DNA of 64,000 nt. Source: Naegleria gruberi (taxonomy: Eukaryota). Below, piece by piece: positions 1 through 64,000 of the stretch. The notes under the pieces are model-generated. The model was not told the origin of the DNA. It saw only the letters and a program-made list of their open reading frames with translations, and made no database searches. Numbering within the stretch: position 1 is the first letter of the stretch; each line of letters opens with the position of its first letter. The translations under genes were made by a program, and so were the position numbers. The DNA lies in NCBI GenBank assembly GCA_000004985.1, contig GG738866.1. One strand, given 5' to 3'.

Positions 1-400
1 AACCCAAACCCAAACCCAAACCCAAACCCAAACCCAACCAAACCCAAACCCAAACCCAAACCCAAACCCAAACCCAAACCCAAACCCAAACCCAAACCCA
101 AACCCAAACCCAAACCCAAACCCAAACCCAAACCCAAACCCAAACCCAAACCCAAACCCAAACCCAAACCCAAACCCAAACCCAAACCCAAACCCAAACC
201 CAAACCCAAACCCAAACCCAAACCCAAACCCAAACCCAAACCCAAACCCAAACCCAAACCCAAACCCAAACCCAAACCCAAACCCAAACCCAAACCCAAA
301 CCCAAACCCAAACCCAAACCCAAACCCAAATCCAAACCCAAACCCAAATCCAAACCCAAACCCAAAACCTAAAACTAAAACTAAAAATAGAATTCTTCTA
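1..400. repeat. Terminal telomere-type repeat array (CCCAAA)n, about 65 units, C-rich strand reading 5' to 3' inward, which fits a left chromosome end; degenerate inner edge (CCAAAT, AAAACCT, AAAACT variants from about 330)
   Basis: Direct reading: near-perfect hexamer CCCAAA from base 1; one 1-nt deletion variant near base 38; decay into AAAACCTAAAACTAAAAC at 360-390. Confidence 0.9.
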
Positions 401-955
401 AACCCAACCTTCAAACCCTAGCCCAAAATTATAAACTTATTCAAATATCATTAAATTTTATATCATTCGATTGGAAATGATGAGTAGAACAACGTGGTAT
501 ATTTAGTTTTTCAATTTATAAAATATTAACTTTGTAAATAATGTCAGATTATAATTTGTAAAATGAAACCATAGGAAGAATGATAATTTCAAAATCCTTT
601 AATGAGATTATATAGTCTATATCACCATTAACAACATTCATAATCACTTTCATATAAAATTTCAAAAGTTCATGTCAGTAGGTATAAAAGTATCAAGTGA
701 AAGGGGAAGATGTGAGGTAAAAGAGGTCAACAATAACTTTTGAGTTTCTCATCAAAACATATTATAACCTGATATGAAAATGTTCCATTTGATTAGTAAA
801 CATCGAATATCAAATTTATTTTAACTTTCATATTTAAAGATTTCTTCCCTCAATCACACATGGTCTACTATGATGAAAAGGATGAAATCTTGAAAAAGGA
901 CCACCTATTGAAACTTTACCAAAATGATGTACATGATCTATAATGATATAGAATT

Positions 956-1005
956 NNNNNNNNNNNNNNNNNNNNNNNNNNNNNNNNNNNNNNNNNNNNN
1001 NNNNN
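956..1005. other. Assembly gap (50 N) joining two contigs
   Basis: Run of exactly 50 N, a conventional scaffold-gap size. Confidence 0.95.
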
Positions 1006-1388
1006 AAACCCAAACCCAAACCCAAACCCAAACCCAAACCCAACCCAAACCCAAACCCAAACCCAAACCCAAACCCAAACCCAAACCCAAACCCAAACCC
1101 AAACCCAAACCCAAACCCAAACCCAACCCAAACCCAAACCCAAACCCAAACCCAAACCCAAACCCAAACCCAAACCCAAACCCAAACCCAAACCCAAACC
1201 CAAACCCAAACCCAAACCCAAACCAAAACCCAAACCCAAACCCAAACCCAAACCCAAACCCAAACCCAAACCCAAACCCAAACCCAAACCCAAACCCAAA
1301 CCCAAACCCAAACCCAAACCCAAACCCAAACCCAAACCCAAACCCAAACCCAAACCCAAACCCAAACCCAAACCCAAACCCAAACCCA
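1006..1388. repeat. Second (CCCAAA)n telomere-type array (about 64 units) in the same orientation as the terminal array, ending abruptly at CCCACGACTAAGG
   Basis: Direct reading; occasional variants (CCCAACCCAAA at about 1040 and 1130, CCAAAACCC at about 1222). Confidence 0.9.
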
Positions 1389-2185
1389 CGACTAAGGTCA
1401 GACCCAACATTTTGACTTTTATTCATCTTAATTAATTATCTCAATAAATACTCATTATATATCAATATATTATATATCAATATACTCCAAATTGAATATA
1501 TAATCATAATATTACATAATATTACATCATTATAATGACTTATATAAGTTAATTTCATATAATAAATTAGACAATTAGAATATCAATGTAAAAATTTCAA
1601 AATCATTTCAAATCAATATATCACCTTATAAATCATGTTAATAACAATATATATCAATTTCAAATACTTTGGTATCATTTCAGGATGTTTACTATTCAAC
1701 TTGTCAACTGACCTATTCTAACATTGAAGGTAGAAATATATACCACTCCAATTCACTTCCAATACATATATACATGATAATAAAATATATTAATATCATT
1801 TTGACATTCATCCATATCATACATGGTACATGGCTGATCCACTTGATACCTATAGGGATGTGACAATGACATCTACTATACAGATCATTATGAAATTGAT
1901 ACAGTACCTTACCAATGATGATTTAACACCATAGTATCAGTTTCGTGACAATTTGAAATCATTCAACATGTCAGGAGTGTAATCATGAGAATTATGAATG
2001 TCAAGATAATCAAATCATATTAATTTTCAAATCTTTCAATTACAAGAGCATATATAGATCCATTAATCATGGTATTTCAATAATTGGTATTATATTTCAT
2101 ATCAATTCATTCAAACCTTAATGCCTTAGATGACCAACTCAATTTTAAACTATCATGAATCATATAACTATTGATACCATTGTGT

Positions 2186-2433
2186 NNNNNNNNNNNNNNN
2201 NNNNNNNNNNNNNNNNNNNNNNNNNNNNNNNNNNNNNNNNNNNNNNNNNNNNNNNNNNNNNNNNNNNNNNNNNNNNNNNNNNNNNNNNNNNNNNNNNNNN
2301 NNNNNNNNNNNNNNNNNNNNNNNNNNNNNNNNNNNNNNNNNNNNNNNNNNNNNNNNNNNNNNNNNNNNNNNNNNNNNNNNNNNNNNNNNNNNNNNNNNNN
2401 NNNNNNNNNNNNNNNNNNNNNNNNNNNNNNNNN
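2186..2433. other. Assembly gap (248 N)
   Basis: Run of N. Confidence 0.95.
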
Positions 2434-2559
2434 TCCCTTTATACCATCTAGTCACTGAGTAACATGGATGAAAATCTGGAAAATGACCTCTCTATGAAAC
2501 ACTTCCATCATGTTCACAAACTCAAATAATGTTGTAGAATTCAATTTTAGAGTTTTAAA

Positions 2560-3030
2560 ATGTAATTTGACAATATAGTAAGGTAAAGGTTGATATTTTA
2601 AGGTTGACTTGAAGGATTGAAAGGTGAAAATCAAGATATCAAAAACATCACTCCAGTCAATAAAACACATATGAAAATGTTGCAAATGATGAGTAGACAC
2701 CGAATTTATCATTTATTCTAACTGGAAATATCTCTAATATATACTTGGAAGTCAACTCTCTCTATAATGTACAAGTTGTTCCGCCAAGTTACCACTCTCA
2801 AATTAAATCATATACTCATGCTCTAAATCTCTAATAATATGTATACTTCAGTTTTCAGACGTTCTAGTGAACATTCCATCATATAGTAAGGTAAGGAGTG
2901 ATATATCAAGGTTGACTTTGAAGGATAGGGCAATATTCAATAAGAGAACTACATCCTCAATCTGCAAAATACATATCAATCGATTGTAAATCGATAGTAC
3001 ATCTCGAAAATATCATTTATTTTATGATTT
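2560..3030. repeat. Degenerate subtelomeric tandem repeat, period about 310 bp (unit at 2577-2720 resembles 2887-3030)
   Basis: Shared motif AGTAAGGTAA[A/G]G..TGATAT.T.AAGGTTGACTT(T)GAAGGAT.G...A.ATTCAA...ATCATTTATT at both positions. Confidence 0.5.
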
Positions 3031-3349
3031 GAAATCTCTCCTTGACTTCTTTTAGTCAATTAAGACAATTAAGGATGATACAATAGAAAAAGTTGACAAT
3101 CTCAAAATAAACTTTATTATCATGTAGTACATCTCAAATAAAGTGGACTTTATTCAAATTATATACTTTTATTTCAAGAAATGCATCCAGTAGATAGTAC
3201 TTGGTGATCTGTCATTTGTGGCTAGAAATCTGAAAGGTCCAAAAGCAAGTCTGTTTTCAAAGAAATTGATATAATGACATATAATCACTCTAATTAGTCA
3301 TGTGGTATCAATTTACTGAATACCTTAATGTCTACTCAACTTTTAACAA

Positions 3350-4510
3350 CAAGATGGCACTCCATCTCATCCAATTCAATATATGTATTACAAATATCAT
3401 ATATGAATAGAATCCTGAATCGAATACTCTTGATGCGTAGAACAATCTGAGAAAGTATCATACTCATGACTCAATTCCTCTTGATCATTGTTGTACTTTT
3501 CATTCATGCGTAGATAAAAATAACGTACATTCAAAAATACTCTCAAAAATTCTACGCATCAATATGAATGACAACCAAATTGATTGAATGTAAGTCCGTC
3601 CGCAAAGTGACGCAAAGTAACGGAATATCGAAATCGTTACTACTTTCGAATAGCTTGAAAACAACACATTTACACCACAACTCGATAACTAGATAAGAAC
3701 TATATACTTTTTTTAAAACTTTACTAAAAAAACCAACAAAATACCCAAACGGCGCTTAATAACCCTATATCAGATCATAAAGACCATGGAGCCACAGAAG
3801 AAACAAATCAAAACAACACGTTTCCTGAACCAACTATACCACCATCCATATAAGGACACGATCATCAAAATGAAAAAAACAAACTTCAACATCTTTATGA
3901 AAATGCAAACACATTGCCCCATTCCGATGATTGCACCCAATAATCAAGTTTAAACAGCACGTGGCGAGCCTGATATGTTAACAATTTCAAGAATATAGGC
4001 TCAGTAGATATTGAGATGTCAACTCTATCATTTTACTATAGAACTTTGACATAAAATAAAAGATTATGCTCCAAGTCACTTATTTTATATGCAATTAGTC
4101 TAGAATTGATAATACACATTCTGTACACCATTTATATACATATATACAAGTTTAGAAACAATTCATGATACTTTCATTCAGTCAATCAGTAAATGTTCAA
4201 TGTCAATAGTGCTTATATCCAATTGTACACACTGTCTCAATGAAAGTATATCCAAACATCATGTAACTTTACCAGATAAATTTAGTCACACTGATATACA
4301 TCTGGTATCAATTTTATTGTTTTAGAATTGAATTCAATATGATAATAATAACAATCTGTCCAATTGTCATATTTCAACATATAGAATGAATACCATCTCA
4401 GTCAATTTACAAAATATCATACTAGTATCAAATATGAATACACTTCCCTTGATGAGGAGAACAATCTGAGAAAGTTTTATATTCATGGCTCAATATCTTC
4501 AAGTCAACTA
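3350..4510. repeat. Diverged direct repeat about 1.03 kb apart (3350-3500 resembles 4384-4510)
   Basis: Shared string GAACAATCTGAGAAAGT.T.A.A.TCATG.CTCAAT..CTC preceded by ATATGAATA..CT(C)TTGATG.G.AG at both sites. Confidence 0.5.
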
Positions 4511-5846
4511 AGGAACATCTAAGGTAATCAATAGGGAATAATCTTAATTCCAAAATTAAATTTTACCATCATATCAAAGTCATTGAATAATGAATTAATT
4601 ATACAAGAATAATATATTCAATTGTCATATTCATGTCAGTAATCAGTGAAGGTGACACTTCTTAACCCTTAGTATACACATCTCAATATGTAGACAGTCA
4701 ATTCCACTGAAACTTGAAATATTACCTATCTAGATGATATAATAATGACTCTTCATAGTAAGATGCATGTGAAATTGAGTGTTGACCGTTTTCATCTTGT
4801 TATATTTATAGAGATGGTATCCAACAGAGTCAGTTCACAATATTAAATATTGAAACTCATTCTATAGGACAGATTTGATGTGCGGAACGGTTTTTTATTG
4901 AATGTAATCAGTTTGAAATAATCTGATGAAACTGACACTGTCTAGTCACCATTACATGACGAATAGACCAGAGTTTACATTCCCTCTCAGTCATTTCAAC
5001 GATTTATTGATTAATTCCACCACCATTATGTTTCTCGTACATTGTAGTACAGTTTATATTTCAAGAGTGATTTATGTGTAGATTTTTATAATCGTAATAC
5101 CATTCAATACCAATAAAACTAAATAGAAGAGTTAATTCTTCTCATTTTCAAATAGATTATTAAATATAGAACACATCTAGATAGTTTTTTTTCCAGATCA
5201 CAAAAGTCAAGATACTATATATGGTCTTTGATTAAATTTAAAAATAGACTGCCGTTGATTACTGGAATCTTGATTCAAAGCTTGATGATCAAGCTATTGA
5301 TTGAAATCAAACCGATTATTGAATATTGATCATTGAATTGGTGAATAATCACTTGAATCATGCTACATATTTCAGATTGCATGCAAATCAACCTGATTCA
5401 ATCTACAAAGGTTGGTACCGAAAACTACCATTCCACGATGAATCAACATTAGATTCACTTCCATTCAACTCAATTTGACCATTATAATCAATAAATCAAT
5501 GAAATGTTACTTTATTAGCAATACCTATTCAATCTAATGAGTAGATTCACGTCCCAAACATTTGACTTCTTAAAGTCGATATTTCAAAAGTTGATACTGA
5601 CCTGACCTTTAAATATCTATCAATATAAGAAATGAAACCATCAAATTTACATCATTAATAGATGATAAGAAATATAATCAATGATATAAATCTTCACTAA
5701 GTAATCTCTTAAATAACCCAAATAAATCAACTCTGAATCCACAATTACAAACTCGGAAAGAAATTCTTACAAAAAGAAATATCCTTAAACTTGATTGTAG
5801 TTATTGAACTACACTCAATTTAAATATTAACATGTTTCGCATATAA

Positions 5847-6980
5847 TTAGAAACACTTTCTGTGAACGATACCTGAGCCGGCATCTTCGTATTCCTCTTT
5901 CGTTATCCACATAGATTGAAAGGTCGAAAGTGAGGCAAAGATACTGCCTCCAATCCAGACAGAGTACTTTCTTTCTGGTGGAGCAATAACCGTAATCTTC
6001 ATTAAGGCAGGAGCCATAGCAGTCAATTCCTTGGTCATTCTTTCAGCAATACCTTCGAACATGGTTGTACCACCAGACAAGACAACGTTACCGTACAAGT
6101 CCTTTCTGATATCAATATCGCATTTACCAATTGAGTTGTAAGTAGTTTCATGAACACCAGCAGCTTCCATACCAATGAAGTTTGGTTGGAACAACACTTC
6201 TGGACATCTAAATCTTTCATTACCAACAGTAATGACATTACCATCTGGCAATTCGTATGACTTTTCAACAGATGATGATTCAGCAGCAACCTTCATTTCA
6301 GCTTCAAAGTCCAAAGCAATATAACAGAGCTTTTCCTTAATATCTCTGACAATTTCTCTTTCAGCAGTAGTATTGAATGAATAACCTCTTTCCATCAAAA
6401 TCTTCATCAAATAATCAGTCAAGTCACGACCAGCCAAATCCAATCTTAAAATAGCGTGTGGCAAAGCATAACCTTCATAAATTGGAACAGTGTGGGAAAC
6501 ACCATCACCAGAGTCCAAAACAATACCAGTAGTTCTACCAGAAGCATACAAGGACAAGACAGCTTGAATGGCAACATACATGGCTGGAACTGAGAAAGTT
6601 TCAAACATAATTTGAGTCATCTTTTCTCTATTGGCCTTTGGATTCAAAGGAGCTTCAGTCAACAAGACTGGATGTTCTTCTGGAGCAACTCTCAATTCAT
6701 TGTAGAAAGTGTGATGCCAAATCTTTTCCATATCATCCCAATTGGTAACAATACCATGTTCAATTGGATACTTCAAAGTCAAGATATCTCTCTTAGATTG
6801 AGCTTCATCACCAACATAGGCATCCTTATTACCCATACCAACCATGATTGATTTTTGCTTGGGTCTACCAATAATTGAAGGGAAGACAGCTATTGGAGCA
6901 TCATCACCAGCAAAACCAGCTTTACACATTCCAGAACCGTTGTCAACAACGAGGGCTTGAACGTCTTCACAGAAGGACAT
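5847..6980 (-). CDS. Actin (377 aa, complete, single exon); divergent at several usually invariant positions (for example [14 protein letters not shown] and [10 protein letters not shown])
   Basis: Full-length ORF with unmistakable actin sequence ([17 protein letters not shown]...[17 protein letters not shown]); stop TAA at 5847-5849. Confidence 0.95.
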
Positions 6981-7082
6981 GTTGAGAGTTTGTTTTTTTG
7001 TTTGTGAATAATGTCAAGATATCGGGATGTGAGTGTGATGACAGGTTAATGATTTGTTCAAGTTGGGTTGATGGGTGAATGC

Positions 7083-7090
7083 TATAAAAT
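7083..7090 (-). promoter_or_regulatory. Possible TATA element (TATAAAAT) about 100 bp upstream of the actin ATG
   Basis: Position relative to the start codon only; the motif is palindromic-like in AT-rich DNA. Confidence 0.2.
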
Positions 7091-8033
7091 ATGAAGGTCA
7101 ACAAGCAACTTGATGGTAACTTAAATTGTAAAATGAATTGTAAAAGATTATCAACACGCTTTCCTCACTAAAATCTAATCACCTTTACGCTATCCAAATC
7201 AAGAATTTTCCTAATACCAACTTGTTCAAAATATCTTTCTTTGTTTTTCCTTCATTAATTCCAAAGTGTTTTCCGCAATACTTAAACAACCTCTTTCTTA
7301 TTCTACATCATCCATTAAATCAAAAACTATTGCCAGTTGTTGAATTTATAAATTATCCTAAAGAAAATGAGAATAGAAAAATGTATTGAGAGGAATATAG
7401 AGGAAAGGGATTAGGTTGATAGTTATTGGAAAGAGTCATCCCAAAGGCTAAGGAAATGAATTATAAACAAGTGGAATTGGAGCACTTGCATTTGGATTTT
7501 CAAGAGTGGGTGATTGCACATTAATGTTCAAGATGTTATATTAGGTAGATAGGATTTAGTTTCTTAAAAATGGTTTTTATATTCTGTTGTGTGTCATAAT
7601 TATCGCACGATGAGCTGTGCCAATTTTATTCTTTCTACCTCATTTCAGTTCAGATAGTATCCAATCTATGTGGCTCTTCCAAATAATCATAGAATGAATT
7701 TCTCATCAAATTAAAATTCTCATCAAGAACAAAAGATTTAGTGACTGGATCCAGGTTTCAACACACTGAATTGTTTCAGGATCCATAAAAATTGAATTTG
7801 AAAGAAAACTCAATCTTCGTTGGAAACCTTTCGAACTATCATAAGTTAATGAAATGCTAATTCGTTGGAACAGTTTTTCTCTGGGGACCATTCTTGATTT
7901 AGAATTTTTACATTAACAACTCAACAGCAACAAAATTCCACAATATCACAAACTTGAGGTGATTAGTTTCCAATAATTGAACAGGATGATCTACGATATT
8001 CAACTCGGGTTGGTTGACTTAAAATAAAAAAAA

Positions 8034-8999
8034 ATGATTATAAGTGAAGAAAAGGAAAGCCGAGACTCTGCTGTCGTGCAATTAATCGATTTTAATTTAA
8101 ATAGAAACGAAAATTCACTAGTTCCTGATCTTTTCCAGAAATTAAACAACACAATGAAGAATTCTCCCTCCGTTAAGAATCATTTGAAATTTTCACAAAA
8201 CTTTGAAAAAATTGGTGTAGTGCTACTGATGGATGATGGTATTGATTTGGTCATATCGGAACAGTACGATTGTTTAATTATTAATGATGGAAATTATTTG
8301 AAAATTTATAACCTACCACAAGAAGGTGATGGAATTAATTTATCAGTTGATAGATTTAAGTGTTTGCTCTCTGTTCAATATGAGTATTCTTTTGCATGTA
8401 TGAAATTGGTGAATGAAAGAGGGGAGGATTTTATTTATGCAACTGCTAGAGGAGATTGTGTAGTAATTAAGATTAGAGTTTCAGATTTGATGAAGGGAGA
8501 ACCAACATTAATTTGGCAATCGATATTTGCTGTTGAAATTGAGAAATTGGATGTTTTCAAAAATAAGGTCTACATTACTAGTGGTTCAGAAATTATTATT
8601 TTGGATTCAAGCAATGGTCAACCACCTATTCTTGAGGTAAATATGCCAGCAATTGTTGATGGCTATTATCTGAAAATATTGTCAGAAAATCAAATATTAG
8701 TAGGTGATAATGAAAAATTGAAACTATATGGGAGGAATAATGGAGAATGGATCTTGATTAGTGATTTTTTAATTGGTGGCATTACATATATTTACCATGA
8801 AGAAGTTTCTAATTTGTTATACATTTCTATTAATCAAAATAAGGGTAATATTTCAGTGATTGAAATGAAGAATGGAAATTTTGAATTGGTAAAAACTTTT
8901 GGTGAATTTGTGTATAATACTGGAATGAAAATAGATAGAAGAAGTGGATATCTGTATGTTTGTAATACCTGTTCCTTTGAAGTGCTTATATATAAATAA
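8034..8999 (+). CDS. Hypothetical protein (321 aa), no recognisable domain
   Basis: Long ORF with AAAAAAAATG start context and codon usage like neighbouring genes. Confidence 0.55.
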   Translation: MIISEEKESRDSAVVQLIDFNLNRNENSLVPDLFQKLNNTMKNSPSVKNHLKFSQNFEKIGVVLLMDDGIDLVISEQYDCLIINDGNYLKIYNLPQEGDGINLSVDRFKCLLSVQYEYSFACMKLVNERGEDFIYATARGDCVVIKIRVSDLMKGEPTLIWQSIFAVEIEKLDVFKNKVYITSGSEIIILDSSNGQPPILEVNMPAIVDGYYLKILSENQILVGDNEKLKLYGRNNGEWILISDFLIGGITYIYHEEVSNLLYISINQNKGNISVIEMKNGNFELVKTFGEFVYNTGMKIDRRSGYLYVCNTCSFEVLIYK

Positions 9000-9103
9000 T
9001 AAAAACAGGTTCAATAACTGATTCCAAGTTTTGAAGTCTCCATGGTCAATGGAAATTTTGAATGAAAACATCAATCAAATAAACAAAGCTGATAAAAGGA
9101 AAT

Positions 9104-9176
9104 CGCCCACCGTGGGGGTCGAACCCACGACCACAAGGTTAAGAGCCTTGCGCTCTACCGACTGAGCTAGACGGGC
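9104..9176 (-). tRNA. tRNA-Lys(CUU): tRNA-Lys (anticodon CUU)
   Basis: Minus-strand sequence GCCCGTCTAGCTCAGTCGGTAGAGCGCAAGGCTCTTAACCTTGTGGTCGTGGGTTCGACCCCCACGGTGGGCG folds as a cloverleaf: 7-bp acceptor stem, D-loop AGCTCAGTCGGTAGAGC, anticodon loop CTCTTAA, T-loop GGTTCGA, 73 nt, no intron. Confidence 0.9.
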
Positions 9177-10364
9177 TGTATCATACTGAAAATATTAACA
9201 ATAAAAGCTATCCATACTTGTGCATGTTCCAGAAAGTTTCTTCTTATTCAAAATTATTCCCAAAATACTGTAATGTACATCCTCCTACGTAGCTGTCCTG
9301 TTCACTATTCTTTGAATTATTGGAAATATCAGAAACAGATTCTAACCTCCCTTATATAACTTTAATGCAATCGGTATTGACTGTTATTATTTTCTTCGAT
9401 ATTGAGAGATATTTATCATCCTGATTGGTCAATATACAAGTGTAAATTCATTAATCACTTGAACATTCCACACACAAAATCCAAAATCAATTTGTTCTAA
9501 AACTTTTCCATCAGACAAGCTTAATATCGAAAATTTCAAGTAAGGATCACAAAAATAGATAGTATTTCCATAATTTTGTAATCCAGCTGATCCATCAAAT
9601 AATTGACTCTTCCAAACACGTTTCAATTCATTGGGTTCTTTACATCAAACGGATATTTAAACCCCGAAATATTATCAGATAGAAAAGGCTTTCTTTCGTT
9701 TAGATTTGAATTTTTCCAACATGTGGGATGGAAAATTCACGTTAAAATCTATCAATTCGATATTTACTAAATTTCCATTAGTCAAAGATGAGGAATATTT
9801 TCTCTTCTTGGAGCAGCTTTCAAGGGAATTTTTAACAATTCGTTAGTGAAAGCTTCACCATTTTTTGTAACATTAGTTTGGATTGAAATTTTGTTTGTGT
9901 GATCTGATGGTCACTCCATGGTTGAAGAGAAACATCCAAGTTGAAAGTAGTAATTCATTGGAAGTTGATCATTTGCCATACTAAGATTCACTTTCAGGAA
10001 GAAGTTATTGTAATGATAGAAATACTTTTGAAAGGAATATGGTTACGTCATTCATTAAAGAAAGGTTTGGAAAGATTATCTTTTTTTTTATCCAATTTTA
10101 AAAAGCAGATTCCAAACATGTTTAATTCCAAAAATAGCACAAGTTCTTTCTAAGGAATTGATGTTAGACAACAATACAGTGAGTAATTTGCTTCAAGTTG
10201 AGGTCGATGAACTCTGAACAAATGTACTAAGTCTATTAAATCCCTTCAAATACGAAACTAATCCTCTAACCAATTTTTCTTTAAAACCTGAATCAATACA
10301 GCAATATTTTCAAAAACAACAAAACAAAAATACTTAAAAAACACTTCAAACTACTCACAACAAA

Positions 10365-11459
10365 ATGGAAGAACACCAAGCTCTTGTAATTGACAATGGT
10401 TCTGGAATGTGTAAAGCTGGTTTCGCTGGCGAAGATGCTCCTCGTGCTGTTTTTCCTTCATTAATTGGTAGACCAAAACAAAGGTCAATTATGGTTGGAA
10501 TGGGAAATAAGGATGCCTATGTTGGAGATGAAGCCATGTCAAAGAAGGGAATCCTCGCTCTCAAATATCCAATTGAGCACGGAATTATCACAAACTGGGA
10601 TGATATGGAAAAGATTTGGCATCATACTTTCTATAATGAATTGAGAGTTGGTCCTGAAGAGCATGGTGTCTTATTAACTGAGGCTCCATTGAATCCAAAG
10701 GCAAATCGTGAAAAGATGACACAAATTATGTTCGAAACCTTTAGAGTTCCAGCCATGTATGTTGCCATTCAAGCTGTCTTGTCCTTGTATGCTTCTGGAA
10801 GAACCACTGGTATTGTTTTGGATTCAGGAGATGGTGTTTCTCATACTGTTCCAATTTATGAAGGTTATGCTTTACCACATGCCATTTTGAGATTGGATTT
10901 GGCTGGTCGTGACTTGACTGATTATTTGATGAAGATCTTGATGGAACGTGGATACAGTTTCAATACCAGTGCTGAACGTGAAATTGTTAGAGATATTAAG
11001 GAAAAGCTTTGTTATGTTGCATTTGATTTTGAAACTGAAATGAAGAAAGCATCTGACAGTTCATCCATTGATACTTCATATGAATTACCAGATGGTAATG
11101 TTATCACAGTTGGTAACGAAAGATTCAGATGTCCAGAAGTGTTGTTCCAACCAAATTTCATTGGAATGGAAGCTGCTGGTGTTCATGAAACAACTTTCAA
11201 TTCTATTGGAAAGTGTGATATTGACATTAGAAAGGATTTATATGCCAATGTTGTACTTTCAGGCGGTACAACCATGTTTGAAGGAATTGCGGAGAGAATG
11301 AACAAGGAATTGACAGCTATGGCTCCAGCCTCAATGAAGATTACGGTTATTGCTCCACCAGAAAATTTGAAAAATAAATCAAATTCAAACATTTTCTTGA
11401 AATTAGATAGAAGTTTGTTGTTGTTGGAAAGCTCGTTGAATATCTTGACCAACTTTTGA
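10365..11459 (+). CDS. Actin paralog with an aberrant C-terminus (3'-truncated actin copy; possibly a pseudogene or neofunctionalised)
   Basis: Actin homology through residue 324 (…[10 protein letters not shown]), ending at nt 11364. The ORF then continues for 39 unrelated low-complexity codons ([31 protein letters not shown]) instead of the conserved [10 protein letters not shown]…HRKCF tail. No splice donor at the break. Confidence 0.8.
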
Positions 11460-13448
11460 ATTAAAACAACAAGATGAACGGCAGTGTTAGATAACATTCT
11501 GGAGATGTATTTATTGTTGTCTTGATGAAGATTGGCCAAGTAAATGATGCATCATTAATGTTAGGAAGCATGTAAAAATTCAACTCGACAATCACTACAA
11601 ATCACTTGAAAAACATTGTCAAAACACCCTTCCTGATGTGGTACAATAACAAATCTTTGTCCTCCCCTTGAAATTGAGCAAATCTGTTCAAAGGTGTTTT
11701 TTGTTTGGTTAAATTATTTTACTTTCATCTTCTCCAGCTCTTTGAATGTACGAATGAAAGTTTTCAAACTTTCTGGGGTGATGTAATTGATGATGAAGAA
11801 CAAGGAAATGATGTTGTTTTTGCTCTACCTGCTGTTGAAGGTGTTGAAAATAATAAAATTAATAAATTGATGAGATGTATTGTTGAGTGGAATTCATCGC
11901 ATTCATTTCAATGTTATTTACAAGCAATAATTAACAATCCATGAAGGTATTAATTCTTCAGTTCAACAAAATTTGCCGTAAATTTAATCTTTGCCTTCCA
12001 AATTTCGCAACTTTTCATAAAATCCACTAAATGTAACTCCTATTGTTCCTATATCATCACACCTTTCTACACGTGTAATATTTACTAGTTTCATCAAGAA
12101 TTGCTCCTGACAATCACCACATGCTGAATAATTTAAAATTATGCTGAGAATTTTTTTTGTCCAATTTTCAACCTATCCACTCCGATAACCGTTACAGAAA
12201 AATATTCTCGGAATTGTATCATCAACACGGTATTCATACTATAATAATTTTTATTGGATTATCATCATAATATTGGGCAATAATAACTTGGAAATTATTT
12301 TTCATTGGATTATCATTGTCCGAACACAAATCTGTTGTTGTACCTTACCATACTAACTTATCTTGATGATTTAAGTAGTTGGATACGGAGACGAACTAAT
12401 TGGATAATCTACACCATGATGATGATTTTGATATTAATAAGGTACTATTATTTAATGTGAGAAGGATTTGATAATTATCAAATAGAGAAGAGTAGATATT
12501 TCGGAGTTTGTAAAATCATGAGAATACATTGCATCACATAATAGTTTCTGATTTGTTATTGCTTGTTGCCATTAGAGAATCAAGAGTGTTTTGCAAATTA
12601 AACATGCAAATTATTGTTTATGCTATTATTACATCCAAACGAACTTTCCGAATAACAAACCACAACTCTGTTTTTTTTGAATTTAAAAAAAGAAATATAA
12701 TAATTATAATAATTCAATTTAATATTTATTTTCATCGAAAAGGGTTAATTTTCATTAAGGAGTGGAATACCAATCTGAATATTGTAAACTTATACAATAA
12801 TAATTGAATGAGGTTTCAATTACTATAATATCTGTTTAACAGACTTTTGTTTAAACAGTTTCCAATCAATGTTAATCCGCCAACTCAAGCATTCTACAAA
12901 AAAGTAATTATAACAATAGCCTCGCTTGCTGTTATCTACAGTTTCGAATATCTTTCAGATTCATCACCCAGGACAAGGGAACGAATCGGCTCATAAAATT
13001 GAAATTACAATATCTTCATATTATCCCTTTCAGTTCATGAAAAAATCTTGGTGAAACCGAATAGTTTACATAAGGAAAATGAAACCAATAATAAAATGAA
13101 AATTAAGACTAAACTAATCCTTATTCGAATGAAGGAATTATGAAAATCTGTACGTCGGACATTTATGGTCCAGTCACTTCTATTCAAACTAAATAAGATT
13201 CAACCGCCGGCAGTTTGTAAAGGACAAGTTTCGAATAGAATTTCCTTACTTGTTTGTCCTATGGGTTTTTTATGCGTGGTTTATATCTTGTTGGGGGTAT
13301 TGAGTAAATCGAATTATAATTAAAGAGTTTCATTACTGTTTAATAACAACCGTTAAAGAAATTGAGTTTTCAATTAAAGACAATTGACAATCGTCAAGTA
13401 TCTTCTTATCATCATTATAAAAAAATCTTGTTAAACTAAGACCTCAGA

Positions 13449-16400
13449 ATGCCTGAAATTCTTGGTAGCACCACTGCTTCAAAGCAAGTGCTTGGTTTAA
13501 ACATTTCTCTATTGGTATGTTTCGCTTACTTTCGTTTTATTTATCAGAATCAAATTATCTTCCAACATCTCATTCACTTCTTCACATTCGCATTCAACTC
13601 CAACAATACTCAATAGAAAGGTGGTACTATCAGTCAAACAATTGTAAGTATATTCTCCTCCTCATAAAAACTTATTCTAATCTCAACAAACTATTCTAAT
13701 CTCCTTTTTTATAAACAACACAATTCAATTAATGAACACAGGTTGGTGCCATTATCACTTCTCTAGTGATTGCCTCCACCGTCGCAACCATCGTTCTCGT
13801 AACCACTGGTATTGGTTACTCTCCACCAGTTGCAGAACTTGACGTTGCATCCACATTCAAACGTGTTCCAGTTACAATCGACGTTCTTCACAATGATCGT
13901 GATCCACGTGGTGGTAATTTGACACTCACTCAAATTGTTTCTCCCCCTTCATTTGGTACAGCTCGTATTTTGTCTCAATCAAAGATTGTTTATCAATCGA
14001 GAGGTGCCTTTATGGGTAATGATTCGTTTAGTTATGAAGTTACTAATGGTTATGCTACTGCTAATGCGACTGTCAGAGTGTCAGTTGTCAATAGACCACC
14101 ACAAGCTGTGCCAATTTATAAAAAGATTTCAAAGAATGCGAACAAGGCATTGATTGATATCTTTAATTATATTGGTGATTCAGATGAAAAGATTTTTGAC
14201 ATTGACAATGATGAATTATTGGCAGTTTCATTTGGTGATCAACAAATTATTAGTGGAAATAGTCATATTGTTGGTTCAATTCAAGTTGATCCATATAATG
14301 GTTATTTGTATACTCCTGTTCCTAATTTTAACGGTATTGAAATGTTTAATTATACCATAACTGATGGAAATGACACTGATTCTTCCACAGTGACAGTTGA
14401 AGTTGACAATGATGCTCCAACTGCTGTTGATGATTATTTCAGAACTCCAAAGTATTCTGGTATCAAACTCAATGTTTTAGCCAATGATTATGATATTAAC
14501 AATGATGAAGTTAACATTACAAATGCCATTGGTGCTGGTTACGGAGCTACTCAAGTGTCAGAAAAGTCAATTTATTATTATACATCATCTGTATTGAATA
14601 CCAAGTATACTGATACTTTCGAGTATAGTATTACTGATGGTCAAAAAGAGGCATCAGCTATTGTTTTCATTGAAGTTTACAATAGGTAAGTTTTTAACTA
14701 TTTTTTGTAATTTTATTTAAAACCCATATATAGTGAGCCAATTGTTTATTCTAAAGTTGTTCAAGTTGCCAAGTCAAGTTCTAACAACACTATTACTGTA
14801 GATTATAACGACCCAGATCGTAAGGATTTAGTCACCGTTTCAAGAATTACACCTGTCTTGTCATCACTCAATCCACCTGCCAAATTAATGTTAGCTAAAA
14901 CTTATGAACAAGTCAGATTTGAATGTTGTGATTGGATCAAGGTTGAAACTAACAATTACACCATTGTTTTTGCTCCAACTCCTGGAATTGTTTACACTCA
15001 AACACTTGACATTGTCATGTCAGATGGTGAAAGTGAAGGAAATGGTAGAATTACCATTCAAGTTGTTAATACTCCACCTGTTGCTGTTGATGATCATGCT
15101 GAATGTAACAAGAATCAACAAATTTATGTTAACGTTGCTGCTAATGACTATGATGTCAATGAAGGTGATACTGCTCTTATTCAATTGTCAAATGTCAATT
15201 GGAATTCCAATACTGAACAAGGTGGTTCCATCACTCGTATCAACTCTACTCATGTACTTTATATTCCAAAGAAGAATTTCTTAGGAACTGACATTGCTCA
15301 ATATGTCATTACTGATCAAAGCAAAGACCAAAATGGAAATCCAGATTCCACAAGTTATTCAACTGGTAAATTAATTGTTCAAGTTGTTAATAATCCACCT
15401 ACTCCTGCTGATGATGAATTCACTATTTCTAAGGGTATTTCATCTGTTTTGAATGTTTTAGATAATGATTCTGATCCAAATGATGGATATGGATCTGTTT
15501 CTGTAATTAATTCTGTTAGTACAAGTTCTATTAAGAATATTTTGGCTAGTATTGTTAAGGGTTCTAAGGATATTCTTGAATATCTTGCTGTCAATGAAGA
15601 ATATGTTGATTTCTTGACATATGACGTTACTGATGCTGATGGTATGACATCTACTTATAAGGCAAATGTCAAACTTAATGTTGTCAATGATGCTCCTGTT
15701 GCTGAAAATGATGTCTATGAAACCAAGTGGAATAGATCTGTCTCTTGTTCTGTCAAGGATAATGACAAGGATATTAATGGTGACTTGTCAAAGTCAACAA
15801 TTTCAATTTCTAAAAATCCAACTCATGGTTCTGTTCAAGTTATTGGTGATTTGGTTACTTACACTCCTTACAATGGATTTGTTGGTTCTGATTCCTTCCA
15901 ATATACTCTTAATGATGGTAGCTCTGCAAATGCCGTGTCAAATGCTGCAACTGTCACTGTCAATGTCATTAACAATGCACCTGTCACTCAACAAGATACT
16001 GCCACCACTCACTGGAGAAACACAGATGGTGTCTTTATCAATCCATTATTAAATGACAGTGATCCAGACAATGATGAAATTGTTCTTTCCAGAACTAGCT
16101 CAACAGATGGCACTTCCTCATTGGTTTCTACCACCTTCCTCAAATTTATTCCAAATCAATCAACTCCTTCCACTGGTGATAAACAAGTTTCTTATACAGT
16201 TTCAGATTGGAATAAGGAAAGTGATGGAAAGATTATTGTAACCATTACAAATACTAAACCAATTGCAAGTGATGATCAATATACACTTCACTGGGCTGCT
16301 TCTGCAACTAATTTGAATGTTTTGGAGAATGATGCTGATCCAGATAGTGATCCAATTAGTTTGGGAAATGTCAAGGGTTCAACAGCAGCTGTCAAGAATG

Positions 16401-19400
16401 GAAATTCTGTCAGTTATACTCCAAAGAAGGATGGTAAGCAAGATACTTTCCAATATTCTGCATTTGATAGAGTTGATTACTCTACTGATGCAACTGTCAC
16501 TGTCAGTTTCACAAATAATGACAAGCCAGTTGCTTCTGACGTTTCCACTACTCTTCACTGGAGAGTTTTTGCTTCTCAATCCAATCAACAAGATTTCACA
16601 GTTTATTCCAAACAAACTGATTTCGATGGTGATAGTTTAACCCTATCTGTCACTGAAACTGCCAACTGTGCCAAGACAACTGACAGCATTGCCAAAGTCA
16701 GAGTTAAAGGTCCAAGCAACCAAGTTGGTACCTATTCCTGCTCATTCTCTGTTTCTGATGGCTTAGACACTTCTGGCATTAAAACAGCAAGTGTCAATGT
16801 CTATAATAATGCTCCAACATGTTCTGACATTGTCGTTGCTTTTAATCCACAATTTGTTGAAAGTGGTCAAACTTATTTATTGGGATCTTCTGTTTCTGAT
16901 GCTGATTCTAATGATTTCCCATTCCTTGCCCCAGTTGATCCAGCAGGTACCATTCAAACAGGTGACATTTTCAGAGTGGACTTGTCAGATGCCAAGAAAC
17001 TTTATTTTAAACCTAATACAAATACTGGTGACAGAAATTATCGTTATAAGGTCAGTGATGGAATTTCCAAATCTGCTGAATGTAACTTTAAGATTATTGT
17101 AAACTCTTTGGATTCTGGTGATTACAATCAAGCGTATGATGTTCATTGGAATTCAACAAATTTCCAAGTTCCAATTTTGGCGCCATTTGTTGGTAAGAGT
17201 ATTACTATAAAGAGTAAAAAGACAAATCCATCACAAGGACAAGCAACTGTTGATGCTGATAATCAAAAGGTTTATTTCACTCCTGCAAGAAAGTTGTACG
17301 TTGATAGTTTTGTAGTGGTTGTGACAGATGGCACTTTTGATAATGATGTGACAGTTACATTGTCAACATATAATACTAATCCAACTGCTTCTGTTCCAAC
17401 ACAAACTATGAATTGGGGAACTTCCAAGACCATCAATCTTTTACAAAATTATGCTGACAAGGATATGACAGATGGTTTCGAATCGATTGGTAAAATTAGT
17501 TCAGTTTCTTCTGCTGTTAAGGGAACTGTTTCACTTTCTGGTAATAACGCCATTTACACTGCTCCAGATCTTTACATTGGAAGTGATTCATTTACTGCAA
17601 CTGCCACTGATGGACTTGCCACTGTCACTTTTACTGTCAATATTAATTTAATTAATTCTGCTCCTATTGTTACTAATAAGGATATTTCAATCCATTGGTC
17701 TAAACATGCCGCTGGATATGCTATTGATTTGTCAACTGGTTCTTCAGATCCTGAAAATAATCCATTGACATTTGCTGTCAGCTCTGCAAGTATTTCACCA
17801 TCAAGTGCTGGAACAGTGACATTTAGTTCACCATCCAGTGGTGTTGTAAAGGCTGGCTCTTCTGTCTATCTTGGTAAATTCACATTCTCCTTCTCTGCAA
17901 GTGACAGATTAATTTCAACTCCTGGTTCTGTAGCTGTCACTGTAATTAATGACATGGCCACACCAATTGCTGATTCTGCTAATGTCCATTGGAGACAAAC
18001 TGGTGTAGAATTGAATCCTATCACTAAATATGAACCTACTTTGAAAGATACAGATGGTGATAGTTTGACAATTAGTGCTGTCAAAGCTCAGAAAGGAAGT
18101 GTCACAATTCACACATCAAAGACTGCCATTGTTTACAATGCTCCTTCAAATGCCATTGGACAAGATGTTGTTACTTATAGATTCACTGATGGTGCTCAAT
18201 CCCTTGAAGATTCCAGAACTGTCGTAAATGTCAATTTATATAACAATGCCCCTTCAGCTGTTGCTCAATCAGCTTCAACTAAATGGCATTTACCTGTCCA
18301 AGTTCCATTGACAAGTGCTTGTACAGATACAGATAGTTGGGATTCTAACTTTGTTACATTCAATGGTGCTGTTTCCAATATTATTGGTGGTTCAGTTTCA
18401 GTTTCTAATAGAATCGTCACCTTTACTCCATCCTTAACTCTTGCTCAATACACCAAATCAGGAGATGTTTACACTGGTACTGCCTCTTTCAATTTCCAAT
18501 GTACTGATGGTTTGGCAACAGCTGTCAACCCAGGTGTCGCAACCATCACTGTCACTAATAATGCTCCAACTGGAACAGGCAAATCTGTCACAATTCAAAG
18601 AGATTATACAAGAACTTCATATGATTTTGCATGGACAGACATGGCTACTTACTCAGATATTGATGGAAATTCTGTTTCCTTAATTAAATTCTCATCATCT
18701 GATTCAGCAATTTCAATTTCTACAATTGGAAATACTATTAGATTGACAACTCCAAGAGATGTCAGAGGTGTCAAGATAATTTCATTCAAATTATTTGATG
18801 GACTTCATGAAAGTACTAACGAATTGAAATTTACTGTTGAATTCCTTAATACTGCTCCAGTTTGTAAAGCTGCATCAGTGTCACTTGCCAAGAGACAATC
18901 ATATGACCTGTCACAATTATTCTCAGCAACTGATGTCAATAATGATGTATTGAGACATACTTTGAGTGGTGCTGTTCCAGCTGAATTTGGTTCAACTTCT
19001 GGAACTGTTTTCACAAGTGCTGCCAGTAGAAGTGGTGTGACAAGTGTCAGTTATACCACAACTGATGGACAAGATACAAGCTCACCTTGTGTAATTACCA
19101 TTACTATTACCAATAATGCACCAATCGCTCAAGACGCTGGTTACAGTTTCAAACCAGATCCTGCAAACTTGATTCACACTTTCACATACACTGCTACTGA
19201 TCCTGATGGTGACAGTTTGACATATTCTTCATCCAGTAATAATTGTGTTTCTGGTGCTTTGGCTACTACTCTTTCTATTTCATCATCTGGTGTTATCACT
19301 TTCAATAGAAAATCATCAGCTGTTGCTGGAGTTTGTACCATGTCAGTAACCGTAGTTGACAATAACAATCCAAGTGCTTCTGACACTGCAACTGTTACAT

Positions 19401-20699
19401 TTACCATCACTGCTACTCCACCAACTGCCAGAGATGATAGATTCCAAATTAATCAAGGTCAAACTATCAGAATTTTCACAAGTCAAATTTTGGCAAATGA
19501 CAATGACGAATATGGTTCAGCAACTTCCTTGACATTTGTTTCTTTCGAATGTCCAGCTGGTTACTGCCACAGTACTCCTAGATTAGTCACTTACAATGGT
19601 CAACAAGCTATTGAACTCGACTCTGATCAAAAGACCTGTCAAGCTGACAAATTCAAATACACAATGCGTACTAATTTGGGAGCTGAACGTCAAGCAGATG
19701 TTTTCATTGAATTCAAGAATTGTTACTGTGCTGCCAAGATTGACTTTGTCTTTTTATACGATTCATCTGGTTCCATTGGTGGAACAAACTTTAACAAAAT
19801 GAGAGATTTAGGTAAACGAATTATTGGAAGAATGCAACTTGCTGAAGATGCCATTAAGGTTTCAATTGTAAGATTCCATTCATCAGGTGTTAGAGCATTG
19901 TCTTTAACTTCTAATGGTGCTACTGTTAATAATACTTTTACCTCCATGACTGTAAGTAGTTTTTTAATAATTTTGTAAAGTATTTAATAATTTAATTTAA
20001 CAATACTAGTATGATGCTGGAAATACTGCAACTATTGCTGGTATGAGAATGGCTGTTGATGCTTTGAGACCTGCTAATGGTGGTAGAGCTGATGCTGATA
20101 AGGTTATTTATGGTATGTTTTTTTATTTGAAAACTTTACAATAATTTACAATTTCTTCTTTTATAGTGCTCACTGATGGTCTCGGTAACGTACCATGTAG
20201 TTGTTCTCAATGTGAAACTGAATGGTCATCCACTCCAAGTGTCTATCCAAAAACAGTTCAACAAGACATTCTCAATACTCTCTCAGGAACTTCAAGAACC
20301 AATGCTCTCCGTAATATGTGTGCTTACCAATTCTCTGATTCATCTGTATTGAATGGAAAAACATGTTCCTATTGTAGTGGTGGTAATGCTGCCTATTGTT
20401 TACCATGTGCTGATGCTGTTCCAATTGCCAAGAAGATTAATAGTTGGAAACGTGATGCTAATGGAATTGTTCCAAATGATCCTGATAATCCATATAATGG
20501 TAATAATAGAGTTCAATGGAAGGTTGTTGCTATGGCTGTTGGTAATGCCATGACTGATGTTTGGGGAGCTAGACAAATTCAAGGTATGAATTATGATGCT
20601 AGTAGAGCAATTACAGTCTCTTGGACTGATTTGTCATCTACAATGAGTGAAATTGTCGATCAATCTTGTAATCAAGTCAATGTTGAAACTGCTCAATAA
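13449..20699 (+). CDS. Giant adhesin-like protein (about 2260 aa): N-terminal hydrophobic anchor, about 20 tandem 95-100-aa cadherin/VCBS-like repeats, C-terminal VWA domain and Cys-rich tail
   Basis: Exon structure: exon 13742-14685; intron 14686-14733 (GTAAGT..TAG, contains an in-frame stop); exon 14734-19951; intron 19952-20009; exon 20010-20112; intron 20113-20166 (GTATGT..TAG); exon 20167-20699. A tentative first exon 13449-13514 (MPEILGSTTASKQVLGLNISLL, donor GTATGT) is uncertain. Repeat motifs V.NNAP.A.DD…N.L.ND.D.DGD…YTP..F.G.D.F.Y…DG; VWA signature DFVFLYDSSGSIGG. Confidence 0.8.
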
Positions 20700-20775
20700 A
20701 TTCAATAACTAGTTTCTAATTAAATAATTAATTCTTTAAAATAATTAAATTAGAAAATTAATTAATAATAAAAAA

Positions 20776-22287
20776 CTATTCAGATTTCCTCCTCTTTTGA
20801 AATTCCAAATAATAAGATTTTCCAGAATGCCAAATCTTGTTATCTTCCAAAGCTCTTTGAACTTGAAATTTATCCAATAATGATGATTCATCAAAATTTG
20901 AATTTCCCATTCGTTCTTTCAATATTGATTCCAATTTATCCTGGAAAAAGTATGCTCTCTTTTTAAAGAGCTTGACAAGTGTTGATTTGTGAATTAAAAA
21001 CTTTGGCAGATGAATATCTGAATAGAGAACATTGATAAATCGAGTGGAATTATCATTAATCTTATCGAATCGATAGAAAAAGAAACCATCATACCGTCCC
21101 ATATCCTTTGGCTCGTGTCCAAACTCTGCAAAATTACCACTGTGTCCAATAATGACATAACTATTAGCCAACTCGTCATGAATACTTGTGTGAACTTGAG
21201 TAATGTCTCTATTCTTAAATCCTGGTAAATTCAAATCCAAAACTCCAACGGAATAATTCATTCCAAGTGAATCTTTAGTTGCTTCCTTGTAATGAATTGT
21301 TCTAATGTCTATCATGTTATCTTTTCCTTCCTCTATGGCAGTGACATGTAAAAAGACTTTCCAAACATCTTCCAATGGATATGGAACGGTCATATTGAAC
21401 TTTGTTAGGTGCATTGCAGTATCGTCCTGGAATACATATTGAGTTTTAGAATAAAAGAATTGAATCGAGTTGGAATTTTTGGAATTTTTGATCATTTCCC
21501 AATCTGGTGAATCTTCCATTAAACTATATCCAAAATAAATATCCTTCTCTGTTATTTCATTAGAATTTAAATGACTAGGTTTAAATCTAAAGTCTACATT
21601 GTAACCTTTCGATGTATCTATTGCTATTTGACGAGTAAAGTTTTCACCTTGTTTCTTCAAGAATGAAAATAACAATTCTGATCTAGAAAACCTTGGAAAT
21701 TGATCACATTTCAAATCAATCTCAATAGAAAGTAGTATATTCCTAAATAAATTATCTGGATTCAACGTTTCGAATACTTGTTCAATTTGTCCAATCAGAA
21801 ATTCAGCTTCTCCAAGAGAATTTGCATTAAACTGAACCGTCACAGATGATCTTCTTTTCAATTGAATTATTCCTGTTGTGGAAGAATAGGATTGACTTCC
21901 TACACTGAAATAGGGTTCAATTTTTTCATCCCAAATTGATAAAACTTCTCTTTTAGAAGATGACAAGTTTAATTCCATATCACTTCCGTTTCGAATGTAA
22001 GTATTCATGATTTGATGAGCTCTTTCGAAAGCCTTTTCACAACTTTTCATTAAATTTTCTACTTGATTCTTTTGGTTTGATTCCGAAGGTAGTTTCGAAT
22101 ATTCATTCCGATAAACTTCTACATCATTTACGAACAATAACGGCTCTTCATTTGATGCTACGGTTTTTAAATAATGAAGAAATAAATCCCTTGCTTCACT
22201 ATTTTCCATCACTTCATCATAGGTTACCACAAATTTACGAGCATCAAATCGTTTAGTGTCATCTTTCAACATTAGTTTTTTAAACAT
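20776..22287 (-). CDS. RGS (regulator of G-protein signalling) domain protein (about 503 aa from the AAAAAAATG start; the ORF extends to 22344)
   Basis: N-terminal region SEARDLFLHYLKTVASNEEPLLFVNDVEVYRNEY matches the RGS box pattern; long single-exon ORF. Confidence 0.6.
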   Translation of the reverse strand: MFKKLMLKDDTKRFDARKFVVTYDEVMENSEARDLFLHYLKTVASNEEPLLFVNDVEVYRNEYSKLPSESNQKNQVENLMKSCEKAFERAHQIMNTYIRNGSDMELNLSSSKREVLSIWDEKIEPYFSVGSQSYSSTTGIIQLKRRSSVTVQFNANSLGEAEFLIGQIEQVFETLNPDNLFRNILLSIEIDLKCDQFPRFSRSELLFSFLKKQGENFTRQIAIDTSKGYNVDFRFKPSHLNSNEITEKDIYFGYSLMEDSPDWEMIKNSKNSNSIQFFYSKTQYVFQDDTAMHLTKFNMTVPYPLEDVWKVFLHVTAIEEGKDNMIDIRTIHYKEATKDSLGMNYSVGVLDLNLPGFKNRDITQVHTSIHDELANSYVIIGHSGNFAEFGHEPKDMGRYDGFFFYRFDKINDNSTRFINVLYSDIHLPKFLIHKSTLVKLFKKRAYFFQDKLESILKERMGNSNFDESSLLDKFQVQRALEDNKIWHSGKSYYLEFQKRRKSE

Positions 22288-22352
22288 TTTTTTCTGAAAC
22301 CAATAAGAAAACTTTGAGAGATTTGAAAACAACTGTAGTGGCAATATCAGTT

Positions 22353-25300
22353 TTATCTAATATACATGTTTGCTTTTGTAACTCCATAATCTGGTACTGG
22401 GAATGTATAAGCCTTGAAAATGTTTGTAACACCACCTACTATACTACCACAATAACTTGTAATGGCTCCACTCTTTGTAGTTGGTCCTCCCAATGAACAT
22501 GTATCAGTACCATAATTACAAGGGCTACCATCTTCAACACGATACAATTCAGTGTCTAATAAGGATGATGCCAATGTTTTACAAACAAAAGAACCACCTG
22601 TTGATAAGGTAGAAATTGAGGCAAGACCATAGTATCCAGTTGGATCTCTCCAAAGAATATCAGAGGAAACATTTCTCAATGCTCCCCACTTGTCATCAGA
22701 GACTGAATAACCATATACATCAACCTTGACATAATCATTCGTTGCTAATGGAATGGCTATATTATTAGTGGTGGTTCTTGATGAAACCAAAGCCCAACCA
22801 CCTCCAAGGTACTCCATATCACAATAAACCTTAAACTTATTCATTGTATCTAATGGTTTCACCCAATAAACACCACTGGCAGCAGATGGAATCAAATCCT
22901 TGTATTCACGACATGACCTCAACACGTTACCAATAAAATAGGCACTATCAAGTGTTTGAAGAGCAATAACAACGCCTGTTGTAGTTGGCACGTATGGCTT
23001 AGTTTCATTGGCGAAATAAATTGAATGAATACTGATTGGAACATTAGGATTAGTTTTTAAAAAGTTTTGAGGTAAATCAACGGAGAATAAATTGAGCTTA
23101 TTGTTTAGAATCAATGTAGAGGTAATACCCATAGTTGGCATTGGTAATTTTTGATTGATATCTTCCCATACTAGAGGATTGCTCTTGAGAGCTCTAGAAA
23201 TTCCCTTCAATTCAGAATAAGTTGGACTAAAACCACCAGTCATGTACAAGTAAGTGTCATCACTAAACAGATTACTTTCTGTGTAAGGGTGAGGAAGAAC
23301 TCTATAACTATTTTGCCAAATCATCTCAGAAGCAGAGGCATACAAAATGTCAGAATTGAGAGCAAGTCTACCAACTCTACCCCCAAAAAGATAAATATTG
23401 TCGCCAATGACTTGAGCAACACCATTATAGATTGCTCTTGGTAGAACCTTTGAAACCTCTTCCCAAATCAATAGGTCGTTTAAATGACATCTCATCACTT
23501 TATATGTTGGGATTGTTGTTCCTCTATCATCTGTTAACCCACCAAAAATGTACAAGTACTCGTCAACAATTGCTAACATTCCTGAGGCAACAGGGTAGGG
23601 TAAAGTTTGATTAAAAATCTGAATAGAGTCAACTGATGTTTTAAGAGCAATTCTATTCGAAACAACATTATTCACAACACCACCAAAGTAAAAAACAGCA
23701 CCGTCCTTTGTAAAGTCGTGGGTATTACAGAAAGAGAAGGCAGCAAACATTTCGTAGGTTGTTTTTGCAATATTCACACTCATATCTGATTTACCAACCA
23801 TAATCATGTCCATATTATCATTAGAAAGGGAGATGAAGTTATTCTCAGAATAGACAATTCTAAGAGAAGACAAATCAAATACTGGAAACACCTTCTCGTA
23901 AGGAACAATGTAAGCGATTGAAAAGATGAATGCCTTAGTATAATAGTTTCTAAACCCAGAATATCCACTGCTAAAGAATGGAACTGAAAATTTACCACCA
24001 GCATAAAATCCCATCTCTCTGTCTTTGTTGTAAGCCAAGATGGCTGATTCTTTCATGATGTGAATTTCATGGACATAATCAAAGCCTGGAGGAGAAAGCA
24101 GAGAATCTGGTGCATACTGTGTTCCGCACCCTTTTCTGCCATAACTTGACCAACTGTAATCGTACCAATAATTAAATCTAGCAAGGCCAAGATTGCAAAC
24201 ATTGTCATCATTTCTACCCCATGCCCATATTGTTTGATCATCTGCCAAGGCAAATGCTTGTTCATTCTTGTGGAATAGCTTGACAATCTTTCTCGACCCA
24301 ATGTTGGTGGTAGAAATTGCAGATGGATTTATGGTTGAAGAACTGACGTCTGTTCCCAACTGACCATTATAATTATATCCCCAACCAAATACACGTCCAG
24401 TATCTAACAGAGCAAGAGTGGATGAATCACCACATTGAAAGTCGATAATACTTGAAGAAAAGTACACAAAAAAGTCAGAGGTAAAATTTGTTGGAGTGCA
24501 CTGAGAAATAACAAAGGTTCCGTTGACCTTTCCCAAGTTATCGTAGGTATATCTGACGTACGAAGAAGTTGGAATACTGTAACTGTCTATTCCTTCACTA
24601 TTCCTTCTTTGCCCCTATTTATAATTGTAAATTAACACATCAATTTGATAACATACCCAATAATACATTACACCTGAAGTGGTTCTTCCAACAGCATGGC
24701 TTTTGCCAAAACAAATCTTGGTAAACTTTAAGGTGTTAGAAATTTTAACAGGTGAAGAAGAAACTGCAGTAGAGCCAGTTCCTAGTTGACATTCAGATCC
24801 TCTTCCCCAACTAAAAGCATAGCCATCACTGTCAAGGTACACTGAATTATATGGTCCAGCATTGATAAAAGTAATGGTATTGGAATGACTCTTGATCTTG
24901 ACAGGATAGGTAACAACACCTTGATAACCAGCTCCAACTTCTCCATTGGCGTTTGTTCCCTGAAATTTCAATGAATAAATATATATAAAACAAAAATGTA
25001 AAAAGGCATGTAAGAACATAAAAACAAAGAATACAAACCCATGAATAGATAGCCCTATTGGTCAATATGAGTACATGTTGTTGACCACATGCAACTTGCT
25101 TAATGTACTCATCAGAGTCGAGAGGTAAATCAACTCGTCCAGGAGCTGGAGTAGCAGGAATTCTTCCCAACGTTGTGGTTCCCCAAGAATAAAGCACTCT
25201 GGTGGCTGGATCTAGGTGGATTCCAAAAGCATCTCCAGTGCACATGAACATTCTCTCCCTTGGTGGTTCAACCTTGGGAGATCTGAAATAAATTGATGTC

Positions 25301-26019
25301 GAATTGGCATTAAAGTAGGTCAGCTTTCCACTCACAAGTGGTGTTGTGAATGGTATTGGATTAATGGTCGAGTTCATCGTCTTCTCTAAACCATTTAATA
25401 AGGATACGGCAGATTTGTACTTTCCATTCAAGTAAAAATCCATTGCAACGTTAACAATAACATTATCAGATTTAGTAACTGTCAAGGTTTGAAGCTGTTG
25501 TAAATTTCTAGTCATGGCCCTTGTGATTCCCGCCTGACTGACAAAAGTTAAGGGTGTCTGATATGTGGAGTTTGAATTTGTTGAAACATTTGAATTTAGT
25601 GCAATAGAGGCGGTGGATATGGCTCTGTATTGTGCTCTAGCAAGTTGTTGTTGTTTCTGGACAGTGTCTGTGTAATTCTGAAGCAGTGCCCTTCTCTGCG
25701 CTGCATAGTCTCTAGCAATCCTTCTATCCCTAAGGAATTGAATATATTCCATTGAGGTGGAAGCAGAATAAACTACACCACTCTCAAAAGAGAGCATTAA
25801 AAATACAAATAGAATACATGTGAAAATATAAACCAATGAACGAATAGTGTATCGTTCTTGTTGTCGGTAAGGGAGCATGTTGGAAACGTTTAAGGTCTTT
25901 GAATTCATTTTAGATAACAATCCTTGCTCACTAATGAAGGATGTTGTTCTTCCACAGTAGCAGTTACCAGTAGTAACAAGAGATTTATCGCCTTTCAGTG
26001 GAAGCTGATCTTTAAACAT
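22353..26019 (-). CDS. Type-II membrane protein (about 1180 aa) with RCC1-like repeats, Kelch repeats and a C-terminal fibrinogen-related domain
   Basis: Three exons: 26019-25039, 24959-24657, 24614-22353. Introns 25038-24960 (79 bp, GTTTGT..CAG) and 24656-24615 (42 bp, GTATGT..TAG) restore the frame. TM helix SLVYIFTCILFVFLMLSF near the N-terminus; RCC1 motifs (WG.N..GQLG); Kelch-like LYIFGG and IYLFGG; fibrinogen-like VYWVKP…FKVYCDMEYLGGGWALVSSR. Confidence 0.7.
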
Positions 26020-26865
26020 TTTTTTAATAGGAAGTGGTGTGATTTCTTCATTAGATAACGTTGCTTGTGCTAACGCACAAATTAAGGCGCTCTATTTAGA
26101 ATGTGGGTACTCTTTTTTTCTCAGTAATTGAGAGCCGTAATCAACAGTGCAAACACCAACTGCCATAATGGCTTGTAATGTCGCGCTCAATGGTCGAGTA
26201 TTGTTGTATACATTCAGCATCATCTGAGAACAATAAATTAATATAATATAAAAATAATAATAACAATTACAGGTATTGAGGGAGCCATTAGTATCTCAAT
26301 TATCATTTTCCATTTCATGAAGTTTCACATTATTGTACATTGATAAGTGAGAGTTTACAGTTTGTAAGGAACATGGATTGATCAAAGAATCTTGTGTTCA
26401 GAGTTAAGAACTAGGGATATCGACATAATGGTTTTGCAATACTCTCTCAATGAGCAACACATGTTTGTATTTTCTTATTCTCCACAGGTGAATGTTCCTA
26501 GCAGCCTTGTTCGTCAAATTGGACAATATCAATTATCTCTCGCCCTTATTATTAGACTATAAATTAATTTTTTGAAAATTGTGTTTGAAAAACCGTAAAG
26601 TCAGTTTGATGAACTAAATATTTCTAATAAGCACTTGGAACTTAAGCGTCATAGATCAAAATGACACTCAAACACAAAATTGAAGTAATTTGTCACTGAT
26701 ACTTTGTGACTGGTGATGGGTTGGTTCGGATTAGTTGCATCTTTCGATATGCGCATAACCTATGCTAACTATTTTCTTCCAAACATGCTCATAGTTAAAC
26801 ATGAAGAAACGATTTCATCACATGCAGATGATGGAAGTTATTCGAAATCTAAACAACAAAAAAAT

Positions 26866-29800
26866 ATGAAGTTCGAAAGGTGTAACATGTTGGGACACGC
26901 AAGTCTCGTGTTATTTCATCTCATCACCTTGTTACTACTACTTTCGAATAGTAACAACAAGTTTATTCACGGAGCAGTGTCATGGAAACAACCAGACTAT
27001 CGAATCACCACAGTCAATCCTCTACAAGTATCAACAAATCCTGAAGGTAACAAACTATACGATTTCAAAACAAATGCTCCCTATGCTATTGATTTTGACG
27101 CACAAGATAACATGTACATTCTCGATTATTCAAAGTGGGTCCTAAAGGTCAATACAAGTAGTGGTACTATAAAAACATTAATGGGAGTTGCTGTAGGTAC
27201 AGAATCTGATGTGGATGGTGTTGATGGAACAACAGTACCTGTTGGATACTTTAAAGACATGTCAGTCAATCCAAAGAGTGGTGAAGTTTATCTTGTGGGA
27301 AACATGAAATTGAAGAAAATTAACACCAATGGTAAAATTTCCAACTATAATGTCAATAATTTTGATGTTACCAATATCTATGGAGATGGTGGAATGGCAA
27401 TCAATTCAAAAGTTTCGGATAATGTTGAAAGTGTTACAGTCAATTCGAAAGAAGAAATTATCTTTTCTGATAAGAACAGAATAAGAAAGATTTTTAATAA
27501 TGGCACCATAACCACAGTAGCTGGTACTGGTTCTCCTAGTGACTCACTCATGAACACTCCAAAGGGTGTATGCACCGATTTATCAAATAACATTATCTTT
27601 ATTGATTGGGGAACGAATAGAATTAAGAAAATTTCAGCAATTGATGGATCAATTTCTGTAGTGGCTGGTAAACTTAATCAAGTCGGTACTTTTCCTGCAG
27701 ATAAATCACTTGCCAATAACACAGCCATTACTCCAGTGAGCATTGCAGTGCATCCTGTGAGTGGTGAACTGTATTTTGCAACAATGTATACTATTTCAAA
27801 AATTGGCTCTGATGGATTGATTTACAGAATTGCAGGAAATGGTTCAATTGGAGTGGATAATACTGTACAAGCAGCCACTAATGCCATGCTTTCTTCAATT
27901 ATTCACATTTCTATTGGAAAGAATTCAGTCTTGTACATGATTGATGGTTTTCGTGTGAGACAAATTTCATCCAATGTTATCACCACACTATTAACTGAGA
28001 GTTCAACTTTCCCTCCTAAATTTGTCTATCATTACAACAGTTATGTTTACTATACAGTGTCATGTCAGATATTGAAATTCCCAGACAATAATCCTTCTGT
28101 TGTTACTACCATTCTTGGATTGAGAGGAACTTGTGTTCAATTTTTTGGTGTTAAGAGACAAGTTGATATGACTCAAAATTACCTCTCCTTTGATGCAATG
28201 ACAGCATTCACAATGTCAGCTTCAACAGGAAGAATGTACTTTTCAAATCCAAGAAGAATGTGGAACATTACAGATGGCTACATTTATCCAATGGTTTACA
28301 ATTATGGTGAGAATATTGATATTAAGGATGGTCTCATTGAAAATGACGCCTCGTCTTGCTTTGATAATTCTGGAAATTTAATTCTTGGAGATAATTTTAG
28401 ATTGAGAAAGTTGAATACAACCTCTCATATAGTCAACTCAATTATTGGTAATGAAAGTCCAATGGTGCCATTTGCTTGTACTGTTGCTCCTAATGGAGAC
28501 ATTTACTTTAAAGATAATCAAGCCATTAAGAAATTGGATGCTTCAACCGGTTTGACAACAACTTTAGATACTGTACTAGCAGATCACAGATCCCGCAATT
28601 ACAAAATCAAGTTATTGCCTTCTGGTGCTTTGATTTATACCGATTTACAATATGTCATTGCTTATTACAACAATCAAAAGACTACTATTGCTGGAAGTGT
28701 AGCCACTGGTCCATTTTCTGGAGAGGGTGGAAGGGCTGTTGATGTTGTTCAAAATGCTTTCCTTGTTGGTTTGACTGCTAACAGTAAGGGTGAAATCTTC
28801 TACTCTGACGAGACTGCCTATATCAGAAAATTAACACCATACTGTAGTGATACTTCAACCTATTTGGATTCAACGGGTACTAAATGTTTGGTTTCCTCAT
28901 GTTTTGGAGTTGATTATAATATTAATTCAGTTTGTTCAGGACATGGTAAATGTGTTTCGAATGATGTTTGTAAATGTAATGATGGCTACTCTGGATTAAA
29001 TTGTGAAAAGTTCACATGTTTTGGCTTGAACAATACAGATCCAAAGGTATGCTCAGGAAATGGAACTTGTGTCGATATTGATTACTGTTCATGTACTTCT
29101 GGTTATCAACCAGAATGTAAAGGTTACGTTTGTTTCGGTTATCCAATGGACAATTTTAAGGTCTGCTCCTCTCATGGAAAATGTATTGGCAATGATAAGT
29201 GTGAATGCGACCCAACTTACAATGGAACCAAGTGTGAAAATTACTATTGCTTTGGTTTATCTGCATCTGATCCTAATGTTTGTAATGGAAATGGAAAGTG
29301 TATAGAAACTGACACTTGTTCTTGCTCATTTGGCTTCCAACCAAATTGTTATGCTCACAAATGTTCAGGAAAGGTCTACAATGACTCATCAGTTTGTTCC
29401 TCAAGTGGTAAATGTGTTGCCGAAAATACATGCATATGTACTAATGGTACCAATGGACCTAATTGTGAATTCCTCTCACTCTTATTGGATATCCAAGGAA
29501 GACCAACTCTCAAAACTGTTGCGAGAATATTCACATTGCTAGGTAATCCTGTCGATAATTGTGCCACTATTTTTGCAAGCAAAGAATTGTCCTATCTTGG
29601 AAATGATCCAATTTGTAAATTTTCAGCTAGTGGTCTGGAAATTATTTTGGGATCTGGTTTCTCAATTGATAATGGAACTTTCTTGCCAACTCAATCATTT
29701 GACGGATGGAAGTATGATTTTAGAGTACAGGCTGGATCTGTTTGTGGTAGCTATGCTCAAACTTCCTTAACTCTCGATTTTAGTTCTCAAACAAACTCTT

Positions 29801-32800
29801 TGCAAAATTTGAATTCGGACACCATTTTGAGAATATCTGAAACTGATTATTCTCAATCATTTGGAAGAAGTATTTCATGGACAGGTCCTTCTGATTTAGT
29901 TCCTCTCGTTTCTCCAAATCAAAAGGTTGTGATCATTCCTAAAGGTTATTGGAAACCAGGAAATAATCTCCCTGTTACAGTCTCCACCAAGACTTCTCTG
30001 TGTGGAACCAATTCGAATAGTAGAACATTTACATTCAAGACTGATTCTACCGCTCCATCCATTGACATCATGACAGACACTCCTTCTGGTAAATTGAATT
30101 GTGTGGGTTATGATTGTTTATTTGAATTTTCTCTTTCACCTGCAGGATCATACTCTGCACAGATCAAATTTGATGGAGATTATTCATTGATTACCTCAAT
30201 TTCTTCAATTCCAAATTTACAAATTGCCAGATTATCAAACTATTATGACAGCACCACTTACTTGGGTGTTAAATATTATGGAACGGTCAATTTACAATTG
30301 CTGTTCAATTCAGTTATTTATTCTTCTACATATCCTATGCAGTATTTGGCATATGAAAGCTCTCAATTATTTATTAATAACTTGAACAGAGGTTTTAGAA
30401 AGGATCAATCTGAATTGACCTTTAGTTTGGTTTCTCAAAATCCGTTACTTCTCACGGTCAATCCAGGAGCTCTTCCAATCACTTACAATTGGACCATCTC
30501 AAGCGGAAACAAAATTATTGGACCATTCTATACCAATTCAATCAGTATTCCTAATCCAGGTGTTGGAAATTATTCTCTTTCACTTCAGGTCAATAACAAT
30601 GATGAATTTAGTGAAACCATTACTGGTACCTTCTCTGTTTTTGACACAGTTGGCGCAATTCCAGATGTTTCAGTAGATAGCTTTACCAATCCATATCCTT
30701 TTATCAAGACTCTTGATTTGACAGCTACTGTAAACTCTACAACATCTGTCAGTCAAATTTATTGGAATGTAATTTCAGGTTCCTTCTACAACTCACCTGT
30801 TCTATCAAACTTTGCATTTTCCCAAAATAATATCAAGACAAGTCTATCCATTCCTGTTTCCTATCTCAAGGAGGGTTCTAATTACGTTTTCGAACTCAGA
30901 GTGACCAACTCTGTTGGAACTAATATTCAAAGATTCAATGTAAAGATGGATTACAATCCTCGTTTCACATGTGATTATTTCACCAGCTACAATTCTTCTC
31001 AATTGAAGGTATATGAATCCAAATTGATAATTTCATGTAGTTCTTTTGAAAATAATATGGCATCATATGTCGTTGATTTGTTTGATGGAGATGTAAAGTT
31101 AATGACCTTGTCAAATACTGCTAAGAGTAGTGTTATTGCTAGATTACCTTATTCTTTGAATGCATTATCATTGAATGTGAGAGGAATTAATAGAAATGGA
31201 TCTTACAGAAAGGTTGTAAAATCAATTACTGGTCCTTTCCTTAATTTCCCTTCTTCTGATCTTTCTGCTAGAGTTTCGTATGTTTCCCAGCAATGGACAA
31301 GTGTGAAAGCTGAGAATATCAAGATGGATACTGCTTCCTCTATTTTATCATTATTGACCTATCTTCAAAATGGTAAACAAACATTCGATGATTTATCAGG
31401 ATTGAGTGATTCATCTAAGCAAACCTTGACAACTGTCATGGTTGAAATGATCTCTGCTTTAAAGTCTATTACAACAATTGGTTATCGTGCTGATGATAAG
31501 ATTTCTGCTGTTCTCCTCTCACCTACCCTTAGAGTTGTCAAACTGGTAAAGACCATCCTGCCAACTGTCTACTCCAATCAAAAGTCCGATATTCAATACT
31601 TGACTAGTTTTATTGTAAAGGGTGTTGAATCTGTGACTTCTTATTATTCAGCTAATATGGTCAGAGCATTGGTTGATGGATTAACCTTCAATGAAACTGT
31701 CTCCCTTGTACAAAATGCTTACTCCTCAGCCGCCACTAGTGGATTATTGGGTCAATTGACCAGATTACAACTCATTCTCAAGCCAGATTTTTCACCATTG
31801 AATTCTGTTTCCTATCAATCACCTCAGGAAATAAGTGGTAAAACAATCACATTGGGAGCTTCCATCTCATTCACATTCCCTTCAAACTTTTACTCACAAA
31901 TTTCCTCATCGGTTCCATTTAGTTTGATCAGCTCTCAGGAACAATCCAATTCCGATGCTTCATCAGCTACTGTAAGCATTTCTCTTTTCAAATCCGATGG
32001 TTCAGCATTTAAGGTTCAAGGATTGACAAGCTTTATTGAAATTGTCTTTGCTGACTTGGTTTTCAAGAGCGAAAATGTTAGTTGTGTCTATTTTGATGAA
32101 GTTTCGAATGCTTGGAGTAGGGATGGATTGATTACTACTCTTGTCAAGAAACAAACAGGTGGATTTAATGTCAAATGTGAAACTAATCACTTGACAGCTT
32201 TCTCTGTTGTTGTCAATGATGCAATCACACCAGTTCAACCAACTCAATCGCCAGCAAAGAGTGGCACCACTACTACAACTACTGACAATACATTGGCTAT
32301 TGTTCTGGGTGTGGTCATTCCTTCTGTTGTGATTATTGCAGCAATTGTCACAGTCATCATTGTTGTAGCAATTGTTTGCATGAGAAAGAAGAAGAAAGGA
32401 CAGTCAACAAATCAACCTAAGCTTACCAAACTTGACAGTGTCTATGAACAACCTAACATATCTGCTTATGAACATTCAAAACCTCATGACATTTTGACAG
32501 ATACTGAACTTTCTGTCATGTCTGATTTCCCATCAAACAATAGCATGTTAATCAAACCATTAATGAGTGTTTACACAAGCACTGGTTCAACATCAAGCAC
32601 TTCTTCTAAATTTGATCCAATGTCCAGATATAAGAATCTTGTTAGAATTGGTCAAGGCGGTTTTGGAAGTGTTTTCAAAGCAGAAGATGCCAAGTGTGGA
32701 AATCAACTCAAAGCCCTCAAAGTTATCAAATATTCATCAGTGGAAGAATTGAACAACATTTTGAAGGAAGGAAATCGTTTAATGAACATTTCACATCCAT

Positions 32801-33417
32801 ACATTCTCCATGTGAATGATGTCTTGATTGACTCTGATCAAATCCTATGTATTGATATGGACTATTATGAAAAGGGAGATTTAAATCAATTTGTAAAGGT
32901 TGGTTCTGAATGCCCTGAAAATATTCTCAAACAAATTCTCTATCAAATGTGTAATGCTCTCGATTATGTTCACAACACTTTACAAATTGTTCACAGAGAT
33001 ATCAAACCATCGAATATTTTCATTAAGGAAATGTCTCAAGATAGTATTCATTTGATTTTAGCAGATTTTGGATTGGCTAGACAAACTCAAGGAAGTGTCA
33101 TGTTTTCCTATGCAGGAACTCCATTGTTCATGTCAACTGAGTTAGCTCTCGGTGGTAAATATACTGCCAATACTGATATTTATTCATTGGGTGTGACATT
33201 GTATCAAATTATTACAAAGGATGTAGAAACTTCATTGTCTCACATATCGCTCACTATGGATACAGCCGAATTTGAAAAGACTATTAGAAATAAGATGAAA
33301 CAAGCCAACCCTGCACTTTCGGATGAATTATTGGACATTATTGTGAGCATGTTGAAGAGAGATTATGCCACAAGACCTTATCCAAAGGATATTCTCTCCA
33401 ATTCCTACTTCCAATAA
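26866..33417 (+). CDS. Receptor-like Ser/Thr protein kinase (about 2180 aa): signal peptide, NHL-repeat beta-propeller, tenascin-type EGF repeats, long ectodomain ending in a GPS-like motif, single TM, cytoplasmic kinase
   Basis: Single ORF (track 26713-33417; likely start is the AAAAATATG at 26866, giving the signal peptide MKFERCNMLGHASLVLFHLITLLLLLS). EGF-like Cys spacing CSGHGKCVSNDVCKCNDGYSGLNCE repeated about 6 times; C.YFDE..N.WSRDG…VKCETNHLTAFSVV just before the TM (VVIPSVVIIAAIVTVIIVVAIV); kinase motifs GQGGFGSVF, HRDIKPSN, DFGLAR. Confidence 0.85.
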   Translation: MKFERCNMLGHASLVLFHLITLLLLLSNSNNKFIHGAVSWKQPDYRITTVNPLQVSTNPEGNKLYDFKTNAPYAIDFDAQDNMYILDYSKWVLKVNTSSGTIKTLMGVAVGTESDVDGVDGTTVPVGYFKDMSVNPKSGEVYLVGNMKLKKINTNGKISNYNVNNFDVTNIYGDGGMAINSKVSDNVESVTVNSKEEIIFSDKNRIRKIFNNGTITTVAGTGSPSDSLMNTPKGVCTDLSNNIIFIDWGTNRIKKISAIDGSISVVAGKLNQVGTFPADKSLANNTAITPVSIAVHPVSGELYFATMYTISKIGSDGLIYRIAGNGSIGVDNTVQAATNAMLSSIIHISIGKNSVLYMIDGFRVRQISSNVITTLLTESSTFPPKFVYHYNSYVYYTVSCQILKFPDNNPSVVTTILGLRGTCVQFFGVKRQVDMTQNYLSFDAMTAFTMSASTGRMYFSNPRRMWNITDGYIYPMVYNYGENIDIKDGLIENDASSCFDNSGNLILGDNFRLRKLNTTSHIVNSIIGNESPMVPFACTVAPNGDIYFKDNQAIKKLDASTGLTTTLDTVLADHRSRNYKIKLLPSGALIYTDLQYVIAYYNNQKTTIAGSVATGPFSGEGGRAVDVVQNAFLVGLTANSKGEIFYSDETAYIRKLTPYCSDTSTYLDSTGTKCLVSSCFGVDYNINSVCSGHGKCVSNDVCKCNDGYSGLNCEKFTCFGLNNTDPKVCSGNGTCVDIDYCSCTSGYQPECKGYVCFGYPMDNFKVCSSHGKCIGNDKCECDPTYNGTKCENYYCFGLSASDPNVCNGNGKCIETDTCSCSFGFQPNCYAHKCSGKVYNDSSVCSSSGKCVAENTCICTNGTNGPNCEFLSLLLDIQGRPTLKTVARIFTLLGNPVDNCATIFASKELSYLGNDPICKFSASGLEIILGSGFSIDNGTFLPTQSFDGWKYDFRVQAGSVCGSYAQTSLTLDFSSQTNSLQNLNSDTILRISETDYSQSFGRSISWTGPSDLVPLVSPNQKVVIIPKGYWKPGNNLPVTVSTKTSLCGTNSNSRTFTFKTDSTAPSIDIMTDTPSGKLNCVGYDCLFEFSLSPAGSYSAQIKFDGDYSLITSISSIPNLQIARLSNYYDSTTYLGVKYYGTVNLQLLFNSVIYSSTYPMQYLAYESSQLFINNLNRGFRKDQSELTFSLVSQNPLLLTVNPGALPITYNWTISSGNKIIGPFYTNSISIPNPGVGNYSLSLQVNNNDEFSETITGTFSVFDTVGAIPDVSVDSFTNPYPFIKTLDLTATVNSTTSVSQIYWNVISGSFYNSPVLSNFAFSQNNIKTSLSIPVSYLKEGSNYVFELRVTNSVGTNIQRFNVKMDYNPRFTCDYFTSYNSSQLKVYESKLIISCSSFENNMASYVVDLFDGDVKLMTLSNTAKSSVIARLPYSLNALSLNVRGINRNGSYRKVVKSITGPFLNFPSSDLSARVSYVSQQWTSVKAENIKMDTASSILSLLTYLQNGKQTFDDLSGLSDSSKQTLTTVMVEMISALKSITTIGYRADDKISAVLLSPTLRVVKLVKTILPTVYSNQKSDIQYLTSFIVKGVESVTSYYSANMVRALVDGLTFNETVSLVQNAYSSAATSGLLGQLTRLQLILKPDFSPLNSVSYQSPQEISGKTITLGASISFTFPSNFYSQISSSVPFSLISSQEQSNSDASSATVSISLFKSDGSAFKVQGLTSFIEIVFADLVFKSENVSCVYFDEVSNAWSRDGLITTLVKKQTGGFNVKCETNHLTAFSVVVNDAITPVQPTQSPAKSGTTTTTTDNTLAIVLGVVIPSVVIIAAIVTVIIVVAIVCMRKKKKGQSTNQPKLTKLDSVYEQPNISAYEHSKPHDILTDTELSVMSDFPSNNSMLIKPLMSVYTSTGSTSSTSSKFDPMSRYKNLVRIGQGGFGSVFKAEDAKCGNQLKALKVIKYSSVEELNNILKEGNRLMNISHPYILHVNDVLIDSDQILCIDMDYYEKGDLNQFVKVGSECPENILKQILYQMCNALDYVHNTLQIVHRDIKPSNIFIKEMSQDSIHLILADFGLARQTQGSVMFSYAGTPLFMSTELALGGKYTANTDIYSLGVTLYQIITKDVETSLSHISLTMDTAEFEKTIRNKMKQANPALSDELLDIIVSMLKRDYATRPYPKDILSNSYFQ

Positions 33418-33533
33418 CTATATTACCTTTTTATTGTAATAAAATTTCCAATTTTTTCTAGAAAATAAATTCTCAAGTTCACCAACAGATGGAACTTGCA
33501 AAACTTTTTTTCAAATTAAAAATTACAAAAAAA

Positions 33534-34145
33534 ATGACTTGCATTGAGGCTGGTATTTTCTACGGAGTAAAATTGAGAAGACTCAACAAGAACCCATCAT
33601 TCCTAAACAAGGTTTTATTAATTTTGTACAAACAAGTGAATAATATTGAATTGACAAAGGGGGAGAAGGAATTTGCCGAAAACTTAAAGACAATTGAACC
33701 ACAAGCATCGTCTTCCAATCTAGAAGATGAAGAGGATGATAAACCTAAAGTGCCTCCTCCTAAAAGTGCACCAAAGAGAAGACATGTCGAAGATGATGAA
33801 GGAGAGGATGAGGATGAAGTTGATGAACAAGTTGATGAAGAATATAATGTAGAAGAAGAACAATTGGAAGAATATGATTACCAGTTAATTTACAAAGCTC
33901 AAGAGAATTTAGGATTTTCTGTGATTACTTCAAAGGGAAATACATGGAATAGAAGTGGATTTGATTGTTTAGAAATAGTTGAGCCAGTCAATTCGGATAA
34001 TTGTAGCTCATTCAATCCACAAGATTTACTCGATATGGAAAAGAGTGTTTCAGATGAGAAGAGAAATAATGTTGCCATGTATTTGAAAATGATTGGGCAT
34101 CCACCTGCTTCATTATCTTGGTATTTGTATCCAAGTGCTGGTTAA
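33534..34145 (+). CDS. Hypothetical acidic protein (about 203 aa; the ORF extends to 33489)
   Basis: ORF with AAAAAAAATG context at 33534; Asp/Glu-rich central region; no recognised domain. Confidence 0.45.
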   Translation: MTCIEAGIFYGVKLRRLNKNPSFLNKVLLILYKQVNNIELTKGEKEFAENLKTIEPQASSSNLEDEEDDKPKVPPPKSAPKRRHVEDDEGEDEDEVDEQVDEEYNVEEEQLEEYDYQLIYKAQENLGFSVITSKGNTWNRSGFDCLEIVEPVNSDNCSSFNPQDLLDMEKSVSDEKRNNVAMYLKMIGHPPASLSWYLYPSAG

Positions 34146-34273
34146 ACCATTAAATAATTTATTATTAAATTGTAAAGTGCATTTAAAAAATTGTAAACTT
34201 TTTAGGTTCCAAAAAGGAAATCATTAATAAAACACTAAAAAGGTCAATATTCAAATTGATCAACACACAAAAA

Positions 34274-35065
34274 ATGTCTCTACTTCTCACTCAAGCCAGT
34301 TCTTGGATCAATTCTAATGAAACTCTGAAAAACTCCTCCATAACATTACACATTCTCTATTCGATTTGTCACAATATATTCGAACATCCATCGGAAATTA
34401 AATTGAGAACCCTCAAGTTGGATAATGCAAAATTTAAAGCCAATGTTCTCAATGTTGAAGGAGCTGTCGATCTGTTATATTTGTGTGGATTTGAAATGGA
34501 TACAAATAGCAATTGTTTAATTCTCAAACAAGTGAATGAGAATATGTTGAAGGAATTACATGATTTGGGAAATTTATTTAATAGTTATTGTTCTGATGAT
34601 GTTAAATCACCAAAACCAACAACTGTTTCGCATCAATCATCACATACAACAGTATCATCACATGATCCTTTCACAAGTACTCCAGAAAGAGCTCCTCCAG
34701 TGGTTCGTCATCATGATTTATTTCATCATCATGACACATCTCCTCCACCAATTAGCACTACACAAACAGTAAGCCAACAACAACAACATTCAACAAGTCA
34801 TGATTTCAATGATGAAGAATATTTGAAAAAACAACATGATTTGGAGGAGAGAAGAAAGCAACTTGCTGAGGAGAAACGAATCAAGAAGGAGGAAGCCATG
34901 AAAATTAAGAATCAATCTAAATTGGATAGAAAGGAAAAACATGATGAAGATGAATATGAACATGGATTGAATATTCCACAACATCATGCCACTCATCATC
35001 AAGGAAATACCTCTTCAAATCCATTCTATTCAGGAATGACTACTTATAAGGATCTTGGTCAATAG
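34274..35065 (+). CDS. PUB (PNGase/UBA-or-UBX) domain-like protein with a His/Gln-rich tail
   Basis: N-terminal HPSEIKLRTLKLDNAKFKANVLNVEGAVDLLYLCGFE matches the PUB-domain pattern (..KYR.I.L.N..F...V…G…L..LGF); start refined to the ATG at 34274 (AAAAAATG). Confidence 0.45.
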   Translation: MSLLLTQASSWINSNETLKNSSITLHILYSICHNIFEHPSEIKLRTLKLDNAKFKANVLNVEGAVDLLYLCGFEMDTNSNCLILKQVNENMLKELHDLGNLFNSYCSDDVKSPKPTTVSHQSSHTTVSSHDPFTSTPERAPPVVRHHDLFHHHDTSPPPISTTQTVSQQQQHSTSHDFNDEEYLKKQHDLEERRKQLAEEKRIKKEEAMKIKNQSKLDRKEKHDEDEYEHGLNIPQHHATHHQGNTSSNPFYSGMTTYKDLGQ

Positions 35066-35114
35066 CTCTTTCTGCCTTTGTAAATATATTTCACATCACA
35101 CATTAAAAAAGCAA

Positions 35115-36826
35115 TTAAATCTTGACAAACAAATTATTATCAGCATCAATTTGACCATCAAATGTGGAAATGCCATTTGATGAATTATTGGATGGTAATC
35201 TCACTAAATTCAGAACACTAGCCAATAGTTTTGATTTCAAATTGAAATCTCCCTTAAGAATACGCGAATGACTCACTCCAGCCAAATCAGGCATTGAGTT
35301 TACTTCCAACAAGTGAGGTTGCAAATTGCTATCAATCATAATATCATAACCATATAATTGAAAACATTTGGATTTTGATTGGTGGAATGTTTCATCTTGT
35401 TTTTGTGGATTCAATATGGTGAATTGGAGAGATTCTCTCACCAGTAATTTGATTTGTTCTTCAATTACATTCCAATCAATGTCCATCTTTTCCAGACATG
35501 GTATCAGTTCAGGCAAATACATGTTCGAAAAGAAGCCAAACTTTTGTGTGATGGTCTCATTCTGAATCTTGTTTTTCTTATCATTGACTGAATTATTGGT
35601 AATGTGAATGAATGGATTCTTCAAAGTATCTAAATCTGTCGTATAATCCTCACTTGCGAATCGAACAATGGCATCTCTGTAAAAGTAGGTGTGAAATTCC
35701 TCAGTGTTGGATCCAAATCTTTCTTGAGAACCTCCACCAATCAAGAGAACATACATTCTCATGTCAAACTTTTTGTTTTCAATCAATAGTGGATTGTCAA
35801 TGTATTTAGAGACAACCATCTTGTGTTTGCCAAGTTTTAAACTCTTTTCCGAAATGATTCCACTCTCAATCTCACATGTTGGAATTTGTGGAAATTCCCC
35901 AACAATAACTTGTTGATAGGATTGATATATTTGAATTCCTCTTCCTTTTAATTATCATCATTATATTTAAATTAATATTATAATAAAAAGTATTAATTAA
36001 CAAAAAACAAACCTTCTCCAGATCTACCTGGTTTAACAATCCAAATAGATTTCTCTGTTTCCTCCTGATTTTCACAATGATTAATAAACAAATTCAATTG
36101 ATCTGGCAAATAGAATGATACGGGAACATATTGTGATTTGGATTTAACTTTCTTCTCGGATAAATCCTGAAAATTCAATGCCATCAAACTCTTATTACAT
36201 AATTCATGTGAATTAACAAAGTGATTAATTAGAGTATGGGATGGTAACTCGAACCATTTGACAATGTTATTCCTTGGAAAAACATGTCCCCAGAATAGAG
36301 GTAAACCTCTATAATTATCATCTTCCAGGTTAGACTTGTTGTTCTTGTTGAATTGTGCAAAATCTTCCTTGTTGATGAGGAGATTAAAACCATTCTCTTC
36401 AAAGGTTCTTCTTAGGACGGAGGCTGCAAACTTTAATTCCTTTGCCATTGATATCCAACAATAGGTTTTGTTGTTGTTGCTGATAGGAGAAGAAAAAGAA
36501 GTGGTATTGTTGTTATTAGAAGAACTTTCCAAGGATGGTGATGATGAAGATACAAGCGTAGTAGAGGTGGTACTAGAATTAATATTATTTAATGTTGTTG
36601 TAGACTTCTTCTTATATAAATCATCATTGGACGGGATAATGTGTTGGTAGGGACAATCATCGTGCTTGCAAAACCCATTACTTCTGTAGAACCAACAAAT
36701 TCCCTGCACTGTTTCCACTGTAGAAAAGTGAATAAACTTTCCTTCTGGTTGATGTTGTTTACTTGCTTCCTCATCACGATGCAATTCTGTAGAGGAACAA
36801 CAAGACATTTTTAATTTGATGGTCAA
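35115..36826 (-). CDS. Tubulin-tyrosine-ligase-like (TTL/TTLL, ATP-grasp) protein with an N-terminal CCCH zinc finger; 2 exons
   Basis: Exons 36826-36013 and 35944-35115; the intron 36012-35945 (68 bp, GTTTGT..AAAAG) restores the TTL signature WIVKPGRSGEG|RGIQIY. Downstream are KFDMRMYVLL, FQLYGYDIMIDSNLQPHLLEVNSMP; N-terminal C-x8-C-x4-C-x3-H (CWFYRSNGFCKHDDCPYQH). Confidence 0.8.
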
Positions 36827-37574
36827 AATTCAAGCAACATGCTGGTACAATCATCAATACCAATATTGACTTTGATGCTTACAGTTATTCAAAAATTCAC
36901 TTAATTATGGGAGAAAGGGTGGCTCCAAAACTGACGGATAGTGCAATGTCTGCTTGAAACCTACCAAAGGGTGCTCTCAACTTGTTTCCAAGGAGGCACA
37001 CCTCTGGACCCGACAAAAAATTGAGTTAATAGTAAACGCGCCCCGTAGGACGCTTTCAGCTATTAAACTGAAAAGAACAGATACTACACTCGATCAAAGC
37101 CAAAAGGCCGAGAAAGATGTTTTGTAGAAAAGGCTTACCAGTAGTGTATAAATGCCATTTCAAAGTGGCTTTGTTGGTGGAGAAAATTTGTGGGATTTGA
37201 ATATTTTTAAACAAGTTTGAAAATAAAATTGTGAGGAATGAAAAAGCCATCACATACCTTTCATTGATCCATATGTTCAGTTACAAAGCTTTTAGTTCTT
37301 TATTGGCTTCGTCTTTCATGATCACTGGAGCGGAAAGAAGAAAAGCGTTTCGTTTGAACATGTGCTTCGCTTCACATAGAACAAAGCAAACTTGGTACTA
37401 CCTAGGTATTGTTCTTGTGATGTCATATTGATGACATCGATTGATGGTGCGAAGATCGTTGTCGGCTGTTTTTTTTTTATTATTTAAAATAATTTGTTAA
37501 CGGTAATATTTTTAAAATTACCAAACTTAACACTAGAGGGTATATTAAACCTTTTATTTTACAATTAATGTGCT

Positions 37575-37645
37575 CGTCTCGTGGTGTAATGGTAGCATAG
37601 TGGACTTTGAATCCATTGACGGAGGTTCGATTCCTCCCGAGACGG
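37575..37645 (+). tRNA. tRNA-Gln(UUG): tRNA-Gln (anticodon UUG)
   Basis: CGTCTCGTGGTGTAATGGTAGCATAGTGGACTTTGAATCCATTGACGGAGGTTCGATTCCTCCCGAGACGG: acceptor CGTCTCG/CGAGACG, anticodon arm CTGGA-CTTTGAA-TCCAG by analogy to the canonical Gln-UUG arm, T-arm GGAGG-TTCGATT-CCTCC. Confidence 0.85.
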
Positions 37646-37925
37646 TAAACGTGGCGAGCCATGAAATTTTTATTTTCAAATTGTTCAAATTGATGCATCA
37701 CTTGCATGTTAATTTTGATGATACTCCAGTTCACTCCATCAATTCCACACAAAATTTCTCCATTAAGCTGAAATACCGTACTCAACGGTCCAAAATGAAC
37801 ACTTTTACAAAAACTGAAACAGCCCATTCAATGATTCACTTTGCACAATTTGCTATCCACGCAAACGCTCCCAACACCAAGATTTCAAAGATTTCGCAGC
37901 AAACCAACAATCCAAATTAAAAAAA

Positions 37926-38831
37926 ATGAAAATCTCAAGCCTTATTGTGTTCTCCGTATGTATCCTCCTCATCTTGGGAGGTGTTGCTTCGATGAATGCT
38001 GCTATTCCAATGCGTGATCAAAAGACTCATAAATCACTCTCTTTTACAATGAAGAAGATTTCTGATTCTACAGAATCACAAAAGCCAATTAAGGCTGGTT
38101 ATTTGTGCCCAACTTGTATTGGTAGGTTATTGTTGACTATTCATTCCTTATTTAATTGAACAATGTTTCTTCACTATTATTTATTTGTTCTTCATATAAT
38201 AGATATTCTCGATTTTGCATTGGCTGATTTGGCTGCTGCTGCTGATGCTGGTGTTATTGGTTCTTGTTACAAGTTGTGTAATGCCATTATTGGATCTGGT
38301 ACTTATGCCTGGGAAGGTTGCAATGTTATCTGTGATGCTATTGGTATCAATGTCTTTATTGACATTATCAAGAAGGCTGATTTGGATCCAATTTATGCCT
38401 GCCAATTGGCTAACATTTGTCCAGTTAAGGATTGTACTGCTAAGAGATGTGCTTCATTCCTCAACTCTGGCTTCATTCCAGAAAAGATCCAACACGGTTT
38501 TCCAACAACATTCTACTCTGGTTTGCAAGTTTATAATGCTTCAGGTCCTGGTGAAGTTGTCTTTACTTTGAATGGTGCCTTCTCCACTGAAAATATGATG
38601 CAACGTTTCTACCAACCTAATGGTTATACTCCTGGTACTTATTCTATCAAATTTACCGTTACTACTAAGGATGATGATGCTAAGGCCCTGGAATGGTTGC
38701 CAGGTCTTTATTATGCTGTTGTTGATGTATGTGAAGGTGTCTGTGGTGATCTAAAACCACACACAAGAACCCTTGCACAAGCTAAGGCTAACTTTACATT
38801 GACTCCTCCTCCATGGCCAGGCAAGAATTAA
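37926..38831 (+). CDS. Secreted saposin-like (SAPLIP; countin/amoebapore-like) protein, 2 exons
   Basis: Exon 1 37926-38121 (signal peptide MKISSLIVFSVCILLILGGVAS …CPTCIG); intron 38122-38202 (GTAGGT..ATAG); exon 2 38203-38831. Cys pattern CPTC…SCYKLC…CNVIC…C….C resembles the saposin-B fold. Confidence 0.55.
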
Positions 38832-38899
38832 ATTCTTTATTCTATTCGATCAATTATTTCTCTTTAATTCTTGTTGTATTGCTTAATTGGTAAAACAAT

Positions 38900-40177
38900 T
38901 TATTGTAAAACCCAATTATTCGATAATGTGGAAAGTTTTTGAGTAGGAACAGATCGATTGGTCATTCTATCTCTCATGAAAATGATACTCAACTGTTTCT
39001 TAACAGTGTTATATTTGAAAACATAGAAGTAGTGTGAAAAATCCAATCCTTTCAATGTGGAATTTTGCAATGTGGAATATTGTAAGGATTTCACCTTCTT
39101 TCCCTCTGATAAAAGACTTGTCAGGGTCTTGATATGCTTACTATCAGTGATGAGATTGTCCTCCAAAATAAATACCTCGTCACTTTCTAAATCTGCAAAG
39201 ATGTGAACAATAATTTCACATTCAGAATCAAAATTGGCAAATTGACAATATGCTTCACTTTCATTGACATTGAATGGATAGTGTAATACATCAACAGTAT
39301 AAATTCTCTGAATGATGACAATACCATTCGATTGCCTATGAAAATGGTTGGACGGAGAGAAATCTCTCTTCAGTCCTAATATTTCAAAATTCTTATACTT
39401 GACACTCTTCATACCTTCCATCAAGTTTAACAATTTCACAAGATATTCATTCAAAACCTTGCATGATTCCATTCTTCTTTGTGGCAATAATTGAGCATCA
39501 ACATTTTTGAATCGATTCATTAAATTTTCCAATTTGGAATCATACTTTTCAATCAGGTCACGTTTCGTATAAATTTCAACTCCTTCAATAAGCGAAACAG
39601 TTTGAGCCAATCTAAACGCCAAATATTTCAAATCTTCAATACTCAAACCTGATTCAATTTTGCTAAAATCCAATCCTTTCAATGCTTGAATTCTCGTGTT
39701 CAAATCAAACGATTTCAAAGCATTCACGACCAAAGTTCTAACACTTTCAATTCGTCTAATCTTTACAAGAATATTCTGAACAGTCATGACACACTTGAGT
39801 GGCACAATTCTCTCCACTCTCACCAGCCATTCATTTTCCAAAAATACATTATCCGAATGTAATTTCATAGTTTCCAACACTCCATTATTGACCTCATCAA
39901 CAATTCCTTTAAAAACCCTTCGAACACAACTCGGACTCTCTCCAAACAATTCTAAAACATTCAAATCTTCAGCATCCACTCCCATCTCAGCAATGAAACA
40001 ACACTCCCTATGAGAAGGCATCCTATTCGTCTCATAATTAAACAGGAAAATCCTATCCCTATCCAACGAATCAGAAGAGCCATGAATTAAACTTGGAGTA
40101 GCTTGCAACAATTCAATAATTCGTTCCTTCTCCTCATCAGAGAGAAGAACTTTTCTGAAAATTTTCATCATCATCAT
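38900..40177 (-). CDS. Hypothetical protein (425 aa)
   Basis: Long single ORF; no recognisable domain. Confidence 0.5.
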   Translation of the reverse strand: MMMMKIFRKVLLSDEEKERIIELLQATPSLIHGSSDSLDRDRIFLFNYETNRMPSHRECCFIAEMGVDAEDLNVLELFGESPSCVRRVFKGIVDEVNNGVLETMKLHSDNVFLENEWLVRVERIVPLKCVMTVQNILVKIRRIESVRTLVVNALKSFDLNTRIQALKGLDFSKIESGLSIEDLKYLAFRLAQTVSLIEGVEIYTKRDLIEKYDSKLENLMNRFKNVDAQLLPQRRMESCKVLNEYLVKLLNLMEGMKSVKYKNFEILGLKRDFSPSNHFHRQSNGIVIIQRIYTVDVLHYPFNVNESEAYCQFANFDSECEIIVHIFADLESDEVFILEDNLITDSKHIKTLTSLLSEGKKVKSLQYSTLQNSTLKGLDFSHYFYVFKYNTVKKQLSIIFMRDRMTNRSVPTQKLSTLSNNWVLQ

Positions 40178-40236
40178 ATCATCATCATTTAAAAATATAA
40201 ATAAAATTATTATTATTATTTAATGATGATCAATTC

Positions 40237-40437
40237 CTATAGTAAACTTACTCCGGATTGTTGTCGAGGAGAAAGAACCTTTTCTTTTTCCTTATTGTTC
40301 AAATCCATAATCTTTTGATTAATCTTCTTTCCTCTTGCATTGTTTTGATTGTAATCATTATCATCACCATCATCATCAATAATTGATGTGGGTTTCATCT
40401 TCTTGGTGGAAGCAGCAGCAACTTTCTTTGACTTCAT
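40237..40437 (-). CDS. Small basic/acidic ORF (66 aa), possibly a separate small gene or an unspliced 5' exon of the downstream gene
   Basis: ORF ends in …QQSG immediately followed by GTAAGT, but no in-phase acceptor into the 38900-40177 ORF was found. Confidence 0.2.
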   Translation of the reverse strand: MKSKKVAAASTKKMKPTSIIDDDGDDNDYNQNNARGKKINQKIMDLNNKEKEKVLSPRQQSGVSLL

Positions 40438-40747
40438 TTTTTTTCAAAGATTTCAATTTGGGATTTGATTCAAGTTTACAATAAAAATTTCACTTGTATC
40501 AATTGAGAAATATGATAAATATCATTGTAATAGGAGGAATTTCACAGAACGAGTTTGGTTTGTTAACTTGAAAAAGTATCCATCAGTTTCGTCTAAAAAT
40601 TGTTGAAAATGGTCACCTTCCCAATTTGACAAATACCCAATTCAATCCTTCCAAACAATCAATATGCTTTCCTATTTGCAAAACCACTTTAATTCTTTCA
40701 TATCCCACCTTACAAAAAAAAACTATTCGAAATCAAAATAATCAAAC

Positions 40748-41929
40748 ATGGTCGAACAAAAATTTCAATACAATCAACAACAATGCATTCTCAAAGTTAT
40801 GATCTGCACAGGTGAGGACGATCCATTAGGTTTCCTCCTTGCTGAACAATTACTCACTCGTGGTTCGAAACAATTCGAACAAAATCCATTCGCTGAAGCA
40901 TTAGAAAGTAACATTTCACCATTTGCTAGATGTGTTCATGTTGGATTATTGGTTCATCCCACTCATGTAGAATCTGACAATGTCAAGAATCTCATTCAAA
41001 AGTATCAATCTACAAATTTATTAACCTGCATCGTTGGAGATGCTTTGGAGGAGAAACCAACCGAATTGTGTAAGAAACTTGATCATTATCAAGTGATTGT
41101 TTCGGCTGCCTTGAGAAACTCCATTCTCCATCCACATACTCAGTTTAGAACAGAAATGAATTTGATTGAAACTTGCAAATTGTTATCTCAACAACCATAT
41201 GGAATTTTCAAAAGTTTCGTTCCATGTCAATTCATGTTTGATTTTTCCAAGTTACAACAAAGTATGGTACTTGGAATGGGAAGTAACTTTTCAATTGTTT
41301 GGTCTTTCATTCAGGAACGTAAATTAATTGTTGAAGCATTGAGGGCCAAGTCAATTCCATATATGGTATTTAATTGTGGATTGTGCACTGACTATTTAGT
41401 TGAGTTTCTCACATTTTCAGATATTATCGAAGAGAGGAATATCAGAGGTTATGGAGGAGATATGACTGTTCAACTCTATTTAGATGGAGACTTCTCAGAT
41501 TTGACAATTGACTGCACTTCCCTTAAAGACATTGTCCAAATTGCTGCTTGTAAAATTTCACAAATTGGAACTGATGTTCCCTGTGGATTCCAAGAGTATT
41601 CATTCAGGGGAGATCGAATTAACTTGTTGCAAATTGCACAATCCCTAAATTGGAAATTGGTCAAGTTGGGTTCCACCAAGGATTGTGAACAGTATATTCA
41701 CAAACTTGTGTCCATTATTCAACAAGATGAAAATCATGGACACGATCAAGATAAGTACAGACTCGCTGCTCTATTGATGAAATACTTGATCGGAACCAAT
41801 CAAGCTGTAATGTCTGATTCACTCCTAACTCCGAAAGCTAAATTGGTTGAGAAGGGTTTCAACTTTGAAAATGTCATTCATTTCACCACTGAACATTTCC
41901 CAATTTCACAAACCAATCCAATCCACTAA
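40748..41929 (+). CDS. Hypothetical protein (393 aa); weak Rossmann-like N-terminus
   Basis: Long ORF with AAACATG start. Confidence 0.5.
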   Translation: MVEQKFQYNQQQCILKVMICTGEDDPLGFLLAEQLLTRGSKQFEQNPFAEALESNISPFARCVHVGLLVHPTHVESDNVKNLIQKYQSTNLLTCIVGDALEEKPTELCKKLDHYQVIVSAALRNSILHPHTQFRTEMNLIETCKLLSQQPYGIFKSFVPCQFMFDFSKLQQSMVLGMGSNFSIVWSFIQERKLIVEALRAKSIPYMVFNCGLCTDYLVEFLTFSDIIEERNIRGYGGDMTVQLYLDGDFSDLTIDCTSLKDIVQIAACKISQIGTDVPCGFQEYSFRGDRINLLQIAQSLNWKLVKLGSTKDCEQYIHKLVSIIQQDENHGHDQDKYRLAALLMKYLIGTNQAVMSDSLLTPKAKLVEKGFNFENVIHFTTEHFPISQTNPIH

Positions 41930-42269
41930 CTCAACCTTAATATTATTATTTTCTTGTTCTATATGTAAATATATTTATATGATAATAAACAACAAAATTC
42001 CGATCAAGGAATGAAAACAAACCACTGAAAGGTCTCACAAGGAGCTGTAAACGGATCGCAATTACGATAGCACGCTAATATCTTCTCTCAGAGAAAGAAA
42101 AATCCTTAATGATTCATAGTGGAGTCTTAATTGATGGAACGTTTAATCATTGACAATAGTAGCAACTTTAATTCAATATATTTATATTTGTAATAATAAG
42201 AATAGCAAAATTAATTGTTCATTTGTAAGATAGTGGAAGCGGAATAAGATATTGAAAAAACGGTTAAAT

Positions 42270-44033
42270 ATGAAGAGTAAATCAATGAATAGTGTATTTA
42301 ATAGTACTGTAGTTGTTACATGTAGTTTTATGTTGGTGATTTTAGTGATGAATTTATTGTTTGCAGATTGTTCATCAAATAATAATAATTTTAATAATGT
42401 TAAGGCAAATACCATCACATCATTCTTAGGAAATTTAACAACTAACAACAATAATAATCATTCTAAATCAAAAGTATCATCCCCAATACATTATTTCGGA
42501 GAATGTATTTCGATAGAATCTAATCTTTCTACCAATCAAGAATTTATCTACCGAGTGAATGGCTCACGATCAAATCTCTATATTTCCATTCCAAGCTATT
42601 CACTACTAAGTGGTTCAATGTGTTTAGAATTGATCCAAACGTACAGACCGTACAATGATGAAATTCTTCCTCTTCCGAAAACCAAACAATTACTTCATCC
42701 TTTAACCTTATTCAAAATGAATTTAACATTTGTAAATATTAGCTCTGAATATGATGAAAATTCAGATATTGTGTATAATAGAACCTTAATTAATTTAGCA
42801 TTGGTTAGTGATATTCCATCTGCCTATCCAATAGATCCTTATTCATTGAGAGTGTTGACAATGATTGATCAGAGGTTTGAATTTCCGGATGGAAGTAAGG
42901 ATGAACCAACAGATCGATATGAATTCTTCATTCCTCAAGCGTTTAAGATGAAGTATACAACTTTGGGAGTTTTTGCTTTCAATGGTGAGTTGGACTCTGA
43001 CTTTGGAAAGTTTGTCCCAATAACCTATCCAATGAAGGTGAGGTTTAAACCAGTGAATGAGATTAAGAGTATGATGGTTGGTTATTCGTATTCTAATTTC
43101 TATCCACCTTCGACCCCTTTCGAAAGTATTCCAAATATGAAAGTGGGAGTAATTCAAGAATTGTTCTCTCCTATTCAATTGAATTTGGTGCCACTGGCAA
43201 GATATTCCTTTCAAACCTCAACATTTTTTCCAAACATGACTTCTGTAGCTCATGTTTTTCAATTTAAAACAAATTCTGACTTTTTCATAACCCAAGAACA
43301 CAAGCTGGTGGAAATTGAAAGAAAATCCCTACACTGTTTATATGTTTACAATCAGAAAGTGATTGCAAAAGAAGGAGTCTATACTAAAACTGGAGGGATA
43401 CCAAGACTTATTTGTAGACCAGTGTTGAAGAATGACATTGCTGGATTTGAATTGTTGGTTTTGGCAAGAATTAAAAATCCTCCTCATCCCTCAGATGATG
43501 TCAAAATTCATACTCTGAGGAATAATGTCCAACACTTGGCCAAGTTGGCAGAGAATTCAAAGGTGACCTTTAAGTATACGCTTTCAAGAAGATCTTCAGT
43601 AAGAATTGACACTGCTCTTGATAAGGTCAATGACCCATTCTATCCTCCTCCAACCTTCTACTTTGGATCTGGATATGCTCCAACAAATGTTGATTTTGAC
43701 GGTGTAATTGTTGGTCAGAGCTTTGATGTTTACTTCAATGACTATGATATTCCTTTGGATTTGTTCATTGTTGCCTACTCACCATCAGAGCACACAATAA
43801 CAATTACGCCAAGAGAACGAGCAATTCCCCCTAGTCCACTTGATTCGCATTCATCTTTCCATACTGAACAGGATGATATTGAGTTGACCATTTTGGTTGT
43901 GTGTGCATCTGTATTGTTGGTTGCTGTTGTTTTGGTTTGTTTGGCAACTATTATTGGAGTTGCCTGCATTATGAAAAAGACAGAAAAAAGTGAAGAATCG
44001 ATATCCTTACTTGGGAAAGGAAATAAAGTTTGA
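42270..44033 (+). CDS. Type-I membrane glycoprotein, hypothetical (about 587 aa)
   Basis: Signal peptide MKSKSMNSVFNSTVVVTCSFMLVILVMNLLFA, many N-x-S/T sites, C-terminal TM LVVCASVLLVAVVLVCLATIIGVACI followed by a basic stop-transfer MKKTEK. Confidence 0.6.
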   Translation: MKSKSMNSVFNSTVVVTCSFMLVILVMNLLFADCSSNNNNFNNVKANTITSFLGNLTTNNNNNHSKSKVSSPIHYFGECISIESNLSTNQEFIYRVNGSRSNLYISIPSYSLLSGSMCLELIQTYRPYNDEILPLPKTKQLLHPLTLFKMNLTFVNISSEYDENSDIVYNRTLINLALVSDIPSAYPIDPYSLRVLTMIDQRFEFPDGSKDEPTDRYEFFIPQAFKMKYTTLGVFAFNGELDSDFGKFVPITYPMKVRFKPVNEIKSMMVGYSYSNFYPPSTPFESIPNMKVGVIQELFSPIQLNLVPLARYSFQTSTFFPNMTSVAHVFQFKTNSDFFITQEHKLVEIERKSLHCLYVYNQKVIAKEGVYTKTGGIPRLICRPVLKNDIAGFELLVLARIKNPPHPSDDVKIHTLRNNVQHLAKLAENSKVTFKYTLSRRSSVRIDTALDKVNDPFYPPPTFYFGSGYAPTNVDFDGVIVGQSFDVYFNDYDIPLDLFIVAYSPSEHTITITPRERAIPPSPLDSHSSFHTEQDDIELTILVVCASVLLVAVVLVCLATIIGVACIMKKTEKSEESISLLGKGNKV

Positions 44034-44067
44034 GATAATATAAAGAGAATTACATAAAATTCAAAAT

Positions 44068-47000
44068 TTATTTGCTCACATAAGAAATTATATCAGCATA
44101 AGACATGGTAACAGGCAAAGTCTTGTCTTCCGTCAATTTCTTCAAGAATGTTCTGTGGAAATCATTGAAAAGTACCTTCTTGAATTTTTCATTGTTTGAA
44201 GTTTCATTAATAGCATTGGCAATTCTGACTGGCATTTCTGACTTGAGTTGAACTCTGAAAAGTTCGCACAAATCAAAAACTTTGGTAAGGAGAGCATCAT
44301 CAGAGTATGGCACTTCGCTTGGTTCTTCTTGTAAAGAGAATTTGTTAAAGTTCAAATCATGAATCAAGTCAAAGAACTTTTCTCTATCACCATCCCATTG
44401 CTTCTTACCTAACCAAATGTAGATAGCAACACCATCACAGAGCAAGTAAACACCATCGTCTGGATTAATGAGCTTTCTGGAGAGAGGTTCTAATTTGAGA
44501 ACCTTTGGCTTATCATTTTCTTGTTCGGCCGATTCTTCAGCAAGTAATTGTGAAACATTAATCATGAGTGGGTGAACCATCAATGTAGATTGTTGAATAG
44601 AACATGATGAGAAGAATAAAGAAGCAGCACTTCTACCATCAGCTCTAACTTCCTTACCACCAATAAGCATGGCAGACTTTGAAAGTCCACAAATGAAAAG
44701 AGGTAAGTATTGAAGAGCTGTAGGCATGACAATTCCCATACTTCCAACATTGGCAACAGTCTTATATCCAGCAACAGCTCCCTTAAGCCACTTATCAATG
44801 AGAATGTTCTTGGAATTGGTAATACCTTCCTTTGGTAAATCTGCAGCCAAAATCTTACCCATCAAATTAGTTAAACAAGTAGTTTGAGTACTATTATAGA
44901 GAACAGACAATGAAGTAGTAATTGGAAGAAGAAGGTTACAAACACGAATCTTTCTTTGACCTTGATCAGAAGTGTACAATACAGCAACTTGAACGCTGAC
45001 ATTAGGAGTAGAAAGCATTGCACCAGTGTGAACCATTTGGAAACCAAAAGTTTGAGTACCAGAAATGTTTGGTAAAGCCATCAAGTCGTGACCTCTAATG
45101 AAGAAGTTACCAAAGAAGTTAACAATCTTCATACCACTGCTCACTCTAATTCTCATAACACTTTCAAATCCTGTAATTTCTTCAATGATATTTTGTTTCA
45201 AATCAGAAGCCAATTGATGAGATAATTGATCTGGATATTCGTACAATTTACACCAACCACCAGTAAATTTAGAAAGATTGGAAATGGTGGAAATGTCCAA
45301 GAAGGAGTTACGTGATTCTGGAATTGAATAACAATACAAGTCAATACAAATTTGATCCTTATTGAAGAGGAGAGCAAAATCTCTATAGCTTTGATCAGCT
45401 GGTTGGAGTAATTTGGCTTCAGCCTTTTCATTACCGTAATCGTTCAAATTTTCACGATTGGTGAGTTTGTTTGGTCCAATAGTTGGCAATTGAGAAAGGA
45501 AGATGGAAACCTTTCCTCCAAATCTACCGATCAATCTACCAGCAGCATTCAAAGCAGATCCCAAACAACATTCAGCATTGGTTGATCCCTTAAACATCAA
45601 TTCCAATTTGTCCAATAAAATTTCAACTAAATGATAGCTTTCTTCCAAGTTGACGAGCAAATCGTTAGGAAGTGGTAAGAGAGATTCATTCAATTCACCA
45701 ACAACTAATTGCTGAGGATTTGAGAGTGTTGGTCTCAAATTGAAAAAGTGAATCTTGGTATCAAAACAGAGAATTCCAACCATGGTTCTTGGTGATTTTT
45801 CTTTCAATTCCTTCAAACAATTCTTGATAGCCTTAACAGCACTTTGGAAAAGTCCTCCATTAATACTATGGAAACTGGTATCAATCAAGAATAAGTATGC
45901 TGGTGGTTGAGGTGGACGAGACATGTATTCTTGTGGTGCCAAATATTCATAAACACCATTGACAAGTTCAGGTCTCTCGAAAAAGTCTTGTCTAACACCA
46001 TTATTATCAGTTGGGCTATAGTATCTCTTTGGAACTTCATTGATATTCTTACAAACGTTACATTGCCACTTGTTTCCGTATTCGATAAATTGAACAAATG
46101 GATTGATATAAGTTCTACAATTGTTACAACGAACAATAAAGTTTCCTCCAATGGTTGGTACTTCCTTTTGATAGAATGGATTTAAAACACAACCAAATGG
46201 TAAGCCATATCTGTTCAAAAGTTCTAAACTTTGTGGAACAGCATTACAACTCATTTTCATTGTGTTTTCATCACTTTGCAGGAATTTAAAAACTTCACTT
46301 GCTGGTCTATTTTCAGTGGATCCATATTTTTCTCTGAAAAGATTATAATGTGCTTGATAGAGAGGAGCAACATCAGGTTGTCCAGAAACATGAGAGGTAA
46401 GTAACTCGGCAGCATCCTTTGGTTGAGGCATATTATTTGGAGGTACAATTTGAACAAAAGGTTGTTGGTTTTGTTGTTGATTTAAAGTTAGTGTTCCCAT
46501 GTGAGAAATAACATCTTGAACCATGAAATTATGTCCTTGTTCAAAGGCTGATTCAGATTGAACACTTGATCCTTGAAGAGCAGATCCTGAAATTCCAACA
46601 CTTGGAGGTGGAGGTTGAACAACACCTGTAGTTGGTGGTTGGTGATGAGATTGTCCTACTGCACCATGTACATTCTCTCCAAATTTAAGTTCTGTTGGTG
46701 GTGGACCAACTGGCTTTGATAAAGCAGAAGTAGTAGGATTGAAAAAGCTGTTTCCGGTTGGAGGAGGTGGAAGGCTTGATCCAAATGTATTTGTTGTTGT
46801 TGGAATGGTAGAACTCGGATCATAAAAACCACTACTTGTTCCTGTCGATGGTTGATAAGAAGATGAAGAAGAAACAGGATTATAAAAACCGTAGCCTGTT
46901 GTTGGAGTGGATGGAGAGGAAAATCCTCCAACACTAGAACCTCCCATCATCATACCACCTGAAGTAGTAGGTGTAGTTGTTGTTGTTGTATTGGTACCAT

Positions 47001-47082
47001 AATTTCCGTATGGATTTGAAGTAGTTGTCTGAGATGGTTGATTCGTAGAGGTAGCTTGGAGAGGATTATAAAAGTTGTTCAT
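44068..47082 (-). CDS. SEC24: COPII coat component Sec24
   Basis: 1004-aa ORF; Pro/Gly/Thr-rich N-terminus; Sec23/24 zinc finger [34 protein letters not shown]; trunk, helical and gelsolin-like regions. Confidence 0.85.
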   Translation of the reverse strand: [1004 protein letters not shown]

Positions 47083-47402
47083 TTTTTCGATCCTGATTCT
47101 TTATTAAAATTTTTCAATTTTTTATGTTTGAGTTGCTGTTGGTTGTGCTGCGTCATCATTGCGTCACTTGTTGTGTAGGCTTGTTGGATTTTTCTCCAAC
47201 TCTGGAAGACGAGGGATCATCGTAACACGTAGCTTCATCACTGGATGAAGATTTGATATTGATAAAGGATACATATTGTGATGAGGAAGAAGGACAGTCT
47301 AACAATTTATCAAGTAAGCTAACGAGTAGTAATTGATCTCAAAATACAAAAATTACCAAGTACCTATGGTAATTGGAAACTTTTTCATGAACAAGCAAAA
47401 AA

Positions 47403-48680
47403 ATGTCCGAAGGAAGAAGTAGAATACACGAGCATGATGAAGAATTAACTGATGAAGAGACAAGAGATGTAGAATTAGGAGGTAATTCTGCTAACGATAA
47501 TCATCATCATCATAATAGATTACATTATTATGAACGTGATGAAGTGAGTAGAGTGAATCATGAGAGAGGAAAACAATTTAAAACTCTTGCTGGACGTCTT
47601 GCTTGGGTTGTTATTTGTTTTACTATTTTCGTATTGCTTTTATTGATTATATTATATTCGATTCGATCTGCTTATTTATTTTCCTATGATGAATCCTATA
47701 CGAGTAGTATTGAAAAGACTCCATCATTGAATGTTCAAGTTTATACAACAGGAAGAAGAGATCGAGTTTTATTTAATTATTTGACAAAAGTTGATGATTC
47801 GAGGAAGAAACCAACGAAGGGAAATATGTATCTGGAAATGGATGATAATGGAAATACCAAACCAACACTCTTGTTTGTTAATCCATTCCCAGAGAGTTGT
47901 GAAGGAGCTTTTTTACCAGCCATTACTGAATTGAAAGCTGATTTTACCATTCATTGTATTAATTTGAGAGGATTCGGAACAACTGAATCTACCAATGCAA
48001 ATGATGACAATTATTTAACACTTGCAGCTATGGCTAATGAATTGGCAGTTATTGTTGAAACTAAGAAACCACAAGATGAATTAATATTGATTGGACAAGA
48101 ATTTTCAGGAACAATTATTTATCTTCTTCTTCATCAAAAAGGTAAAACTTGGGTTGATAATTATTTGAAAGCTGTCATTTTGCTTAACAGTCCTCATCCA
48201 AAGATTTATTCTAGTCTATTGATTGCCAACGAAAGACAAAAGTTCTTCACCCAAAAGGTAATGACTGCCAAGACTGTAGGTGATTGGACTTCACTCTACT
48301 ATTCAAACAGTTCAACAGAACAAATCAAAAAGGTTGAAACTGAATGGGGCTCAAACAATCATTTTGAAATTATTAGAAAGTACATTTCTGTTAATTTTTT
48401 GGGTAGTGTTGATAGAGGAGTAACCTATGCCTTCCCAACAGACATTTCTACAGATTATGATTTTACTGATTTATTGGTCATATTCTCCAATAACCATCCA
48501 CTTATGGTCTATCCAGAAAATGTCATTGGGTTGGAAGATGTCAAAACAAAGGAAGTTAAGGGAGGTGTTTGGTTTGCCAGAGATCATCCACAAGAGTTTT
48601 CTGAAATTGTCAGAAATTTCGTCTTTTCTCTCATTCATGATAAATCTGATGACAAAGTGTCCAACTCTCCAACCCTCTGA
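47403..48680 (+). CDS. Membrane-anchored alpha/beta-hydrolase-fold protein (epoxide-hydrolase/esterase-like)
   Basis: N-terminal TM LAWVVICFTIFVLLLLIILYSI; LLFVNPFPESCEGAF…INLRGFG…LIGQEFSG… resembles the a/b-hydrolase core, but the nucleophile elbow is atypical. Confidence 0.4.
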   Translation: MSEGRSRIHEHDEELTDEETRDVELGGNSANDNHHHHNRLHYYERDEVSRVNHERGKQFKTLAGRLAWVVICFTIFVLLLLIILYSIRSAYLFSYDESYTSSIEKTPSLNVQVYTTGRRDRVLFNYLTKVDDSRKKPTKGNMYLEMDDNGNTKPTLLFVNPFPESCEGAFLPAITELKADFTIHCINLRGFGTTESTNANDDNYLTLAAMANELAVIVETKKPQDELILIGQEFSGTIIYLLLHQKGKTWVDNYLKAVILLNSPHPKIYSSLLIANERQKFFTQKVMTAKTVGDWTSLYYSNSSTEQIKKVETEWGSNNHFEIIRKYISVNFLGSVDRGVTYAFPTDISTDYDFTDLLVIFSNNHPLMVYPENVIGLEDVKTKEVKGGVWFARDHPQEFSEIVRNFVFSLIHDKSDDKVSNSPTL

Positions 48681-48799
48681 GACTGTTAAAATTCACACAC
48701 AACCACAATCAACAAATCCTTATTTATTTAATTCCTTTCCACAAAAACTTGATTTTCCACCTACAGGTTGAAAGGATTTTACAATCACACACAAAAAAA

Positions 48800-50350
48800 A
48801 TGTCTCCTCACACGAATGTGTTACATAATCAGCAACAAGAAGAACACCAGGTGGATAGCGATTCGGAAGGAGACGCAATTATGAGTGAGTCGTCAAAAGA
48901 TAATCAACATCAGCTTGAAAAGAATAATTTAATAAATGATCATAGCCTTGATGATGTAACAAATAGTATTAACAATAATTTAATAATTATTCCTGATGAT
49001 AGTAATAATAACAATAATTTAATTTCGGAAGGAAATAATACATCAACTAATAATAATACTAATAACAATGAAATTGAAATGTATGATGATTGGTACAAGG
49101 AGGAACATATTCAATTCCTTCAAGCCTTTAAAAGATATGGAACTGATTGGGAGAAGGTTATGCAATGTCTTCCATCGAGAAATGATTTGGAACAAGTGAA
49201 ATCACATGGTATTAGATATTTGCAGAATGGTAAATTGGGACCTGCCTATTATGAGTATGTGGAAAGGCAAGAACAAATTCGAGAAAGTGCAATGAATGAT
49301 TCAATATCAGATGAGGAAGAATCAGATGAGGAGGATGCTATTGTGAGACATAGTCCATACTTGACTACTCCAGAAAGTTTGGCAAGTGCATTCTTGACCA
49401 ATAGGGAGAGTGTTAGAGAGTGGAATTTGGAAACGAGACGATTTGAAACTAATGTGGAAAAGGTCAAGAATAAGGAACCTGTTGATTGTTCTGCTGCCTC
49501 ATCAAGTAGTCTTCATACTGATAAGCTTTCTCTCATTCAATCAAATTATGGAGAATTATTGGACACATTGGATGTTGAAAAGCAAACTCAAATGATGGAT
49601 GAGGAGGTTAAATTAATGAGACAGGATTATAGAATGAAGAAATTAACGCCATTCGAAAGAATTGTAGTGCAAGAATCTAGGGAGAAAATTGAACAATTAA
49701 TTGGAAAGCAAGTTCAAGATGAACCACCAATTATTGAACCAATTTCAATAATTGAATCCAATCCTCAATCATTGAATGATGAGGATACACAAACAAATGG
49801 AGCATTACCATCTGCATCTAATAATTCAACACCATCCACCACTACTGCCAATAATAATCCAACAATAGTAACACCACCAATCAATCCAGAACTACTTACC
49901 AATCAACCAAACTTTAGAAATATTTACACATTTTTGGGAGCTCTATTTGAACCAACCAGATATGATACAGAAGAGCTAGGTGCCATGTTATCACCACAGG
50001 AGAAGGAAATTCTTCAAATTCTGCTTCATAATCTTTCAATTACACTTTCCACCCAACAATTCCAAGAGGAATACTCTACCTATGTACAACAAATATCCTC
50101 TAGCCAAACATTAAGGCAGCAGCAACAACAACAAGCCTCTTCAAATTTGGCTGTCAATCCAGCGAACAATGCTTCCTCATCTACAAGTAATGACACCACT
50201 ACAACAAATAATGAAACCACTGCAGTAAATGCTTCAACAAGCATTGTAAATCCATTTGCAGGTCAATCCCAAATGTCAATGTTACAATTACTTTCTAGTG
50301 AAGATCCACAACAACACCCACCACCTTTTAATAATATTAATTTCTTTTAA
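48800..50350 (+). CDS. Myb/SANT-like DNA-binding domain protein with N- and Q-rich low-complexity regions
   Basis: WYKEEHIQFLQAFKRYGTDWEKVMQCLPSRNDLEQVKSHGIRYLQ fits the SANT/Myb helix-turn-helix pattern (SHAQKYF-like); start refined to the AAAAAAATG at 48800 (the ORF extends to 48749). Confidence 0.55.
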   Translation: MSPHTNVLHNQQQEEHQVDSDSEGDAIMSESSKDNQHQLEKNNLINDHSLDDVTNSINNNLIIIPDDSNNNNNLISEGNNTSTNNNTNNNEIEMYDDWYKEEHIQFLQAFKRYGTDWEKVMQCLPSRNDLEQVKSHGIRYLQNGKLGPAYYEYVERQEQIRESAMNDSISDEEESDEEDAIVRHSPYLTTPESLASAFLTNRESVREWNLETRRFETNVEKVKNKEPVDCSAASSSSLHTDKLSLIQSNYGELLDTLDVEKQTQMMDEEVKLMRQDYRMKKLTPFERIVVQESREKIEQLIGKQVQDEPPIIEPISIIESNPQSLNDEDTQTNGALPSASNNSTPSTTTANNNPTIVTPPINPELLTNQPNFRNIYTFLGALFEPTRYDTEELGAMLSPQEKEILQILLHNLSITLSTQQFQEEYSTYVQQISSSQTLRQQQQQQASSNLAVNPANNASSSTSNDTTTTNNETTAVNASTSIVNPFAGQSQMSMLQLLSSEDPQQHPPPFNNINFF

Positions 50351-50453
50351 TTAGCTCATAGTCAACCAACCTAGGAAAAACATAACATTCAATAATAGCA
50401 ATAAATTAAGATAGTTTATATTTACAAAACTGTTCATCTATTCAATTCTGAAT

Positions 50454-51225
50454 TTAATTGAATGGTTGAGGTGGATAACCATAAGGATTGAATGGTTGTG
50501 GTTGCATACCGTATGGTTGAGGTGGCATACCATATGGTTGAGGAGGAGGAACTCCCATACCCATATTCATATTCATTCCCATGCCCATATTCATTCCCAT
50601 TCCCATTCCCATACCTCCAAAACGATGTCTGTAAGATGGAATTGGTTGAATGTATGAAGCACCTCCAGCCATAATGAACAAGTAAGCTGCAAATGAATTA
50701 GTCACAAATTATTGAATAATTTCAAAACATACCATTAACAAATTCATCAATGGTCATGACTCCATTACCATCACGATCCTATTTCAAATTTCTAATAAAA
50801 TTGCAAAATAAAACTAAAACTTACCATCATTCTGAAAAGGAATTTAGCTTGATGTGGAGGAATACCACTATTTTAAATCAATCATATTAATATTACTATT
50901 TAAAAAATCATTATAAAACATACAAATGAGTAGCAGCAGCAAATTTGAATTCCTTCTTTGAAAGAGTTCCACTACGATTGAGATCGTATTGCCAGAAAAT
51001 TTGTTGAGCTGCTTGCATGTAATTCATACGATTGACCATGACATGAGGAGGCTAATTAGGGAGAAATTTGGGAATTTTTCATCATTATGAGAAAAATGTA
51101 AAAAAACAACTTACAACAACGAAACCTTGTGGCAACCAAGTTGGTTGACCCATTCCTTGCCAATAAGTGGTAACAGTAGTTGTGGTAGTAGAACCTGGTT
51201 GTTGATATGATCCGTAGCCGTACAT
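50454..51225 (-). CDS. EF-hand Ca2+-binding protein (about 185 aa, 5 exons) with a G/Y-rich N-terminus and a (GM)n / PQPYG-repeat C-terminus
   Basis: Exons 51225-51115, 51051-50924, 50867-50825, 50778-50733, 50686-50454; introns of 63, 56, 46 and 46 bp, all GTAAGT or GTATGT to AG and all frame-restoring. EF loops DLNRSGTLSKKE and DRDGNGVMTIDE. Confidence 0.7.
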
Positions 51226-51656
51226 TTTTTCTATAAATTTTCATCATCACCCACCGATAAATCATTCATCATCATCATGATGAAAATATTTTCATTCGAA
51301 TAATTATTATTATGTAAATAGATATTGGATCACACAATTGTTTTTCAAGACGTGTGTATTTTGGTCAATCATTTAATAAATATATTGATCAAATAATTTG
51401 TTGAGAGTAGGAAGAGAGAAAATCAACGGTTAGTGGTAGTGTGGGAATATGACAAGATCAAAAATTTATCCGAACATTAGAATTGTTACATACAGTTGTT
51501 GTGAATTTTTTTGCTTGTTTTGGGGCGATTTCCAGGTCATGATTTATTATTAGAGTGCCAAATTAGAATCACCCTGTAACAAGTTAATTTGGAACAAACT
51601 TTACAATACAAGTACATGTAAATTTCGACTGTTTTTATCAATTAAAGATACATTTA

Positions 51657-54600
51657 TTAAGGATGAAGAGTATTGTCAATTGAAGTCAGTGTATACTCAC
51701 AAACATCTTCTTGGCCTGTTTTTGATCTGTCCTGTTTTGGGGTTTGATTTTGGAATTGATATAAATTTTGTTGTGATCCATTGTTGGAACCACCATACAT
51801 GGAATTAGATCTGGAGCGAGCTCTTTCAACTTCACCCAAATCAACTCTGAGTGGTGGATATTCTCTCTGTTGAATTTCTGGACATTTCACTTCAAATATT
51901 CTTGTTGATTCAGAAAGCCCTTTTAGTGGATAAACTCCCAAATCTCTAGCAGAGAACACTCTCTCAGCTTGAATTCTCTGTCTTTTCTTGGAGAAACTTG
52001 AACTGGACGAGAAGCTGGCACTATTGGTTTCATCAACATTTAAAAAGTTACTATAACCTGCTTCAACATTTGCTTCATCCAAGTATTGGACATCCTTATA
52101 AAGAGATCTGGTCTTGTAGAATAAATCCTCGCTCACACATACTTGACCACCATGGGCCAAGGCTTCAATACGGGCAGACTTGTTTACAACAGTACCAAAA
52201 TAATCATATCTCTTCATTGTCTTGTCAAAAACACAGTCACCCTTACCATAATGCAAACCAATTCTCACTCTCAAACCACTCCAATAGGCTTTTCTTGTCT
52301 TAGAGTCCCACTCTTGTCTACAATCCCATTCATGATATAGATCACTAGGCCATTTAGCTGAAAGCAATTCTAATTGAACAGCCATAGCCCACAACATGGC
52401 ATCATATGGATCTCTGAAAGCAACATAAAAACTGTCACCGTTCGTCTTTACTTCATACCCTCTATAGAGTTGGAGATTTCTTCTCATTATTTGATTGTGA
52501 ATTTCCAAAGATTCCCTCATAGCCTTCTCATTACCTTGCCACAACTTGGTACTATTCTGAACATCAGTGAATGCACAAGTGATAAAACCTGATTTAGGTG
52601 CATACTTTTCGCTTGAATCCTTTCTAAAACAGCATAAAAGCAGTGTCATTATAGAACATGCACAAATAATGCAAACGGCAGAACCAATAGAAATACCAAC
52701 AATTGCACCAGTTGAAAGTGTTCTTACTATTGGTTTCAATCCACATGTGTCTAGATCTAATTTATAGGTGGTATTCAAATTTGAAGAAGCATATTGCAAG
52801 TACAACATTTTAGAACCTTGATTACATCCACAAGTAGTCATATCCAAATCACAATTAGATGAGGAAATAGATCTTGCACTAATTGTTGTTGAAGAAGTGG
52901 TAGGACAGGTGTCCCCATAAGGTCCAAAATAATCTTCACCTAACTCAAAAACTGATCTCAAAAATAACGAAGAAGTAAATGTTGATCTAGTCATTTCAAT
53001 ATTTGCTTGTTGCATATAGCTTAAAATGTTCGATACCATTGTTGCAAGGGCATAGCCTTCATAGGCTTCCATAGTCTTATTCAAATTAGGGAAATATGCT
53101 GGATAATCAATCAGAAATTCTCTGGCCATTATATTTGTTGAGCCCGCTTTAGCAAATGAAATAAGGAAAGAAGTGGAAATAATATTGGAAGGGAATGTGA
53201 ATCCTTTGAATTCCACATCTGACATGACCTCAGATGGAATGAGAATAAGTGAAGATGATCCTGTATATCTGTTCAAAAAGTCCTTCACATCCACAGCACT
53301 GGCCATCACAATAACAACATCTCCCAAACTTTGTGTCCAATCAACAACACTTCTGGATCTAGAAAATTGCTTGTATGAAGGAGTTATATCTTCATTACTT
53401 GTCTTGAAGAAGTAAGTTACGTTAGCCACGGCTGATTTCCAATACTGATCAGTACTGTGAATGATTGTAACATCTGGTTCCGTAATGATGCTACTCGCAT
53501 ATCTTGTTGCTGAAACTACTTCTTCAACAATACTTGGTCTCAAATTCACTACATATCTTGAGTATGGATATCTCAACTCTGGATGTCCTGAAACAGATCC
53601 TATCATTGCTACTTGGTATGAGTTCAACACATCTCTAATAGCAGATACATTACCAGTAATTACAGAGCCCAAAATACCAAATACCTTATTCTTTTCAATA
53701 AGGGTTTTAGCCTTTGAAATAATATCTGTCTCATCAGTATAATACTCTGAATAAATGTGTACTTGTGTATCGATAGTACCTTTCTCATTCATTTTGGAGA
53801 AGAGTGATTGAATACCAGTTACCAGATCATTGTTGACATTCTTATATGAAGAGGGATAAAGTCCTCCAAATATGATTGGACTCTTGATACCAGTAGAAGC
53901 TATAATGCTGTCCTTCTGAGCTCCACATTTTTCCTTGTTGTACACAAAATTATCAACCAACTCAAAGGATGTGCCAGTGTATTGGTAAATAAAATGAGAT
54001 CTCATGCCTTGATTACAGGAACCAGACATAAATTTACCAAATGGAATTTGGTATTTCAAAAATTCCTTACTGGAATATAATGTTTCATAGATGGATTTAC
54101 CATTGATAGTTGAAGTAAGAGGAATATTATCTAACACTTCAATAATAAAACTTCCAACAAGGAAACCTTCGACTGCTCCCAAAGTGGTTGGATTTGTTTC
54201 ATAGTATTTAGCCATTATTGAAGAATAAGAATCTATGAGAGTATGTTTCACGCTGAGATAAGGGAATGATTGTGAAATGTAGAATTTAACACTAGACATA
54301 GAAGGATTAGAAAGAAGATTGGATAGTTCTGCCTCCCATGAAATCTGCCTAAAGAAGAGACAAAAGACATGAATCTCATTTCTCAGACCAACAGATTTGA
54401 TACCTTCCAATACTGATTGTAAATATTTGAAACTAGTAACATCTTCAGGAATGGAAATGATAACTACTTGAGGATTTGCATCTTGGGAAAGTGAGTTGGT
54501 AATCAAAGATGAATTAACAGTTTGATCCATAGAAAATAGATAGCTACTGTCAATAGCTAGTCCATATGCTGAAATGATGGAAGAGAATTCTGAAAAGATG

Positions 54601-56647
54601 TTCTGACCATCCTTGCAGTTAGATCCCACAAACGAAAATCTGGACAATCCCAAAGTATTCATTCCAAAACTCATAATTGCTAGTATTCTTTCTCTAACAG
54701 TTAGTGTAACGAGAGCAACATTATTATAGAAGGTTGATCTCAATGCTGGTGAATCGTAGCCAGTTAGAGGTGAAATCATGACAATACTAGGGAAATTCGA
54801 GGAAAATTCCCCAATAAAATCCTTCATTACAGACTCGGCAGCTTTGCTTCCTACTAAGCCGACAATATCATGATCTACCACAAAGTTCCTTGTTGCTGAA
54901 ATCAAAGTTGAGGAGTTGTAGCTTTCCGAGACTGACAATACTTCAATTCTTCTTCCTCTGACTCCTTTCTGTAAATCATTTCTGTCATTAAAAGCAGCCA
55001 ACAATCCCATTAAAAAGTCATTGTCGTAAACACTTCCATCAGATGTATGCCCAAAAATGATTGGAAGCGAAATCTTTGTTGGATCAAAAAAGCAAGTAAA
55101 AGTGGAGGATCCAGGTAAATCCCAAGTCATTGGCTCACCAATTTCCGAGAATGAATTGTCTGTGTTTTGAATGGTTTTCCACACAGCCCTCATACCTTGG
55201 TTACATGAGCAAGAGGACATGTATGCATCATCTAATGTTATTAGACTTCTCTTATTGAGCTTGATACTTGGTGCAAGAGAAGCTGTCAAACTGTGTAGCA
55301 CAAGAGGATTAGAAATTTGCTCCTCGAAAAAGAAATATCGTCTTCTGCTCTGAACAGTTGTGCATTTAGTATAAGGACCTACTACTTGATTGTCCATAAT
55401 GTAGGTAGAGGATGAATAAATTAAGTTGATAAAATTGTCTCTGGTCAAGTCGCCTGAAACTCTCTGGGTGAGTACACTGATTGCAAGTTTACCAGCCATG
55501 TATCCTTCCAATTCTACAATGGATGGTACGTAGGATGGATTCAGAGCTTTCATGGCTCTTTGATAAGACAACACAATTGGATATTTGGTATTTGTTGGAG
55601 CTGGATATACTTGGGTAATTACAATGCTTGATCGATAGGGTAATGGATTTGATCCAATGAATGATCCTGTCATGAAAATGATATTCGAATCAAAGTCAGT
55701 CCTATTCTTTACAGCCTCAATAAAAGCAACTGTTGGCTTGTAGGTTGACATGCAAATGATTGCTTGTGGTTTTCCCTTGACAATATCCTCTACTGCCTGG
55801 GCAACATTAATGGTATTTCTCTCGTATTTACCCTATTAAGGTGAGATAGTAGCAACATTACTCAGTTGTGTTGTAATTTTGAGAATTATAATAATAACAT
55901 ACCATTGAGGTCAAATTCATTCCCAGTGGTTTAAGCGCAAGGGTTGATCCATCCACTCCTGACAGACCAAATGCATCGTTTTGATAAAAGATGGAGATTC
56001 TTCTCACCATTTTGACATTTACCAAATACTCAACCATTGCGGCGCACTCGTCCTGATAACTGGCTCTCACATTAATAATATTTGGTACGAAAGGATGTCT
56101 CATAAAAAGACCACCTGTTAAGGCTCCAACAAATGGCATTTTAGATGCAGTAATAAGGTCAAGAATTGCCTGACTGGTACCAGTTCCCATAAACCCAATA
56201 AATCCAAATATTGTATGGTTGCTAAGAAGAGTGAGTGTATTGTTGACACATCGAGCTGGCTCATAGCCATCATCAACAGAGTACAGGCGAAGTTTCTTAC
56301 CTCCCCACACACCTCCTAATTCGTTGATTTCCTTAAATGCAGCTTGAATGCCAACCATGAGCGGATAGCCCAGTCTGTTTTTCAACAGTGATGAATCATA
56401 CATAATGTTAAATTCATTGCAAATAACAAAAATACAGTATTATTCACACCTCATCTTTAACATTTAAAACTTACTCTCTGGTCTGTCCAGTAAGGGCAGT
56501 TGATTGCCCGAACCAAATATCGGTCTCATCATTCCATTTTTTGTCGTACTCTGTCTGGTCAAAGGTAAAAGATGTGTTAACAGTATTTCTATTCATCAAT
56601 ACAATAAGCAGCACGATTAATATTAATATTTTCAAAATATTCTTCAT
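51657..56647 (-). CDS. Receptor-type class III adenylate/guanylate cyclase (about 1600 aa): signal peptide, tandem periplasmic-binding-protein (ANF-receptor-like) ligand-binding modules, TM, cyclase homology domain
   Basis: Three exons: 56647-56475 (signal peptide MKNILKILILIVLLIVLM), 56374-55903, 55832-51657. Introns 56474-56375 (GTAAGT..ACAG) and 55902-55833 (GTATGT..ATAG) are in phase. PBP-like motifs (LMVGIQAAFKEINELGG, IVGLVGS…). CNQG motif recurs three times (SCNQGMRAVW, SCNQGMRSHF, CGCNQGSKML). TM AIVGISIGSAVCIICACSIMTLLLCCF; CHD FTDVQNSTKLW…VKTNGDSFYVAF…. Confidence 0.85.
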
Positions 56648-57012
56648 TTTAGTTGTACTGCTCTTACTATATATCGGCGTAAGGTGCCCTATATTACTAG
56701 AACTACTATTATATTTACAATTTGATGAATTCATCCTAGAGTTTTTAAATTTCCTCCTTAATGCAATTTGTTATTAAAGTTTCTTAGTAGAGCAAGAACC
56801 AAACGCTCCACAATTTTTCGGTATTGCTGTTGTTTTTTTCGCTTGTTCAAAGTTGCTTCTTCTTTGAGACCAGCCTTTCCCTCGATTGAACTACGCGCTT
56901 GTGGGGGCTGTAATTTGAGGCGTTTGTTACGTTGTTTTTTGTACGTTCCTTAATAGCGGCAAGTATTTTTGTCTTTGGTTAAATTATCACTGTTTTAGAA
57001 AGAAAGAATCTC

Positions 57013-57306
57013 TTAACAAGATTCATAGTCAACCGATGAGGAGGACATTAAGGTCCATTCACTAATGTTCACCACACCTACTTGATCGCCTCCAACATGA
57101 ATTCCTATTAACATGCCTTCTGAATTTAAAACAGGAGCATCACTTATTCCTCTCAATGTTGGACAAGTGTGAGTAGAGAGGCATTTTGGAGAATTGGCCT
57201 TCACCTCACATGCAATCTTGGTTTCGAAGTAGCCCATCACATTACCTTCCTTAGAGTCCGTGGTGCTATTCACCTGCTGAATGTCTTCTAAGGCTGGCTG
57301 TTCCAT
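57013..57306 (-). pseudogene. Trypsin-fold serine protease C-terminal half only (gene relic or isolated exon)
   Basis: 97-aa ORF with …CPTLRGISDAPVLNSEGMLIGIHVGG… aligning to the GDSGGP…G.V.GI.S.G region of chymotrypsin/HtrA-like proteases; no room or ORF for the His/Asp-bearing N-terminal half before the divergent gene at 57508. Confidence 0.35.
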
Positions 57307-57507
57307 ATAGCTGGTGCCACGAACATTTCAAAGACATAATCAACTGATTGGATTAATCTTTTAATTCAGCTTGTTGATTCTCAATCTTTTTGTTAATTGT
57401 TATTTGATTGGATGTTTCTAAATATTTGCTTCTCCAAATTTTAAAAAAGCTCTGTTACTTCCCATTCAATTTAAATATTAAATAATATTAAAAATAATTA
57501 AAAAAAA

Positions 57508-58305
57508 ATGTCAAATTCTTCATCCAATGAAATCCAACCACACGTTCAAGCCATTTCCAATCTTTCCGATAGAATCGCATCCACAATAACACCTCTTGAG
57601 AATCATGTAAATGATCATCTCTCCAAGGAACAATTAATTTCCATATTTTTCCATGATGAATCCGAGTATCAGTCCTCAACTTTGCAATATACGGCTCCTT
57701 TCAAGGCTACAATTAGAATTTGTACACCTCCGAACGATCAAGAATCTTGTATTATTAATTCATCGGAAGAGTTTCATCTCTATGTGATGAGTGAGCACTT
57801 GTTATTGTTTAATATGGTACATGCTTACAAGATTCACTTTTCTGATATTCTAATGCATGGTGTTCAGAAACAACCACAAATTTGTATGTATTGTCAATTG
57901 GCTTGTGATAGTGGAGTTGCCAAAGATGAAAAGGATGAATCACAAATGGATGAAGATGATGATGAAGGATTTGAAAGTGTTTGTGAAATGATTATTCAAT
58001 TGCAAGTTCAATCATCAGCTTTGGAACAAATTTATAATCAAATGTATCAGGCCTTTTCGAGAGCTGCTGAAAATGTACCTCTCTCTGATATGCAAGATGA
58101 TGATGAAAGTAATTCCATTAAATTTGATCCAAAATCATTGGATGATAAATTGAGCATTAGCACTGATGGATGGATTTATAATGTTGAGGAAATGAGAAGG
58201 GGTGTTCTTATTAGAGATCGTACTGAAAGAGAGGAAGATGATGACGAAGATGGATGGGAGGATGTGGATGAAGAGGATGAAAAGAATAAGAAATTGAAAA
58301 TGTAA
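57508..58305 (+). CDS. Acidic protein, possibly pICln (methylosome subunit)-like
   Basis: 265-aa ORF with AAAAAAAATG start; HLYVMSEH…, central and C-terminal acidic tracts (MDEDDDEGFE; EREEDDDEDGWEDVDEEDE) loosely resemble pICln organisation. Confidence 0.3.
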   Translation: MSNSSSNEIQPHVQAISNLSDRIASTITPLENHVNDHLSKEQLISIFFHDESEYQSSTLQYTAPFKATIRICTPPNDQESCIINSSEEFHLYVMSEHLLLFNMVHAYKIHFSDILMHGVQKQPQICMYCQLACDSGVAKDEKDESQMDEDDDEGFESVCEMIIQLQVQSSALEQIYNQMYQAFSRAAENVPLSDMQDDDESNSIKFDPKSLDDKLSISTDGWIYNVEEMRRGVLIRDRTEREEDDDEDGWEDVDEEDEKNKKLKM

Positions 58306-58580
58306 ATGAAATTCTTGTTGTTGCCTTCTATCCAATTAGTTTTTTAATGCTTCTGCACAAATTTAACTCATTCTTTAATCATCAGTCAGCAACAGATTTC
58401 ATTGTTATAATTTTTAATAATATGAGGATGAAAAGAACAGAGGAGATAATAGTTCTATAAATTAATTACTATTTAATTTATTATTATTACAAATATTGTA
58501 CATGGTGTATGCCACTTTGTTGGCACTACTACTGCTATATTATACAAGGAAGAAGTGTGAAATTATTAGAATTATTACGT

Positions 58581-58757
58581 TTAGAATACCATTCCAATAA
58601 CAGCCAAGATGGCAATCAACAACATGGCAGTGAATCCTTGTTCAGCAGCACCAGCATAAACTTCAGATTCGTAATATTGAGCATTAATTGGTGAGGCAAA
58701 GAAGAACATGATACAAGCCAAGAGCATCATGACAATCATAGTTTGTTGGGCAGACAT
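58581..58757 (-). CDS. Small hydrophobic micro-protein (58 aa, two predicted TM segments); not in the ORF track (below the 60-aa cut-off)
   Basis: MSAQQTMIVMMLLACIMFFFASPINAQYYESEVYAGAAEQGFTAMLLIAILAVIGMVF; preferred codons; lies in an otherwise empty 1.2-kb gap. Confidence 0.3.
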   Translation of the reverse strand: MSAQQTMIVMMLLACIMFFFASPINAQYYESEVYAGAAEQGFTAMLLIAILAVIGMVF

Positions 58758-59529
58758 TTTTGAGTTTTAATTGAGAGTTTGAATTATTGAATTGTTTTTT
58801 TGTTTGTTGTTATTGAGTGAATCAACGGCAATAGTAGCTTCATTTATAGGGTTGGCAAGTAGTCTATCAACAATTTAATTTACAATAATAGAAGGGCAAT
58901 GCACAAAGAAGATGTCTAACTAAATCCATTGCAAAGTTTAATTTGGTTACCGTGTTCTATACTTGGTAAAGTAGAATCATTAATGGAAATCAAGGTTTTT
59001 TGAAGGGATACCTTGAAAAAGTGTTCGGCAATTGAATTTGTGTTGCCGTGAAAATCTATGCTTGAATGAGGAGTCCTTAAAGTTCGATCCGAGTGAGCTT
59101 TTCTTTCCAATAACTGTAAATTCCTATTGAGGGGATTTAAATTGTCAATTTATTAATAATAAAATACTCTATTAATAAATAATAAATGCTCGAAAGTATT
59201 ATTGTTACAATGCTTTACAATGCCAATCTGAATTGAGAGGCATGAACTGTAAATTTGGTTATTCTGTTCGAATGATTGGAGCGACACATATACCACGTTC
59301 ACTGACACTCTTCAATTTCAAGAGCAGTTGGAGAAATAGATTCAAGTTCGAACAATTACAGTTGTTTTGAAGAATCTGCTCAGATCCATATTACTCCTCT
59401 CACTTCTGTAATAATTTGCAAGGAAAATCCAATCATAATGATAATTCTTGTTGTTAATACAGGTTTTATGAGAAGGTCAAAAGAGTTGAAAGATAGATTG
59501 TGGCAATAAATGTATTACTTTCATTTGGT

Positions 59530-60723
59530 TCAACAACAATTTCTGTGAACAATTGATGGACCAACATCGTCATAATCTTGTTTTGAAATGTAATTCTGTT
59601 GGGTTTCAGAGGATGCCATTATTGAACCACCAATCCAACTGAGGTAATGTCTTTCTGGTGGGGCAGTAACCTTGATACTCATGGAAACAGGGGCTAAACT
59701 ACATAATTCCCTTTGCAATCTTTCTCCAATACCTTCAAACATGGTATTTCCACCACTAAGCACAATGTTGTTGAATAGATCTGGTCTCAATTCAAGGTTA
59801 CACTTTCCAATTGATTTAAATATCATTTCATGAATTCCACCCTCATCCAATCCTATTGATTCTGGATGAAACAATACTTCTGGACATCTGAATCTTTCAC
59901 TTTCAATCGTGATCATGTTTCCATCTGGTAATTCATATTGTTTCGATTTAAATTGTTCAAGTTCCTTATCAAAATCCAAAGCCACGTAACAAAATTTCTT
60001 AATTTCTGCAGACAACCACCTCTCATTCACATTTACCTTCTTTCCATTACGCTCCAAAAAGCAACGTCCACTTCTTGTCTCAGCCCCATAGCATGGCTCT
60101 TCAAAATACCTCGTCAATTTAAATTTACCCTGTTCGTTTAGAATCTGATATAACCAATCAGACAAATCCTCTCCACCCAATTCCAATCTAGAAACTGCAT
60201 GTTTAATAGCACGTCCCTCATGAATTGGAACTGATTGAGTAATTCCACCCCCACTCTCCAACACCACACCAGTTAGACAATCACAAGCTACCATCGACAA
60301 AGCTGCCTGATTTGCCAAACACAACAATGGTACCATAAAAGATTCAAACATGATCTGTGTTGTCTTTTCACGACTTGCCTCATCACTCAACACACTCTCT
60401 GTCACTAATACACCTAGATCCTCAGGATCAGTTCTCAATTCATTGTAAAATATGTGATACCACACCTTCTCCATGCCTTCCCAATCCACAACAGTGCCAC
60501 GTTCGATGGGAAACTTGGCCCACGTTGTACCAATCTTGCAAAATACTTCATCTCCAACTCTCCCAAATTTATCCTTATAACCGAACATGATTGAATTACT
60601 ACTAATCTTGTGATATTCGACAACGGAAGGGAATATGGCGATAGGTGTTTCATCTCCTGCAAAACCTACATTGCACATTGATGATCCACAGTCAATCACT
60701 ACGTTTTGAATAAGTGAAGACAT
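59530..60723 (-). CDS. Divergent actin-like / actin-related protein (397 aa)
   Basis: Actin fold motifs retained (VIDCGSSMCNVGFAGDETP, WIGGSIMAS, GPSIVHRNCC) but about 35-40% identity to actin, with an insertion around residues 200-235. Confidence 0.8.
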   Translation of the reverse strand: MSSLIQNVVIDCGSSMCNVGFAGDETPIAIFPSVVEYHKISSNSIMFGYKDKFGRVGDEVFCKIGTTWAKFPIERGTVVDWEGMEKVWYHIFYNELRTDPEDLGVLVTESVLSDEASREKTTQIMFESFMVPLLCLANQAALSMVACDCLTGVVLESGGGITQSVPIHEGRAIKHAVSRLELGGEDLSDWLYQILNEQGKFKLTRYFEEPCYGAETRSGRCFLERNGKKVNVNERWLSAEIKKFCYVALDFDKELEQFKSKQYELPDGNMITIESERFRCPEVLFHPESIGLDEGGIHEMIFKSIGKCNLELRPDLFNNIVLSGGNTMFEGIGERLQRELCSLAPVSMSIKVTAPPERHYLSWIGGSIMASSETQQNYISKQDYDDVGPSIVHRNCC

Positions 60724-60915
60724 TTTTTCTATTAGTGATCAAAGTTGCAAGTTCATAGGTAATGATGAAGTTGACTTCGGTATTGTATTAAACCCTAATT
60801 TGAAATAGAAAGACAGAAATGGAGTGTTTTTGGCAATATGTCACTGATATCTTACAATTTTTGTACTTTGGAAAGTTTTAAAAACTCTTAATTTTATCGA
60901 AATGAGAATCAACTC

Positions 60916-62097
60916 TTACTTCTTTTCAACAAATTCAGCATCCATAATACCAACATTCATACTAGTACCAGAATCATTTGAAGATAATTCATCGAATGAA
61001 ATTAAAATTTCACCTCCATCAAGTTCTTCCTTTTCTGTTGTGAGAATGTCCAATTTTTTGAATTGTTTCCACTCTCCATATTCATAAGTTGCATGAATAT
61101 CCAAGTAGAGAGGTAAACTCAACTTGTACTCTTTCAAAATTTCATTATCCTCATTAAGTGTCATTCCCAACATTGGTTCTGGTTTGGCATTCTTCAATTG
61201 TTCAATTTCTTTCTCACTCATTTTAACCATAATGAATATTGGTACACGCCTAATCATGGTATTGCCTGCTCCTGAGACCTGTCTTGTTGAAATCATTTGT
61301 GGATCAGTAACGAGTCGAATGAATTTTGAATTGCTGAAACACATCTTATTGGATTCTCCATTATCTCTTTCAACCTTCTCTTTAGAATCATGAAGTGAAA
61401 TACTAAAAGATTCCTTCATAGAGTCACTTCTCTTGATAGCTTCCTCCTTCAATCTTTCATAGACTAATTGATTATTATCCATAAAATTTAAGCAATCTTC
61501 CAATACTTCATCAACCAGACTTGGTTGTCCAGTCATCATATCTCTAAAGAATATTTGTCCCTCTGTGAATTTATCGTTTCTATACAAGGTATTCAAAGAT
61601 TTGACATTTCTCAATGTTGTTCGAGTCATCATTTGTTCCATTTCCTTTAATTTTCTCCTAAATATCATCTTTCCAACAAATAGAGCTCCAAACATTAGAA
61701 TAGATCCAACAATCTTGAAGGGCAATGTAATAATTTTCCATACAAGACTAACCAAAGTGCCCACAAGAGTTCTTTTCTCTGGAAGAAAAGGTCCATCAAA
61801 ACCATGCCCACTTGGATTTCTATAATGTTTAAAATTACGTTTGTTTCTTAAAAACTCTTCAAATCTTGGATCATCAAAAGGCATTCGGAAATTCTTTAAA
61901 TTTGTATGAAAGCACTGTTGTTGAGTAGTTATTGTTGTGTTTCCATTTGTAAGGTTATTATTCTTCTTATTGATTGAATAATGATGATTATTAAATTGAT
62001 TGGATATAAATAATTTGTTAGTGCTATTGCTCGATGATGACAATCCCGACGAAAGAATTTTTGATCGTGATGAGTTAATTCTTCCAAATCGATACAT
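60916..62097 (-). CDS. Hypothetical single-TM protein with a mitochondrial-presequence-like N-terminus (TIM21-like?)
   Basis: N-terminus MYRFGRINSSRSKILSSGLSSSS (Arg/Ser-rich, no acidic residues); TM LVGTLVSLVWKIITLPFKIVGSILMFGALFVG; AAAAAAAATG start. Confidence 0.4.
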   Translation of the reverse strand: MYRFGRINSSRSKILSSGLSSSSNSTNKLFISNQFNNHHYSINKKNNNLTNGNTTITTQQQCFHTNLKNFRMPFDDPRFEEFLRNKRNFKHYRNPSGHGFDGPFLPEKRTLVGTLVSLVWKIITLPFKIVGSILMFGALFVGKMIFRRKLKEMEQMMTRTTLRNVKSLNTLYRNDKFTEGQIFFRDMMTGQPSLVDEVLEDCLNFMDNNQLVYERLKEEAIKRSDSMKESFSISLHDSKEKVERDNGESNKMCFSNSKFIRLVTDPQMISTRQVSGAGNTMIRRVPIFIMVKMSEKEIEQLKNAKPEPMLGMTLNEDNEILKEYKLSLPLYLDIHATYEYGEWKQFKKLDILTTEKEELDGGEILISFDELSSNDSGTSMNVGIMDAEFVEKK

Positions 62098-63275
62098 TTT
62101 TTTTGATTTTTAATTTATTTAATATATAATAGAGTAATATATTTAATATTAAATAATATAATTACAATCATATTTCCAATATTTCCATGATATTTTACAA
62201 TATGTAATATTCACATTATTAATAATTTTTACAATCAAAAATTAGTTTAAAATAACTACTGTTAGGGTTAATTTGTTGAAGAAGAATCAAAAACAATTCC
62301 GATGCCTGACAATACATGCAAAACATTTCCATTAAGCATAAAACCAATCATTCCGATTATGGAAAACCAAGAATAATGGAAAGTAAACAAATTCCTTCAA
62401 CGTTCCTATCTCTCCCGCATTACAATAACAACCTCCAACCTCCTCAATAATGAGAGAATCTATTCATACAACAACCACCTACCTTCTTAACGTACAACAA
62501 TCGAGAGAGAAGTGAGAATATAAATATTTTTAATTTTCTTTCATGCATCTTCATAGTTCTTCATACAACCACAGGAACAACTAGTCCTCATTCAATGAAT
62601 GATTCCGGCTATCCAATATTGAATGATACCTTACTCAAAGTCAGTACCAAATATTCTTCATCTCTACATCATCTTTACGCGGAGCTTCTTTTGTTCTCAT
62701 TTAAAATACCTCCCACTCAATAAGGTGGTGAAAATATTATAAATGAACCCTCAGTTTGTTCTATTTTTAAAACCAAACATCAAAAAAAATCTAGAGACTC
62801 GAACAACACTCCTAATAGTGTAGTAAAAACTCTCCGCGCAAAACAAACCAACGCTTTTTTTTAAACCCTCCTTTTTTCTTTGCTTTGTGCACTTCATCTA
62901 GAGATCTTATTATCTCCTTATAATACTAGATAGAATATACGGCTTTGCAGGCGAGCGATGCAAAAGTTTTTCCATATTAATTGCAAAAAGAATTTGAATT
63001 ATAACCCAAGTAATCATAATAATAGTGATTTTCCAATCATTACCATTAATTATTAATTAATACTCACATTAATATTAATAGTAATACTCTACATTTATTA
63101 ACTATATCAATGCAAAATTGCTCTCTATAAGCATTTCCATTTCATTTAAACTAAACAGTTTTTTTATATATAATATCCATCATAATAGTAGTATATATAT
63201 ATCCACTCTATTATTTTATATTAAATAACCAAACCATATAATTTCATCAATTAACCTCTCAACACTTCATTGAAA

Positions 63276-64000
63276 ATGTCTATTTTAATGATTCCATCAG
63301 TAGAAAACGCAACCAGCTCCAATATTAACAAGAAGAATAGTAGTAGTGGTATCTTGTCCAACGATGTTTTAGCCAAGACCATTCCAACTCCAACCAAGGC
63401 AACAACCAATGTTGTTGAAGTTGGACACGCTGCCGTTACTTCCCCTCAACCAATTGCAGACCAATTTGATATTGTTCTCTTCACTCAAGAGTATGTACAA
63501 CAAGTAGCCGTAGCTCTCTCTGTTGTTTTTGCTCAAGAAGAACCTCTCTGTATTGCCACTCGTACCAATCCAATCAACTTTTTCGCCTACTCTCTTGTCT
63601 ATGCACAACAATGTTGTGATGGCAAGTTGAGCATGTTGGCCATTGACAGAAACTCCAAGATGGTTGTTGGATTCCACTTGTGCCATGACTATGAAACCTG
63701 GGTTGAACCTCACAGTGATGATCCTGGTGTTACTGTTCAAGGTGAATTGCTTGAACGTTTGCATGAAGTTTTTCATGCTAACGAAAAGGCTATTCAAGAA
63801 GAACCAGAATCACCATTCGAATCTCATGGTTCCCCTCGTACTTCATTCGATGGCATCAAAAGCGGCGAAAAGAAGAAGAAGACTATGAAAGTCTGTAGTG
63901 CTGGTGTCTTTGCCTTTGCTCGTAGAATGAGATTGGCTACCAGAATGCTCGAGAAGAACCTCGAATATGCCAAACAACTTGGATACAACGAAGTCCTTGT
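63276..64000 (+). CDS. 5'-complete, 3'-partial ORF running off the window end; hypothetical, possibly a GNAT-type acetyltransferase
   Basis: ATG at 63276, open through base 64000 (241 or more codons) with preferred codons; weak resemblance to the GNAT motif near …VFAFARRMRLATRMLEKNLEYAKQLGYNEV. Confidence 0.35.
   Translation, partial: MSILMIPSVENATSSNINKKNSSSGILSNDVLAKTIPTPTKATTNVVEVGHAAVTSPQPIADQFDIVLFTQEYVQQVAVALSVVFAQEEPLCIATRTNPINFFAYSLVYAQQCCDGKLSMLAIDRNSKMVVGFHLCHDYETWVEPHSDDPGVTVQGELLERLHEVFHANEKAIQEEPESPFESHGSPRTSFDGIKSGEKKKKTMKVCSAGVFAFARRMRLATRMLEKNLEYAKQLGYNEVL

Follow-up and report, generated by a model that had tools for sequence, protein, structure and literature searches.

The gene on the minus strand at 51657-56647 of the window (the whole 64,000-nucleotide stretch of Naegleria gruberi DNA analysed here) raises the question of how a membrane receptor with three successive binding-protein modules and a single cyclase domain might use them. 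The modules could act as three independent sensors, or one of them could sense while the others carry its signal. The answer depends on whether the gene model is sound, whether all three modules have a periplasmic binding protein (PBP) fold, which of them keep the residues conserved in bacterial binding proteins, and which nucleotide the cyclase would produce.

The locus is predicted to be a real, intact and single spliced gene, as the first-pass annotation had proposed. Its three exons and two introns (Table 1) give one open reading frame of 1606 aa after splicing. The spliced coding sequence of 4821 nt is in frame throughout and ends in TAA, and a stop codon is met on read-through of either intron. 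Homology supports both predicted splice junctions: the junction of exons 1 and 2 is gap-free in alignment with the bacterial PBP 4kv7, the junction of exons 2 and 3 is also spanned by this alignment, and around the position of intron 2 the N. gruberi ortholog aligns collinearly, with no difference in length. In a syntenic relative (locus L001), both flanking genes are conserved and exon 1 is 58% identical, starts with a Met at the equivalent position and likewise ends in ...QTRE. An alternative upstream start, the ATG at 56734, receives no support from this relative.

Automated callers do truncate or fragment such genes, as had been expected. For N. gruberi, RefSeq model P0001 begins within module 1 (MTGVQAAF...) and lacks a signal peptide, the N. 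lovaniensis model (P0126) has 976 aa and begins within module 2, and prokaryote-style calls on L001 break the gene into at least four pieces. Public Naegleria models of the receptor cyclase family are hereby documented as N-terminally truncated, and as a consequence cyclase censuses built on these models will misclassify receptor forms as soluble or incomplete.

Table 1. Predicted features of the receptor cyclase gene, in window positions, with the corresponding residues of the spliced protein.
Feature	Position	Strand	Residues and remarks
Exon 1	56475..56647	-	aa 1-58; ATG 56647, signal peptide, first beta-strand of module 1
Signal peptide	56576-56647	-	about aa 1-24, inside exon 1
Intron 1	56375..56474	-	100 nt, GTAAGT...AG; false ATG at 56403 within
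Exon 2	55903..56374	-	aa 58-215; N-terminal lobe of module 1
Intron 2	55833..55902	-	70 nt, GTATGT...AG
Exon 3	51657..55832	-	aa 216-1606 and TAA stop
Module 1	55092..56527	-	aa 41-462, span including both introns; membrane-distal type-I PBP
CNQG motif 1	55194..55205	-	aa 425-428; aligned to bacterial [HN][QV][GA] column
Module 2	53922..55091	-	aa 463-852; divergent type-I PBP
CNQG motif 2	54006..54017	-	aa 821-824; directly precedes C-terminal beta-hairpin of module 2
Module 3	52731..53921	-	aa 853-1249; membrane-proximal divergent type-I PBP
CNQG motif 3	52815..52826	-	aa 1218-1221; directly precedes C-terminal beta-hairpin of module 3
Transmembrane helix, single	52623..52721	-	aa about 1253-1285; hydropathy scan
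Class III cyclase homology domain	51858..52595	-	aa 1295-1540; Guanylate_cyc match
C-terminal tail, Ser/Asn/Gln-rich	51660..51857	-	aa 1541-1606

The encoded protein is predicted to be a type I membrane protein comprising a signal peptide, three type-I PBP modules, one transmembrane helix and a class III cyclase domain. Domain and hydropathy searches agree in this respect with the first-pass annotation, which had described a secreted N-terminus followed by the same elements. The hydropathy scan detected only two hydrophobic segments, at aa 1-20 and aa 1253-1285. The catalytic domain follows the membrane almost directly, with only about 10-15 juxtamembrane residues in between, and the domain search found no HAMP, coiled-coil transducer or Pkinase match between the two. 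The Pfam search returned no domain match for the C-terminal tail. Ahead of its CNQG motif, module 1 carries an insertion of roughly 50 aa (aa 372-422); in module 3, a Ser/Thr- and Cys-rich loop precedes the motif.

All three modules exceed the gathering score of Pfam Peripla_BP_6 (31.7 bits), with 127.8, 36.8 and 35.2 bits for modules 1, 2 and 3, respectively; the Guanylate_cyc match is likewise above its own threshold. Module 1 reaches 1e-36 against this family and 1.9e-43 against 4kv7. A bacterial-only profile, built from 48 bacterial binding proteins, recovered three full-length domains (351, 42 and 52 bits in the same order). Module profiles built from orthologs only matched one another end to end in hhalign, with probabilities of 97-99%. 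The Pfam scan and three-module alignment that had been recommended as checks thus favor the three-module reading. The bilobed alpha/beta fold is assigned to module 1 by its identity to the solved structure 4kv7, and to modules 2 and 3 by AlphaFold (AF2) and Foldseek. AF2 models of modules 2 and 3 have pLDDT values of 90.3 and 82.4 and give TM-scores of 0.7-0.8 to solved type-I PBPs; the AF2 alignments included bacterial PBPs, so that these homology-guided models do not count as evidence separate from homology. Foldseek matched module 2 with 4m88 and 4kv7 (TM 0.72-0.78), and with the NPR-C complex 1jdp, and module 3 with 4kv7 and 3lop. Modules 2 and 3, on whose PBP fold the earlier reading depended, do match it, in Pfam as well as in these models.

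The CNQG motif recurs at intervals of 396 and 397 aa. Its expected count in the protein is 0.0033 and the Poisson probability of three or more occurrences is 6e-9, so the recurrence noticed in the first-pass annotation is real. Its interpretation as punctuation between modules does not hold, since a homologous motif, [HN][QV][GA]S..V.LT, aligns to NQG in stand-alone bacterial binding proteins. According to DSSP assignments on the models of modules 2 and 3, from which the hairpin positions are taken, NQG is the predicted inherited start of the last beta-hairpin in each module. The preceding Cys is a eukaryotic addition and the only new part of the motif. Each module also ends with a Cys located 27-37 residues downstream of the CNQG Cys, at positions conserved in orthologs, and the two probably form a disulfide.

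While the three modules share a fold, they differ in conservation. Over the whole fold, module 1 shares 40-45% identity with bacterial binding proteins. Compared with the N. gruberi ortholog, identity is 67% for module 1 and 68% for the cyclase domain, as opposed to 39% for module 2 and 38% for module 3. We defined signature columns as the 73 columns at least 85% conserved in bacteria; by analogy with LIVBP-type proteins, these would lie in the binding cleft. Module 1 keeps 57 of the 73, including the motifs DDGYEP, GTxT, RASY..E, Q.D..G, RN and SF.G, in contrast to 21 in module 2 and 23 in module 3. This pattern of loss recurs in N. gruberi, compared for all three modules, and in the L001 relative, compared for modules 2 and 3. 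When the window protein is aligned with N. gruberi, 88% of the signature columns are invariant in module 1 and 44% in modules 2 and 3. In the latter two, the former signature columns are hardly more conserved than background, and the residues that replace the signature differ among orthologs. Modules 2 and 3 are nevertheless present in four orthologs, and module 3 has a conserved RPSI..E motif, common to the membrane-proximal modules of other family members, which indicates some conserved function.

On the basis of these comparisons, module 1 is probably the small-molecule sensor. Modules 2 and 3 would be old internal duplicates that have kept the fold and lost the signature residues. The loss shows that, as far as sequence can predict, neither would have kept the ancestral mode of binding the ancestral ligand; it is compatible with other kinds of binding. 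The genomic context of bacterial relatives of module 1 also bears on its role. Among six bacterial loci examined, no ABC permease gene adjoins the module 1-like binding-protein gene, and in four of the six a HAMP-HisKA-HATPase or HAMP-MCP gene lies directly downstream. These bacterial relatives appear to be dedicated sensors.

The cyclase domain matches Guanylate_cyc with 85.1 bits (5.8e-24; gathering cut-off 21.9). Following the established Rv1625c / mammalian C2 scheme, all six catalytic residues are found on one chain: the metal-binding Asp residues D1305 and D1348, the transition-state pair N1432 and R1436, and the substrate-specifying pair K1344 (in VKTNGD) and D1425 (in YDYFG). The motifs FTD, KTxGD and YDYxGxxxNxxAR are also those of the T. 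brucei GRESAG4 cyclases, which have been characterised by experiment and in which all six residues align, and the best solved-structure matches are GRESAG4.3 and GRESAG4.1 (1e-26). Two insertions interrupt the domain, one resembling the trypanosome delta-subdomain (aa about 1373-1400) and one of low complexity (aa about 1470-1505); its C-terminal strands are conserved in L001. The Lys/Asp pair, together with the full set of catalytic residues, points to a homodimer-type adenylate cyclase, and we infer that its product is cAMP. The substrate-specifying residues were singled out for inspection in the first-pass annotation, which allowed for either cAMP or cGMP as output; they prove to be Lys/Asp (ATP) and not Glu/Cys (GTP), such that cAMP, and not cGMP, is the predicted output. 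In the trypanosome enzymes, dimerisation of the catalytic domains is required (PMC6027212).

Taken as a whole, we consider it reasonably probable that the protein is a receptor adenylate cyclase with module 1 as its sensor, modules 2 and 3 as a relay, and a homodimer as the cAMP-producing form. A small molecule would bind the membrane-distal module 1 and close it, which would change the packing of two ectodomains. The altered packing would in turn shift the two transmembrane helices relative to each other, together with the catalytic domains that directly follow them. Activity would require a head-to-tail homodimer, whose two symmetric active sites would produce cAMP. For modules 2 and 3, the most likely roles are those of a stalk, of dimerisation surfaces or of a mechanical relay from module 1 to the membrane.

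Several other explanations were weighed against this one. The truncated or fragmented public gene models of relatives could be read as a sign of an annotation artefact, with separate genes or a decaying pseudogene in place of one 1606-aa protein. This is highly improbable given the 4821 nt of open spliced frame, the homology of both junctions to single-chain PBPs, the retention of exon 1 and both flanking genes in L001, and the integrity of every catalytic residue. It is just as hard to credit a guanylate cyclase or a dual-specificity enzyme. The ATP pair Lys1344/Asp1425 has identical counterparts in the T. brucei adenylate cyclases, and no other PDB entry matches nearly as well, even though the Guanylate_cyc family spans both activities and one weak PDB match is the beta chain of a soluble guanylyl cyclase.

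The remaining two alternatives concern the ectodomain. In the triple-sensor reading put forward by the first-pass annotation, every PBP module has a small ligand of its own, and the cyclase turns the three occupancies into a single cAMP output. Complete bilobed folds in all three modules (AF2-predicted for modules 2 and 3) and the retention of the modules in four orthologs are consistent with this, and euglenid four-module relatives keep much of the bacterial signature in two or three modules, so that some members of the family may sense at several sites. In the window protein, however, slow evolution and a retained signature coincide only in module 1. Modules 2 and 3 evolve much faster and have lost essentially all signature motifs, here and in the orthologs compared, and their former signature positions are poorly conserved and variably replaced. 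We thus regard integration of several ligands as unlikely; from the sequences compared, it is more likely that only the distal module senses and that the two divergent ones act as relays. Another proposal is that the ectodomain has no diffusible ligand and sets a monomer-dimer balance, leaving the enzyme constitutive or gated by membrane stress, pH, osmolarity or proteolysis. In vitro, acid, hypotonic or proteolytic stress stimulates the trypanosome relatives, for which no ligand is on record (PMC6027212), such that ligand gating is only inferred family-wide; the very short linker between membrane and catalytic domain, lacking HAMP or a coiled-coil transducer, would also suit such a mechanism. 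It is difficult to reconcile with module 1, which is strongly constrained at exactly the residues conserved in bacterial binding proteins, a constraint hard to explain without ligand binding, and whose bacterial relatives are wired to sensory transducers. Stress gating is accordingly judged quite improbable for this receptor.

The gene is classified, by homology, as a three-module member of a Discoba-wide receptor adenylate cyclase family, with syntenic orthologs. Its host is assigned to a free-living Naegleria-like heterolobosean, and the receptor is predicted to be of the trypanosome kind. Relatives with one to four PBP modules occur in Naegleria, Acrasis, Willaertia, Euglena and Rhabdomonas; the three-module form is thus a variant in an existing series and not a leap from one module to three. 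The trypanosome ectodomain Pfam models PF25493/PF25495 score 23.8, 17.8 and 15.5 bits in the window protein, all below the cut-off of 27.2, with module 3, the membrane-proximal one, as the best PF25493 match (23.8 bits); the Acrasis, Euglena and Rhabdomonas relatives pass the cut-off.

Trypanosome receptor adenylate cyclases have roles in host immune evasion and social motility, and the extracellular signals that control them are not known (PMC6027212). The same kind of receptor is present in free-living relatives, where the outermost module has stayed much closer to bacterial binding proteins. This makes module 1 a tractable start for ligand discovery, being soluble, conserved and 40-45% bacterial-like. 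In addition, the natural series of one to four modules allows one to ask how stacked flytraps pass a signal through the membrane. A bolder proposal, which we advance as a long shot, is that receptor adenylate cyclases, long regarded as a trypanosomatid hallmark, are in that group the reduced members of an ancient Discoba-wide series with one to four flytraps, in which the distal amoeba module keeps an almost bacterial sensory pocket. If so, the pocket would be of the kind found in bacteria alongside HAMP kinases and chemoreceptors, and de-orphanising module 1 or a bacterial relative of it could reveal the ligand of the family. In a stronger version, modules 2 and 3 would have gained new ligands and the protein would compute on three inputs.

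Among known systems, the T. brucei ESAG4/GRESAG4 family includes the closest solved relative. Its members share with the amoeba protein a type I topology, extracellular PBP modules, a single transmembrane helix, a catalytic domain almost directly after the membrane, and a homodimer-type class III domain with Lys/Asp. An insertion that may correspond to part of their delta-subdomain lies at the same site here. In contrast, the amoeba protein has three PBP modules compared with the two described there (PMC6027212), which also corrects the earlier view that kinetoplastid receptor cyclases carry a single one. Its delta-subdomain insertion is about 16 aa shorter, its catalytic domain has the additional low-complexity insert, its host belongs to a free-living amoeboflagellate lineage, and its distal module is far nearer to bacterial binding proteins. 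The bacterial LIVBP-type proteins (Peripla_BP_6; 4kv7, 3lop and the metagenomic P0007-P0125) resemble module 1 in identity and in signature motifs, including NQG(M/S)..V. They are soluble or lipid-anchored single modules without the Cys residues and the inserted loop, and in four of the six loci examined are encoded by separate genes beside HAMP kinases or chemoreceptors, whereas here the module is triplicate and fused to its effector.

Three further systems share parts of this design. The animal natriuretic-peptide receptor guanylate cyclases likewise have a type-I PBP fold (ANF_receptor) outside the cell, one transmembrane helix and a dimeric class III cyclase; they differ in having one PBP module, a kinase-homology domain, a coiled-coil transducer, Glu/Cys (GTP) specificity and a peptide ligand at the dimer interface. 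Eukaryotic class C-like 7TM receptors with tandem PBP modules (P0003, P0004 and locus L004) contain the same PBP_6 subtype and close each module, as here, with the cysteine pattern GPY...C...C.QG...C, but have two modules, a 7tm_3 output and most of the signature kept in both. Finally, the Bordetella sensor kinase BvgS, with its stacked non-equivalent Venus-flytrap domains, provides a precedent for a stack acting as a mechanical relay, although it is bacterial, uses two type II PBP modules and signals through a histidine kinase.

The gene encodes a receptor-type adenylate cyclase in which three tandem extracellular modules of the type-I periplasmic-binding-protein (PBP) family precede a membrane helix and a class III catalytic domain. 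As the first-pass annotation had proposed, Peripla_BP_6 (Pfam) is detected in three consecutive blocks of ~390-420 aa, and Guanylate_cyc (85.1 bits) lies C-terminal of the transmembrane (TM) helix. Scores for Peripla_BP_6 are 127.8, 36.8, and 35.2 bits from module 1 (membrane-distal) to module 3 (membrane-proximal), all exceeding the gathering score of 31.7 bits. Hydropathy analysis identifies two hydrophobic segments only, a signal peptide (aa 1-20) and a single TM helix (aa 1253-1285). At the level of sequence, this architecture and the catalytic competence of the enzyme are established.

The exon structure listed in the table had been called exactly to the base. The spliced frame is open, with a coding sequence of 4821 nt and a product of 1606 aa, and a stop codon is met on read-through of either intron. 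Homology supports both splice junctions: aligned to 4kv7, a solved bacterial binding protein, the product shows no gap at the exon 1/2 junction and still matches across the exon 2/3 junction, over which the N. gruberi RefSeq ortholog P0001 is collinear and equal in length. The Logan assembly locus L001 is a syntenic ortholog, since the flanking genes on both sides are shared. Its first exon is 58% identical, aligns its Met with the ATG at 56647, and has the same ...QTRE end; additional introns are present in its module 1 and cyclase domain. An upstream ATG at 56734 was rejected as the start, as the L001 Met aligns with 56647, which yields a classical signal peptide. Identities of 50% to the N. 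gruberi and 47% to the N. lovaniensis protein, together with microsynteny to the Logan contig, point to a Naegleria-like heterolobosean; exact-sequence look-ups of P0001 and of the exon-3 ORF gave no match. An annotation artefact is an unlikely explanation of the gene. No tandem or other paralog was found within the window.

The upstream neighbor matches an L001 gene of the Voldacs (ICln-like volume regulator) Pfam family, confirming microsynteny on that side of the cyclase gene. The downstream neighbor, in which GMGMNMGM and PPQPYG repeats are followed by an EF-hand-like segment, resembles a penta-EF-hand/ALG-2-type protein, and its EF-hand exon is conserved in L001. The arrays at the start of the window are a TTTGGG-type telomere repeat of a chromosome or scaffold end, ~50 kb away from the cyclase gene. 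Their duplication across a scaffold gap looks like an assembly join.

Coordinates of the cyclase gene, its surroundings, and features of compared loci
Feature	Position	Strand	Details
Exon 1	from ATG at 56647	minus	173 nt, up to GTAAGT donor
Intron 1	56474-56375	minus	100 nt, GTAAGT donor
Exon 2	56374-55903	minus	472 nt
Intron 2	55902-55833	minus	70 nt, GTATGT..AG
Exon 3	TAA end at 51657	minus	4176 nt
Downstream neighbor	50454-51265	minus	tandem repeats 50492-50613
Upstream neighbor	57508-58305	plus	265-aa acidic protein
AACCCA array	1-366		~61 copies; then 590 bp unique sequence
N gap	956-1005
AAACCC array	1006-1388		~64 copies
EF-hand exon in L001	13430-13560
Bacterial binding-protein genes in L002, L003, L006, L008	~5001-6200 in each		metagenome contigs; 35-41% identity to module 1
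PBP-PBP-7TM receptors in L004 and L005	5001-9717		eukaryotic metagenome; P0003, P0004, P0006

The PBP identity of modules 2 and 3 is confirmed by Pfam and by a bacterial profile, and structural models agree with it. The first-pass annotation had named a lack of PBP-fold matches for these two modules as refuting its reading, and such matches are present. A profile built from 48 bacterial binding proteins only recovers three full-length domains (profile positions ~52-355; 351, 42, and 52 bits), and likewise three in the N. gruberi ortholog. In P0002, a partial Logan protein, the same profile finds module 1 partly present and module 3 as two partial matches. AlphaFold models of module 2 (pLDDT 90.3, pTM 0.90) and module 3 (pLDDT 82.4, pTM 0.85) have a bilobed alpha/beta fold, with the type-I binding proteins 4m88, 4kv7, and 3lop as best PDB matches (TM-scores 0.7-0.8). 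As bacterial binding proteins were included in the input alignments, the models agree with the homology evidence but are not independent of it; the fold of module 1 is predicted from homology to 4kv7 only. Module 1 is 19% identical to module 2 and 20% to module 3, and BLAST gave no significant match between modules 2 and 3. Their relationship was therefore settled by profile-profile comparison, in which ortholog-only profiles of the modules align pairwise from end to end (hhalign probabilities of 98.4, 98.8, and 97.3%). Judged by these low identities and profile matches, the three modules are old duplicates.

The three modules are markedly unequal in conservation. Compared with the N. gruberi ortholog, module 1 is 67% identical, close to the cyclase domain (68%), and modules 2 and 3 are 39% and 38% identical. 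Out of 73 signature columns, defined by a conservation of 85% or more among the bacterial proteins, 57 are retained in module 1, 21 in module 2, and 23 in module 3. Between the window and N. gruberi proteins, 88% of these columns are invariant in module 1 and 44% in each of modules 2 and 3; since invariance at non-signature columns of modules 2 and 3 is ~30%, the excess over background at their signature columns is small. Against bacterial binding proteins, module 1 reaches 40-45% identity, and its motifs DDGYEP, GTPT, RASY..E, Q.D..G, RN, and SF.G are intact. In all orthologs, modules 2 and 3 have lost these motifs, with substitutes that vary between orthologs, while module 3 retains an RPSI..E motif common to membrane-proximal modules of other family members. 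In LIVBP-type proteins, the signature loops line the inter-lobe cleft, as they presumably do in module 1. The evidence favors one conserved sensor module and two degenerate ones.

The bacterial relatives of module 1 are informative about its likely role, though genomic context was examined for a small sample of six. ABC permease or ATPase genes adjoin none of them, despite their labels as branched-chain amino acid ABC transporter components. Four are directly upstream of a gene for a ~735-830-aa protein combining HAMP with HisKA/HATPase or with MCPsignal, three of them with a 4-nt overlap, and are usually set among genes for RsbU-type phosphatases, STAS proteins, and anti-sigma kinases; the other two are orphans. 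This context suggests that bacteria use the binding-protein subtype of module 1 as a dedicated sensor partner, in keeping with a sensory function of module 1 itself. In L002, L003, L006, and L008, the binding-protein gene directly precedes that of a HAMP-HisKA-HATPase kinase or a HAMP-MCP chemoreceptor, although its annotation is the generic ‘branched-chain amino acid ABC transporter substrate-binding protein’. Two of these loci have an ammonium transporter close by. In NCBIfam, LivJ/UrtA-type models match only weakly, far under their cut-offs, which is too little to assign a ligand class.

The CNQG motif described as ending each module does recur, at aa 425, 821, and 1218 (spacing 396 and 397 aa), against an expected count of 0.0033 per protein. 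It is not a special punctuation mark, however, because it falls in an inherited bacterial motif column. The NQG of all three modules aligns as one column set, at which stand-alone bacterial binding proteins have [HN][QV][GA]S..V.LT and the closest ones literally NQGMDKVFLT. In the AlphaFold models, the motif is directly N-terminal of each module's last beta-hairpin. By alignment, CNQG is thus the homologous position of a family signature, and it recurs simply because the protein has three copies of the module; after this alignment, the idea of a new motif marking boundaries or cleavage sites was dropped. Eukaryotic additions are the Cys ahead of NQG, another Cys with which each module closes 27-37 residues further on (C425/C462, C821/C851, C1218/C1245; conserved in orthologs), and, in modules 1 and 3, variable loops rich in Cys or Ser/Thr that are inserted ahead of the motif. 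The paired Cys residues may form a disulfide closing the hairpin. A GPY...C...C.QG...C pattern is also found in unrelated eukaryotic two-module receptors with a class C 7TM domain (P0003, P0004, L004). P0006, the top ‘bacterial’ match, is itself part of a eukaryotic PBP-PBP-7TM gene. In these receptors, two tandem PBP_6 modules of the same subtype are joined to a class C 7tm_3 domain, and each module closes with the same Cys...C.QG...Cys pattern; on L004 and L005, a prokaryote-style gene caller had split the genes into pieces.

The best solved relatives of the cyclase domain are the receptor adenylate cyclases GRESAG4.3 and GRESAG4.1 of T. brucei (1e-26). Aligned with GRESAG4, a single chain carries the complete set of six canonical class III residues: the metal ligands D1305 and D1348, the ATP-specifying pair K1344 and D1425, and the transition-state residues N1432 and R1436, whose functions are assigned by the established Rv1625c/mammalian C2 scheme. 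Homodimeric adenylate cyclases show this pattern, and cAMP rather than cGMP is accordingly expected as the product. The cGMP half of the proposed cAMP/cGMP output is not supported, and the Lys/Asp pair makes a guanylate cyclase unlikely. A low-complexity insert precedes the final strands of the domain (LGVYPLKG...IFEV), which are conserved in L001. The linker between the TM helix and the catalytic domain is only ~10-15 residues long, and neither Pfam nor the sequence reveals a kinase-homology, HAMP, or coiled-coil element within it.

An exhaustive HMMER search of 1.84 billion representatives with modules 2-3 and the cyclase domain returned 14,745 matches, mostly cyclase domains. Among the best 150 of these, 38 also have PBP modules, which 36 join to a cyclase domain. 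Module number varies from one (Willaertia magna P0150) through two (Euglena P0205 and P0220, metagenomic P0147) and three (N. gruberi paralog P0133, Acrasis kona P0142 and P0161) to four Peripla_BP_6 stretches by Pfam (Rhabdomonas costata P0152); P0206, P0248, and P0273 are incomplete but belong to the four-module type. As module 2, module 3, and the cyclase align collinearly with the Rhabdomonas protein, the proximal tandem, at least, seems older than the split of Heterolobosea and Euglenozoa. Much of the signature is retained in two or three modules of the euglenid proteins, compared with the distal module only in those of Naegleria type.

On the basis of these features, we propose that the enzyme would act as a homodimer, in line with the catalytic-domain dimerization required in trypanosome cyclases (PMC6027212). 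Module 1 would bind a small molecule, and its closure would shift the packing of the two ectodomains, with modules 2 and 3 serving as relay, stalk, or dimer surfaces. Across the juxtamembrane linker, which is very short, the change could then pass directly to a head-to-tail catalytic dimer. A true triple sensor, integrating a ligand at each module as first suggested, is possible but unsupported: the three PBP modules are present, but modules 2 and 3 are degenerate at the signature columns. The four-module proteins (P0152, P0206, P0248, P0273) are better candidates for multi-ligand receptors than the window gene. Alternatively, the enzyme might be ligand-independent and stress-gated, a possibility raised by the in vitro behavior of trypanosome cyclases; these have no known ligand and are activated by acid, hypotonic, or proteolytic stress (PMC6027212). 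The strong constraint on the module 1 signature argues against this and for ligand binding by module 1.

The literature searched held nothing specific on PBP-type receptor cyclases of Naegleria or Euglena; the Naegleria and Acrasis genome papers searched count many membrane cyclases and do not describe the three-PBP architecture. Automated callers were expected to fragment the gene, and the public models of its Naegleria relatives are indeed N-terminally truncated: P0001 starts inside module 1 without a signal peptide, and the N. lovaniensis model P0126 (976 aa) starts inside module 2. Any census that takes Naegleria cyclases from such models would miss the receptor architecture. The window gene is valuable mainly because it offers a tractable way into the search for the ligands of this receptor family. 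The window cyclase is a member of a Discoba-wide family in which the known trypanosome members are already two-module. The description of kinetoplastid receptor cyclases as having a single PBP domain was inaccurate, as most trypanosome isoforms have two Venus-flytrap domains (PMC6027212). Compared with T. brucei GRESAG4, the window cyclase differs in its insertion at the delta-subdomain site, which is ~16 aa shorter than the trypanosome one.
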